Shown: positions 1 through 64,000 of the stretch, one piece after another | Layout of the letters: each line of letters opens with the position of its first letter | How positions within the stretch are numbered: the stretch's first letter is position 1 | Assembly: GCA_025558095.1 (NCBI GenBank) | Contig: JAIVFI010000021.1 | Span: forward strand, 620,001-684,000 | Direction of reading: 5' to 3' | DNA: 64,000 bases | Source: Hyaloraphidium curvatum SAG 235-1 | Taxonomy: Eukaryota; Fungi; Monoblepharomycota | Notes under the pieces: model-generated | Seen by the model: only the letters and a program-made list of their open reading frames with translations | Database searches by the model: none | Told to the model about the DNA's origin: nothing | Program-made: the position numbers and the translations under genes

Positions 1-378
1 AACCCGATCCGACCAAGCACGTTGGTGTTTGTGGTCGTACGAGACTCGGGTGGTCTTGAAGCGTTCCGCAGCTCATACGGACCGTCATCGAGCAAGCGCA
101 CCTGTGCCCTTTGCCCTTGGAAGTGAGGCCAGTGCTTTGGGACCATGATTCGGCCATGCGCTTGTATCCTGCGCCACATGCTGTAGGTCGCCAGCCAGTC
201 TGCCCGCGGCAGATGCTTGACTCCTTGGCAGCTGATCCTCGCGGACCGGTTCGATCAATACGTGCGAGATTACATGGACTGCAAGTGTGCGAACCCCGGC
301 TCCTTCCCGAATTCCGACTGGACATTCCTGGTGTACCAAGCCGCGACGCGCGAATATCAGGTCAGCAAGGTACCGTAG
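1..378 (+). CDS. DPB2: DNA polymerase epsilon subunit B, 3' exons (gene truncated by window start)
   Basis: Spliced reading [28 protein letters not shown]|[10 protein letters not shown]...[19 protein letters not shown]...* matches the POLE2/Dpb2 C-terminus. Confidence 0.88.
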
Positions 379-533
379 GTCTTCCCCATGTACAAGCTTC
401 TGCTGGACAAAAGAGCACAAAGGCAGGCTTCGTCCGAAAGACTCATCGAACCTCGTTGGCGTGCCCTACGAAGAGTTGTCAGGCAGCTGGCCATATTTTG
501 CGGCCACACGGACCCACGCTCTGGGCATTCGTG

Positions 534-1075
534 TCACTCGAGGTTGCCGTCGTCGCCCGCTTTGTCAAAGCTCTCCACAAGATCCGGCACATCGTCGTCG
601 TCCTCCCCGTTCTCCTTTCCGGATGCGCCCATTTGCTGGCTTTGGTAATTCTCCGCTAGCCGCCGCAGGCTCGACAGCGAGTCCGGTCCCAGTTGGTTCA
701 GGATGCCGGGGACGAGTTCCGTAAGCTCCTTCGTCTCGCCCTGACCCGAAACCACGAAGGTGTTGGCCTGGATGGACGCCTGAACTGCAACCCGCGACGC
801 GGCCGGTCAACGCGCGTCAGCACCGGCCGCGCATACGCCACGCGCCGGAGCGCACCTTTCGGAGCCGTGAAGTGGATGACGTTGCCATCGGACTTGAACA
901 TGTTGACCTCCTCGATGCCGGCGATGGGCTGGACGCCCAGCTTCTTGAGCGTGCTCTGGAGCTTCTTGTCGTCGGTGCCAGTGGACTTGTGCACCTTCTT
1001 CGCTTTCCGCCGCGGCGTGCCTTTGCCGCCGGTCCGCACCGACGATGCGAGCTTCGCGAGCTTTTCGGGATTCAT
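534..1075 (-). CDS. EGD1: Nascent polypeptide-associated complex beta subunit (BTF3), one intron
   Basis: MNPEKLAKL...[12 protein letters not shown]...[35 protein letters not shown]; C-terminus [15 protein letters not shown]...[12 protein letters not shown]. Confidence 0.96.
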
Positions 1076-1547
1076 CGTGCGGATGCCGGGGGGGGGGCGG
1101 GAGACGGTTGTGCGTGGTTCCGTGGGTTGATCAAACCTATGGGGTTCTGACCCAACTTCAAGGCGGCCTCTTGAGGCTCACTCGGAAAACGTCTCCGAAC
1201 CTTGCCAAAGTTAGCTAGCCCGTCGCACAGCTCGGCGTGGCGAAACCGGCCGTGATCGATGGCGCGCGCACCCCCCGTGGAAGGATCAGACGGTAAGGAA
1301 TGGGACGTGGGGAGTTTGATGGCACGGTACACGGCTCGCCTTCGCGCACGAATTCAAATCGCACGGGCTATCGGCAACGATATTCTGTTTCAGGCTTTGC
1401 GCGCGGGCAAGCCCTGGCTACGGCGGCGGTAGAGGTCTTTGATTTTACAATTTGCATGTGAGCCCAACACGACAGAGTCTGAATCCCTAGTAAAGCGTCC
1501 ACCGCCGGCGTGCAAATGCAATCATCGTTCCTGCCGAAACGACACAA

Positions 1548-4200
1548 TCAGGATCGTGCGGCGGGCAGCGAGCGACGAGGAATCATCCTGAGCTGCGGCG
1601 AGGAGTTCTCGTCGGCGGACAGGCTCCGCTTGACCGCGGGGGCGAAACCAGAAGGAACAGAGCTGCTCGAGCCCGCGCCAGAAAACATGGCACGAAGGCT
1701 CGATTCGTCCAGCTTCATGTGGGCGATCGTTCTGGGTGCCTGCTTCTTTGCCAAAGACGCTGCGGCCTTGCCGGACGGCTTCCTCAACGACTTGCCGAAC
1801 GAGGCGGAACCCATCGCGGGGAGGAAGGCAGCGAGTTCCGCGAGCGTAGGCTGGGCCTGGCTCAAGGAGAGAGCGACCAAAGGCGGCGACGGGGCGGTGG
1901 CGAGGGCGACGGTCGGGGGGACGACCGTTGACGGCGTCGGGTTCCAGGCGAGGGCGACAGGAGGCGGTACCTGGGCCGAGGGGAGGGAGGCCGGGGGAGC
2001 GACCCGGGGCACCGTCGGGTTCGACAAGAGGGCGGCTGCGGGCGTAACCGCGAAGGGCCTCGGTTTCGAGAGGAAGGGGGATGGCGCCGAGCGGAGCTTC
2101 GACGGCGCACGCGACCTTGGCGCTGACGACGCACGCGATCGGGGCGCTGCAGGCTTCCAGGATGGCGCCGGGGTTTGGGGAGCGGCCGGAAGCGCCAGAG
2201 CTGCGGGGGCGGTGGGGAGCGCGGAAGGGAGCGCCGAAGGCTGGGGAGCGGCGGGAAGCGCCGGGGAAGCACGAAGCGCCGGGATCGGGTTTAGGTGCTC
2301 AATCTCCATGGGAGACCAAGCCTCCGTGGCCCCTCCCGCCATCCTCCTCTCCGCTTCGAGGTCCTTGGCAAGCTGCCTTTTGCTCTCCTGCGTGCACTTT
2401 CCCGCGTCGATCATCTTCTTGAGGCGCGTCATGAACTCCTCGTCCTCGATCCTGCTCATAGTTGTGTCATCGCTGCACACGATGTACGCCGCATCCACGT
2501 CCATCGAGGTGATGGTCGCCATGGCGTTGTGGGGATCACTTTGCACGTAGACCCAGAAGCTTGTCTGGGAAGCAACGGTTGCGAAAGGATCGTGGGAGGC
2601 ATGGCTCGGCTTGCGCGCGGCGAAGAAGCCTTGGAAAAGCAATAGATGCTCCAAGAAGGCGTCGGGATCGGCACGGAGGAACGAGACCGGCGAGCCGTCG
2701 AGCACCTTGTGCACGTTGGCCGCCCCGACGAACGCCTTGAGCTTGTTCAGCTCGCGCCAGCACGCCTCGCTGTCGGCGCGGAGCGACGCAAAGAGGCCGT
2801 TGCAGCACGCCTTGTGCAGATTGGCCGCCCCGACGAACGCCTTGAGCTTGTTCAGCTCCCGCCAGCACGACTCGCTGTCCGCGTGCAAGAAGGAGTACAT
2901 GGAGTCCGGCGCCTTGGGCAGACTGTCCCCGAAGAACGCAAGCAGCTTTGTGAATTCCGCAAGTCCGTTGGCACTCGAAGCAAGGTGAACCGCGGCGTTG
3001 AGGCAGAAGATCTTGTAGGCCCACTGCCGCCCCAGAAGCTTCACCTCCGCGACCAGCCTTTCAACGACTTCGTCGTCGTCGAGTCGCGCGAGGCGGATGT
3101 GGCGAATGTCCTCGTCCCACCACCCCGCCGGGACACCCATGGCAGCTTGGAGCTTGGTCGTCCCCTTGGCGTGCCGGACGCTGATCTCGCTCAGTCCTTG
3201 CGCGAAGACGTCGCCTTTGAGCGCCAGCGGACCGTCAGCTCCGTGTTCCCTTCGAAAGAGACGATTAGCGACAACAAGCTGACGGTCGTAGCCAGCTCAC
3301 TTCATGAGCCGCAAGCGGAGAATTGTTTCCCGGAACTCCTTCACCGCCGTCCCTTCCCAACCGCTGGTGAGGTGGGCCGACAGATGATTGCGGCCACCCA
3401 GCATCGCCGTCTGCCTCGTTGGCTGCGCCTGACGTCCGAGAGGTCCCGCCACTTGAAAGATTCCGATGCCGAGTCCAGTCAAGGACGCGTCCGGGTGCGG
3501 GAGGCACGAGGCACGAGGGTGACGATGGACGGCTTCCTTGAACACTGGCGCAAGCTCTTGACCCATCTGGAAAAAGATTCGAATCCTGCATATTGTGCAC
3601 AAGGGGGAAAAGGAGGAAAAGAAGAAGGAGGAGGCGAAGGGTCGTCAAGCAACGATCATAAGGGAGGGCGATCAGCTAGCTCACTCCGGGTGCTTGTCCA
3701 TGATCCTCAGGATCTCGTTTAGCCAAATCATGCCGATCGCGTTTTCGCCATCTTTCTCGAAAGAACGCATGGCGTACTTGAAGGCCTCCTGCCGCTTGAA
3801 GGTCTTGGCGGCACCGAGGGGCGTGATGCAGAAGAGGTCTATGATGTGCAGGGGGAAGCCGAGGAGGTGCTCGGCCTCCACGACCGTTTTGCTTCCGCGC
3901 AGGTCATGGGGTCCCCGCGCGTTGCCGTGCGGGAACTCGCCGGCGATCAGGCAGGGGATCTCGGCTGGCTCGGCGAAAGGACAGATCGTGCCGCCGTCAG
4001 GGCAGAAGCTTCGGAGCGCGGCGCCGTGATAGAGCTCCTGAAGCTCTCCGTAGCTTGCTTCCGGGTCCGGAGGGGCGCCGATGCGAGCGCGCTTCGGCGG
4101 GTGCGCCTGGCGCGGGGCCGCGGCACCGGGATCAGGAGGACGCTCGTGCGCTGCGCGTGGCCCGCGCAGCTCACCATGGTGACCATGCGATCTACAACAG
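1548..4200 (-). CDS. Orphan multi-exon protein: putative UDG-like N-terminal domain, 35-aa helical repeats, Pro/Ala-rich tail (start uncertain)
   Basis: ORFs 3681-4355, 3297-3602 and 1548-3140 join through GT-AG introns (~3590-3685, ~3250-3300). Motifs CLIAGEFPHG, IIDLFCITP, IRIFFQMGQ, LPHP; 105-nt repeat at 2712-2885. Confidence 0.6.
2712..2885 (-). repeat. Intragenic tandem repeat, 105-nt (35-aa) period
   Basis: ADSESCWRELNKLKAFVGAANLHK / ADSEACWRELNKLKAFVGAANVHK, near-identical at DNA level. Confidence 0.9.
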
Positions 4201-4969
4201 TGGCCGCGCGGACTGGCAGTGCGGCCGGACGGCGTGCGCGGTCGAGATGCGTGTGCGTTGGTGATTTGGAGCGCGGCTTTCCCACCCAGCGAGAAAAGAA
4301 AGGGAAAAGCTGCTCCGCAACCAGACGTCCATTCCCTCGACCAGCGAATCACCAATCACCCGTGGAAAGCAGTAGAAGAAAGATCGAAACCGAATGAGCG
4401 TTCCACCGTGGCCGCTTGCGGGGAACGGACATGTTCACAGATCTCGCGCAACAACTGTCGTTGACACGCAACGATCAGCTTCGGCGGCACTGCATCAAGG
4501 TGTATAACCAAGGCACCAGATCCAGTTCGGCATTTATCAAGGTGGCTACAGCGCGAGGAAGTGATCTCTACATCGCGGAGGTGTGCCTCCCGGATGGGCA
4601 CCCCTGCAACTGCTTTGGGCGCGCCTGTTGACGCGACCACGACCGACGACCAAACTACTCTCCGGCCGTTCGTAGCCCCCGCGCAACTCTTCGTGGCCGC
4701 TCCCGCCATTCAATCTTGGAACATTCCTTCGCTGCTTGCGGCGCCCAGACAGGGCAACGAGGCCTGCGGGCAGTCCTGACCGGGAGAGCGCTCGACCCCC
4801 GGTGCGCGGGTCGACGGCGCACGGGACGGCTTCCCTTTAGCCAGCCACTGCTCGCCCTGCCCTCAAACGGTCCGACATGTTGGGCGCGCGCTGCTCGCAC
4901 CGTGCCTATGCGCTACATGCCACGCCGTCGTGCAAGGCCGCGCTTATCGATTCCACGATCTCTGACCGT

Positions 4970-5659
4970 ATGAGTACGCCGCTTGGGCGTGGCAAATCCG
5001 AACCGCATGGCAATCTTTTGCCGGGCGCACTGTATCTGACACCCCCGGACACGCCGTTGGCGACGCCGGACGCATGCGCAAAGGGCAGTGGGTTCGAGAA
5101 GTTGCATCTGGAGCCACCTCTGCACGGGACTGTCAGAACTATCAGCGACACCGGGATCCCACTTTCGCCTAGCCTGGCACTCTTCGAGCCGGCTCGGCTC
5201 TCCGGGGATGGCAGTTGTGGCCGCAGCACGGACGAACCGCAATCCCGCACACCCGCCAACTTCGATATCGCAGACGAGGAAGACGGCGATCTTTTTGACT
5301 ACATGTCTGGTTCGAAGACGAAAGATTGTGAGGGACACGGATCTGCGGGGTTCGTGCTCAGGCCAAAAGCTCCGGATGCAGACGACATGCTACGCGGCTT
5401 CCGGAGGCCGGATGCTGGCGAGAATCTCTTTCTTGCACGGCTCTCTCAGATCACCCTGATCTCAACGGGCATTGGACACTCTCCGTCATTCACGGACAGC
5501 GTGCCCATCGAATGCGTCAAGCCCGCGTGCTACCGACCCGGCCATCTTCATCATAGGATAGGGCCTTCTTTGGAACTGATTGACGCGACGGAGGACGATT
5601 CTGTAGCTGAAAACCTGCTTCTTGACGAGCCGCGCGTGTCGCAGCAGGTGCGCTGGTGA
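4970..5659 (+). CDS. Hypothetical low-complexity protein
   Basis: Open frame of ~230 codons from MSTPLGRG, containing LTPPDTP; no recognised family. Confidence 0.45.
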   Translation: MSTPLGRGKSEPHGNLLPGALYLTPPDTPLATPDACAKGSGFEKLHLEPPLHGTVRTISDTGIPLSPSLALFEPARLSGDGSCGRSTDEPQSRTPANFDIADEEDGDLFDYMSGSKTKDCEGHGSAGFVLRPKAPDADDMLRGFRRPDAGENLFLARLSQITLISTGIGHSPSFTDSVPIECVKPACYRPGHLHHRIGPSLELIDATEDDSVAENLLLDEPRVSQQVRW

Positions 5660-5752
5660 GGGAGCAGAGGAGTGGCGCGCGCGGTGCAAAATGTCAGAGG
5701 CACGGCATGGTTTGGATTTTACAGACAATGGCCGACAGTAGAAAGGTTGTGC

Positions 5753-6809
5753 TTAGTATTCACAAATCGGAGCTGAAATCGCACAGTTGGACCGCAGTCG
5801 TCGTGTCGGATGCAGCAGAACCCACCTCCGACTTCAACGATGGGCGGAATATTGCATTTCAGATCGAAGGCCTTGGCCAGCACGATCTTGAATACTGGGA
5901 ATCTCGGGCCATTAGACGGCGAATGATTAGCAGAGGGTTGCCGGTCCCACTCTTTTGCACATTGATTGAGTGAGAAGTGGAACAGAAGACGAGTGGAGCC
6001 TTCATGGCTTTAGAGAATCTTCGCGCCTGAGAACAGGAGATGAGAAGAACGAACTCCAAAGATCACTTGTCTAGACCTGTTTCGTCACCTCGTCTTGCTC
6101 CTCCCGTGAGAACGTTGCGAAATGATCGTATTTGGTTCCAATCAAAAAAGGGATGGCGAACTGGCAAAGAGCCACTAACGTCAGACGTTGGCGGCTTTGG
6201 GCGTGGCGCGGTCTACCTTGTTGAAGCCGCGGGCTTGCCTGTACCACTCCTTGATCGAATTCAAAGTAGACTTGCGCGTGAGGTCGAACATGAACAGGAT
6301 CGCGACGGCATCGTTGCACACGAGCGGCAGCATGTTGACGAATTCCTTCTGGCCTGGAGACGGTTTGGGGAAGCAGATAGCTACATTGGGCGCGCCGAGA
6401 TCCGGCGAGCGCAGCGGAGCGCACCTCCCAAATCCCAAATGGAGAAGGTGACGTCTGTGTTCCGTATGGCGACGGTCTTTTCCATGAAATTCACGCCTTC
6501 GCAAACTCGGTTTGAGCGCCGTCCGTTGTGACCCGTGGGATGGAGCCCTACCCAATGTCTGTATGTAGTCCTCGTCGAAAGAGCCCTCGACGTACTTGAC
6601 CATCAAGGACGTTTTGCCGATTTGCGAATCGCCAACCATTCCAACCTTGATGACCACGCTGGCGGCGAGGTGGAGCACCAAGCGCCTGGTTGAGCCCGGG
6701 TAACTTAAGAGACCCGCGAGCCCCACCTGTTCTTCCGGGCTTCCCCTGGTTGCTGCGAAGGCGGCCCAGCCTCCGAGCCTCCCGAAGGCGGCGCCACAGC
6801 GTCGTGCAT
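5753..6809 (-). CDS. TEM1: Septum-promoting / mitotic-exit small GTPase (Spg1/Tem1), multi-exon
   Basis: SVVIKVGMVGDSQIGKTSLMVKYVEGSFDEDYIQTLG, GQKEFVNMLPLVCNDAVAILFMFDLTRKSTLNSIKEWYRQARGFNK, IGTKYD, KIVLAKAFDLKC. Confidence 0.95.
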
Positions 6810-7032
6810 CGGAAAAGGTCCGCAACAACGCCAGAGCGCGTGGGATTCGGGGGGCCTATTTGTCTTCGAGAGGGCTGCGCTGTGTCACGTGACTAGAGCA
6901 TAATAACTTTCCCTCGAATTCGAAATCACAACTACGGCGACTGTACTCTCGCGACTGTATTCTCTCTATAGCAGCTTCGAGAAGCGTGGTGTTTGCCGCG
7001 GGTTCTTGGGCGTGTAGCCCAGGACAGGAGCC

Positions 7033-9125
7033 ATGGTACGCGTGCCGTCGAGCAACTTGGCCCCGCTGAACGCCGCGCGCACCTGCATTTAGTTCTTCTC
7101 GGAGAGCATTCTTTCCAAGAAAGGGTCCCTCGCTCGCATTTGGCTCGCCGCTCACTGGGAGCGCAAGCTCAGCAAAGCGCAATTTCTGCAGACCAACATC
7201 CAGCAGTCTGTCGGGGCTATCGTCCACAATGAGCAGCCCATGGCATTGAGATTGACCGGACAACTGCTGCTCGGGGTGGTCAAAATTTACTCCAGGAAGG
7301 CGAGGTATTTGCTGGAGGACTGCAACGAGGCGTTGATGAAGATCAAGCTGGTAGGCCGCGCCTTCTTGATCTCCTGGCGATACTTCTACCTGCCTCGCAG
7401 GCTTTCCGACCAGGCGCGGTGGATCTTCCTGAGGAGCAGGCGACGGCAGCCTACCGGGCCATCACGCTGCCCGATGTGATCACCGAGTTCGAAATCCTGC
7501 TTCCCGAGCCCGGATTTCAACTGCACAAGTAAGGATCACGCTTTACTGCTTTTCGCGCACCTAAGCCTTGCACATTTCTTCGACTCAAGCTTTCGTGAGC
7601 GGTCTAGCCAGCTCTCATCGCAGACCCTGTCCCGTAAGGAGGACATTACCATAACGGAATCTCCCCTGCGGCTTTCCCAACCCCTGGTCATCGAAGAGCC
7701 CGACATTCTCGCGCAACCCCTCATCGATGACGGCGCTGGCGACGAGTGGCGATTCGACTTGGCCGATCTAGAGGCTTTGCCGAAACGTCCACGGCTCGCA
7801 GCGGACGAAGACTCGATGGAGATTGAAGTCGGGAGGCGCGGCCCTGCAAATGATGATTCGTTTGCGGACAACTTTGGTTTTGGCGAGATGGACAGCTTTC
7901 TCGATGCCCATGCCAAGGGTTCCGCAGCAGAGGGTCAAAGTGACATTCTGGACCCGGCCCTTATGGTGGTCGAAGCGCCCAATCACATTGAGGGAGACCG
8001 TGTTTGGGACATGGCGGAACCAATCCTTTTGGCCCCTGCCTTTGCGGATGACGCTTTCCGGATCCCGCCCTCAGGCCGGTGTTGGATGGGCGAAGCTGAG
8101 TTATGCGCTGACTCGGCTCCCTCAGATGTCAACCAAGAAGGCGATGATGGAGCCTACCTGTTCCCGAGCCCGAATGTCAAGGCAAAGAAAGCGAAGCAGG
8201 GTGTCCAGCCGCGGAAGAGAAAGCTCCACTTCGATAGCCACTTGGAAATCCCGTCGCGGCAGATACAAAGCCAGCTCCAGGATTCGCACGGCATTGTGCT
8301 TGATGCGGTAAGTTTGCGGAGGGCTCCGTGTCCTCACTGACCATCGTTATCCGTCACCGTAGGACCCATATCTTCCTCGCTTTGCAACAACGATCCGTTT
8401 GCGCGAACGAGAATCGCTCGGCGTTCAGCATTTTTCTACAGCAGCATGCTTTGGAACTGTTCGCGGGGACCTTTGGGCTCTTGTGGTGGCGGAGCCACGT
8501 GTCCAGCAGCGGCCGAACTCGACGAAGCCCAGTGCCGATTGGGAAGCATTCGGCTATGCAGAAGGTGCTGGCGTTTATGTGCTGCGTCTAGCTTTGCTGA
8601 AACCACCCCGCCGTCGGTTACAGGTCCGATCTCTCCCCACGACCATGTCCGTGCCTCGGAGATGGAGCCCGGACCTGCATATGATGCAGATGGGCCTTTC
8701 GATCTCACAATTGATTATCAGCCAGGCGACGTCAACGAGATGGCGATGCCAGCTACTCCTGCTGGCCACGCAGCAGTTCATCCGACGACGCCGTTCGTTC
8801 TTGACGCGGTCAGCGTGCCGTCGGCCGACGATCAGGCTCACAGGAAGGCGGCCGACCCGGCACCAACAACGGATGCACTCATGGGGATGATTCGTGCCGT
8901 CAATGGCATGCGGGTGAACTTCGGCGACCTGACAATCAAGGCATGGTCTTGATGCAAAAGGCCCAGCATCGCGGACTAAATGGCCGCCCTCTCTAGGCAA
9001 AGCGGGAAGATGTTGTGAAGCTTTTCTTCGAGATTTTGCTCTTGAAAACAGCAAACAAGATTCAAGTTGAACAGACAGAGCCTTTTGGACCCATCACGAT
9101 TGTGCAAATGCGGGGAAGTCACTAA
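7033..9125 (+). CDS. RAD21: Cohesin kleisin Rad21/Scc1, multi-exon; ATG-only first exon, last intron GC-AG
   Basis: M|FFSESILSKKGPLARIWLAAHWERKLSKAQFLQTNI...MALRLTGQLLLGVVKIYSRKARYLLEDCNEALMKIK; C-terminal winged helix KLFFEILLLKT...VEQTEPFGPI. Confidence 0.95.
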
Positions 9126-9130
9126 TTTCA

Positions 9131-10107
9131 TTATCTTTTCTTCTTCACTGCCGAAGTGGCCACCGCTTTCTTCCTTTTCTCGTTCTCTTCGGCCGCCAGC
9201 AGTTCCTTCATCGCTTTGTCCGCAATACGCTGCTTCTGCGCCAGATCCTCCTCTTTGGAGAGCGTCCTCGACTTGTCCCTGGTATCGCTCTGCATACTCG
9301 GCGCTGCTGCGTGTCCCGAAGTTTGCGCTACTGGTTGCTGGTGCATTACCCTCTGCCTCTCGTGCCTAGGGGTCTCGTGAGGAAGATCGCAACCGAATGA
9401 AACGCAACTAAACTGACCGCAATAGCTTTGCTGCCTCTTCCATGATGGTGCGGCTCCATCCGTCCTTTGGAAGCGACACGCAGAATCGTGGCATCAGCCG
9501 CATACTAGCGCAGCGGGCGATCCCACCAACTTTATATGACTCGGCCTCATTGATGACTTCCAGGATCTCCTCGTTCAGCTGCAGCTCCGTCCTTTGCAGC
9601 TTCTCCCACAAATCCTCCCCTATTGCACCCTCCTTGATCAACTGCTGAAGAGAATTACGCTCCTGGTGAGGAGGTGGCCGGTCGGTAGTCACGTCTGCGC
9701 TGGAGCGCTGTTCCGTCGCACCTCCGTAATCTGCTGCGCATGCTGTCCACCAAGTGGGTCAACGGCCGGTCCAGCCAGCGGTAGCACGGGCCCGCACCTC
9801 GATGTCCACCATCGCACGCTTCAGAAGGGCCGCCATCATCTGCTTCTTCACGGCCGGGTCCAACTCCGCTTCAGGATGTTGCTCCACCAGAGCAAAGTAG
9901 GCGAGCTTCGCCTCATTCTCCGGCAACCAGGATTCCTCGGCCGAACCTAGTGCGCGGTTGGCCCGGGAAGCACGCGGAGCGGGCCGCCGACGTACGCGCT
10001 GTCGCGAGACGGTCCCGTCGCCAGGTGTTCCAACGGACAATGAAGAAGAAGAAGAAAATCCAGGCAGCGAGAAAGAGCCCGACGAGCAGGTTTTGGAGGG
10101 ATGACAT
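9131..10107 (-). CDS. SEC66: Sec63-complex subunit Sec66/Sec71, multi-exon
   Basis: N-terminal TM segment, then WLPENEAKLAY...AALLKRA...ERNSLQQLIKEGAIGEDLW...EVINEAESYK...GWSRTIMEEA. Confidence 0.8.
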
Positions 10108-11114
10108 TGCTAGGGAGGGGATGTGTTTGTGCTGCCATAGTGCGGCTAAGAAACCCGCACTCCGCAGGTTCGACGCCGCTACTAGTTCTCTGGCTACTGT
10201 CCTCAACAACTTGCTACCCGATATCCCTTCCCTGCCCACGAATTCTCCAGATCAATCTGCAAGGGAACGTTGGCCGGCACGATCGCAGGCGTATGCAGGC
10301 TAACCCACACGTTGTTCCACCACATTGCAACGATGGAGATCCATGGGCGGCGGGCAGGATAATGCACATGCAGGTAGGCTTGGTTGAGCTCCGAACTCCA
10401 CAGTCGCGCGCAATGCCGAGGGGCGCAAAAGAATGCACTTGGAGTCCAGCTCGAGTCGATCGGCGGTCTCCGGCCCTCGGCGCCGCGCGGCGCCCGTGCG
10501 CTCGTCGCCCGTCAGTCGTTGTAACCGGAAACAGAGGGAAAGAAGCGACAAAATGAAGATAAGATGGCTGCTGAACCGTCAGGTCGGTGTGTCGTTCCGG
10601 CGCGTCTGCGAGACCTACTTCTCTCGACGAGCCGAGAACACGGCCGTTGTGGATAAGGCCCCTGCGCGTGACTGCAGCGGCACTGCCGAAAGAGAGGAAA
10701 TGCCGCAGTGAGAAGACGACGGGGGCAGGGCGCAGGCGGCGCTCGCGCTCTCACCAGGACGGCGCCCCCAACAGCGAGAGCGCGACCGGGAAGCCCTTCT
10801 TGCGCTTCTTGCGGGCCCTCATGGCTCTATGCTGGTGAGCGCACGGGGCAGGAGACGTTTGGTGATGATGCGGGAGCCTATTCACCCTGCCTTTGGTAGT
10901 TTTCGCGGACGCCACGTAAGCGGGTGCCACGTGTGCGCGGCCGCAAAGCCTGCGGACACAATCAAGACGTGAAGATGGTGGAGCAATATAGAGGCTGTAA
11001 TGCCGAGTTAGCGACTGAGAGAACGAGGATTTCAGCTCTCGCGTGGGACGGCTTAGAGAGTGCGGGTCTCTAATAACGGCGCGCGCGCGTTACAACTCAT
11101 CGGTTCTGGGGTCA

Positions 11115-14100
11115 TCACCCCTCGAACTGCGCCAAGCTCAACGTGAGAACCTTGCTGGAGTTCGTGTCTTGATCCCGGTAGACGCCAACCAGGGCTTGCG
11201 CCTTCTGGTACATTGTGTTCTTGAGGGAAATGACGACGAACTGGAACTCCGGTGAGGCGTGTTTCGTGATGTACTGGGCGACCTTGTTGACGTTGTTGTT
11301 ATCAAGTGCCGCGTCGACCTCGTCCAAAACGAAGAATGGCGCGGGTTGGTAGCTAGCACGTCCGGCTCAAGATCATGCAACGATGGAGGGTAAGAGCGCA
11401 GCTCACCTGTGGATTGCAAGCAGAAGTGCCAACGCGGCCACGGTCTTTTCGCCGCCGGAGAGCTGCTCCATTTCGCGGAATCGCTTGCTTGGCGGCATGG
11501 CGTGGTACTTGATTCCGCTCAGGTACGGCTCCTGTGAAACCGGGCGTCAAGAACGACCACTCGCCCCGACGCACCCGATCTACCTCGCTATCCTCCAAAC
11601 TCAGATAAGCCGTGCCCCCGAGCGGGAATGCTTTCGTTTTGGTGAGTTCCTTGTAGATGCCGTCGATCTTTTCCGAGATGTGGTTGTATGCCGCAATGAA
11701 ACGCTGGTACCGCTCGTGTTTAAGGTCGTTAAACTTCTGCTTGGCCGCCTGCGCATCCTTCCTCGCTTGCTCAAACTCTTCGGCCGAATGCCTGAGTTTG
11801 TTCTCGACGTCCTCCAACCTGATGTTTCGAACCGTCCAGTCAGCGTGAGCGACATCGGCGCGGTGGCTCCTTACTTGTCTATTGCCTTCATGTTCGGCGC
11901 CGCTTGTTCAATGTCTGCGGTGAGGATCTTGATCTGATCCTGAAAATGAGCTTCCCGAGACGCCGACCCATCCTGAAGAGGACATGTAATGAGCTTCGCC
12001 ATTGGGAAGCACCTGTTCAGTCGCGACCTTCCTATGCTCCCTCGAAAGGATCGAAAAGTCGATCTGAATCTCCAGGTCCTTCGATGCTTTGGACACGTCG
12101 TCAATCTCCATTGAGTCGGGTTCTCCATCCTGCGAAGCGTGAGAACATGCAGGGGTTCCACCCCACCGCAACTCACGTCCACGTAGCGTAGGGGGAGATC
12201 TTCCAAAGAGCCCGAGGACAAAGGCAGCTTGATATTCTCGAGCTTGCACTTTTGCAGGATACCAAACTTCTCGCCGTTGAGGCGTTCGATCGCACTTTCC
12301 TGTGGCCGATGGCAACGGTTCGTTCGACGCAAACCGAGACGTTCTGGCTCCCTACTTTGTCCGCTATCCGTTTTGCCATAGCGTCCAGCTCCTTTTGCTT
12401 TGCAGAGGCGGCACGCCTGAACTCCTCAACAAGGCTGGATCGCACTGTGTGCGCGGAGGTCAAGGTTTGAAGCTGCTCTCCCAGCTCTTCAAGCTGGGCC
12501 TCCGCGAGCGCGATTTGCTCCGCTGCGGCTAGGCGCAGGGATTCCTGTTCCGAAAGGGCCTTCGTGTCCTCAATCATCGTTGCGGATATTCTTGCCAGCG
12601 ACTCTCCGATCTCCCTTTGGCGATCGCGCAAAAGGTCGAGCCTGGAAGCACGGGATCGTAAACTGTTCTTAGCAAACGATCGTCCCCACTGACTGCATCT
12701 GTATCTTGGCCTTGTGCGTCGCAAAATCGGTCCGGCGCTTGCTTGCTTCCTGTGCCATCTTGCCTTGCTTTTCCTCCAACTCCCGCACATTTTCTACCTT
12801 GAGCTTCCGGCACAATGGGGCAAAAGCCTTGTCTTCCACTTTGCGAATGCGCAGTTCGACCTGGGAGACTTCCTCATCCACCTGTTCAGCCGAGCTGTCC
12901 ATCTGCGATCGTTGGGAAGTAAGACAACCAGGCTGGGCGATTGCTGCCGTACCCCGCACCTCGGCAAGGTCAGCGCTCTTTTGTGCTATCTCAGACCTGA
13001 GGTGCGTCAGCTCATCGACGATACCAACATGCTTGCGGGACAGGGCGTTCTGTACGTGATCGATGTCAACGAAGGAGTACCGGCCACCGATGCGAGGAAG
13101 ATTCACCACTGAGTCACGCAAGTTCCGAACTGCTGATGTGAGCGAAGCAGCATGCATCCGTGATTCATCTCCGTCCTGCAACGCCCGCCCTTTGGCTTGC
13201 ACGTCCGCAAGCTGGTTGATAAGACTCTCTTTGACCTTGCGCCATCCTGCTATTCGTCAGATCTGTGGTCAAGGGCTCGATAAGCGGAGCGCACCTTCAA
13301 GCTCCTTTTCCTCCCATCGCAAGGCTTGGTTCCCGCCAAGCTGCCCACCCGTGATCATACCGCTCTTGTGAATCAGCGTTCCATCCAGGCTAACAGCCTT
13401 GATCTCGAGGTTCTGGTCGTAGCAGAGGCTTTTCGCGATGGCCAAGGTATCGCACACCATAGCACTGGCGCAAGAGTACTGGATAGCGGTGACGAGCTTG
13501 GAATCGTAAGTCAAAACGTCCATGGCAAGGCGTGCGCCTTTGCCCAACGACCTTTCGCAAGGCGCAGGGCGTCAACAGTAGGATTGGCCAGAGCCGCCAA
13601 GAAGAATGCCCACCGAAGTCGCTCATCCACTGGCTTCACTTGCAGAGTGTCCAACGGGAGGAACGTAAACTGCCCCACCCTCTGCTCGCGAAGATACTGA
13701 ATGCATTCCAGGGCGGTCTTTTGGTCGTCGACAACAACCGCATCCGCATTCCTTCCGAGAACGACGGAAACAGCAAGGTCGTACTCCCGCTTGACAGGCC
13801 TGCACAGGTCAGCCATTCGCCCGTGAACCCCCGGGAACACGCGCTGAAGGGTTTCCAAAGATTGTCTCGTCCTTTGTTCCTTCTCGCTCTCCCTCTTGCC
13901 CAAGCGCGCCCCGTCGAGCTTGCTTTGCACATCGCGGAGTTTGTCCATAAGCTCGGCTTCGGAATGGCTGACCCGGAACGCAGGATAAGGGAAGGCATGA
14001 AGAGAAGAAAGGCAAACGTGCTCACCCCAACTCTTCGCGTTCCTTTGCGCAAGTCTCCGCCATTACGAGCGAGCGATTGAGCTCCTCCTCCTTCAATCGG

Positions 14101-15930
14101 AGCTCCTCGGCAGCCTTGGGTACTGTCAGCGGGCCCACCGTTCGCATAGGCACCAAATGCACACCTTCTCCTGTTTCCGCGAGACAGATGCTTCGTTCTC
14201 TTCCAAACGGTCCTTTCTCGCAAGGAGGTCGTCCAGTTTGCGCTTGAGACGGTCCCGCGGTTCTTTCAGAACTTCCAGACGACGTTTCAGGGTGTCCAAG
14301 GCATCCCGATCCTCCACCGTCTTCGCGAGCACCTGTTCCTTGCTGAGGGTGAAAACCACGGCTGGAGCGCCGGCGCGATAGGAACAACGTCGCAGGGAAC
14401 CAACAGTTTGTTCAGCTCCGCAAGAATCGACTCCTCCAAAGCCGTTCCTTCCTTCCTCGTCTTCGCCGCCAAATCCGCTGGCCAACAAAGGCAATGTCAG
14501 ACCCAATTGCGACGAATCCATTCACAAGAATGCACCTTCAAACTTATCTTCAGCCCTCCCGACGTCCTCGATTTCTCGCCGAAAATCGGATATCTCTGCT
14601 TCCGTCCGCGCAGCATCCTTCCTTGTTCGCTTCTCGTTCGTCTCTGCGGCATCGATCTTGCGCTGCAAATGTCGAATCTTTTCCTCGTATCCGACCACGA
14701 CCGGCCGCTGAAAACCATCTCAACGAGACGGCACACGGATGCGCAATTCATCAGACCTTGCCGTCCACCTGCTTCCTCTTTTGAGCGATGTCCTTCTCAA
14801 GTTTGCCGATCGACTTGCTGGATTGCGCATGATCCCGCTTCGATTCCTTGAGCTTCTCTTCAGCCTCCCCCTGGAGGCAATCCGCGCAGTGCGTCAGCAA
14901 CCGTTGGACCGCGCCATCGAAAGCCTGTCTGACCTTGGAGTTTTGGATCTTGGCCAGAGCCTCCCGATCCAATTCGACATCCGCTTCGATCCGCTCGATT
15001 CCGTTCTGGATGTGAAATATCTTCCACAGCAGGTGCTGCACCACCAGATCTGACTGGAGCGGCGGCCCAAGAGCTCGGCTCAATTACTCCAGAGGCGCGG
15101 AGCGAGCCGCTCACCAGCTCCTGTTTCATGCGCTCAAAACGCTCGGCCTCCTCTTTTTGCTCGCGAAACTGCTTCATCTCGGCCGCGATGCCGCGCTTCT
15201 TATTGAAATTGAACGTCGAGTTCTCCGCCGCCCGCTCCTGGAGGACTTTAAGGCGCTCGTGCTCCGCTTTCAGCTCATAGCTGCCAGATATCTGCTCAAT
15301 GAGCTTCGTGAGGTCCTTGGGAGACTGCGACGCCACGGCTTCGACGTCTCCCTGGAAGACCAGGAAGTTCCGGGCCTTGACAAGGATGTTCTGCTCTTCC
15401 AGTTTTGCATTGTAGTCTTCGAAGCGCACCGGTCGTCCATTGATCCGGTACTCGGAGGCGCCGCGGACGTTGACGCTAGCGGAAGCAACGTGGTCAATCC
15501 CGGGCCCAGGGGTGAGGAGAACCGTTGGCGCACGTCCGCATGAACTGTATCTCCTCGCCGCTCGACGTCTCGTAAATTGCCGTGACAGACGCCCTCTGCG
15601 GGTTGTTTTCGTTCTCGTACGCCCCGTCCGGATCCCCGTCCTCCTCTGCCGCGTCGTCCCCGGTCCTGGTGGTCCTGTCGCGGTACACCAGATCCCGCAG
15701 CTGGGAAGATCTCAGCTGTGCGGACTTGACGCCCAGGACGAAGCTGATGGCGTCCATGAGGTTGGATTTCCCTGAGGAGACGGAGTTCGGTCCGGCCGTC
15801 CCGCTGCCACCGACCGCAGGCACCCACCGGCGCCATTGGGACCGATGACGCAGGTGAAATCCACAAAGGGCCCGATCACTTGGCGCCCCTTGTAGGACTT
15901 GAAGTTCTCCACCTCGAGCCGGACCAGCAT
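11115..15930 (-). CDS. SMC1: Cohesin SMC1, multi-exon
   Basis: [53 protein letters not shown], hinge FPGVHGR...[23 protein letters not shown]...QFVVISLK. Confidence 0.97.
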
Positions 15931-16061
15931 GTTCGACCTCGCTCCTGGGGACCGCCGTCACTTTTTGAATAAGTTAAGGCGCGCGCGGGGCGCCACTGGT
16001 CCACTGTATCTGGCCCCAACGCCACCGAACTCCCCGCGTCGTCGCGAGACCCTGGGACGAA

Positions 16062-17285
16062 ATGGCAGCCTCCGCGCGCGGAATGAACGACCAGGAGGTC
16101 CAGCAGGTGCGGCGGTCCGCAGACCCGCGATGCTTTGCACGACAGCTCACCGCGCCCCGGTGCCACCCCAGGAGATGAGCAAGATGGTGCGCAAACCGCC
16201 GGCCATCGCGCTCTGCCGCGCCACCAGCGGTGGCCTAATGCTGTTGCCGGTACCAGGTGACCTTCATCAAGCAGGAAGCGCTGGAAAAGGCGCGCGAGAT
16301 CAAGGTCAAGGTGCGCCCCGTCCCCCGCTCGCTATCCGCGTTCCGCAACTGACACATGTGTCGAACTTCAGGCCGACGAAGAGTTTAATATCGAGAAGGT
16401 GCGGAGCTGCGGCGTTTGCGGGCCTGGAAACGCCATGTGACGGTCGGCATTCCCTGTCCGACCCGACCGTCGGCAGGCCAAGCTTGTCCGGCAAGAGACC
16501 CTCAACATCGAGGCGTTTTACCAGAAGAAGCAAAAGCAGGCGGAGGTGCAGAAGAGGATGTGGGTGGAAGGTGCCTGGCTCGTTTCGAACCCCCCCGCAA
16601 GACGGAGACCCCGCGTACAGCACTCAGTCGACACACGTCAACAAGTCGCGCCTGAGGCTCCTACAAAGCCGCCAGCAGCTGCTTAACCAGCTCAACGAGG
16701 AGGCGAAGAAGAAGCTTTTTGAGATTTCTCAAGACCGGGCAAAGTACCAAGCCCTGCTCAAGGACTTGATCCTCCAGGTGCCTCGCCTTGGGACGCGGAT
16801 CGCAGGCCCCCGTCTGAACTTGTCATTCTCCAACGTCCTCGCGTACAGGGCATGTATCAGCTGATGGAGGAGCAGGTCTCAATTCAGTGCCGAACCGCGG
16901 ACGTTCCGCTGGTCGAGGCTGCCGTGGCGGATGCAGCGAAAGCCTGCGCGGAGAATCTAAAGATTCAGGTCAAGGCGGTGATCGACAAAGAGAACCCGCT
17001 GCCAGAAACGAGGTCCGTTGTTCACCATGGTGATGGCGTTTGGCCGCTTGGCAACTCAACATTCCATGCTTCTTTACAGCGCCGGTGGGGTTGTTCTGTA
17101 TGGATTGGGTGACCGCATCCGATGTGCAAACACTTTGGAAAACCGGCTCGAGATGCTGACACAGAAGGTGAGCGCTCATGATGGGCTTCCCGGGCGCAGG
17201 TCCGATTGCTGCTCCGCGCCAGATGCTCCCGGACATGCGCATCCTGCTCTTCGGAGTTTCCGAGAACCGGTCGTTCTACAAGTGA
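16062..17285 (+). CDS. VMA4: V-type ATPase subunit E, many short exons
   Basis: MNDQEVQQ|EMSKM|VTFIKQEALEKAREIKVK|ADEEFNIEK|AKLVRQE...NKSRLRLLQSR...GGVVL...NTLENRL...MRILLFG..ENRSFYK. Confidence 0.95.
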
Positions 17286-17537
17286 GTTCTTCTGCGCTTC
17301 GTGGGATTCGTGCATTGAACGCCGCGACTGTGGCAGCTGAACGATCGATCTCCATGTCGCCTTCTGGAGGGGAATGCAGTTTCGCTGCCGATGTTTTCGG
17401 CTGTTCCTGATAGATAGATTCTTTGACAGCTGCAGATGGTTCAGTGCGGTTCGGTGCACGAGACATGATGAGATAAGTCCGAGTCCGCAGCAGCAGGTCC
17501 CGTCGGTCCCGTACGGCGAACACGCGTTCAGAACACG

Positions 17538-18845
17538 ATGAGCGACAAAGGCACGAGCTCGCAACCACAGCATTTCCTGCAGTTGAAGGTCATGCGTTTG
17601 AGTCGTTCGACATTCATTTCGGAGGCCGGATCCGAAATGGGGACGGACGCGGCTCCCGTCTGGCTTCCGAGCTCGTTCGGCAACATCTACCTGGGGGAAA
17701 CGTTCTCCTCATACCTATGCCTCTGCAACGAGTACCCTGTTTCTGTTTCCGACGTTGCCCTCCGTGCGGAGCTCCAGACATCGTCGCACCGGGTCACCCT
17801 GATGGATTCGGGGGTCGCTGACACCCCCGGGACGTTGCCATCGCATGTCGGCATGGTCCCAGACGGAGCGGCATCACGGCTGAGGCGCAGCGGTCTTTCT
17901 CGCGCGTCGGAAGGTCCCCTGGATAATGCCGAGGCAGGCGCTGCAGGTGCGGATACCGGGTTGGACCTTCGCCCAGGCGAGACGGCGGAATGCTCGATAT
18001 CACACGAGATCAAAGAGTTGGGCACGCACATCCTCGTGTGTTCGGCGCAGTACACGCTGGACCAGGAGAGGCGCTTCTTCCGCAAGTTCTACAAGTTCCA
18101 GGTCCTGAACCCTCTTTCAGTTCGGACAAAGGTCAATGCGCTCGCGGACGGGACCGGCTTTCTGGAGGCCCAAGTTCAGAATGCTCACGTCGGTGGCATG
18201 CTGTTTGATCGCATCGCTCTGGACCCGGCAGTGCAATTCTGGTCCCGGGAGGTTGCCGCGGAGGCAAATGCGTCCCACTCGCAGGGCGAACATCCCTGGA
18301 AGCGGAGGCTCGAATGGGATGCAGGTCCTTTCCCGCTCTTGCCTCAGGATGTTCGCCAGCTGTTGTTTGTCTTGCATCCCCGGAGATCGGTCGATGGTGC
18401 AGTATCGTCCCCGAGCACATCCCTGGGAAAGTTGGACATTTCTTGGATCACTCCCGTCGGAGGTCAAGGGCGGCTTCAGACTTCCCAGCTCGTGCGCAAG
18501 CTTCCGTTGGCCGTGGGCATCGAGATGACGGTTCGTGACGTGGAGCCCAGCTGTGTAGTGTCCGTGGGAAGCACGATCCTGTGCCGACTGCGGCTGCGGA
18601 ACAATACTTCCGATGCGATGGACGTCGCGGTCGATGGCCCACGCCATAGGCCCGCTGGTCTCGTTATCCTGGGCCCTGTGACGTCGGACATTGGCGTTGT
18701 GGAGCCCGGGCAAGAACGGGAAATCACAATGACGTTGTGCGCCCTGGCACCCGGATTGCACGCCATCGGACCGATGTCGGCTAAAGACCGGTTATCAGGG
18801 GTATCTAGGGAAATCGATTCCGTCGCCGACATTCTGGTGACCTAG
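17538..18845 (+). CDS. TRAPPC13: TRAPP complex subunit 13 (DUF974 family), intronless
   Basis: HFLQLKVMRLSR, LPSSFGNIYLGETFSSY, HEIKELGTHILVC, FRKFYKFQVLNPLSVRTK, LGKLDISW...GRLQTSQL. Confidence 0.93.
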   Translation: MSDKGTSSQPQHFLQLKVMRLSRSTFISEAGSEMGTDAAPVWLPSSFGNIYLGETFSSYLCLCNEYPVSVSDVALRAELQTSSHRVTLMDSGVADTPGTLPSHVGMVPDGAASRLRRSGLSRASEGPLDNAEAGAAGADTGLDLRPGETAECSISHEIKELGTHILVCSAQYTLDQERRFFRKFYKFQVLNPLSVRTKVNALADGTGFLEAQVQNAHVGGMLFDRIALDPAVQFWSREVAAEANASHSQGEHPWKRRLEWDAGPFPLLPQDVRQLLFVLHPRRSVDGAVSSPSTSLGKLDISWITPVGGQGRLQTSQLVRKLPLAVGIEMTVRDVEPSCVVSVGSTILCRLRLRNNTSDAMDVAVDGPRHRPAGLVILGPVTSDIGVVEPGQEREITMTLCALAPGLHAIGPMSAKDRLSGVSREIDSVADILVT

Positions 18846-18858
18846 CATTGGCCGTGGC

Positions 18859-19915
18859 TTAGTCTTGCCGTGCTGCTGGAGGGTTCAGTGACGGTCAGGC
18901 CTCGGCGCGGCCGCGCTGCTCACCTTTGAGTTCACGTGTGATGACTGCATCTGGCGTTCTAGTTGTCACGGTGTGTGTTAGGTGGAAGCCCGTACGAGGC
19001 AAAGCAGCCGACGTCCATACATTACGTATACCATCGCGCCCCAACCGCTCAAGGCGTCACGGTCCTGTGCGTTCAGGAGCGTCTGGGAAATGACCTCGAA
19101 CAGCTCCTCAGGTTCCTGCAAAAGGTTCCGGTAACCGACGCAACCTCAGCGGACACGGATCACACACCAAGTCGGGTTCCCACAGGCTCTCCGCCATGCC
19201 GTAAAGCTGCTGCCCGGCAGTGCCCGAGACGATGAAGTCTTTGGCAAAGTTCAAGGCCCCGATAAGGTCCATCCCGCAAACAAAGGGGGTACCGTCCCGC
19301 TCCAGACCCGCGATGACCGGCTCGCAGAAGTAAGGGCCAAACCTAGACCCGGTTAGGAGTTGCGGTGGCGGAGGACGCGCATCAATCATACCTCCTCTCG
19401 TAAAGCGTGGAAGCCACCATGTGAGCAAAAGTCTTCGGGCTGATTTCGCGTTCCTCCTTCAACTGGTAGATATTGACCTTGTACTGGAATCGCTCAGATC
19501 TGCTCCCCAGGATGAGACGTTTCCCAGATCACGACGTGGCACGTCACTGACAAGGTCTGGACGTCCGTTGCCAAGCCAGAAAGCCCGTAGAACAACCTCG
19601 GATGCACTTCGAACACCTTCTTGAAGTCCATTGAAACCGTCTGGCCCTGGATCCCGAATCTGCGGTCCGAGGCAATGGCCACGCAGCCCTTGCCCTTCAT
19701 GGCTGCAAACGCGTGAGACAGGCGGAGAAACGCGGCGCAGCGTGAAAGCAGAGCCCACCGACGAGCGCCGAGCCGTTGTACTGCCGTGGCGGTTGAGGCC
19801 GCGTCCGCGCACTCGTCGAAAGCTCTCACCTCCATGATCGACTGTATTGCCACGCCGCGCAGACCGAGAACACGATGAGCTACGATGGCAGAACCACAAC
19901 GCGGAGAATCACCAT
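18859..19915 (-). CDS. PUP3: 20S proteasome subunit beta 3, multi-exon; ATG-only first exon
   Basis: M|SIME|YNGSALV|[17 protein letters not shown]...[11 protein letters not shown]...[14 protein letters not shown]...[13 protein letters not shown]|[26 protein letters not shown]. Confidence 0.95.
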
Positions 19916-20085
19916 CTTGGGCCGATGGTCTCGGAAACCGTGGTTGCGCGTGCGAGGTCAGTAACGCGTCGCACGCGCGCGCGCGCGTGAAGCTCTGGGG
20001 CCGCCGACTACCCCTGGCTACCCCTGGCCGCCTCTGGCCTCGTTGCCATACTGCATCCACAGACACCCAGTAGTTGGAGGCATTC

Positions 20086-20699
20086 ATGGTGCGGCTCGTC
20101 CTTCCTGCATTTCCCGACGGCTTTGAGAATTGCTCGACGTAACCTGGCTTCCCTCGCGTCCCCCGCGATACGCGACACAAGTCGGATGTGGAAGAGACCA
20201 TAAAGAGGCTTTCGTCGTACAAGGGGGTCGAGGGTACAGTTCCTCCGCGGCTGGACTGAGAACGCCTTGACGCAACCCAGGGATCGTGATCGTAAACCAC
20301 GAAGGAATTCCCATCCGGTCAACGATTGCGGACCAGAATCTTACCATTCAGTACGCGGGCTTGGTCACGCAGCTGGCAGACCGATCGCGCAGCCTGGTCC
20401 GGGATCTGGATCCCCAAGTACGTTGCGCAGTGCCCTGCCACGTTGTCTCTCGATCGTGACACCATGCCGGTCAGAATGAGTTGAGTTTTCTGCGGCTCAG
20501 GACTCTGAAGCACGAGATCATGATCGCTCCAGGTGCGCGCAGTTATTGTCCTTCGAGGGGAGAGCTGACGTCTTGCTCGCGAAGACAAAGACTATACCCT
20601 CATCGTGCGTGCGCTTCCGGTGAACATCTTCGCTTCAGACGTTGACCTGCAACACGACGTGCTTGCTTATCCTCCGAATAGGTGATTCAATCTCCTTAG
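20086..20699 (+). CDS. DYNLRB: Dynein light chain roadblock/LC7, about 6 exons; absent from the ORF track
   Basis: Spliced M|[17 protein letters not shown]|[46 protein letters not shown]|[19 protein letters not shown]|DKDYTLI|VIQSP*. Confidence 0.92.
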
Positions 20700-21059
20700 C
20701 TTGGAAGAGAGCTTCTGCAATTGGTGCCGGGGTTTGGACGAGGATGCACTTGTAATGACGGGATTCGGTAGCTATCAGTGTATTGATGGGCCAAAGTTGA
20801 TTGAACCCGGCAGCTGCGTGGTTCATGGAGTAGGCACCTAGATGGGGCCAACGCCGGCGCCGCGGCGCTACACAAACACTCAACCTCGAAGCTTCGCGAC
20901 TCCGCTCACCCGTGCGCCACTCTCCGAGCGACAGAGCGCATCACTGCGAGCAGTACACTCAAACGTACTCCGAAGGCCCGGCGGCGCGCGGGCGGATCCC
21001 ATTGGCCGGGACGGGGGAGGTGTCAAACAAGCGGCACGAACCAGCCTGGCCCGCCGACC

Positions 21060-24000
21060 ATGGACGACCACACCGTTCCCTCGCCTCTGGGGGAGCGTGT
21101 TATTCCATTTCAGGCCGCAGTCAATGTCGCGCATGACGTAGCCCAGGCGAACTGGAGGTGCGGCAGGTGACGGCACCTTGGAAGTGAAGGCCGCTTATTG
21201 CTTTACCGCAGCCAAAAGACCTGGGTATGGATTCCGGACAAGCAGCAAGTCTACGTGATGGCCCACGTCAAAGACATACGCGGGGAGTTTTGTACAGTGG
21301 CGCTGGAGAATGGGGAGGTGGGTTGGGACGGCCACGGCAGGTTCGGATGGTTCCTGACCTCTTCCACACAGGAACGAGACATAAGGGTCGACGACACCGA
21401 GAAGTGCAACCCTCCCAAGTTCGACAAAGTCGAAGACATGGCCGACCTTACGTACCTCAACGAGCCCTCGGTCGTACACAATTTGCGACTCCGCTACTAT
21501 TCCAACATGATCTACGTTAGTCTGCGCCAAGGCATTCGGGGCCAACATTGAACGCATTCCCTAGACATATTCTGGCCTCTTCCTTGTGGCGATTAACCCC
21601 TACAGGGCCCTCCCAATCTACTCGGAGAAGCAGGTCGCGGCCTACAGGTCCAAGAGGCGCAACGAGGTGCCGCCGCACATCTTTGCCGTGGCCGACAATG
21701 CCTATCAGGACATGGTGACGAACCGGGAGAACCAGAGTATTCTCATCACGTGAGTCGCCTCGTTTCGTCGGCGGATGCCCCATTGTGACTCGGTGTTAGT
21801 GGAGAATCTGGCGCAGGAAAGACAGAGAACACCAAGAAAGTCATTCAGTATCTCACTGCCATTGCCTCGGATCGTTTGAATGCCAGCGAATCCGTCACCC
21901 TTGAGGCCAAGATCCTCCAAGCCAACCCGCTTTTGGAATCGTTCGGAAATGCTCAGACGATCCGAAACAACAACTCCTCCCGCTTCGTGGGTCTAGATGA
22001 GCGAACTGTCGTCGGAAGATACTAATCATTCATGCAGGGCAAGTTCATCCGGATTGAATTCAGCGGTTCGGGATCCATAGCCGGAGCCAACATCGAGCGC
22101 TACCTTTTGGAGAAATCCAGGGTTACGCACCAAACGTCGAAGGAGCGCAATTTCCACATATTTTACCAGCTTCTCTGTGGGGCCGACAGTGACTTGCGCG
22201 GTGAGTTTTCATGCTCTTGCTTTCGCTAGCCGCTCAACCATTCCTCAGCCAAGTTACTGCTCGACGGCAATGCATCGGACTACCAGTACACAAAGCATTC
22301 CAGCAAGACAATTCCGGACGTCGACGATGCCCACGATTTTGGAGACCTTCTCAGCTCGATGGAAGTCATGGGTTTCGGCAAGCACGAGATATTTGACACT
22401 CTGCGCATCGTTTCTTCGATCCTCCACCTCGGAAACATACGTCCCTCTTCGGGGCGGGATGATCAAGCCCAGCTCGCCGATACTTCGTCCGTCGAAAGAG
22501 TTTGCCACCTCCTCGGAATGAACGTCACAGCTTTCGTGAAGGCGCTGCTGAAGCCTCAGATCCGGGCCGGAAAGGAGTCTGTCGTACAACACCGAAGCTG
22601 TGAACAAGTCCTCTACTCCGTCGAGGCCCTCGCTCGTGGCATGTACGAACGCTTGTTCAGCTGGCTTGTGGACAGGATCAATGCGGCTCTTGATCGGCCG
22701 AGTCCGAGAAACAAGTTCATCGGGGTTCTCGACATTGCCGGGTTCGAAATCTTTCAGGTGAAGCGCCGTTGCTGGCGCATACTGTGCTCGCTAGACCCAC
22801 GATCTACGCTTTGCAGAGAAACTCGTTCGAGCAGCTTCTCATCAACTACACAAACGAGAAACTCCAGCAGTTCTTCAACCATCACATGTTCGTGCTCGAG
22901 CAAGAGGAGTACAAGCAGGAGAACATTGAATGGCAGTTCATCGATTTCGGTTTGGATCTACAACCCACGATAGACCTGATCGAGAAGTCGACGGTGGGCT
23001 TCCAAAGCAGTTCAGCGTTGCCGCTCCCTGATGCAGCCTGCAGCCTGTCGGGATCCTCTCTTGCCTTGACGAGGAGTGTGTCTTTCCGCAAGCCACGGAC
23101 CGCACATTCACCGAGAAGCTGAACACGTTGTGGAAGGGCAAGTCGACCAAGTATGAGACGCCGAAGCTGCCCGGCCAATCCTTCACGCTGCAACATTACG
23201 CGGCAAGAGTCGAATATTCCACGGCCGGTTGGCTGGACAAGAACAAGGATCCGCTGAACGAGAACATTACAAATCTCCTTGCCGCTTCTTCGGAGCCTTT
23301 CGTTGCTTCCATGTTTGCCGATTGCGTCGGCGACGCCGAGGAAAACTTCGCTGTTCGGAGATCGATCGTGAAGAAAGGCGCATTCAGGACGGTCGCACAG
23401 CGTCATAAGGAGCAGCTCATGACCCTCATGGCCCGGTTGCACGAAACGGAGCCTCATTTTGTGCGCTGCATCCTTCCCAATGAGGACAAGAAGGCCGGAA
23501 AGCTCGACACCGGCCTCGTGCTTGATCAGCTCCGCTGCAACGGCGTGCTTGAGGGCATTCGCATCTGCCGGGCTGGCTTCCCGAACAGACTGCCTTTTGC
23601 TGACTTCCGTGGCCGCTACGAAGTTCTGTGTCCCAGGGCGATACCTTCTGGCTTCGTTGACGGCCGCCAAGCGGCTGAGCGGCTCCTCGATGGCCTGCTG
23701 CTTGCGCAAAACCAGTACCGGCTCGGAACGAGCAAAGTGTTCTTCCGCGCTGGTGTGGTAAGTAGATTCTGCGAGAGTACGTAAGGTCACGGTGTTCATC
23801 GATTTTGCGCAGCTCGCAGATCTCGAAGAACGGCGGGACCACCAATTGTCTGCGATATTCACTCGTGTCCAGGCGATTTGGCGCGGATACATCGCCAGGA
23901 AGCGCTTCACCCGACGAGTCCTGCAGCTTCGTGCAATCAAGGTAATTCAGAAAAACTCGAGGATCTATGTCCAGCTCCGGGAATGGCTGTGGTGGCGGTT

Positions 24001-27000
24001 GTATGCCAAGGTGAAGCCATTGCTGAGCGTCACTCGGGTCGACAACGAGCTGCAAAGGAAGGAGGAGGAGATCAAGTTTCTCTCCGACAATACGCGACGA
24101 ATGGAGGATGAGATCCGCAAGCTGGTGGCGCAGCGGACGGTTTTGGAAACTGAGAAGAAGCAGCTCGAAGACGCTGTTGCCGAGGAGCGAATGGCATCCA
24201 CCGATCAAGCCGCCATCTTGGAGCGGACACAGCAGCGTGCGATCGAGCTCGACACTTTGCTCGGAGAGACCGTGGCAGAGCTGCAAGCCAAGCAAGCGCT
24301 TTTGGAAGTGCTGACCTCTCAAAGCTCGGATTTCGAGGAAGAAAGACGGCGACTGCTGGTACAGATCACCGATTTCGAGGCTGCCCTCGACAGGGCGGAG
24401 AAAGACAAATCTACCAGAGAGGATCAGCTGCGCTGTCTGAATGCGGATGTGGTTTCCGCCACGGAACGGACGGAGAAGCTTGATGCGGAACGCAAGGCCC
24501 TGGAACAGCTGCTCAGCGCAGCGCAGAATGAATTGGCCGAGGCAATGGCAAGCGAGTCAGATGCCATGCGGCACAGAGCGAGGCTTACCTCTGAGCTTGG
24601 GGAGACGGAGGAGAAGCTGCGCCGGGAGGTCGCCACTCGTGAACTGCTGGATGGTCGCCGCCTCGAGCTTGAGTCTTCTCTGCGCGAGTCCCAGGCCGCC
24701 GCGCAAGAGTCCGAGCTTCTGGTTCAGAAGCTGCGGGATTCCATTACTAGGAAGGAGACAGAGATATCCGCTCTTTTGGAGAAGCTGGCCGCGGAAACAT
24801 CGGCCAAAGACTTGGCCGAGCTGGCGAAGCGTGACCTTTCATCCAGGATACAGTCACTTGAGTTGCATCTGTCAAACGAGGCGGAGAGCAAAGAAAGACT
24901 GGTTGCCCTGAAGCAGAGGCTGGAGAGCGAAGTGGAGCAGCTCCATGCCCTCATGGTCCAAAAGGGCGATTCGGCGACGAAGCAGAGCGAGCTCCGGCAA
25001 CTTCGCGAGAAGGAGCTGTACGATGCCAAGGAGCTGGTGCAATCTCTTCAAGCCGAACTCGAGGAAGCACGTCGCGTGTGGGCCACGCAGTCGAAGGCAC
25101 TTCAGTCCCAGGTCGATCAGGCGACTCAGGAGGTTCTTCGATTGGGCGAGACCAAGGCGACTCTGGAAGCTCGTTTGGCCTCGCTAACCCAGGATCTGGA
25201 AGCGGCGACCGAGCAGAATGATCGTCACGTTCGGGCTTCCCGACAGGCCCTTGCCGATCTGCAGGAAACGCGCCTGAGACTCGAAGAGGCACAAGACCGC
25301 CTCTTGGAGGCAACCAACGCCCGGTCATTGCTTCAGGCAACCTTGACAACGCTGTCATCCAGACTGGATGAGGCCGAACGTTCTAGTGCCCATTCTGAAC
25401 GGGAAGCAGTTTCGTTGGCGGCATCTGCGAGCCATCTGCGGGAGGAAAACGAAGACCTGAATCGCAGGCTTGCATCGTTGGAGGAGACGAAACGAAGGCT
25501 CCAAAACACCGTTTCTGAACTTCAGTCCAAGTGCGATGAACAAGAGGCACAGAATGGGGAGCTGAAGCGCCATCTCGAAATGCAGCTTGCGACCGCGGAG
25601 CGCCTCAAGGTCGCGCATCGCGAAGAAGTGCAGCTGAAAGCAATTGAGCTCGACGATGTCCGTAAGCGATTGGAAACCGAGATCGAGGACCTCAAATCGC
25701 GCGTCGCCGCGGCGTCCGCAACTCAAGCAAGCCTGGAAAAGGCTCGCAATCGGCTGAACGCCGATTTGGAGGACGTGAGGCACGAGAACGAGCAGCTGCA
25801 GGTGCTCGCGAGACAAGCAGACCGAAGCACCAAAGGACTCGAGCAACAGCTCGCCAGTCTGTCTGCAGAGCTGGATGCAGAGCGCAGGCACAAGGAATCC
25901 GCAGAGTCGGACGTGCGCAAGCTCCAGGCTTCGGTCGACAACATGAGGGCCGAGCTGGAGCTGAAAAGCCAGTCGTACCTGAGCATCCAGCGCCAGAAGA
26001 ACGACCTTGAGACGGAGCTGAAAAGCCTCATCGACGAGATCGGGGAAGGTGGCAAGAACGTTCACGAGCTGGAGAAGAGCCTTCGCCGCTCGGCGGGCAG
26101 GATAGACGAGCTTACAGCCCTTTTAGACGACGAGAGGCAAGCTAGAAGCAAGCTAGCGGACGCCAAATCCGAGCTCGAGGCTTTCCTTGCCGATCACCGC
26201 AGAAAAGCCGAGGCAGAGCTTGCGGCAAAGGAAGCTCAAATGGAAGACACTCGCAAGATCTTGCTCAAGGAGATCAACGAGCAAGGCGAACAGCTGGAAG
26301 CTCTCACCGAAGCTAACGCAGAGCTTGGGAGGGCGAAGAGGAAGCTCCAAGCCGAGCTAGACGAGCTCTTGAGCAAGGAGGATTCGTCCGCAAGGAGCAA
26401 GTCCGACCTCGAGAGGGCCAAAAGGGCTGCTGAATCTGCGTTGAAGGAGGTGCAATCGAAGCTGGAAACAGAGCTCCGTGCCCGGGCAGACTTCGAAGAC
26501 CTCGCAAGACGCCAAGAGCAAAAGGCCAACCATGCACAGGCTCTGGCCGAGCAGCTCCAGATGCAGTTGGAGAACACCGATCGCGAGCGGAGGAGCCTGA
26601 TGAAGCAGGTCGAAGTGCTGCAGGTGGAACTTGACGGTCCCGATGAGTCTTCGCGGACGTCCCTCTTGTTAGCAAAGCGGGCATGGGAGAAGGACCGGCA
26701 AGCACTGCAGGAACGAATCCAGGCCCTCGAAGAGGAGCGTGGGGACCTCCTTGCGAACCAGGGGGTTGCGTCGACAGACGTCGAAGAACTGAAATCGCGC
26801 ATCGAGACCGAGTACGAAGCACGACTCGAAAGGCTCGAGGCAGAGAAGAAGGCGCTGCTTACTGCTCAACGGTTCGTGACCCACATCCGTCGGTTGTTCA
26901 TGGTTGACAAATATTTCTTCCGGCAGGCTACTTCAGCAAGAACTGGACGGCAAGGCCCTCGAGATTGCGAGCTTCGACAAGCAGAGGCGGTTAGCGCAGA

Positions 27001-28771
27001 GCGAGATGGAAGATCTTCGCCACCGCCTCGAAATCGAAATCTCGGCTAAGACGGAGGAGATTACGGCGAGGCGGCGGGTTAGCAGCGAGCTGAGGGACGC
27101 CCTGGACAAGTGCACAGCGGAAGCAGCACGGTCGAAGGAGCATGCCGAGAATGCCGAGGCGCAAAAGGCCAAGGCGCATGAGCTGCTTGTTCGGCTTGAG
27201 CATGCCGAGATGGACCGCACCAAGGCTGAAAAGGACGCATCCACCGCGCGGCTCCAGCTGAAGGACTTGGAGGAATCGATCGAGGAGCTGGCCAACGGTC
27301 GCCGGGTCAGCGAGGACAAAGTCAGGCACCTGGAAGAGGAGCTTCAGGAAGCAAGAGAACTTCTAGAAGAGCGATCCGCAGAGACAACCGAGGCACGTAC
27401 CGATCGAGATAGGTCGCGCCTCGAACTGCGCCAGCTGCGCGAACGGCTCCAAGCCGAACTCGAGGAACGTGATGCAGCGATGGAGTCAGTGAAGAAACGG
27501 CTGCAGAACGAGCTCCACCAGACCCAGGCAGACCTGGAAGCGGAAAGGGCTTCGTGCATTGCTATGCGCAGTGCGAGAAAGCAAATCGAGAACGATCTCC
27601 AGGCTTTGCAGGCGCAACTCGACGCGGAGCTGCGTACTTCGGGTGCTTGGCGCCGGGAAAAGGAGCGACTCGAATCAAAGCTGGATGAATTGAACCGGAA
27701 CCTCTTCGACTCCGTGAAACAACAGGAGGACATTTTGGCCCTTCAAGCGGCCAGTGGTGCACGGATCCGCGATCTTCAGATTGCCGTCGACGACGCCGAA
27801 GCCCAGAAAGTGATACTGGAAAGGAGCAAGCGAGCTCTTGAAGAGCGCTTGGAGGAGGCATCGGAACAACTTCAAGAGGCTACCAGGGCAAGGCAAGCGC
27901 TGGAGAGATCCGTTGCCGCCCTGGATTCGGAGACATCGAGCTTGCGTGCTCAGCTGGAGGAACAGATTGACCGCGTTGCACAGAGCAACGAGAAAGTTCA
28001 GCACTCCGAGGGCCTCGCACAGACGTTGCAGATAGAGTTGAGCACGGAGCGGGAAAGTGCCGTCGAGATGGAGAGGGAGAAGGTAAGGAAGGGCAGACTC
28101 TCTCGAATGATCCATATTTTTGACATTCACACAACAGCTTGCCCTCGAGCGACAAGTGAAGGACCTCAGTGCTCGGGTAATCGAGCTTGAAAACGGCGTC
28201 TCCTCGGATGCAACACGCGGCATTGCTAGGCTCCAAGCCCAGGTCGAAGTGCTCACCGGACAGCTGTCAGATGAGGCGCGGGAAAAGTCTCTTCTATCCA
28301 AAGCCATCCGGGAATCCGAGCGCCAGGTGCGGCTCTTGTCGTTCCAGGTTGCGGAAAAGGACAAGCTGGAGGGGAAACTTCGGGAGGACATCGATAAACT
28401 CGACCAGAAGGCCCGGAAGCTCAAGCAACAAGTCGAGCACTTGGTTCGTCTTCTGAGTCTGCTGGAGCTTGCATCTCGCTCATCTCGTCGGCCCCAATGT
28501 AGGAGGTAACCGAAAGCAACCTCACGATCGCAAAGCGGCGGGCTGAAAGGGAAGCCACCGAGTTCCGTGACCGGGCGTTCAGGTATTCTTGGGGACTTGC
28601 GACAAGGTGCACTGCAACTGACCGTGTTTTTATCGAAACAGGTTCGAAAAGGAAGTGGAGCGCATGAGGGCTCGGGTTGACTTCGGCTCTGGGGGACCTG
28701 GTGTCGGCTTTAGCGGGAGCCCCATCGCCGAAACGGCCGATGTTTCTCCGGACGGCGTGTCTGATAACTGA
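21060..28771 (+). CDS. Myosin II heavy chain, multi-exon
   Basis: [75 protein letters not shown] motif, [12 protein letters not shown], long coiled-coil tail. Confidence 0.96.
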
Positions 28772-28820
28772 TGCGAAGTCTAGAGCAATGTCATGTGCAG
28801 TACAAAGACCATGTGCTATG

Positions 28821-31134
28821 TCATTCTGGGCAGATTCTGGGCCATATCAGAGCGGCAACGTCGAAAAACGCTGAGAAGGACGACGGTTCAGGTGCATTCG
28901 AGGGCAGTCGAACTGACTTACGTCGATGGCAGTAATGCGAAATGTCGGCTCGCTCGTCAAACCTAGGTTCTAACGGCGTCCAAGTGTCCACGACCTCCAC
29001 ACCCCACTTCCTCATAACCCGACGCAGGATCCAGTTCCATTTTTGCGACCTTCCGCGCGTGCTGAAGCCCGCTGTTTTCATCCAGCCGTTGTCGTACACT
29101 AGCGGTTGCGGGGGAGTGGCTGTGGCGATGTATGAAGTGACGTTGTAGAGTTCTTTGTCCCGCGCCATGAAGGAGGCAAGCAAATCAAGCCCACGGTGCC
29201 AGAGCGTGGAGTTTGTGTACGACATTGGCCAAATGGAGAGCTGCCACAGCACAATTCTGACCTTCCGCGACCAGGGAAGCGCGTTTCGGTGGAACAAATA
29301 TTCCTCGAAGGTCGGCAGACGACCACCACGGTCCGGAAACAAAGGGTGGAAGAACTTTATGGCAAAGGCATCCGCGGCCGGAACTGTGCCGAGGAAAAAG
29401 TGCGGAGTCATGGGCCAGATCGTCATCACACACGACATGGCTTCGGACAAGCTTGCCGCCAGTGAGTCCCCGAGCAGAAGGGGCTGGTAGTTCCAGAAGC
29501 AGTGCTTCGTCAGCCACGCGGGAAAGAGCCAGGCATGGCGCGATTCTGCAACAAACGGCATGAACCGCCACTCGGGCCGGTTGGGCGTCTCGCACACAAG
29601 GCGACGGTCGTCATCGAAAAAGATCTTCGGGCACGTGGTCCGGTTCGGGTGCACCCCTGCGTGCCCCTTGGTGAAGTTTGCAGGTCGCTGAAGGAGTGTC
29701 CATCGTCCCAGAGACAAGGCAGAACGTGGTAATCGGTACGCCGACTGGGACGGAGGGGGATACAGTGGCGAATCGTACACAAACCGATGCAAGGAGCGCA
29801 ACGCGGTCGGATACGGTCCCATCTGCGTGTAAATCCACGTATGAGAGCAAGTTTCGGCGAAGAGATATCCGATGTGCGCACCTGTTCTGCAATCGGTCCC
29901 ACATTTAGACCCAAGTCCTCGAGGTCGTCTTTGCTGGCGAATTGAAGTTGCTGTTGAAACACGAAGGACGCGTTGAATGGCACATTGATCTGCCTCCCAG
30001 GAAACGAAGAGCTTCGTGCTTGGTATTCCTTGCGCGTCTTCTCTGGAACCCGGCAAAAGTCCCTGTGCGACAGTTAAACGCCGCCGAGTTTTGGTCCACA
30101 CGGAAGGCCCCTAACCTCATGTCTCTAAGAAGATCACTTTGCTCGAGACGGCGAGACAACTCGTCGTCGGAAAAGGCAAACGCCAAGCTGCACGCCCATG
30201 GCTCCGCTATCATGGCGGTAGGTTCCAAGAGGCGAATGTACAGCGTGTACGGGCTACCCAAGCCGGCATCCGCCAAGGGTACGAAAAATGCAGCTTCCCA
30301 ATGCCCTATCTGATCAGATGAGAGTTCCGGAAAGGGCTCCTCGAACCCACGGCCCTTATCGACTTGGGAGGGCGGATATGGCAGAGTTTTGGGGCCCCGT
30401 CCGCCGTTAAGCGCATTTTCATCCGCGGAACCAGGAGCGGTTTCGGAAGCCAAATCATCGAGAGAAATAGCAGCAGTCGCATCCGACAGGAGTCCACCCC
30501 AGGCATTGGTAGCAGGGCCACCTCGGTTGCTCCGTGGACTGGCAATCCCAGTCACCAGAGGCGCAGCACCAGACAGGTAAAGCCGCTCCGCCTCCGAAGC
30601 TCTCGGCCGCAGAAACACAGGCACGATGCTCGTCTCGCTCTTCAAGTAGGCGGTGAAAACACCGGGCGCCCGAATGTTGAAGTAATGGAGCTTGTCCGCG
30701 AGGAGCTTTCCCGGCAATCCGACGAACTCGGGTTCGGTGCTCGTCCAGGACAGGCGTATCGGGACCGTCCCGTTCGAAGACAACCAATCCTCGAAGGTGG
30801 CGTTCCAAACCAGGGAGGGTGCCGTCCGCAAGGAATAGAACGGCAGGGCTTCCGGAACTCCCGACTTGGCGTCGCAGTGCCGATACGCCTTTGCCGTATC
30901 TTCCTGCTCGTCCTTCCCCCGCACCTCTATGCGCATCGTTTTGCCATTCTGGAGCGTTAGCAGAATGCTCCCGTCCTCGAGGTACGTGTAGTACGGCTCG
31001 TCCACGTTGTGGTCCGGCAGGTCCACGTTGTCCGGGCCGGCCGAAAACAGTCGTCTCGCCGCGACAAAGGCAGTTACCACAAGGAAAAAGGTCCCAAGGA
31101 GCCGCGTGCCCAATGGGAACAGCCTGCGGCTCAT
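28821..31134 (-). CDS. Type II membrane SGNH / PC-esterase (TBL-like) putative polysaccharide O-acyltransferase or esterase, about 4 exons
   Basis: N-terminal TM (LLGTFFLVVTAFVAA); frames joined by GT-AG introns; LLLGDSL and C-terminal DISHYC (GDS...DxxH). Confidence 0.65.
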
Positions 31135-31618
31135 GGCCGAGGAGTTCTCCAAAGATTCGACGGGCGTGGGCTGGGATAAGGAACCTTCCTTTTGGCTCGG
31201 CTCGCGACTTACCAGTACCGGTCTAACAACCCACCGACCTTGATGGGAGATCGTCTGCGCTTCCATCTTTACTTCACCAGTAAAGACCTTGCTGGACTTG
31301 TCTGGCTCTTTGTTCTCCTGGGTGGCGTTTCTTATTCGCCCCCAACATGCTCGGCCAGAGCTTGCCTTCACTTTCTCTCGGTCGCTCGTCGCATCAACAT
31401 CGTACATCGCATTGCGCTCAGCCCATCTGTTACAAGCGTGCTTGCCACCGTTGTGCATTTCTTCGCCGATCGGGCAGAAAACGTTGTCTAGGAGGCGCCG
31501 CACACCGACGCTCCGCGAAAGAACCCTCATCGACCAGCTCGGCTCTGAATTCCGACACCGTCCCTCCATTTCAGGCGGTGCAATCCACCTGATACGCCGG
31601 CCTGCCCTCGATAGGTCG

Positions 31619-33133
31619 TCACATTGGGCGAGGAAGGGCTTCCCCAGGAGCAGCCTCCCGCCATGCACGATACGGTACGAACGAGCCTCGGGACGCGACG
31701 TCCGAAGGAGTGCCATTCACCGCCACACGGTATCCTCTCTTTTCCTGCTCTGCCGCATATGCCTCCTCGATGGCATTCCAGTTCAGGCCTTCTTGAAGAG
31801 CGGCAAACCGTGACAGAAGCTGAAACAAGTAGCACAGAGTTGGTCGGAGCCTCAGGTTGCGCTTGGCAAACTGCATGGCGCGCAAGGCGATCCGCCGCGC
31901 CGCCGCATCGTGCCGGCGGAGGTACTCCACCGCCTCGTGCAGCCTCCAAGTTTCGGTGGGCACGAAGTGATACCACGGTTTCAGGAGACCGTAAAAGTGC
32001 TCCTCAAACTGATTGTCCGAGGGGAGAAGCGGGGTCATTCCTGACGAAAGCACCTGGAAGGACCTGAATGCCGCTCCGAAGCCGTCGACGCTGACCGCGT
32101 ATCTGAACCCGTCCGCCTGCTCCTTCTGGCCCAGGAAGGAGCCGTTACGGCAGAGGCCTCTCAGGATGTAGTCCCTCGTCTCCTCGGTAAAGAATTTGGC
32201 GGCGAAGCCGGGGTTCCACACGGGATCGCAGGCAGCATCCAGGAGTAACGGGTGTAACGCAGAGTGCTGCATCAGACTCACCCGAATCTGCTGGAGGGGT
32301 ATTATGCGCCGCGGACCATAATCGAATCCCGTGAGCGTTCCCCGCCATATCGCCTTGGGAACCCGGCGGTCCCAAGGCGTTGTCCCCACCCAAGAGTTCG
32401 ATTCGCGACCCTGGAAAAGATCGCGCGCCAACAGGAAGTTCGGCAGCAGGACAAACTTCAAGCTTCGCGCCTTGGAAGCAACCATGAGCGGGTAGGTTGG
32501 ATCGGGCGAATTCACGCCGTCGCGGCACTGCAGCACCAATCGTACGTCCGGGAGGCGCACTCGCCATCTCTCGGCAAGCTCCAGCAGACCCTCAATAAGC
32601 GGCGGGTAGTGCCAGCGGCACTCAAACACCCCTTTGATGCAATCCACGCAATTTCGCACGAAGAGTCGGTTGTCGACGATGCGGAACAGTTCGCGATCGG
32701 CGTGGGCGAGCAGCATCTCGCGGAACAGCCTCCCTCGTATCGCCTCGCCGTGAGGCAAGAAGTTGAACCAAGCACCAATTTGAGAATCGGCATGGCGCCC
32801 TCCCTGAAAATCGGAGCCCGAGCACAGCATGTCCTCGAATGCCGAGGCCGACCCAGAAGTGATGGCCGGAGACGCGAGCTCGCGCTCGCCCCGGCTGAAG
32901 GAGAGCCGCGCATCGCGCAGCTCGTCGCGGAGAGCATTGTACTCGCGTTCCTCTTCCTCCGTCCACGGGCTATCATCTTCAAGCGACGTCCACCGGGAAC
33001 TGAGCGGCCCGCCGGCAAGGTTCGCTGAAGCCGGCCGAGTAAAGGCCGTTCGGAGGCCCCACGCCAAAAGAACGATGAATGCAAGTAGCGATACAGTGCG
33101 CCCTTTCACCCTTTGCCGTCCCAAAGCGCGCAT
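31619..33133 (-). CDS. Glycosyltransferase family 90 (CAP10/POGLUT-like), intronless
   Basis: TM anchor; LPDV, PWDRRVPKAIWRGT, FRYAVSVDGFGAAFR, EHFYGLLKPWYHFVP, HDAAARRIA. Confidence 0.88.
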   Translation of the reverse strand: MRALGRQRVKGRTVSLLAFIVLLAWGLRTAFTRPASANLAGGPLSSRWTSLEDDSPWTEEEEREYNALRDELRDARLSFSRGERELASPAITSGSASAFEDMLCSGSDFQGGRHADSQIGAWFNFLPHGEAIRGRLFREMLLAHADRELFRIVDNRLFVRNCVDCIKGVFECRWHYPPLIEGLLELAERWRVRLPDVRLVLQCRDGVNSPDPTYPLMVASKARSLKFVLLPNFLLARDLFQGRESNSWVGTTPWDRRVPKAIWRGTLTGFDYGPRRIIPLQQIRVSLMQHSALHPLLLDAACDPVWNPGFAAKFFTEETRDYILRGLCRNGSFLGQKEQADGFRYAVSVDGFGAAFRSFQVLSSGMTPLLPSDNQFEEHFYGLLKPWYHFVPTETWRLHEAVEYLRRHDAAARRIALRAMQFAKRNLRLRPTLCYLFQLLSRFAALQEGLNWNAIEEAYAAEQEKRGYRVAVNGTPSDVASRGSFVPYRAWREAAPGEALPRPM

Positions 33134-33265
33134 GAACGGGTCAATGCGTTGGCGCGCTCGGGGCAGCCTCGAGCAGGCAGCGGCCTCGTCGCGACGCGCG
33201 CGATCAATCCGCGGCCGCCCGTTTCAACATCCCAACCTCGTCGGAGTCCGACCAAGGCCGCCGCG

Positions 33266-34217
<952 letters not shown>

Positions 34218-34385
34218 AGGCGGCGGCGAAGTGACGAGAGGAGATCAGTTTGCCTCTGAAAAGTGATGTGGGTCCCAGACTCCGCTGCAACCGAACCGAC
34301 TTGCCCCGCAGTCCTAGCCCGTCCATCTCGGCTGGGTCGGACCATCCGCCAAATACCCCCCCCGGTCTGAGCATCGGAGCGAGTA

Positions 34386-34831
34386 ATGGTCCGCGTCTTT
34401 CCCTTGCGCTTGCGTGCCGAAGCCTGATATCTATGCTCCTCGTAAACGACACGTGGCGCTGTGACTACGCGAAACGACGCGTCGGCGGGCGACGCTGTAG
34501 CTGTTTTACTCTTTCTTCAAGACGCTCGTGGGTCAGTCAGTTACAGTCGAGCTCAAGAACGATGTCTCCATCAGAGGAACTCTAGTTTCCGTGGACCAGT
34601 TCCTGAACATCAAGCTGGACGATATTCGCGTGGCCGACGAAGCACGATTTCCCCACATGGTGAGACGCGCCTCCTGCAGACTCGTGGCGTGCTCACCGGG
34701 CTCTGCAGGTTGCCGTGAAGAATTGTTTTATTCGGGGATCGGTTGTGCGCTACGTGGCGCTGCCCGCGGCGGCAGTGGATACGGGACTTTTGCAGGATGC
34801 AGCACGGCGCGAATCCCAACTGACGCGGTGA
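34386..34831 (+). CDS. LSM2: U6 snRNA-associated Sm-like protein LSm2 (start ATG at 34386 or 34433)
   Basis: LFYSFFKTLVGQSVTVELKNDVSIRGTLVSVDQFLNIKL...FPHM|VAVKNCFIRGSVVRYV...LLQDAARRE. Confidence 0.94.
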
Positions 34832-34859
34832 TGGATTCTAGTCCTGGAGTCAGGACGGT

Positions 34860-36688
34860 CGCTGAGGACTTGCCCTACTTTGGGCCCCTCCTCGTACGCG
34901 CCACCTAGTGCACACGGCCCAGGTGACGTCGTGGCTGCGACATGAGACACTCTGTCCGCGAGGCGAGCACTGCTGTCTGCTGTTGCACGAGATCGGGTGG
35001 ACGCCACTTCGATGTCAGTAGTCCGACCTGACGCGTGTTTGAATTCTGGGGCATAGAATCGTCTCTTGGTTGCTGGACCATTCAGTGCGGGAGCAGCACC
35101 GCTTCTCGGCCCCTTGTGAGCAATTCTGTCGTCACATCTCCGACACCAGATGCTGGGTACGCTAGGCGCCAAAGCCCGTTTCGACTCCGGCGCCTCACAG
35201 CCGACGGAATGCCCACGGTGCTTGAAGGTCTGAAAGCAAACTGAATAGGAGTAAGCGGGATTAAATCGAACCTGAAGGGCGTTGCCAACCTCCATGAACC
35301 CATGGCAATCCAAAAGAGTCTCGGGCAATCGCTTTATAGTCCGCCATGCTTCCGGCCCGTCCCTCCGCCGGGTGATGTCACGCTGGAAAAGCAGCAGCAG
35401 CGAGAGCAACACTCTGTGCACGACCGTAAAGCCTTCGTAGAACAAGCAGTCCCATATTCGCAGCGTGGTCTGTACTGGGCGTCAAATCCGACACTTAAAA
35501 CGGGGCGCTGCGCAGAGCCATCCCACCTCGACGGGCGTAGCACCCACAAAATTGGTCAGCATCCAGCCAAATGTAACGACCTTCAGGGGGCCTGGAAGCT
35601 TGTCCGTGCCAGGATCGTCCTTCGGAGGTGATTTTCGTCTCGCAGGCGCAGCGTCATCCATCCTGCACCACCACTCCCGGAAAGCCCGCAACCCGAACTG
35701 CCGGGCATCTCGGGCGATCAAGATATCCCAGAAAACGTCCTGTTCTAGCAGCGCACCCGCCAAATCCGGATTTTGGTAGAGGCCCCGGGGAAGGATGGAG
35801 CCAACGACGGCGCAGAGCAGGAAAAAGACGCGTTGCTCGACGGCGCGTACCGCTGCCGGCGGCAGGTCGGCCAGATCGCCCGCCTCAAAGTAGCCGACCA
35901 GCAACACCGTGCCAGACTCGGTTTCGGGGAAGCTCCCGACGCAGCGCGCAAACACGATGAGCATTAGGCCGGCCACGAAATTGAGCGACTGCGCGTAGCC
36001 GATGCGATACGGTGCTCGCATGTCCGTTTCCCAGACGGCGACCGGCGTAGAATACACGGCAAAAGCTCTGAGAATGCGCCGCAGCGACGAAATCCAAGCG
36101 TTTCCCGTGTGGGTACCGTTGCCCGGGGTTGAAGCATCCCCAGTCCGAAAATGGAGGTTGTCCGGGAATGTCCTGTGCAAATCTGCGGGACCCGGGGGCT
36201 TCAAATGAGACCGAAGTTTTGGCGGGCGGCGGTGTGGCTACCTTTGTCTATAGCCTCGAAGGAGGTCTGAAGGTCCCGGATTTCCTCAGAGTCCGTGCCC
36301 GCATCAACAGCCGGGGACGCCGCGATAGCGGCAAAGTGTTCGTAAGCTCCGCGGTGCTTTCGCATTAGCATCTCCGCTCCGCTGTACTTGAACCACGCCT
36401 CGATGCGGCGCTCGCCTGTCAACTTGGCACGCCGCACTACGGCGACGCGTTGCCACGCACCAAAGCCCGCAGATGCCGCGGAATGCCCTTGCGGACGAAT
36501 CTCAGCATTGTCGAAGACCTTTCCGGGAGCATGTTGCCGCTGTCGCTCATTTCCCGGTCCCACCGCGCACGTCGGCGGTCAAGCACGCGCTCGTAGTCCG
36601 CCTCCCACTGCAGCTGCTCCTCCAAGCTGTACGGGCTCCCAGGCCGCCGGAATCCGTAGTGGTCAAAGACCGGGGCTCCAGGAGCCAT
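34860..36688 (-). CDS. TBC-domain Rab GTPase-activating protein, multi-exon (3' end approximate)
   Basis: DHYGF, RFVRKGIPRHLRA..W, IDK|DLHRTFP, LRRILRAFA, IGYAQSLNFVAG, GWMLTNF. Confidence 0.88.
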
Positions 36689-36763
36689 GCCGGCCGGCGC
36701 GCTACCGTTTGGGCCGATGGACACTTGCCAGGACTGACCGTATCACTGGCATCTTCCCCACAC

Positions 36764-37891
36764 CTATAGCTCATTTGCCAAGCGCAGCATGCTCTCCAGC
36801 TCCCTCTCCGTCGGATCGCCCATCGCCTGCCACCGGATCCTCCCCTTCGAGTCCACGAGGTTCACGTACCCCAGCCGATCGTTGGTCATGCCGATCGAGT
36901 TTCGCTCGTCCTTTGTCCTCCCCAGGCAGAGCAAGTAGTTGTCGCGCAGGTGGCTTGGGACGCGCGCGCGCTGGAAGGGCAGGACCATGAGCTGGAACAG
37001 GCCCCTGAAGCGGCTGTCCTGGAAGTGGACGTAGATCATCTGCTTCGCGGGGTCGCCGGCGGCGGCTTCGAGGAACGGCTTGCTGTACTTTTCGACCTGG
37101 CCCTGAGGGGTCGGACTCGAGTTGCAGCGCGTCCGGAGGCCGTGCAGCGGCAACGCGCACCCAGCCGAACTCGTACGAAAAGAAGCCGACGAGCGAGGCC
37201 CTCGCGGCGGAAAACTTTGATGCGAGGTCGACCGTCGCCCCGTTGAGCGTCTTTCCCGTGACGCTGATCATCGGCGGCGCGATCTGCCGGGGGGAGGGGT
37301 GGGCCGTGGGTTGGGGCGTTGGGCGGGACCGCGACTTGCCTTGGCCGGGATCAGCGAGGCCTGGGCCTCGCGACGCTTCCCGCCGGTCCGAATGATCTCT
37401 GGAGAGGGAGTTCCGGGGGTCAGCGCGTGTGACGCGCCCCGGCACCGCGTCCACCGCGTCCACCTTTGGCGTCGTCCCAGTACCCCTTGCCAAAGGCCTC
37501 CTTGAGGCTGCGCGGACGGCGGGTCGGCGATGCGGGGCAGGGGACCTGCGGCCACCCACAGCTTCTCGCGGTCGTCCATGAGCCGCTGGTAGAACTTGTT
37601 GTCCTTCAGCTTGGGGTGGTGCTTGAGCTGCTCGTGGAACTCGCGCGGGAAGAAGTCGGGCGCGGGATCGGGGCCCAGCAGCGGGGAGTGCGCGAGGGGA
37701 GGGGCCTGCGCGTGTGGCGGGGCCGAGGGGGGAGCTGCGGGGGGCGAGCGGGGTGCCGAGGGTGCGGGGGCGGGTGCGGGGTGCGCGAGCGGCTTTGCGG
37801 TCGACGCGCGGCGGGCACACGCGCGGCAGGGGCGGGGCGGGGCAGCCTGCCGGACGATGCGCGGCAGCGGCGTGGGCCCGCGCAGCCCCAT
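36764..37891 (-). CDS. ATP10: Mitochondrial ATP synthase assembly factor Atp10, multi-exon
   Basis: Presequence-like N-terminus; LIPA...ISVTGKTLNG; ERNSIGMTNDRLGYVNLVDSKGRIRWQAMGDPTERELESM. Confidence 0.85.
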
Positions 37892-37964
37892 CGCGGGTGG
37901 GTGGGGGGCAGGGGCAGCTATACAGGGCGCGGAGTGATCACGCCCCCCCTCGTCGGTGGTCAGG

Positions 37965-38729
37965 ATGGCCGGCTCCCGGTCCTCCGACGTGGAGAGCGGT
38001 GAAAGGGCGCCCGGAGGCAGCGCACCCGGCGGGACGTCGTCGGCCGACTCGCTCGCGTCTGCCGGGTGGGTGCGCCGCTTCGTGGCGGCGCGCGGCGGCG
38101 AGCTGTTTGTCGACGTCGACGACGACTACTTCGGCGACCGCTTCAACCTCACCGGCCTGGCGCAGGACGTCGACCACTACCAGCTGGCGCTGGACCTGAT
38201 CGCGGACGGCGGCGACGGCCGCGCGCCCCCCGCCGTGCTGGCCGCCGCGCGCCACCTGTACGGCCTGATCCACGCGCGCTACATCGTCACGCACCGCGGC
38301 CTGCAGAAGATGGCGGACAAGCTGCGCAGGGAGGACTTTGGCCGCTGCCCGCGCGTGCTGTGCGCCGGCCAGCCCGTGCTGCCGGTCGGCCTGTCGGACG
38401 TGCCCGGCGAGGGCGCCGCCAAGCTGTACTGCCCGCGCTGCGAGGACGTCTACACGCCGCCCGCAAAGCGCCACGCCCGCATCGACGGCGCCTACTTCGG
38501 CACTACCTTCCCGCACCTGCTGTTCCAGGTCTTCCCCAACCTGATGCCGGCGAGGCCGGCGGACCGCTACGTGCCGCGCATCTTTGGCTTCCGCATCCAC
38601 GAGGTGGCCGTGCAGCACAGGCGCCAGGACGCGCTGCGCGACAGGGACTCGGACACCGGGAGGGACGGCGACGTCGGGAGGGCCGGAGACACTGGGAAGG
38701 AGGGCGAGGAGAAGGACGCTGGAGGGTGA
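37965..38729 (+). CDS. Casein kinase II regulatory subunit beta, intronless
   Basis: WVRRF...DYFGDRFNLTGL, LYGLIHARYIVT..GLQKM, FGRCPRVLC...KLYCPRCEDVY, IDGAYFGTTFPH, YVPRIFGFRIH. Confidence 0.95.
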   Translation: MAGSRSSDVESGERAPGGSAPGGTSSADSLASAGWVRRFVAARGGELFVDVDDDYFGDRFNLTGLAQDVDHYQLALDLIADGGDGRAPPAVLAAARHLYGLIHARYIVTHRGLQKMADKLRREDFGRCPRVLCAGQPVLPVGLSDVPGEGAAKLYCPRCEDVYTPPAKRHARIDGAYFGTTFPHLLFQVFPNLMPARPADRYVPRIFGFRIHEVAVQHRRQDALRDRDSDTGRDGDVGRAGDTGKEGEEKDAGG

Positions 38730-38802
38730 GGGCACCTCGCCAACTGGCAGCGGCAATCGGGCGTTGCCCGGTGTCGTATTGCACGGCAGCACGATGGCAC
38801 GA

Positions 38803-39708
38803 TCACGCCACGACCCAGTTCTCCCTCGGCGCGAAACCCAGCGCCTCGCAGTCCGGCCGGTGCAGCACCCACGTGTGCGTCGGGATCCGGAACATGCAGT
38901 GGTCCCCGGCGTAGAGCAGCGCGAGCCGGTCCAGCCACGTGTCGCGCATCTCCTGCTCCTCGACCAGCAGCCCCGGGGCTGCCGTGTGCGGCTTTTCGCG
39001 GAGCTTGCCGTGGTCCACAAAGGGGCACGACCCTGGATCCTCTTCGGAGCGGCATCGGTAGGCGCCGCAGAGGAAGGGCTCGAGCGCAAGGTCCGTACGG
39101 TGCACGCCAAAGAGGTGCACCGCAGCCGAACGCGGCAGGAGCGACCACTGGGGCAAGAAACGCGTATCCGTCACCAGGCCGCGCTCTGCGGCGTCCAGGA
39201 CGGCCTCGAGCGTTGCAGCGGCTCTGTTGGGGCCCGTTCCCGCGTCCGTCGCGGCCCGGGCCAGTGCAGGGTCCCGCGGCCCCGCCATCGCCGCGTAGAA
39301 GGCGCCGAGGAAGCGGTGCAGGGGCTGCTGGACCACGGCATAGCAGGTCCAACCTGGCAGCGAGCAGATCCGCTGCGATGCACTGCCCGGTTTTCCGTCC
39401 ACCCCGTCGTCGTCCGTAAAGTTTGCGAGGGCTGCACGCCCACAAAGGTGCTGCAGCTGCCTCACAAGTCCTTCGTCCTGGTCCTTGAACAGGCGTATCA
39501 GCGCCAATCCGAGCGGTCGGCACGCAACAATGTCCGCGTCGGCGCCGGACTGGGCATCCTGGCGGGGAAGGCCAGCGACAGGATCGTCGGGGCACACAAA
39601 GTCGTGCGACGATACGCTCCTTTGCTCGGGACGTCTCCTTCCGAAGAGAAACAGCAGAAATAGACAGGCCGCGCAGATGGTGACCAGCGGGGGGATGCGG
39701 ATTCGCAT
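38803..39708 (-). CDS. Type II membrane carbohydrate sulfotransferase-like protein (Sulfotransfer_2-like), intronless
   Basis: TM anchor; AVVQQPLHRFLGAFY resembles the 3'-PB RDPxxRxxS motif; DTRFLPQW; LYAGDHCMF resembles the terminal Y..DF..F motif. Confidence 0.55.
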   Translation of the reverse strand: MRIRIPPLVTICAACLFLLFLFGRRRPEQRSVSSHDFVCPDDPVAGLPRQDAQSGADADIVACRPLGLALIRLFKDQDEGLVRQLQHLCGRAALANFTDDDGVDGKPGSASQRICSLPGWTCYAVVQQPLHRFLGAFYAAMAGPRDPALARAATDAGTGPNRAAATLEAVLDAAERGLVTDTRFLPQWSLLPRSAAVHLFGVHRTDLALEPFLCGAYRCRSEEDPGSCPFVDHGKLREKPHTAAPGLLVEEQEMRDTWLDRLALLYAGDHCMFRIPTHTWVLHRPDCEALGFAPRENWVVA

Positions 39709-39812
39709 TGGAGCCCAATGCTGCACGGAAGGTCGATACTCGAACGATCGCGCGCCATACAGTACGGAAGAAGAGTGGCAAAGAACGTGTAATCGAAGGA
39801 GATACACATCGA

Positions 39813-40518
39813 TCAAGGCGCCGGCTCCAGATCCGGGATGTCTACGTGAATCAAAGAACGCGAAAGTCAGCCCACAATGCGAGTCCCATCCGCTTGGTCG
39901 CCACCCACCGTCCTTGCCTTCTTCCTCGTCGTCAGAATCAAAATCGCCCTTTCGAGACACTCAGATACGATCGCGAGCACCCTGCGAGCGCCACTCACCA
40001 TTGCCCCGGCCGGCGGACCACCCCCGAGAGGCGCCGCGCCGGCCCCGCCGCCGATGTTGCTGAACTGGCTAAAGTCCATGTCGAACGGGTTCCCCTTGGC
40101 GTCCTCGTCTTCGTCGTCCTCGTCCTTCCACCGCGAAAAGTCCGTCTTGACAAAGAACGGGTTCTTGGCGCCCTTGACGAGCCTCGGCCACCACGACTGG
40201 TCCGCCTCCTTCTTTTTCAGAACAAAGTAGCACGATCTCGGGGTGATCGACTGCTTCGATTCCTGGCCGGCGAAGGTCGGCTGAACGTGCATGACGAAGG
40301 GGCGACTCGCCACCCACTGCGGGATCCACGGGCTTCGAAAACTCCAGCGTCACCTCGTACGTCTTGCCGTTCGACTCTCCCTTGAAGTGGAGCTTCTCCT
40401 CGTCCAGATCGATCTTCTGGCCGTGCACATCGCTCAGGTTGATGGTGAGGTAGACTTCCCCGGCGCGCTGGGCCCAGAGGACTTCGGGAACGAGGTTGTG
40501 CGCCTGTTCCTTTGCCAT
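39813..40518 (-). CDS. SBA1: Hsp90 co-chaperone p23 (Sba1/Wos2), multi-exon
   Basis: PEVLWAQR..VYLTI, WWPRLVK..K..FVKTDFSRWKDEDD, acidic tail DIPDLE. Confidence 0.92.
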
Positions 40519-40864
40519 CTGGCAGAAGACGTCGATGAGCGCGGTCCATACGTCGCAGGTGAAGCGAGGTTCGCGTCGCAGACGCGTAGCCGGCACGCAA
40601 CCGACATGTCCCATGAGTTGCGAGGTGACGAAGAGGCCCAACGCCCACCGCCATGGCCATCGCGGTCGTAGATTCGACGATGAGCTGTCGGAACCGCAAC
40701 CAACCTCGTTCTCAATGGCCGAGGAGGAGCGACGATGGACAGAGCAAAGTTGTGTTTGGCGGCGCGATGCGAAATGCGAATAGTATTCATCGTATGACTG
40801 GCCTTGCCCGACACTCGGACACATCATTCGGTCTCATTGCATTGCTCGTACCCCTCCGGATACA

Positions 40865-41755
40865 TCAGAACTTCAGCAGATGCGGCACGTCGCCGTTCTT
40901 CAAGCTGAACCGCGAGGAGAGGTACGACTTCAGCAGGGGCACGGCAGCGATCGCACGCTGGAGCTGGCCATCGATCGCCTTCTGGTCGGCGGCGCGCTTC
41001 GGGTCGAGCGACTTCTTCAAAAGCGGCGAGCGTCACGATCGGCTCGGATGCTGCAACAGCAGGGTCACGCACCTTCGGCGCATCCTTGTCAAAGAGCTCC
41101 TCCTCCGTCGCCTGCTTCTTGGCCTTCTTGTCCGCCTTGAAGTAGGCGTCGTCGATGTGTTCCGGGACCTCGACGTTCGACACGTCGATCTTGGTCGACG
41201 TTGCGATGACGTACGACTGGTTCACCCGGCGCAGAGGGACCCCGTTCGCCTTGTGAGGCCCCGTGACCAGCAAAAGGCCCGACGGCAGCTGCTTCAGGAA
41301 CACGACCCGCTTGCCGCGGAACCGTCCGGCCAGGATGATGACGACGGTGCCCGGGGTGATGCTGGAGCGGAGCTTGGTGGGCTTGGAGGTCTTGCGCGAA
41401 CGCTTGGGCCGGGCGACGTCGTCGGCAGGGTAGAACCGCGGTCCCTTGGCCTTCAGCACTTCCCGCTTGCCCCCGTTCTTGGCACCGCCGACTTCCTTCG
41501 TGACGGTGGCCGCCCCGGCGACCTCATCCTTCTTGGCCTGCGTCCGCGTCCTACTTAGGCGCTGCCTCAGGCTACCGCAGATGATAGAGCTCACCGCAAC
41601 CTCCTTCTTCTTTTTGTAGACGCCCCTCGCCCGGTAGCTCTCCGACCTCGAGAGACGCGCGACTGCGATGGCCGACTAAGTGAAACTCGCCGAAGGGGCA
41701 CTCGAGTGCGCTCACCCCCGGGCTTCAGCCAGCTATTCCTCGGCGCGTGCACCAT
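40865..41755 (-). CDS. RPL6: 60S ribosomal protein eL6, multi-exon
   Basis: [62 protein letters not shown]; C-terminal PHLLKF. Confidence 0.97.
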
Positions 41756-42044
41756 TCTGAACCGGTACCAGGCCCCGTAATTGTGCCGAAAGACGGTTTC
41801 CGGGTGTCCAGGGGGTCGATTGGAGAGACGCGGCCAGTGGGAAGAGGTTCCGTCAGACTGCTGTCGCAAAACCGCAGCCACACCACAGCACGCGCCGCAC
41901 TGTCCGATGCCAATGGCGCCGGCGCCGCGCGAGGAGCGTCTGCAGCGAGGAAGACTGACCTTGAACGGGGTGAATGAGTTTGTTTACACGACAAACCTAA
42001 GCGCTGACCTGCTGCAACCATTCCTTTTCCCCGTGCATCACAAA

Positions 42045-43988
42045 ATGCTCGCTACCGCCGACGGCACGCCGGCCGCGGCAGAGTCGCCGCCTGCGCCAAT
42101 GGACGATGTCCAGTCTTCCCCTTCACCGTTAGACGCGGCCTCCTACGACCTCACTCCCCGCATCATCCCCTTCCTCGACCGGCACATGGCCGCTCCCCTC
42201 GTGGAGTTCCTCATCAGCACCCAGGTCCGTGGGCGGAGTTCTTGGTGCCAGCTGCAAAGTCTGAACAGAGTCGGATCGCGCTGGCAGATGTACCCGGACC
42301 GGGACCTGCAGGAGGCCAAGCTGGATCTGCTGCTCGAGACAAAGATGATTGACTACACGAACGAGGTCTATCAGCAGGTCCACGGCACGGAGGACAATCT
42401 TCCAGGTGGAATATAAAAGGCGGAAACGATGCAAACGTGGCTGACCGTGCCGTGTCCCCGTTAGGCTACGAATCGAAGCGGCAGGCCGTGTTGGACCAGC
42501 TGCAGGCTCTTGGGATGGAAAGCGAGGAGATTATGGCCATCATCAAGAACGAGGATGTCGTCAAGGAGATCAAGAATGACAAGCTTGCTAACATGAAGTT
42601 CCTCGAAGACAACTACGGGGTGCGGACTCGTCGCTGGAGGTACAACAACCCCGCCAGCGACTGACACGTCTGTACGCAATCGCCAGTTCAAGCCGGAGAT
42701 GCTTGCGAAGCTCTACGAGCTTGCTCAGTTCCAGTACGCGTGCGGGGACTATGCAGGGGCGGCGGACATGCTCTATCACTACCGAATCCTGGTGCTGAGC
42801 CCGCTGTACACGGTTGGCACTCGACTGATCGTCGCTGCGCGCAGTCCACGGATTATGAGATGAACGTGAACGCCCTGTGGGGCAAGCTCGCGGCCGAGAT
42901 CCTCACCCAAAACTTGGAAGTTGCCCTCGAGGACCTCAACAAGCTGAAAGAGCTGATTGACCAAAAGGTACCGGCATTTGCGGTTGAAAGGTCCGAGCAA
43001 GTTAACACGCCGGTGTGGCCTTCGAAAGAGCTTCGTCTCGCACCTGTTCCAGCTCCAGCAACGGACGTGGCTCATCCACTGGAGCCTGTTCGTCTTCTTC
43101 AACCACCCGAAGGGACGCGATGGGATCATCGATCTTTTCTTCCAGCCAGCGTAAGGGCTCGCCGACAAATGCTCTGCTCTGGCTCATCGCTGTTGTGACA
43201 GGTACATCAACACGATTCAAACGACTTGTCCTTGGATTTTGCGATACCTTACGACTGCCGTCATAACCAACAAGAAGCGACGTAGCAGCATCAAGGATCT
43301 CGTTAAGATCATTCAAATGGTGAGCTCTTTGTGGGCTCGGTTTGCTAGACCGGTGGTCAACAGTTTTGCTGCAGGAGAGCGTCATATACCGCGATCCGAT
43401 CACTGAGTTTGTCGAGTCGCTTTACATCAACTTTGACTTTGAGAAAGCAAGGACAAAGCTGCGGGAATGCGAGGAGGCAAGACCCGCGGGTTGGAGCGAC
43501 AGGGCCGCCGTAACGCCTTCTTTAGGTCCTGTCGAGAGACTTTTTTCTGGTCGCTACCAGGGACGACTTCATCGAGAACGCGCGTCTATTCATCTTTGAG
43601 ACGTATTGCCGAATCCACGAGCGAATTGACATTAAGTGGGTGCTCCGGCGGCCGGCCGCGTCGGGGTTTCGGTGATCTCATCATCATGTCTCCTTGCAGC
43701 AAAATGTCGGAGATGTTGAACCTGCCGCGGGAATCGGGAGAGAAGTGGATCGTGAATCTGATTCGGAATGCGAGGCTTGATGCGAAGATTGACGCAAAGA
43801 CGGTACGTTGGTGGAAAATGAGCCGCGGCTGGTTACTGAACTTACGGTTGTCCTTTCACGCAGAACTCTGTCGTCATGGGATTGCAATCTCAGTCTGTCT
43901 ATCAGCAGGTGATCGAGCGGACAAAGGCAATATCTTTTCGGACCAGCGTTCTGCTGAACAATGTTCGGAGAGAGAAGCCTGGCGATGA
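42045..43988 (+). CDS. EIF3E: Translation initiation factor eIF3 subunit e (Int6), about 11 exons
   Basis: [92 protein letters not shown]. Confidence 0.96.
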
Positions 43989-45244
43989 GATTGGAGAGCC
44001 CGACGAATAGACATCGGAGATCTAACATTCGCGTTGTTTCCAGTAGGTCGTGCGGCGCCACGATTGGGAACGGCTTCGGTAATTGCGTGAGCAGACTTCA
44101 GTTGGGTGAAGAAGTCGGGTTCTCCACACGCCACACGCGTCGGAAGCCTCATTGGGTTTCATCTTTGTTTCTACTGCGAGCGCAGCACACCCGAGCCCCG
44201 GCGACGCGGTTGAAGGCCCACTCCGAGGTGTCCCGACTCGATATGGCGATGGTAGAGCCCCTCGATGGTTCAACGAGGGGAGCGGCCTTGACGCCGTGGT
44301 GGCAGGGGCGATTGCCCCCCTCAGGGTCGCATTCAAGGACAAGCAAAGATCTCTGTCCGCGCGAGCAGCCCTTGCGGTGTCGATGAACCCCGCTAACGTA
44401 GGAAGACCGCGTGTCCACCACCTGGGGCAAGCAACCAAAACAGTCCCAAAACCGAGCTTACCGCGCCCAGCGCGAGTTCTTCTCTTTCTTTGACGTTTTG
44501 CGAGGGTAATTGCGGGATGGGCGGGGCATCAAGGCGCAATACACGCGCTTCCGATCCCGCGTCGATGAGGGGCCTTCCAGGCCACCGGGGACCCGGGAAG
44601 CCCCGAACCGGCCGCGAAGATGTTCTGCTGGCCTCCGCTCCATCCGTGGGTTTTGACCCTTTGGGCACCCCACAGGGGCACCGCAGCACACTGCTGTTCG
44701 CAGTCCGCCACCCGCTCGCATCGTCCTTCAGCTGGACTGCCGTCGCCCCCAACGACTCCAGAAAACGGTTGGCATATCCTCTTGCCAGCTTCCGAGCTCC
44801 AGGACCTCAGAAAAGTTGCCTTGGCCGCGTTCTCGCGCGAACCGTCCGACGAAGGTGGCGCGGCGTTCCACGCAAACATCTAAATCGCAGGGGTCTCGCG
44901 TGGAGTGGCGGGCCCCGGGCACGGCTTGGCCGCCTTTCTACGCCGCGCCGCGATTTTGATTTTGGGCATCATTGCCTGCCTCCATGGTGTTGGTGGGCTT
45001 TTTGATATAGTTCGTATGAGCTCGCGGCCGGCCGCGCGGAACGGACCACCATGCCCGTTTGCGTGCTGCCGCTCGGGAAACCCATGAAGTACATCACGAG
45101 CATATTCAATCATGCTTAGCGGCACTATCTGGTGAGCTTCCCGGGGGATTCATTCATTTTTGGTGTGTTGCCGTTTGCTCGCCCCGCCTGGACATATACT
45201 ACACTACATCCATGTGGCACTATCTCTGAGGACTTCTAACGTCA

Positions 45245-45278
45245 GGGGAAGTCGGATAGCGGTCTATTCCGCCAGTTT
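45245..45278 (+). pseudogene. Isolated 5' half of tRNA-Leu (positions 1-33); possibly a decayed tRNA extending to ~45355
   Basis: 45241-45278 matches 50321-50358 at 36/38 nt and runs into TTTTT; downstream shows only weak traces of a 3' half (ATTGGTC, GGTTCG, CTCAACTA). Confidence 0.8.
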
Positions 45279-46076
45279 TTCTATGAGTACGATACTGTTT
45301 CACGGGACGCAGTATTGGTCTACGAACCGCGGTAGTGGTTCGTGCAGAATGCTCAACTACATGTCCGCGGCGCCTTGAGCGCGGTCCATCGGTCACACAT
45401 CCCGTCCGTCGGCTCAAACAGCCTGCCGGTGCTCGCCGTCACTGCAGAGTACCGGCAGCAAGCCAGGTTGTGTATTCGCGGGCCTTCGGTTCTCCCATGA
45501 CGACCCCCCCAACACATTAACTCTGCTCGAGCAACCCAGCAAAGCCTTCACCCGAGGGAGAAAAGCGACGTGTTCATTTCATGCCTCATCATGGACAATT
45601 CCTCTAGCTGATGGGCGAGGTGAAACCGAGGCTACGGAAACGGAGCAGGCGCAACACGGCTGGAGAAGCGGGACCGCCAAAAGCGCAGGCATTCCCACAA
45701 AGGAGGCTGAAATGGATTTATTGTCACATAGATGGCAAAATCCGCGAGTGTTGGTACCGATTCGGAAGGCAGGTTTGCGTGTGCAGCAACCTGATTCGGA
45801 GGCCGGAGCCCGAGCCCGAGCGCCCGCCCCCACGCGTCCGCCGTCCCACACCAACACCCCCTCCCCCCGGACGTGCCCCGCGACCCCGCGGAACTCCCAG
45901 GTTAGCCGGTGCTATTGAACGATGATTTTTCGCCCTTCCCGGCGGTGGGGTTTTGCTGATGCGCCGCGGGCTGCCCTTCCACAGGGAGCCCTTTGATTCG
46001 GGCGGTTTCGGACCCGCCCGCCCGGCGCACTCACCTCGACGTCGGCTCCACTCCACGGCACAGAGTTCGCGCTATC

Positions 46077-48676
46077 ATGGCGCGCGCGGAGAAGGCGGCG
46101 GCACGGCCGGCCGACCGCGTGGCAACGAGCGGGGCCGCTGTCACCGCGGAGCCCCTCCCCCTCGGAAACGCGCCGCGGGCGGACAGCGCATCGGGGGCAC
46201 CGCACCCGAGCGAAGTCGACCATTGCATGCGCCATGGCATGACGTTGGACCAGCTGCTGCACGACCACCACCCCGCCCCACCCACCGAGCCGGTTCTGAA
46301 GGAGAGCGAGTTCGAGTATATCCTCAACAACGTGCAGAGCAACAGGCTCACCATCCGGGAGACGGGCTGCTTCTTGCATGATTTCCTCATTCACCGCTTC
46401 CGGCGCGCGAGCCCCGAGTTTCTGAACCCGAACTCTGCCATCATCAGCGCGGGCCCCGGCGGGATCAACGCCCTCGTCATCGCCATGTGCGCAAACGGGT
46501 ACTTGACGCTGGCAAATGCGCCGGACTGCCCCAGCGGCAAACTTGTACGGGCGCTGCTCAGAGTTGGCAGCTTGTACGCCAGGAAGCCAGTCAAAGCAAG
46601 GACCCTCAACACAAGGAGTACGTCTCGCGCCGAAGCGCATCGATCCGGGCTCGAATCCTCATTTGTCGTCCCTCCAGAGTGGTGCCCCTGCCCGATTACG
46701 TCGTCCGAGGGCAAGAAGGGGCCCTGCCCAAAGGTGGGCCAACAACTCGTTCAACAGTAGCTTTGTTTGCTGACGAACTTATCGGCAGGTCAACCACTAC
46801 GAAATCGAGTATGCCCGAATGGAGCTGGTTCTTTTCCTCGTAGCGGCCAAGAACGAAGGAACAGTGTTTGACGGTGAGGCATTGGCGCTTGCAGCGCACG
46901 CACGGAGCGCCGCCAACACGACCTGCCCGCCGCGCACTCCCCAGTGATCATCATCATGTCTGAAGCTCCCTTCGCCCTCTTCGGCCTCGCCGACGATGCC
47001 AAGCTGTGCGACGTCGTCGAAAGCTCTCCGGCAATGCTTCTGGTGAGCCGCCATTCACAACGTTTGCGCGTGTGCTGATGCCGGCCTACAATCCTGACTA
47101 CAGAACACTCCGGAGCTCGAATTCGCTGGCTATTTGGACGTTCCCGGGGTCATCAGCATCCACCCGGCCAAGCTAGAGGGCAGCGTGGCCTGTTTGAACC
47201 TCCCGAGCGGCATGGACACGACTGAGAAGCACAAGACGATCGTGCTCGCGCAGGGCAAGGCCAACCTGCAGGCGGTACGCGGCATGAAGCAGGCCATGGA
47301 ATGGGTGACTGGATGCAAGGTGCGCACGTGACCTTAAGCTTCATTACTGTCGGTCCTTGTCAACTTATCCACCGCAGTCGTTAAACACCGAGCAGCACGG
47401 CTACGAGATGCTCCGGGAAAACGTCAACCTCCCGCTCTCGTACGAGCAGCTGCTAAAGGAAGGCGACGGAATCGATTTCGGAAAGCTACACAAGGACATG
47501 AGCACACGCCGGGTAAGGTTTTGGCGTCGTTGGTGCACGCGTTGCTGAATGACGATCGGCTGGTCGGGGGCAGGCGAACACCATTGTGCACGTCGAACGC
47601 TTTGAGGACGGCACGGAGATGCCCGTCACCCGAGCCCAGCTCGACCTGCATAAGGCGCGGAACTCGGACAAGGGGAGGCGGTCCAATCAGCACAAGGTGG
47701 GTCGTGCTGCAGCGTGGTCTATGCGGCTCAACGCTAACGACCGCCGCGCATTGCAGATGAACCGCGTCGTTGAAGCGGAAAATTCGTTCACTGGACAGGT
47801 CGAGACCATGAAGAATGCCCGGAAACTGGGGTTGCAGAGGGGCCAGGCCCGTGAGTTCCATAGTCAGCCGAACGCAACCACTGAGGCTAACCCGGAGTGC
47901 TCGTTGCAGTCGGCAAGGACAAGGACGCGGCCAGGAAGAGGGCGCAGACCCAGAAGGGCCAGGTGCAGCTCTCGATCAACCATCTGCTCACGACTCTGGA
48001 TGCCCTGGCATTGAAGCACCCCGGCCACCGGTTTCCCACATCCACGCTTGTTCAGTGCGGCTCTCTTGAGAAAGGCGGCACATGCGAGCTGACTGCGAGT
48101 CATCTGGCGCACGTGTTTGTCGACTCGGACAACCGGCTAGCTGGTGCATCGTTTGCCGATCCAAGCCGTGAGGGGCCAATGCTGGCGGTCATTGAGTCCA
48201 CGCACAAGCACGTGCATGAGCTAGATGCTGGCACGGAGACCAGTCCGCCGAAACGGAAGCGAAAGGAGCCGGAAGTTCGCCTGCGGCGACGAAAGGGGAC
48301 CTCTCGGCGTGAGAGCGCAAACGATTTCGTGTCGCTGGACGGCATCCCGGATGCCGTCCCCGGCTTGTACGGATACGTCGTCAAGGTCAAGAAGCAGCGT
48401 CTGGCTAAGGCCATGAAGTTGGCAAAACTGATTGACGACAACACGGAGGTCGGCGAGGACTCGTACACCATGGTACAGCAGCGCAAGAAGGCCGCAGCGG
48501 AGGCCGCTGCCGAAGCCCAGCGCGAGGCGAAGCTGGCACCGAAGAAGAGGGGCCGGCCCAGGGAAGAGGTGGATCCGAACCCGGGCGCTGGCGTCTTGGA
48601 CAACGAGAACGGCGCTTCGGGCGGGGAGATCAAGGAGGTTGAGCGGAGCAAGGCGAAGCGTGCGAAGCACGGGTGA
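46077..48676 (+). CDS. Orphan multi-exon protein: putative UDG-like domain, basic region and C-terminal AT-hook
   Basis: About 8 exons joined by short GT-AG introns; CPSGKLVRALL, LNTR|KWCPCP, VIIIMSEAPF, VISIHPAKL; KKRGRPRE near C-terminus; NLS-like PPKRKRK. Confidence 0.6.
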
Positions 48677-50324
48677 GGAAGCACGGGTACATGGCATTCA
48701 GCAAACGCGGGTGGACTCGAGGGCATGGTGCCCCTTGATGATCGGAGCTTATTGAGTCACGGTATCTCGGTCCAATTGTTGATTGTTCATTAATGATGTA
48801 GACGCGAAGATTGATTGATATGATTAATCGATTCGTCGATTCGTCATCTAGTCCTCGATCCGTCATCCAAGGGGTGTTGCTTTCTCCGAGGGGCGGAGGT
48901 CCCCGGGAATTTGCATTTCCAGCTATGTCCCGAGCGTTGGCAACTTTGATTTATCGGCATAGCGCGTGGGTGGGTTTAGGCGAGTTGCGGTTGACCGTCA
49001 AAAATGATGGCGATGCTTAGTAGTGAGCGTATGGACCCAAAGCTTGCCCGCCCGCGGCACCTGAAACCGAATCCACAACGCCATTCGCAATCAATCCTGC
49101 GAATGCTGCACCGAATGCGGGCGGCAGACCCCATTGTGCCCGAGCTTCGGCGCCACTGGTTGAGCGGCAGCTTCATTGAGTTTCCATCCTTTCGAAACTG
49201 ACGTCAGGCCAGCGCGCCCAGTGACGCCGACATCGCCGAACCGACGCCCGCTCGCGGGCAACTTCAAACGAAAGGTTGCTTGGATTGAAAGAAGGCGTCC
49301 ACGGATAAAAAGGATGGGAAACCGCGTCCGGCAGCCCAGTCGCCAGGTGCTCGGTCGGCTTGCTTGCCCACGCTGGTGTGACGAGGCCAGATGCATCCGC
49401 CGCAGTAGCAAATCGCGACGAAGATCGCCAAAAAAGTTGGCAACTCGGCTTTCACGGCATCCTCGACCGGTTCAGCGTGCCCAATAGTACCGGGGATCCC
49501 TCCTCGTCCGGTCCAGCACGCAGTCTTTCAAAAGCCGACACGCCGTCCAGAGGCAGTCCATAGACCACCAAACAAGCTCGTCCCGTCAGAACGCCCAGTC
49601 TCCTCAATTGAGTGCGGTGCGGTGCGGTCACGTTCATGGTGCCAACGGGTGCGTTGCAGCGCGCTCCCCGGCCACGGAAGAGCTTCTAGCGCTCCAACCA
49701 TCGGTCCAGCAACTCTCACGTACTCTATGGCGCGGTCTCCGGCGAGATTCGGCGGCCAGAGGCGGTGTCACCTCGAGGCGATGGGCTGCAAAAAATAAGG
49801 AGGCAGGACGCATCGGCGCCGGCGTCGGAACCCGCGCACCCGCCGCCCGCCGCCCGCGCCCGCCGCGCCCGCGCCCGCGCCGGCACGAGCGCCCCCTTTC
49901 CCGGTCTGGTTGCCGAGGCCGGGCCGCGCCATCGTCCGGGGACCGGGGTCGGTCGAGTCACCGACAACAAGCGAACAAAGGACGCCTCCCAAACATCGAA
50001 CCGGCGCTCATCAGTACATCAGTACATCTCTTGCAGAGAATGAACATGATTAGCTGCGAAAGGATGCGGCCGGCGGGCCACCCACGAGGCTCGTCGTGCT
50101 CGCTCAGCCGGCTGAGGTGCAGATCGGTCACACCCACCTTGACGGCTCTCGCCCCATAATAGTGAAGCGAAGTTGCCATCAAAACTCCACAGATCTTGAT
50201 TCCATGGTTCGAAGACTAGAGGGAAAGCGGCGGAGAAGGGAATTTGAACATGGAAAACGCGACGAATCGAGCGACCGGACGTGGGAGCTCTCTGTAGGAC
50301 CTTCCACCGGGATTATGAATGTCA

Positions 50325-50430
50325 GGGGAAGTCGGATAGCGGCCAATTCCGCCAGTTTAAGGATTCCCTCCTTCAGGGAAGTCGTCCACTGGTCCCGAAA
50401 GGGGCGTGGGTTCGAATCCCACCTTCCTCA
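50325..50430 (+). tRNA. tRNA-Leu(AAG) with a 24-nt intron at 37/38
   Basis: Acceptor GGGGAAG/CTTCCTC+A; D-arm GGA..TCC; anticodon stem CCAGT/ACTGG with TT-AAG-G; variable arm CCC-GAAA-GGG; T-arm GTGGG-TTCGAAT-CCCAC; TTTT at 50447-50450. Confidence 0.9.
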
Positions 50431-53400
50431 ACTAGTGCATTCCACTCTTTTGTCCCTCTGAATGCTATTCTGTTCCACTCCAAGGGCACTGCACATCCGT
50501 TCCCTGCAGCAATAAGCTTTTCTGTTGCTGCCCAGCCGTGCCGCCAGCCCAACAGACAGGGATGGAACGGTATTTGCGTCACCAATACATCTGATTCCTG
50601 ATGCTGACCATCTATGGGATCTGGAGCCTCAAGGAGCGTGGGATACGAATCCCACCTTCCTCGCGCGGGATACGAATCCCACCTTCCTCAACTAGTGCAT
50701 TCCACTCTTTTGTCCCTCTGAATGCTATTCTGTTCCACTCCAAGGGCACTGCACATCCGTTCCCTGCAGCAATAAGCTTTTCTGTTGCTGCCCAGCCGTG
50801 CCGCCAGCCCAACAGACAGGGATGGAACGGTATTTGCGTCACCAATACATCTGATTCCTGATGCTGACCATCTATGGGATCTGGAGCCTCAAGGAGCGTG
50901 GGATACGAATCCCACCTTCCTCGCGCGGGATACGAATCCCACCTTCCTCAACTAGTGCATTCCACTCTTTTGTCCCTCTGAATGCTATTCTGTTCCATTC
51001 CAAGCGCACTGCACCATCCGTTCGGCAGCAAGCTTTTCAGGGTGCCCGGCCGTCGCATGAGCTGAACTCCATCACGGGCTTCCTTTCAAAGTCCACAAAG
51101 GACATGGAAGTCCGGGGAATTGAAAGTGATGCACAACAAGTAAGGACAAGCTTTTGTAAGTGGCAGCACAGTAGAGGTGCCACAGCAATCGCAACGGCAC
51201 GGTACGGTGTGCTAGGGTCTGTCTGTGCTGCTCACCAGTTGTGCTGTTGGACTGTGTCGTGCTCCATTGCCTTCCTAAGCAAGCTGCTCATGCTGACCAT
51301 CTCTGGATCCTCAAGGAGCGTGGGTTCCGAATCCCACCTTCCTCAACTAGTGCATTCCACTCTTTTGTCCCTCTGAATGCTATTCTGTTCCATTCCAAGC
51401 GCACTGCACCATCCGTTCGGCAGCAAGCTTTTCAGGGTGCCCGGCCGTCGCATGAGCTGAACTCCATCACGGGCTTCCTTTCAAAGTCCACAAAGGACAT
51501 GGAAGTCCGGGGAATTGAAAGTGATGCACAACAAGTAAGGACAAGCTTTTGTAAGTGGCAGCACAGTAGAGGTGCCACAGCAATCGCAACGGCACGGTAC
51601 GGTGTGCTAGGGTCTGTCTGTGCTGCTCACCAGTTGTGCTGTTGGACTGTGTCGTGCTCCATTGCCTTCCTAAGCAAGCTGCTCATGCTGACCATCTCTG
51701 GATCCTCAAGGAGCGTGGGTTCCGAATCCCACCTTCCTCAACTAGTGCATTCCACTCTTTTGTCCCTCTGAATGCTATTCTGTTCCATTCCAAGCGCACT
51801 GCACCATCCGTTCGGCAGCAAGCTTTTCAGGGTGCCCGGCCGTCGCATGAGCTGAACTCCATCACGGGCTTCCTTTCAAAGTCCACAAAGGACATGGAAG
51901 TCCGGGGAATTGAAAGTGATGCACAACAAGTAAGGACAAGCTTTTGTAAGTGGCAGCACAGTAGAGGTGCCACAGCAATCGCAACGGCACGGTACGGTGT
52001 GCTAGGGTCTGTCTGTGCTGCTCACCAGTTGTGCTGTTGGACTGTGTCGTGCTCCATTGCCTTCCTAAGCAAGCTGCTCATGCTGACCATCTCTGGATCC
52101 TCAAGGAGCGTGGGTTCCGAATCCCACCTTCCTCAACTAGTGCATTCCACTCTTTTGTCCCTCTGAATGCTATTCTGTTCCATTCCAAGCGCACTGCACC
52201 ATCCGTTCGGCAGCAAGCTTTTCAGGGTGCCCGGCCGTCGCATGAGCTGAACTCCATCACGGGCTTCCTTTCAAAGTCCACAAAGGACATGGAAGTCCGG
52301 GGAATTGAAAGTGATGCACAACAAGTAAGGACAAGCTTTTGTAAGTGGCAGCACAGTAGAGGTGCCACAGCAATCGCAACGGCACGGTACGGTGTGCTAG
52401 GGTCTGTCTGTGCTGCTCACCAGTTGTGCTGTTGGACTGTGTCGTGCTCCATTGCCTTCCTAAGCAAGCTGCTCATGCTGACCATCTCTGGATCCTCAAG
52501 GAGCGTGGGTTCCGAATCCCACCTTCCTCAACTAGTGCATTCCACTCTTTTGTCCCTCTGAATGCTATTCTGTTCCATTCCAAGCGCACTGCACCATCCG
52601 TTCGGCAGCAAGCTTTTCAGGGTGCCCGGCCGTCGCATGAGCTGAACTCCATCACGGGCTTCCTTTCAAAGTCCACAAAGGACATGGAAGTCCGGGGAAT
52701 TGAAAGTGATGCACAACAAGTAAGGACAAGCTTTTGTAAGTGGCAGCACAGTAGAGGTGCCACAGCAATCGCAACGGCACGGTACGGTGTGCTAGGGTCT
52801 GTCTGTGCTGCTCACCAGTTGTGCTGTTGGACTGTGTCGTGCTCCATTGCCTTCCTAAGCAAGCTGCTCATGCTGACCATCTCTGGATCCTCAAGGAGCG
52901 TGGGTTCCGAATCCCACCTTCCTCAACTAGTGCATTCCACTCTTTTGTCCCTCTGAATGCTATTCTGTTCCATTCCAAGCGCACTGCACCATCCGTTCGG
53001 CAGCAAGCTTTTCAGGGTGCCCGGCCGTCGCATGAGCTGAACTCCATCACGGGCTTCCTTTCAAAGTCCACAAAGGACATGGAAGTCCGGGGAATTGAAA
53101 GTGATGCACAACAAGTAAGGACAAGCTTTTGTAAGTGGCAGCACAGTAGAGGTGCCACAGCAATCGCAACGGCACGGTACGGTGTGCTAGGGTCTGTCTG
53201 TGCTGCTCACCAGTTGTGCTGTTGGACTGTGTCGTGCTCCATTGCCTTCCTAAGCAAGCTGCTCATGCTGACCATCTCTGGATCCTCAAGGAGCGTGGGT
53301 TCCGAATCCCACCTTCCTCAACTAGTGCATTCCACTCTTTTGTCCCTCTGAATGCTATTCTGTTCCATTCCAAGCGCACTGCACCATCCGTTCGGCAGCA

Positions 53401-56400
53401 AGCTTTTCAGGGTGCCCGGCCGTCGCATGAGCTGAACTCCATCACGGGCTTCCTTTCAAAGTCCACAAAGGACATGGAAGTCCGGGGAATTGAAAGTGAT
53501 GCACAACAAGTAAGGACAAGCTTTTGTAAGTGGCAGCACAGTAGAGGTGCCACAGCAATCGCAACGGCACGGTACGGTGTGCTAGGGTCTGTCTGTGCTG
53601 CTCACCAGTTGTGCTGTTGGACTGTGTCGTGCTCCATTGCCTTCCTAAGCAAGCTGCTCATGCTGACCATCTCTGGATCCTCAAGGAGCGTGGGTTCCGA
53701 ATCCCACCTTCCTCAACTAGTGCATTCCACTCTTTTGTCCCTCTGAATGCTATTCTGTTCCATTCCAAGCGCACTGCACCATCCGTTCGGCAGCAAGCTT
53801 TTCAGGGTGCCCGGCCGTCGCATGAGCTGAACTCCATCACGGGCTTCCTTTCAAAGTCCACAAAGGACATGGAAGTCCGGGGAATTGAAAGTGATGCACA
53901 ACAAGTAAGGACAAGCTTTTGTAAGTGGCAGCACAGTAGAGGTGCCACAGCAATCGCAACGGCACGGTACGGTGTGCTAGGGTCTGTCTGTGCTGCTCAC
54001 CAGTTGTGCTGTTGGACTGTGTCGTGCTCCATGCACCCTTACATGGGTAGAGCTGCGGTGCATGGCTTCAGAATGCCTTCCTAAGCAAGCTGCTCATGCT
54101 GACCATCTCTGGATCCTCAAAGAGCGTGGGTTCCGAACCCCACCTTCCTCAACTAGTGCATTCCACTCTTTTGTCCCTCTGAATGCTATTCTGTTCCACT
54201 CCAAGGGCACTGCACATCCGTTCCCTGCAGCAATAAGCTTTTCTGTTGCTGCCCAGCCGTGCCGCCAGCCCAACAGACAGGGATGGAACGGTATTTGCGT
54301 CACCAATACATCTGATTCCTGATGCTGACCATCTATGGGATCTGGAGCCTCAACGAGCATGGGATACGAATCCCACCTTCCTCGCGCGGGATACGAATCC
54401 CACCTTCCTCAACTAGTGCATTCCACTCTTTTGTCCCTCTGAATGCTATTCTGTTCCACTCCAAGCGCACTGCACATCCGTTCCCTGCAGCAATAAGCTT
54501 TTCTGTTGCTGCCCAGCCGTGCCGCCAGCCCAACAGACAGCAATGGAACGGCATTTGCGTCACCAATACATCTGATTCCTGATGCTGACCATCTATGGGA
54601 TCTGGAGCCTCAAGGAGCGTGGGATACGAATCCCACCTTCCTCAACTAGTGCATTCCACTCTTTTGTCCCTCTGAATGCTGTTCTGTTCCACTCCAAGGG
54701 CACTGCACATCCGTTCCCTGCAGCAATAAGCTTTTCTGTTGCTGCCCAGCCGTGCCGCCAGCCCAACAGACAGGGATGGAACGGTATTTGCGTCACCAAT
54801 ACATCTGATTCCTGATGCTGACCATCTATGGGATCTGGAGCCTCAACGAGCATGGGATACGAATCCCACCTTCCTCGCGCGGGATACGAATCCCACCTTC
54901 CTCAACTAGTGCATTCCACTCTTTTGTCCCTCTGAATGCTATTCTGTTCCACTCCAAGGGCACTGCACATCCGTTCCCTGCAGCAATAAGCTTTTCTGTT
55001 GCTGCCCAGCCGTGCCGCCAGCCCAACAGACAGGGATGGAACGGCATTTGCGTCACCAATACATCTGATTCCTGATGCTGACCATCTATGGGATCTGGAG
55101 CCTCAACGAGCATGGGATACGAATCCCACCTTCCTCGCGCGGGATACGAATCCTACCTTCCTCAACTAGTGCATTCCACTCTTTTGTCCCTCTGAATGCT
55201 ATTCTGTTCCACTCCAAGGGCACTGCACATCCGTTCCCTGCAGCAATAAGCTTTTCTGTTGCTGCCCAGCCGTGCCGCCAGCCCAACAGACAGGGATGGA
55301 ACGGTATTTGCGTCACCAATACATCTGATTCCTGATGCTGACCATCTATGGGATCTGGAGCCTCAAGGAGCGTGGGATACGAATCCCACCTTCCTCATGC
55401 TGGATGCCCTCTGCTCTTTTGCCCCTCTGAATGCTATTCTGTTCCACTCCAAGGGCACTGCACATCCGTTCCCTGCAGCAATAAGCTTTTCTGTTGCTGC
55501 CCAGCCGTGCCGCCAGCCCAACAGACAGGGATGGAACGGCATTTGCGTCACCAATACATCTGATTCCTGATGCTGACCATCTATGGGATCTGGAGCCTCA
55601 AGGAGCGTGGGATACGAATCCCACCTTCCTCATGCTGGATGCCCTCTGCTCTTTTGCCCCTCTGAATGCTATTCTGTTCCACTCCAAGGGCACTGCACAT
55701 CCGTTCCCTGCAGCAATAAGCTTTTCTGTTGCTGCCCAGCCGTGCCGCCAGCCCAACAGACAGGGATGGAACGGCATTTGCGTCACCAATACATCTGATT
55801 CCTGATGCTGACCATCTATGGGATCTGGAGCCTCAAGGAGCGTGGGATACGAATCCCACCTTCCTCATGCTGGATGCCCTCTGCTCTTTTGCCCCTCTGA
55901 ATGCTATTCTGTTCCACTCCAAGGGCACTGCACATCCGTTCCCTGCAGCAATAAGCTTTTCTGTTGCTGCCCAGCCGTGCCGCCAGCCCAACAGACAGGG
56001 ATGGAACGGTATTTGCGTCACCAATACATCTGATTCCTGATGCTGACCATCTATGGGATCTGGAGCCTCAACGAGCATGGGATACGAATCCCACCTTCCT
56101 CATGCTGGATGCCCTCTGCTCTTTTGCCCCTCTGAATGCTATTCTGTTCCACTCCAAGGGCACTGCACATCCGTTCCCTGCAGCAATAAGCTTTTCTGTT
56201 GCTGCCCAGCCGTGCCGCCAGCCCAACAGACAGGGATGGAACGGCATTTGCGTCACCAATACATCTGATTCCTGATGCTGACCATCTATGGGATCTGGAG
56301 CCTCAAGGAGCGTGGGATACGAATCCCACCTTCCTCGCGCGGGATACGAATCCCACCTTCCTCAACTAGTGCATTCCACTCTTTTGTCCCTCTGAATGCT

Positions 56401-59400
56401 ATTCTGTTCCACTCCAAGGGCACTGCACATCCGTTCCCTGCAGCAATAAGCTTTTCTGTTGCTGCCCAGCCGTGCCGCCAGCCCAACAGACAGGGATGGA
56501 ACGGTATTTGCGTCACCAATACATCTGATTCCTGATGCTGACCATCTATGGGATCTGGAGCCTCAAGGAGCGTGGGATACGAATCCCACCTTCCTCATGC
56601 TGGATGCCCTCTGCTCTTTTGCCCCTCTGAATGCTATTCTGTTCCACTCCAAGGGCACTGCACATCCGTTCCCTGCAGCAATAAGCTTTTCTGTTGCTGC
56701 CCAGCCGTGCCGCCAGCCCAACAGACAGGGATGGAACGGTATTTGCGTCACCAATACATCTGATTCCTGATGCTGACCATCTATGGGATCTGGAGCCTCA
56801 ACGAGCATGGGATACGAATCCCACCTTCCTCGCGCGGGATACGAATCCCACCTTCCTCAACTAGTGCATTCCACTCTTTTGTCCCTCTGAATGCTATTCT
56901 GTTCCACTCCAAGGGCACTGCACATCCGTTCCCTGCAGCAATAAGCTTTTCTGTTGCTGCCCAGCCGTGCCGCCAGCCCAACAGACAGGGATGGAACGGC
57001 ATTTGCGTCACCAATACATCTGATTCCTGATGCTGACCATCTATGGGATCTGGAGCCTCAAGGAGCGTGGGATACGAATCCCACCTTCCTCGCGCGGGAT
57101 ACGAATCCCACCTTCCTCAACTAGTGCATTCCACTCTTTTGTCCCTCTGAATGCTATTCTGTTCCACTCCAAGGGCACTGCACATCCGTTCCCTGCAGCA
57201 ATAAGCTTTTCTGTTGCTGCCCAGCCGTGCCGCCAGCCCAACAGACAGGGATGGAACGGTATTTGCGTCACCAATACATCTGATTCCTGATGCTGACCAT
57301 CTATGGGATCTGGAGCCTCAAGGAGCGTGGGATACGAATCCCACCTTCCTCATGCTGGATGCCCTCTGCTCTTTTGCCCCTCTGAATGCTATTCTGTTCC
57401 ACTCCAAGGGCACTGCACATCCGTTCCCTGCAGCAATAAGCTTTTCTGTTGCTGCCCAGCCGTGCCGCCAGCCCAACAGACAGGGATGGAACGGTATTTG
57501 CGTCACCAATACATCTGATTCCTGATGCTGACCATCTATGGGATCTGGAGCCTCAACGAGCATGGGATACGAATCCCACCTTCCTCGCGCGGGATACGAA
57601 TCCCACCTTCCTCAACTAGTGCATTCCACTCTTTTGTCCCTCTGAATGCTATTCTGTTCCACTCCAAGGGCACTGCACATCCGTTCCCTGCAGCAATAAG
57701 CTTTTCTGTTGCTGCCCAGCCGTGCCGCCAGCCCAACAGACAGGGATGGAACGGCATTTGCGTCACCAATACATCTGATTCCTGATGCTGACCATCTATG
57801 GGATCTGGAGCCTCAAGGAGCGTGGGATACGAATCCCACCTTCCTCGCGCGGGATACGAATCCCACCTTCCTCAACTAGTGCATTCCACTCTTTTGTCCC
57901 TCTGAATGCTATTCTGTTCCACTCCAAGGGCACTGCACATCCGTTCCCTGCAGCAATAAGCTTTTCTGTTGCTGCCCAGCCGTGCCGCCAGCCCAACAGA
58001 CAGGGATGGAACGGTATTTGCGTCACCAATACATCTGATTCCTGATGCTGACCATCTATGGGATCTGGAGCCTCAAGGAGCGTGGGATACGAATCCCACC
58101 TTCCTCATGCTGGATGCCCTCTGCTCTTTTGCCCCTCTGAATGCTATTCTGTTCCACTCCAAGGGCACTGCACATCCGTTCCCTGCAGCAATAAGCTTTT
58201 CTGTTGCTGCCCAGCCGTGCCGCCAGCCCAACAGACAGGGATGGAACGGTATTTGCGTCACCAATACATCTGATTCCTGATGCTGACCATCTATGGGATC
58301 TGGAGCCTCAAGGAGCGTGGGATACGAATCCCACCTTCCTCATGCTGGATGCCCTCTGCTCTTTTGCCCCTCTGAATGCTATTCTGTTCCACTCCAAGGG
58401 CACTGCACATCCGTTCCCTGCAGCAATAAGCTTTTCTGTTGCTGCCCAGCCGTGCCGCCAGCCCAACAGACAGGGATGGAACGGCATTTGCGTCACCAAT
58501 ACATCTGATTCCTGATGCTGACCATCTATGGGATCTGGAGCCTCAACGAGCATGGGATACGAATCCCACCTTCCTCGCGCGGGATACGAATCCCACCTTC
58601 CTCAACTAGTGCATTCCACTCTTTTGTCCCTCTGAATGCTATTCTGTTCCACTCCAAGGGCACTGCACATCCGTTCCCTGCAGCAATAAGCTTTTCTGTT
58701 GCTGCCCAGCCGTGCCGCCAGCCCAACAGACAGGGATGGAACGGTATTTGCGTCACCAATACATCTGATTCCTGATGCTGACCATCTATGGGATCTGGAG
58801 CCTCAACGAGCATGGGATACGAATCCCACCTTCCTCGCGCGGGATACGAATCCCACCTTCCTCAACTAGTGCATTCCACTCTTTTGTCCCTCTGAATGCT
58901 ATTCTGTTCCACTCCAAGGGCACTGCACATCCGTTCCCTGCAGCAATAAGCTTTTCTGTTGCTGCCCAGCCGTGCCGCCAGCCCAACAGACAGGGATGGA
59001 ACGGTATTTGCGTCACCAATACATCTGATTCCTGATGCTGACCATCTATGGGATCTGGAGCCTCAACGAGCATGGGATACGAATCCCACCTTCCTCGCGC
59101 GGGATACGAATCCCACCTTCCTCAACTAGTGCATTCCACTCTTTTGTCCCTCTGAATGCTATTCTGTTCCACTCCAAGGGCACTGCACATCCGTTCCCTG
59201 CAGCAATAAGCTTTTCTGTTGCTGCCCAGCCGTGCCGCCAGCCCAACAGACAGCAATGGAACGGCATTTGCGTCACCAATACATCTGATTCCTGATGCTG
59301 ACCATCTATGGGATCTGGAGCCTCAACGAGCATGGGATACGAATCCCACCTTCCTCGCGCGGGATACGAATCCCACCTTCCTCAACTAGTGCATTCCACT

Positions 59401-62400
59401 CTTTTGTCCCTCTGAATGCTATTCTGTTCCACTCCAAGGGCACTGCACATCCGTTCCCTGCAGCAATAAGCTTTTCTGTTGCTGCCCAGCCGTGCCGCCA
59501 GCCCAACAGACAGGGATGGAACGGTATTTGCGTCACCAATACATCTGATTCCTGATGCTGACCATCTATGGGATCTGGAGCCTCAAGGAGCGTGGGATAC
59601 GAATCCCACCTTCCTCATGCTGGATGCCCTCTGCTCTTTTGCCCCTCTGAATGCTATTCTGTTCCACTCCAAGGGCACTGCACATCCGTTCCCTGCAGCA
59701 ATAAGCTTTTCTGTTGCTGCCCAGCCGTGCCGCCAGCCCAACAGACAGGGATGGAACGGCATTTGCGTCACCAATACATCTGATTCCTGATGCTGACCAT
59801 CTATGGGATCTGGAGCCTCAAGGAGCGTGGGATACGAATCCCACCTTCCTCATGCTGGATGCCCTCTGCTCTTTTGCCCCTCTGAATGCTATTCTGTTCC
59901 ACTCCAAGGGCACTGCACATCCGTTCCCTGCAGCAATAAGCTTTTCTGTTGCTGCCCAGCCGTGCCGCCAGCCCAACAGACAGGGATGGAACGGCATTTG
60001 CGTCACCAATACATCTGATTCCTGATGCTGACCATCTATGGGATCTGGAGCCTCAAGGAGCGTGGGATACGAATCCCACCTTCCTCATGCTGGATGCCCT
60101 CTGCTCTTTTGCCCCTCTGAATGCTATTCTGTTCCACTCCAAGGGCACTGCACATCCGTTCCCTGCAGCAATAAGCTTTTCTGTTGCTGCCCAGCCGTGC
60201 CGCCAGCCCAACAGACAGGGATGGAACGGTATTTGCGTCACCAATACATCTGATTCCTGATGCTGACCATCTATGGGATCTGGAGCCTCAAGGAGCGTGG
60301 GATACGAATCCCACCTTCCTCATGCTGGATGCCCTCTGCTCTTTTGCCCCTCTGAATGCTATTCTGTTCCACTCCAAGGGCACTGCACATCCGTTCCCTG
60401 CAGCAATAAGCTTTTCTGTTGCTGCCCAGCCGTGCCGCCAGCCCAACAGACAGGGATGGAACGGCATTTGCGTCACCAATACATCTGATTCCTGATGCTG
60501 ACCATCTATGGGATCTGGAGCCTCAACGAGCATGGGATACGAATCCCACCTTCCTCGCGCGGGATACGAATCCCACCTTCCTCAACTAGTGCATTCCACT
60601 CTTTTGTCCCTCTGAATGCTATTCTGTTCCACTCCAAGGGCACTGCACATCCGTTCCCTGCAGCAATAAGCTTTTCTGTTGCTGCCCAGCCGTGCCGCCA
60701 GCCCAACAGACAGGGATGGAACGGTATTTGCGTCACCAATACATCTGATTCCTGATGCTGACCATCTATGGGATCTGGAGCCTCAACGAGCATGGGATAC
60801 GAATCCCACCTTCCTCGCGCGGGATACGAATCCCACCTTCCTCAACTAGTGCATTCCACTCTTTTGTCCCTCTGAATGCTATTCTGTTCCACTCCAAGGG
60901 CACTGCACATCCGTTCCCTGCAGCAATAAGCTTTTCTGTTGCTGCCCAGCCGTGCCGCCAGCCCAACAGACAGGGATGGAACGGTATTTGCGTCACCAAT
61001 ACATCTGATTCCTGATGCTGACCATCTATGGGATCTGGAGCCTCAACGAGCATGGGATACGAATCCCACCTTCCTCGCGCGGGATACGAATCCCACCTTC
61101 CTCAACTAGTGCATTCCACTCTTTTGTCCCTCTGAATGCTATTCTGTTCCACTCCAAGGGCACTGCACATCCGTTCCCTGCAGCAATAAGCTTTTCTGTT
61201 GCTGCCCAGCCGTGCCGCCAGCCCAACAGACAGGGATGGAACGGTATTTGCGTCACCAATACATCTGATTCCTGATGCTGACCATCTATGGGATCTGGAG
61301 CCTCAAGGAGCGTGGGATACGAATCCCACCTTCCTCATGCTGGATGCCCTCTGCTCTTTTGCCCCTCTGAATGCTATTCTGTTCCACTCCAAGGGCACTG
61401 CACATCCGTTCCCTGCAGCAATAAGCTTTTCTGTTGCTGCCCAGCCGTGCCGCCAGCCCAACAGACAGGGATGGAACGGTATTTGCGTCACCAATACATC
61501 TGATTCCTGATGCTGACCATCTATGGGATCTGGAGCCTCAAGGAGCGTGGGATACGAATCCCACCTTCCTCATGCTGGATGCCCTCTGCTCTTTTGCCCC
61601 TCTGAATGCTATTCTGTTCCACTCCAAGGGCACTGCACATCCGTTCCCTGCAGCAATAAGCTTTTCTGTTGCTGCCCAGCCGTGCCGCCAGCCCAACAGA
61701 CAGGGATGGAACGGCATTTGCGTCACCAATACATCTGATTCCTGATGCTGACCATCTATGGGATCTGGAGCCTCAACGAGCATGGGATACGAATCCCACC
61801 TTCCTCGCGCGGGATACGAATCCCACCTTCCTCAACTAGTGCATTCCACTCTTTTGTCCCTCTGAATGCTATTCTGTTCCACTCCAAGGGCACTGCACAT
61901 CCGTTCCCTGCAGCAATAAGCTTTTCTGTTGCTGCCCAGCCGTGCCGCCAGCCCAACAGACAGGGATGGAACGGTATTTGCGTCACCAATACATCTGATT
62001 CCTGATGCTGACCATCTATGGGATCTGGAGCCTCAACGAGCATGGGATACGAATCCCACCTTCCTCGCGCGGGATACGAATCCCACCTTCCTCAACTAGT
62101 GCATTCCACTCTTTTGTCCCTCTGAATGCTATTCTGTTCCACTCCAAGGGCACTGCACATCCGTTCCCTGCAGCAATAAGCTTTTCTGTTGCTGCCCAGC
62201 CGTGCCGCCAGCCCAACAGACAGGGATGGAACGGTATTTGCGTCACCAATACATCTGATTCCTGATGCTGACCATCTATGGGATCTGGAGCCTCAACGAG
62301 CATGGGATACGAATCCCACCTTCCTCGCGCGGGATACGAATCCCACCTTCCTCAACTAGTGCATTCCACTCTTTTGCCCCTCTGAATGCTATTCTGTTCC

Positions 62401-64000
62401 ACTCCAAGGGCACTGCACATCCGTTCCCTGCAGCAATAAGCTTTTCTGTTGCTGCCCAGCCGTGCCGCCAGCCCAACAGACAGCAATGGAACGGCATTTG
62501 CGTCACCAATACATCTGATTCCTGATGCTGACCATCTATGGGATCTGGAGCCTCAACGAGCATGGGATACGAATCCCACCTTCCTCGCGCGGGATACGAA
62601 TCCCACCTTCCTCAACTAGTGCATTCCACTCTTTTGTCCCTCTGAATGCTATTCTGTTCCACTCCAAGGGCACTGCACATCCGTTCCCTGCAGCAATAAG
62701 CTTTTCTGTTGCTGCCCAGCCGTGCCGCCAGCCCAACAGACAGGGATGGAACGGTATTTGCGTCACCAATACATCTGATTCCTGATGCTGACCATCTATG
62801 GGATCTGGAGCCTCAAGGAGCGTGGGATACGAATCCCACCTTCCTCATGCTGGATGCCCTCTGCTCTTTTGCCCCTCTGAATGCTATTCTGTTCCACTCC
62901 AAGGGCACTGCACATCCGTTCCCTGCAGCAATAAGCTTTTCTGTTGCTGCCCAGCCGTGCCGCCAGCCCAACAGACAGGGATGGAACGGTATTTGCGTCA
63001 CCAATACATCTGATTCCTGATGCTGACCATCTATGGGATCTGGAGCCTCAAGGAGCGTGGGATACGAATCCCACCTTCCTCATGCTGGATGCCCTCTGCT
63101 CTTTTGCCCCTCTGAATGCTATTCTGTTCCACTCCAAGGGCACTGCACATCCGTTCCCTGCAGCAATAAGCTTTTCTGTTGCTGCCCAGCCGTGCCGCCA
63201 GCCCAACAGACAGGGATGGAACGGCATTTGCGTCACCAATACATCTGATTCCTGATGCTGACCATCTATGGGATCTGGAGCCTCAACGAGCATGGGATAC
63301 GAATCCCACCTTCCTCGCGCGGGATACGAATCCCACCTTCCTCAACTAGTGCATTCCACTCTTTTGTCCCTCTGAATGCTATTCTGTTCCACTCCAAGGG
63401 CACTGCACATCCGTTCCCTGCAGCAATAAGCTTTTCTGTTGCTGCCCAGCCGTGCCGCCAGCCCAACAGACAGGGATGGAACGGTATTTGCGTCACCAAT
63501 ACATCTGATTCCTGATGCTGACCATCTATGGGATCTGGATCCTCAACGAGCATGGGATACGAATCCCACCTTCCTCGCGCGGGATACGAATCCCACCTTC
63601 CTCAACTAGTGCATTCCACTCTTTTGTCCCTCTGAATGCTATTCTGTTCCACTCCAAGGGCACTGCACATCCGTTCCCTGCAGCAATAAGCTTTTCTGTT
63701 GCTGCCCAGCCGTGCCGCCAGCCCAACAGACAGGGATGGAACGGTATTTGCGTCACCAATACATCTGATTCCTGATGCTGACCATCTATGGGATCTGGAG
63801 CCTCAACGAGCATGGGATACGAATCCCACCTTCCTCGCGCGGGATACGAATCCCACCTTCCTCAACTAGTGCATTCCACTCTTTTGTCCCTCTGAATGCT
63901 ATTCTGTTCCACTCCAAGGGCACTGCACATCCGTTCCCTGCAGCAATAAGCTTTTCTGTTGCTGCCCAGCCGTGCCGCCAGCCCAACAGACAGGGATGGA
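50405..64000. repeat. tRNA-derived tandem satellite array (395, 260 and 235 bp monomers), continuing past the window end
   Basis: Marker ATGCTGACCAT recurs at 50601, 50861, 51290, then every 395 nt to 53660, then 54096, 54322 and at mostly 260/235 spacing to 63775. Every monomer carries GAAYCCCACCTTCCTC. Confidence 0.98.
50935..54130. repeat. Block of eight ~395-bp monomers; the last has an extra 41 nt
   Basis: GCACCATCCGTTCGGCAG at 51011, 51406, 51801, 52196, 52591, 52986, 53381, 53776. Confidence 0.97.

Follow-up and report, generated by a model that had tools for sequence, protein, structure and literature searches.

The window analysed here, a 64,000-nucleotide stretch of the contig denoted C21, ends in a long tandem array that, under what we consider the best explanation of the whole and a probable one, is a locus-specific satellite born from the adjacent tRNA gene. 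The array comprises 58 units (233/260, 395 and 235 bp) and extends over ~15.6 kb; it was initially taken to be bounded by window position 64000 but crosses the end of the window and stops at C21:685,979. Its first unit consists of the 3' end and trailer of an intact tRNA-Leu(AAG) gene, and the same architecture recurs at the tRNA-Leu(CAG) and tRNA-Ser(CGA) genes, which bears out the proposal of the first-pass annotation that the seed of the satellite was the tRNA gene itself. The C21 array is the extreme, largest case of a pattern seen across the genome, in which one half of a tRNA gene is duplicated along with the DNA that flanks it. Typically, the seed of a satellite has decayed, so that its origin can seldom be seen; here, the intact seed gene is still attached to the array.

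The tRNA-Leu(AAG) gene and the array that follows it

The seed gene matches the Rfam model RF00005 at window positions 50325-50430 on the plus strand, with 38.7 bits compared with a gathering score of 29, and ARAGORN run with the -i option calls a cloverleaf with a 24-nt intron for tRNA-Leu(AAG). The default bacterial mode of ARAGORN reports no tRNA in the window, so that the intron mode was needed. When the gene is aligned with its CAG paralogue, the anticodon stem shows a compensatory T:A to C:G change, which supports the prediction of a functional tRNA-Leu(AAG) gene; the gene is probably essential. The features of the gene are as follows.

50325..50430, plus strand: intact tRNA-Leu(AAG) gene (Rfam RF00005, ARAGORN intron mode)
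inside 50325..50430, plus strand: A box region of the gene, TCGGATAGCGG
about 50363-50386, plus strand: intron of the gene (ARAGORN -i)
50409-50419, plus strand: B box of the gene, GGTTCGAATCC

The alignment of the parent gene with its copies begins at gene position 80 (~63 when read leniently) and continues through the trailer, and this alignment, together with the sequence itself, confirms that the T arm, acceptor strand and trailer of the intact tRNA are the first unit of the array. Tandem Repeats Finder detects periods of 260, 395, 235 and 495 from position 50413 to the window end, and the window contains 72 copies of the 17-mer CGAATCCCACCTTCCTC, spaced 233, 27, 395 or 235 nucleotides apart. 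The array can be divided into the following parts.

50405..50645, plus strand: seed unit, consisting of the gene's T arm, acceptor strand and trailer and ~190 bp of 3' flank
50448-51, plus strand: Pol III terminator TTTT in the trailer of the seed unit
50646..50932, plus strand: initial 260-bp unit, followed by the doubled 27-mer with which the next unit begins
50933..54133, plus strand: block of 395-bp units (Tandem Repeats Finder)
54134..55379, plus strand: mixed 233/260-bp units
55380..64000, continuing to C21:685,979, plus strand: block with higher-order structure, built of 235-bp (B) and 260-bp (A) units

The interval 50646..50932 contains the 27-nt T-arm/acceptor piece in duplicate (GCGTGGGATACGAATCCCACCTTCCTC, then GCGCGGG...). 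The 395-bp period is present in 7.8 copies that are 100% identical according to Tandem Repeats Finder; six of these units are the same base for base, this identity, like the copy number of the array, being that of the assembly. In the block that starts at 55380, the units recur in the order B B A A A A (about 1.5 kb), and altogether the array contains 21 distinct unit variants arranged in a higher-order pattern. Thus, the properties by which a satellite is recognised, namely, head-to-tail units over many kilobases, homogenised variants and higher-order periods, are all found in this array.

The trailer of the 233/260-bp and 395-bp units is the gene's own (AACTAGTGCATTCC...CTTTTG) and that of the 235-bp units is a variant (ATGCTGGATGCC...CTTTTG), in full agreement with the first-pass annotation. 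The statement that all three monomer types repeat the T-arm/acceptor core needs one correction: the T loops of the copies are broken, with GGATACGAATCC or GGTTCCGAATCC replacing GGTTCGAATCC, and the latter of the two altered forms, with an additional C, is that of the 395-bp units.

The stretch of the window from ~44 kb, for which the first-pass annotation proposed a collapse of gene density, contains low-copy dispersed repeats and, in direct orientation, an orphan tRNA-Leu 5' half, which is broken in the anticodon loop. This half is located upstream of the intact gene, at a distance of 5,080 bp, and the intervening DNA is non-homologous.

45241..45277, plus strand: orphan tRNA-Leu 5' half, with the acceptor strand, D arm and 5' anticodon stem (exact 18-mer match, alignment)

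One of the dispersed repeats, immediately ahead of the intact gene (window 48,885-50,122), was considered as a tRNA-gene-targeting sequence and dismissed, just one of its five copies being near a tRNA.

The monomer was mapped across the genome by pattern searches with the 17-mer core and with a 39-mer of the unit body. The exact 17-mer is present in 106 genomic copies, all on C21, compared with 0 for the reversed control, so this copy number is not due to chance, and all 50 matches of the 39-mer fall within C21:670-686 kb. The monomer is confined to a single locus and thus is no shared centromeric satellite. Scans of metagenomes for the unit junction and the tRNA-Leu 3' end gave no match, and one contig from a relative contains no tRNA gene. 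Among named homologues of TRAPPC13, the best are those of chytrid fungi, with about 35% identity. The possibility that the units are a tRNA-derived SINE was rejected given that only the 3' part is present, the A box is absent and the units occupy a single locus.

Half-tRNA duplications across the genome

Duplications of the same kind are found at other tRNA genes. In a sample of 32 genes, which is the scored part of the tRNA set (63 of 281 candidates scored, 31 matched), six have direct copies of the 3' part and flank downstream, five have copies of the 5' part and flank upstream, and none shows the opposite polarity. This polarity corresponds to tandem duplication in which one of the breakpoints falls within the gene. 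Short 3' copies (1-2 units) follow Ala-CGC, Ile-AAT and Arg-CCT, and 5' copies in mirror image precede Arg-CCG, Thr-CGT, Ala-CGC, Ala-TGC and Ser-CGA. Two further arrays are longer.

C21:461.8 kb: tRNA-Leu(CAG) array of 69/86/133-bp units
C14:468.66-471.84 kb: tRNA-Ser(CGA) array of about 21 units of 148 bp

In 327 kb of sampled sequence, eight of the ten tandem repeats with a period of at least 50 bp are anchored in a tRNA gene. Comparison of the unit bodies between loci revealed no relatedness and no shared mobile element, and in every array each tRNA fragment is followed by the gene's own flank (that is, A-B-A-B rather than A-insert-A-flank). The two-copy cases at other genes begin cleanly mid-gene, and the breakpoints are grouped mid-gene, between the A and B boxes, at no single fixed nucleotide. 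This grouping is also explicable by a site-specific enzyme, an observation that counts against the explanation we favour. No consistent microhomology was detected at the breakpoint junctions, which goes against fork stalling as their cause.

The copies are preferentially damaged in the internal promoter: 7 of 57 B-box columns differ compared with 10 of 631 elsewhere (Fisher p = 1.9e-4), and in the C21 array, the B-box core is broken in every unit type. Because they lack the A box and carry B-box lesions, the copies are probably inert by-products, as far as their sequences indicate, and not Pol III genes or TFIIIC sites. Different tRNA genes in this one genome represent different stages of the process, with 2, 3, 13, about 21 and 58 units, which makes the birth, growth and homogenisation of satellites comparable within a single genome.

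Chromosomal setting and competing explanations

The far end of the array abuts a young full-length Copia element, the LTR of which begins a few bases at most from the last, truncated unit. This element is the start of the only retrotransposon cluster on C21, and the contig ends 20 kb beyond the array, inside a retroelement. On about 38 contigs, the matches of two retroelement probes cluster together at one place per contig, and the single cluster of C21 is a candidate centromere. The primer-binding site of the Copia element was compared with tRNA-Leu in connection with the idea of silencing by tRNA fragments, which was abandoned given that the site matches the anticodon region of tRNA-Met instead.

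The CpG observed/expected ratio falls from ~1.05 to ~0.55 exactly at the tRNA-Leu(AAG) gene, and then the retroelement cluster follows. The units of the C21 array have ratios of 0.41-0.62, compared with 1.08 +/- 0.15 (minimum 0.67) in background windows upstream of the tRNA, the depletion being that of three related monomer types and, effectively, of one lineage; the other tRNA arrays have ratios of 0.9-1.1. C5-methyltransferase domains are found in the genome, and the chromatin of the array is probably cytosine-methylated; CpG-type transitions are not predominant among the polymorphisms between array units.

The first-pass annotation placed the array at the edge of a centromere or heterochromatin domain and raised the question of whether there is one array per chromosome. 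Indirect support for a position bordering a heterochromatin or centromere-like domain comes from the Copia junction, the single cluster per contig and the low CpG content. The satellite itself as a centromeric repeat is unsupported because the monomer is single-locus, not one family found at most or all centromeres; a single-locus array is what the annotation itself had named as the finding that would speak against this idea. A broader version, which gives the array a pericentromeric function as part of the centromere of this chromosome or as a multi-copy TFIIIC B-box barrier against retroelement heterochromatin, draws on the exact placement of the array between the last unique DNA and the only retroelement cluster of C21, on the CpG switch at the tRNA gene, and on the tRNA genes near other clusters (two verified genes 1-2 kb away, on C9 and C43, and three unverified B-box matches within 2 kb, on C18, C19 and C22), as well as on the tRNA genes and tRNA-associated repeats of fission-yeast centromeres (PMC6538654). 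However, apart from the confinement of the monomer to one locus, the B-box core is broken in all unit types, with lesions enriched there, the equivalent sister arrays are 93 kb and 225 kb from the clusters of their contigs, and a noisier second B-box pattern, which is dominated by chance matches, shows no enrichment near clusters, so that we consider such a function unlikely.

Repeated 3' fragments behind an intact tRNA are a classic signature of integration, and the half-tRNA repeats could be footprints of site-specific recombination, in which a tRNA-targeting recombinase or mobile DNA would integrate at the anticodon-loop region and bring along or duplicate a tRNA half, in the manner of prokaryotic islands, the arrays being built by repeated events; the location of the breakpoints between the A and B boxes and the orphan 5' half, separated from the gene by non-homologous DNA, fit this possibility. 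It is nevertheless quite improbable, considering that each fragment is followed by the gene's own flank, that the unit bodies have no common sequence between loci, that units of 69-395 bp encode nothing, that the breakpoints are not fixed to one nucleotide, and that no integrase domain was detected in the larger ORFs tested of the 5-kb segment upstream of the gene. An integrative element with tRNA att repeats was rejected on the first three of these grounds. The first-pass annotation had also offered a decayed tRNA gene array. The units would then be the remains of complete tRNA-Leu genes, arrayed as in Entamoeba, with the 3' halves alone still recognisable. By eye, a vaguely D-arm-like stretch does precede the core, at a distance to the acceptor end of ~110 nt, which is near the length of the gene. 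In global and local alignments, however, the 20-80 nt ahead of the core match the tRNA 5' part no better than shuffles do, and no unit resembles the tRNA 5' part or the upstream flank to a significant degree or has a tRNA-like Rfam match at E up to 10; the young two-copy cases elsewhere begin cleanly mid-gene. We therefore reject decay of complete genes, which now appears scarcely credible. An assembly artefact, that is, an over-expanded or mis-joined short repeat, is very unlikely as well: the six identical 395-bp units and the end of the contig within a retroelement, 20 kb further on, would fit such an error, but the 21 variants in an ordered higher-order pattern, the clean transitions among the three unit types, the same architecture at independent loci and the defined Copia junction that closes the array would not.

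Birth of the satellite and comparison with known systems

The locus-specific satellite born from its neighbouring gene originated by a tandem duplication with one breakpoint within tRNA-Leu(AAG), between the anticodon arm and the T arm, and the second about 230 bp downstream, such that the gene was kept intact and an extra copy of its 3' part, Pol III terminator and 3' flank was gained. The anatomy of the array suggests that the 27-nt T arm was then doubled by slippage, that later indels produced the 395-bp and 235-bp variants, and that unequal exchange expanded and homogenised the array to 15.6 kb and gave rise to the higher-order periodicity. The likeliest cause may be fork stalling or transcription-replication conflict at heavily used, low-copy tRNA genes, followed by template switching. 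The large size of this array could be linked to its placement on the far side of the gene, in CpG-depleted chromatin bordering the retrotransposon cluster. If anything acts as a barrier at this locus, it would be the intact gene and not the satellite.

The pattern points to heavily used Pol III genes as hot spots of tandem duplication in this lineage, and it shows a preferential loss of intact orphan promoter boxes among the copies. The largest array, next to a once-per-chromosome cluster, offers a concrete locus for tests of tDNA barriers outside yeasts. A bolder proposition, which we regard as possible although on the unlikely side, is that tRNA genes are a systematic birthplace of repeats through a dedicated cut or template switch between the A and B boxes, which would generate tandem duplications of half-tRNAs as well as inverted repeats and islands bounded by tRNA genes throughout the genome, and that the intact tRNA-Leu gene together with the methylated, B-box-dead satellite forms a pericentromeric boundary module. 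If such a dedicated process is real, the locus would provide a live view of the birth of a satellite and a boundary from a Pol III gene.

In S. pombe, tDNA serves as a heterochromatin barrier. As in Schizosaccharomyces, where centromeres contain tRNA genes and tRNA-gene-associated repeats (TARs) (PMC6538654), a tRNA gene here lies at the transition from gene-bearing DNA to a once-per-chromosome repeat and retroelement domain, and the repeats are tRNA-associated. However, the Schizosaccharomyces repeats include whole tRNA genes, are common to the centromeres and require an intact B box for the barrier, whereas the C21 units are fragments with broken B boxes at one locus. Of the two hallmarks of a tDNA barrier, an intact Pol III gene with A and B boxes at a euchromatin-heterochromatin transition may be present here, given the intact gene, the CpG drop and the retroelement cluster; binding of TFIIIC to the repeats through a consensus B box is not predicted, the units having GGATACGAATCC or GGTTCCGAATCC instead of GGTTCGAATCC.

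An additional copy of a tRNA promoter downstream of tRNA genes, genome-wide, is known in Dictyostelium, where an extra B box lies ~41 bp downstream of 66% of the tRNA genes (PMC3159450). That is a single conserved and apparently functional B box, whereas here the 3' part, terminator and flank are repeated at periods of 130-400 bp, and, unlike in Dictyostelium, amplification can reach dozens of units and damage falls preferentially on the B box of the copies. The genome of Entamoeba harbours long tandem arrays with complete functional tRNA genes, for which a structural chromosomal role has been proposed. The C21 array is likewise long and tRNA-linked, but its units carry only the last 27-45 nt of the gene rather than a complete tRNA gene, with no 5'-half homology and no Rfam match.

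In bacteria and archaea, partial tRNA copies lie beside integrated islands (PMC9897764). The intact tRNA followed by direct repeats of the 3' portion is a shared trait; unlike these islands, the arrays described here contain no integrase or foreign insert, repeat the gene's own flank and have upstream 5'-half counterparts that are equally common. In budding yeast, fork pausing at tRNA genes is well established. Rearrangements in yeasts are often bounded by tRNA genes (PMC2817429), but these are mostly large and often proceed via Ty/LTR homology, whereas here they are short tandem duplications broken inside the gene, some of which have grown to satellites.

tRNA-Leu genes of contig 21 and the satellite

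The single Rfam tRNA in the window (38.7 bits; gathering score 29) is a gene for tRNA-Leu(AAG), which ARAGORN in intron mode folds into a normal cloverleaf with a 24-nt intron; in bacterial mode, ARAGORN does not call this gene in the window. A close paralogue with a 10-nt intron (43.7 bits in Rfam) lies elsewhere on the same contig, C21 (706,498 bp, one of the 55 contigs of the 31.9-Mb assembly; below, C-numbers denote these contigs and L-numbers stretches extracted from them). We identify the paralogue as tRNA-Leu(CAG) by alignment of the two genes (alignment A1), where ARAGORN instead gave Phe(AAA) with the intron placed differently. In the same alignment, one pair of the anticodon stem has changed from T:A to C:G between the two genes in a compensatory way, which argues that both genes are functional. 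The TRAPPC13 protein has its nearest homologues in chytrids and other early-diverging fungi, at about 35% identity.

tRNA-Leu loci and arrays on C21
50325-50430, + strand: intact tRNA-Leu(AAG) gene, head of the large array
C21:461,820-461,911, - strand: tRNA-Leu(CAG) gene
L005:5573-6911 = C21:460.6-461.9 kb: Leu-CAG array
L003:7648-8865 = C21:452.6-453.9 kb: segmental copy of the Leu-CAG array

Between 50413 and the end of the window, Tandem Repeats Finder detects repeats with periods 260, 395, 235 and 495. The window holds 72 copies of the 17-mer CGAATCCCACCTTCCTC, which covers the T loop and T stem on their 3' side and the acceptor strand. CTTTTG, the motif that closes the trailers (the DNA just 3' of the gene) of the tRNA genes read, is found in every unit. 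Thus the first-pass annotation was right that the monomers are built on the T-arm/acceptor core and trailer of tRNA-Leu, continuous with the intact gene. It had ended the array with the window; with the next 2 kb of C21 included, the array comprises 58 assembled units over about 15.6 kb and runs to about C21:685,979. Strictly aligned, the units become homologous to the gene at the T stem; by eye, a weaker resemblance can be followed as far as the 3' strand of the anticodon stem (17/24 positions). There are just 21 distinct unit sequences, and two 235-bp units together with four 260-bp units form a recurring higher-order period of about 1.5 kb.

Unit kinds of the Leu-AAG array
233-bp unit
260-bp unit: the 233 bp with the 27-nt T-arm/acceptor piece doubled
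395-bp unit: six copies, base-for-base identical
235-bp unit: variant trailer

Several other identities of the array were considered and rejected. The alternative offered earlier, that whole tRNA genes have decayed into the array, is contradicted by the 20-80 nt before the core, which align to the tRNA 5' part and its upstream flank with shuffle-level scores only, and by Rfam, which at E up to 10 yields zero tRNA-like matches in any unit. Nor is this a genome-wide satellite: all 50 genomic matches of a 39-mer from the unit body lie inside the array, and all 106 exact matches of the 17-mer lie on C21, 83 in the array and 23 on the opposite strand, divided between two small arrays (C21:452.7-453.7 kb and C21:460.6-461.8 kb). 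We therefore consider it highly unlikely that the satellite itself is centromeric. A common mobile element was rejected as well, the unit bodies from six tRNA loci sharing nothing.

Upstream of the intact gene, at 45241-45277, lies an orphan tRNA-Leu 5' half in direct orientation, 5,080 bp away. By our reading of alignment A1, its upstream flank agrees with that of the gene over about 40 nt. The DNA in between (up to 50358) is not duplicated and carries low-copy dispersed repeats; the orphan may be the same kind of duplication product, its copies separated by later insertions. One of these repeats, at 48885-50122, just upstream of the gene, has collinear matches of 69-86% identity on C2, C14, C21 (276 kb), C36 and C10 with no consistent proximity to tRNA genes, and may represent either a small gene family or an old element.

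Partial tRNA gene copies across the genome

We sampled tRNA genes from a whole-genome Rfam search with 2 kb on either side; ARAGORN called 32 genes in this part of the tRNA set. Introns of 9-63 nt are present in 21 of them, in many isotypes (loci L007-L035). Direct copies of the 3' part lie downstream of six of the 32 genes and direct copies of the 5' part upstream of five, in each case with flank; the reverse polarity occurs in none of the 32. Inverted partial copies are also present at the sampled loci.

Direct partial copies
3', Leu-AAG and Leu-CAG: arrays
3', Ser-CGA: about 21 units of 148 bp, C14:468.66-471.84 kb = L033:2075-4112 and L038:1-1142
3', Ile-AAT: two copies
3', Ala-CGC: one copy
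3', Arg-CCT: one copy
5', Arg-CCG: two copies of 141 bp each, 5' half and upstream flank
5', Thr-CGT, Ala-CGC and Ala-TGC: copies
5', Ser-CGA: 5'-half copy 239 bp upstream of the gene

The array at C21:460.6-461.8 kb is headed by tRNA-Leu(CAG) and consists of 69-, 86- and 133-bp repeats of that gene's 3' end and trailer; the one at C21:452.7-453.7 kb, 8 kb off, duplicates a segment of this array and has no intact head gene. Every aligned 3' case consists of the gene fragment followed by the gene's own flank, that is, A-B-A-B. This order and the polarity are the geometry that would be expected when a stretch with one end inside the gene and the other beyond it is duplicated in tandem, an event after which one intact gene always remains. 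The homology boundary falls in the interval from the 3' splice site to the T stem in 3' copies and from about position 27 to 48 in 5' copies, which places both between the A and B boxes, an observation whose weight is limited by a detection bias against very short fragments. Eight of the 10 tandem repeats with a period of at least 50 bp are anchored in a tRNA gene (in 327 kb sampled with a bias towards tRNA loci), the chance of a random boundary falling inside a 90-bp gene being only about 2%.

The T loops are not intact in the array units, and the B box is lesioned in all five parent-copy alignments that span it. Across these pairs, 7/57 B-box columns differ compared with 10/631 elsewhere (odds ratio 8.7, Fisher p = 1.9e-4); outside this count, the Ala-CGC copy has one B-box base change in a separate alignment.

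B-box changes from the parental GGTTCGA
Leu-AAG 233-, 260- and 235-bp units: GGATACGA
Leu-AAG 395-bp units and Ser-CGA units: GGTTCCGA
Leu-CAG units: GGCCCGA
Ile-AAT copy: GGTCGA
Arg-CCT copy: GGTCCGA

The A box is absent from 3' units, and together with the B-box lesions this makes their transcription by Pol III or binding by TFIIIC unlikely, as judged from sequence. Three causes of the lesions are conceivable: a second TFIIIC site next to a needed gene may be selected against, only dead copies may have been amplified, or mutagenesis may act locally.

Composition and retroelement clusters

The observed/expected (o/e) ratio of CpG is 1.01-1.16 in every 3-kb window as far as the tRNA-Leu(AAG) gene and 0.51-0.55 across the array, with a matching excess of TpG/CpA; three unit types range from 0.41 to 0.62, and none of the size-matched background windows (n=126-212) falls below 0.67. 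A putative change of chromatin state at the gene would fit this composition. Values are normal, at 0.9-1.1, in the arrays anchored in other tRNA genes (Ser-CGA, Leu-CAG, Ile, Arg, Ala); the depletion, read from a single monomer lineage, is suggestive of a long residence of the Leu-AAG array, unlike its sister arrays, in methylated chromatin. There is about an even chance that the position at a heterochromatin edge is meaningful. The genome has several C5 cytosine methyltransferase domains (PF00145), located at C12:523 kb, C4:762 kb, C4:158 kb, C12:548 kb and C31:109 kb.

The last unit is incomplete, and within a few bases of its end begins the LTR of a full-length Copia element with gag, integrase and RVT_2 domains (Pfam) and LTRs at L001:1980-2124 and 7330-7474 that are 99-100% identical. 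From there to the end of C21, the 20 kb contain only Copia, Gypsy-like and other reverse-transcriptase elements, one of which has a similar CpG depletion (0.50); the contig ends within integrase-like sequence, with no telomere repeat found at this end. Beside the Copia 5' LTR, L001:7300-7329 (- strand) shows complementarity to tRNA-Met around its anticodon loop (TGGGCTCATA), which suggests that the element, like Drosophila copia, uses an internal or half tRNA as primer.

When the genome was queried with the Copia polyprotein and a second reverse transcriptase, the two co-clustered in one block of about 1-20 kb on each of about 38 contigs (for example, C3:306-318 kb, C15:422-434 kb, C36:171-189 kb and C21:686-706.5 kb); a second locus, about 55 kb distant, is present on just two contigs. 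Regional centromeres in several fungi appear as one retroelement cluster per chromosome, for example, the Mucor Grem-LINE1 pericentromeres (10.1101/706580), and by this analogy the clusters are candidate regional centromeres. The sole cluster of C21 starts at the far end of the satellite.

tRNA genes and candidate sites near clusters
Leu-AAG, C21: verified gene, linked to the cluster via the array
Arg-CCG, C9:446.96-449.03 kb (L023:1-572 and 1594-2073): verified, about 1.4 kb from the cluster, 5'-half copies on the cluster side
L019:2001-2093 = C43:220,984-221,076: verified tRNA gene, about 1.8 kb from the C43 cluster
C18, C19 and C22: matches to GGTTCGAATCC, candidate sites by pattern, less than 2 kb from the cluster

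ARAGORN assigns the C43 gene the amber-reading anticodon CTA (labelled Pyl), probably by mis-parsing an intron-bearing tRNA. Genome-wide, GGTTCGAATCC has 21 matches against 4 for a reversed control; a more degenerate B-box pattern gave mostly chance matches across the genome and no enrichment at clusters. An enrichment of tRNA genes at cluster edges is possible. Most tRNA genes do not lie close to clusters, the Ser-CGA and Leu-CAG arrays being 93 kb and 225 kb, respectively, from the cluster of their own contig. At the Ser-CGA locus, CpG is normal and no retroelement is nearby.

Origin of the array and known systems

The Leu-AAG array originated by local tandem duplication of the 3' part of the gene and its flank, followed by expansion with homogenisation; we hold tRNA seeding with tandem duplication to be very likely, and the account as a whole to be somewhat favoured. 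At the sampled loci, ARAGORN calls one to three genes per anticodon, and with such low redundancy each tRNA gene would be very heavily transcribed. In yeasts, tRNA genes are sites of replication-fork pausing. Forks stalled at a heavily transcribed tRNA gene may switch templates, which would yield direct duplications and inverted partial copies alike; whether fork stalling is the cause we regard as evenly balanced. In yeasts, tRNA genes are also rearrangement sites (PMC2817429). The main alternative, in which site-specific recombination produced the genome-wide half-tRNA pattern, finds a precedent in the partial tRNA copies of prokaryotic integration sites (PMC9897764) and appears unlikely next to the tandem-duplication geometry of the copies.

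We found no eukaryotic tandem array of half a tRNA gene and its flank described in a full-text literature search. Entamoeba carries tRNA gene arrays. The centromeres of Schizosaccharomyces contain tRNA genes and tRNA-associated repeats (PMC6538654), and 66% of Dictyostelium tRNA genes have an external B box about 41 bp downstream (PMC3159450). From each of these, and from the prokaryotic integration sites, the Leu-AAG array differs in a defining feature; it is a satellite that arose from part of a gene and lies at a possible tDNA boundary.
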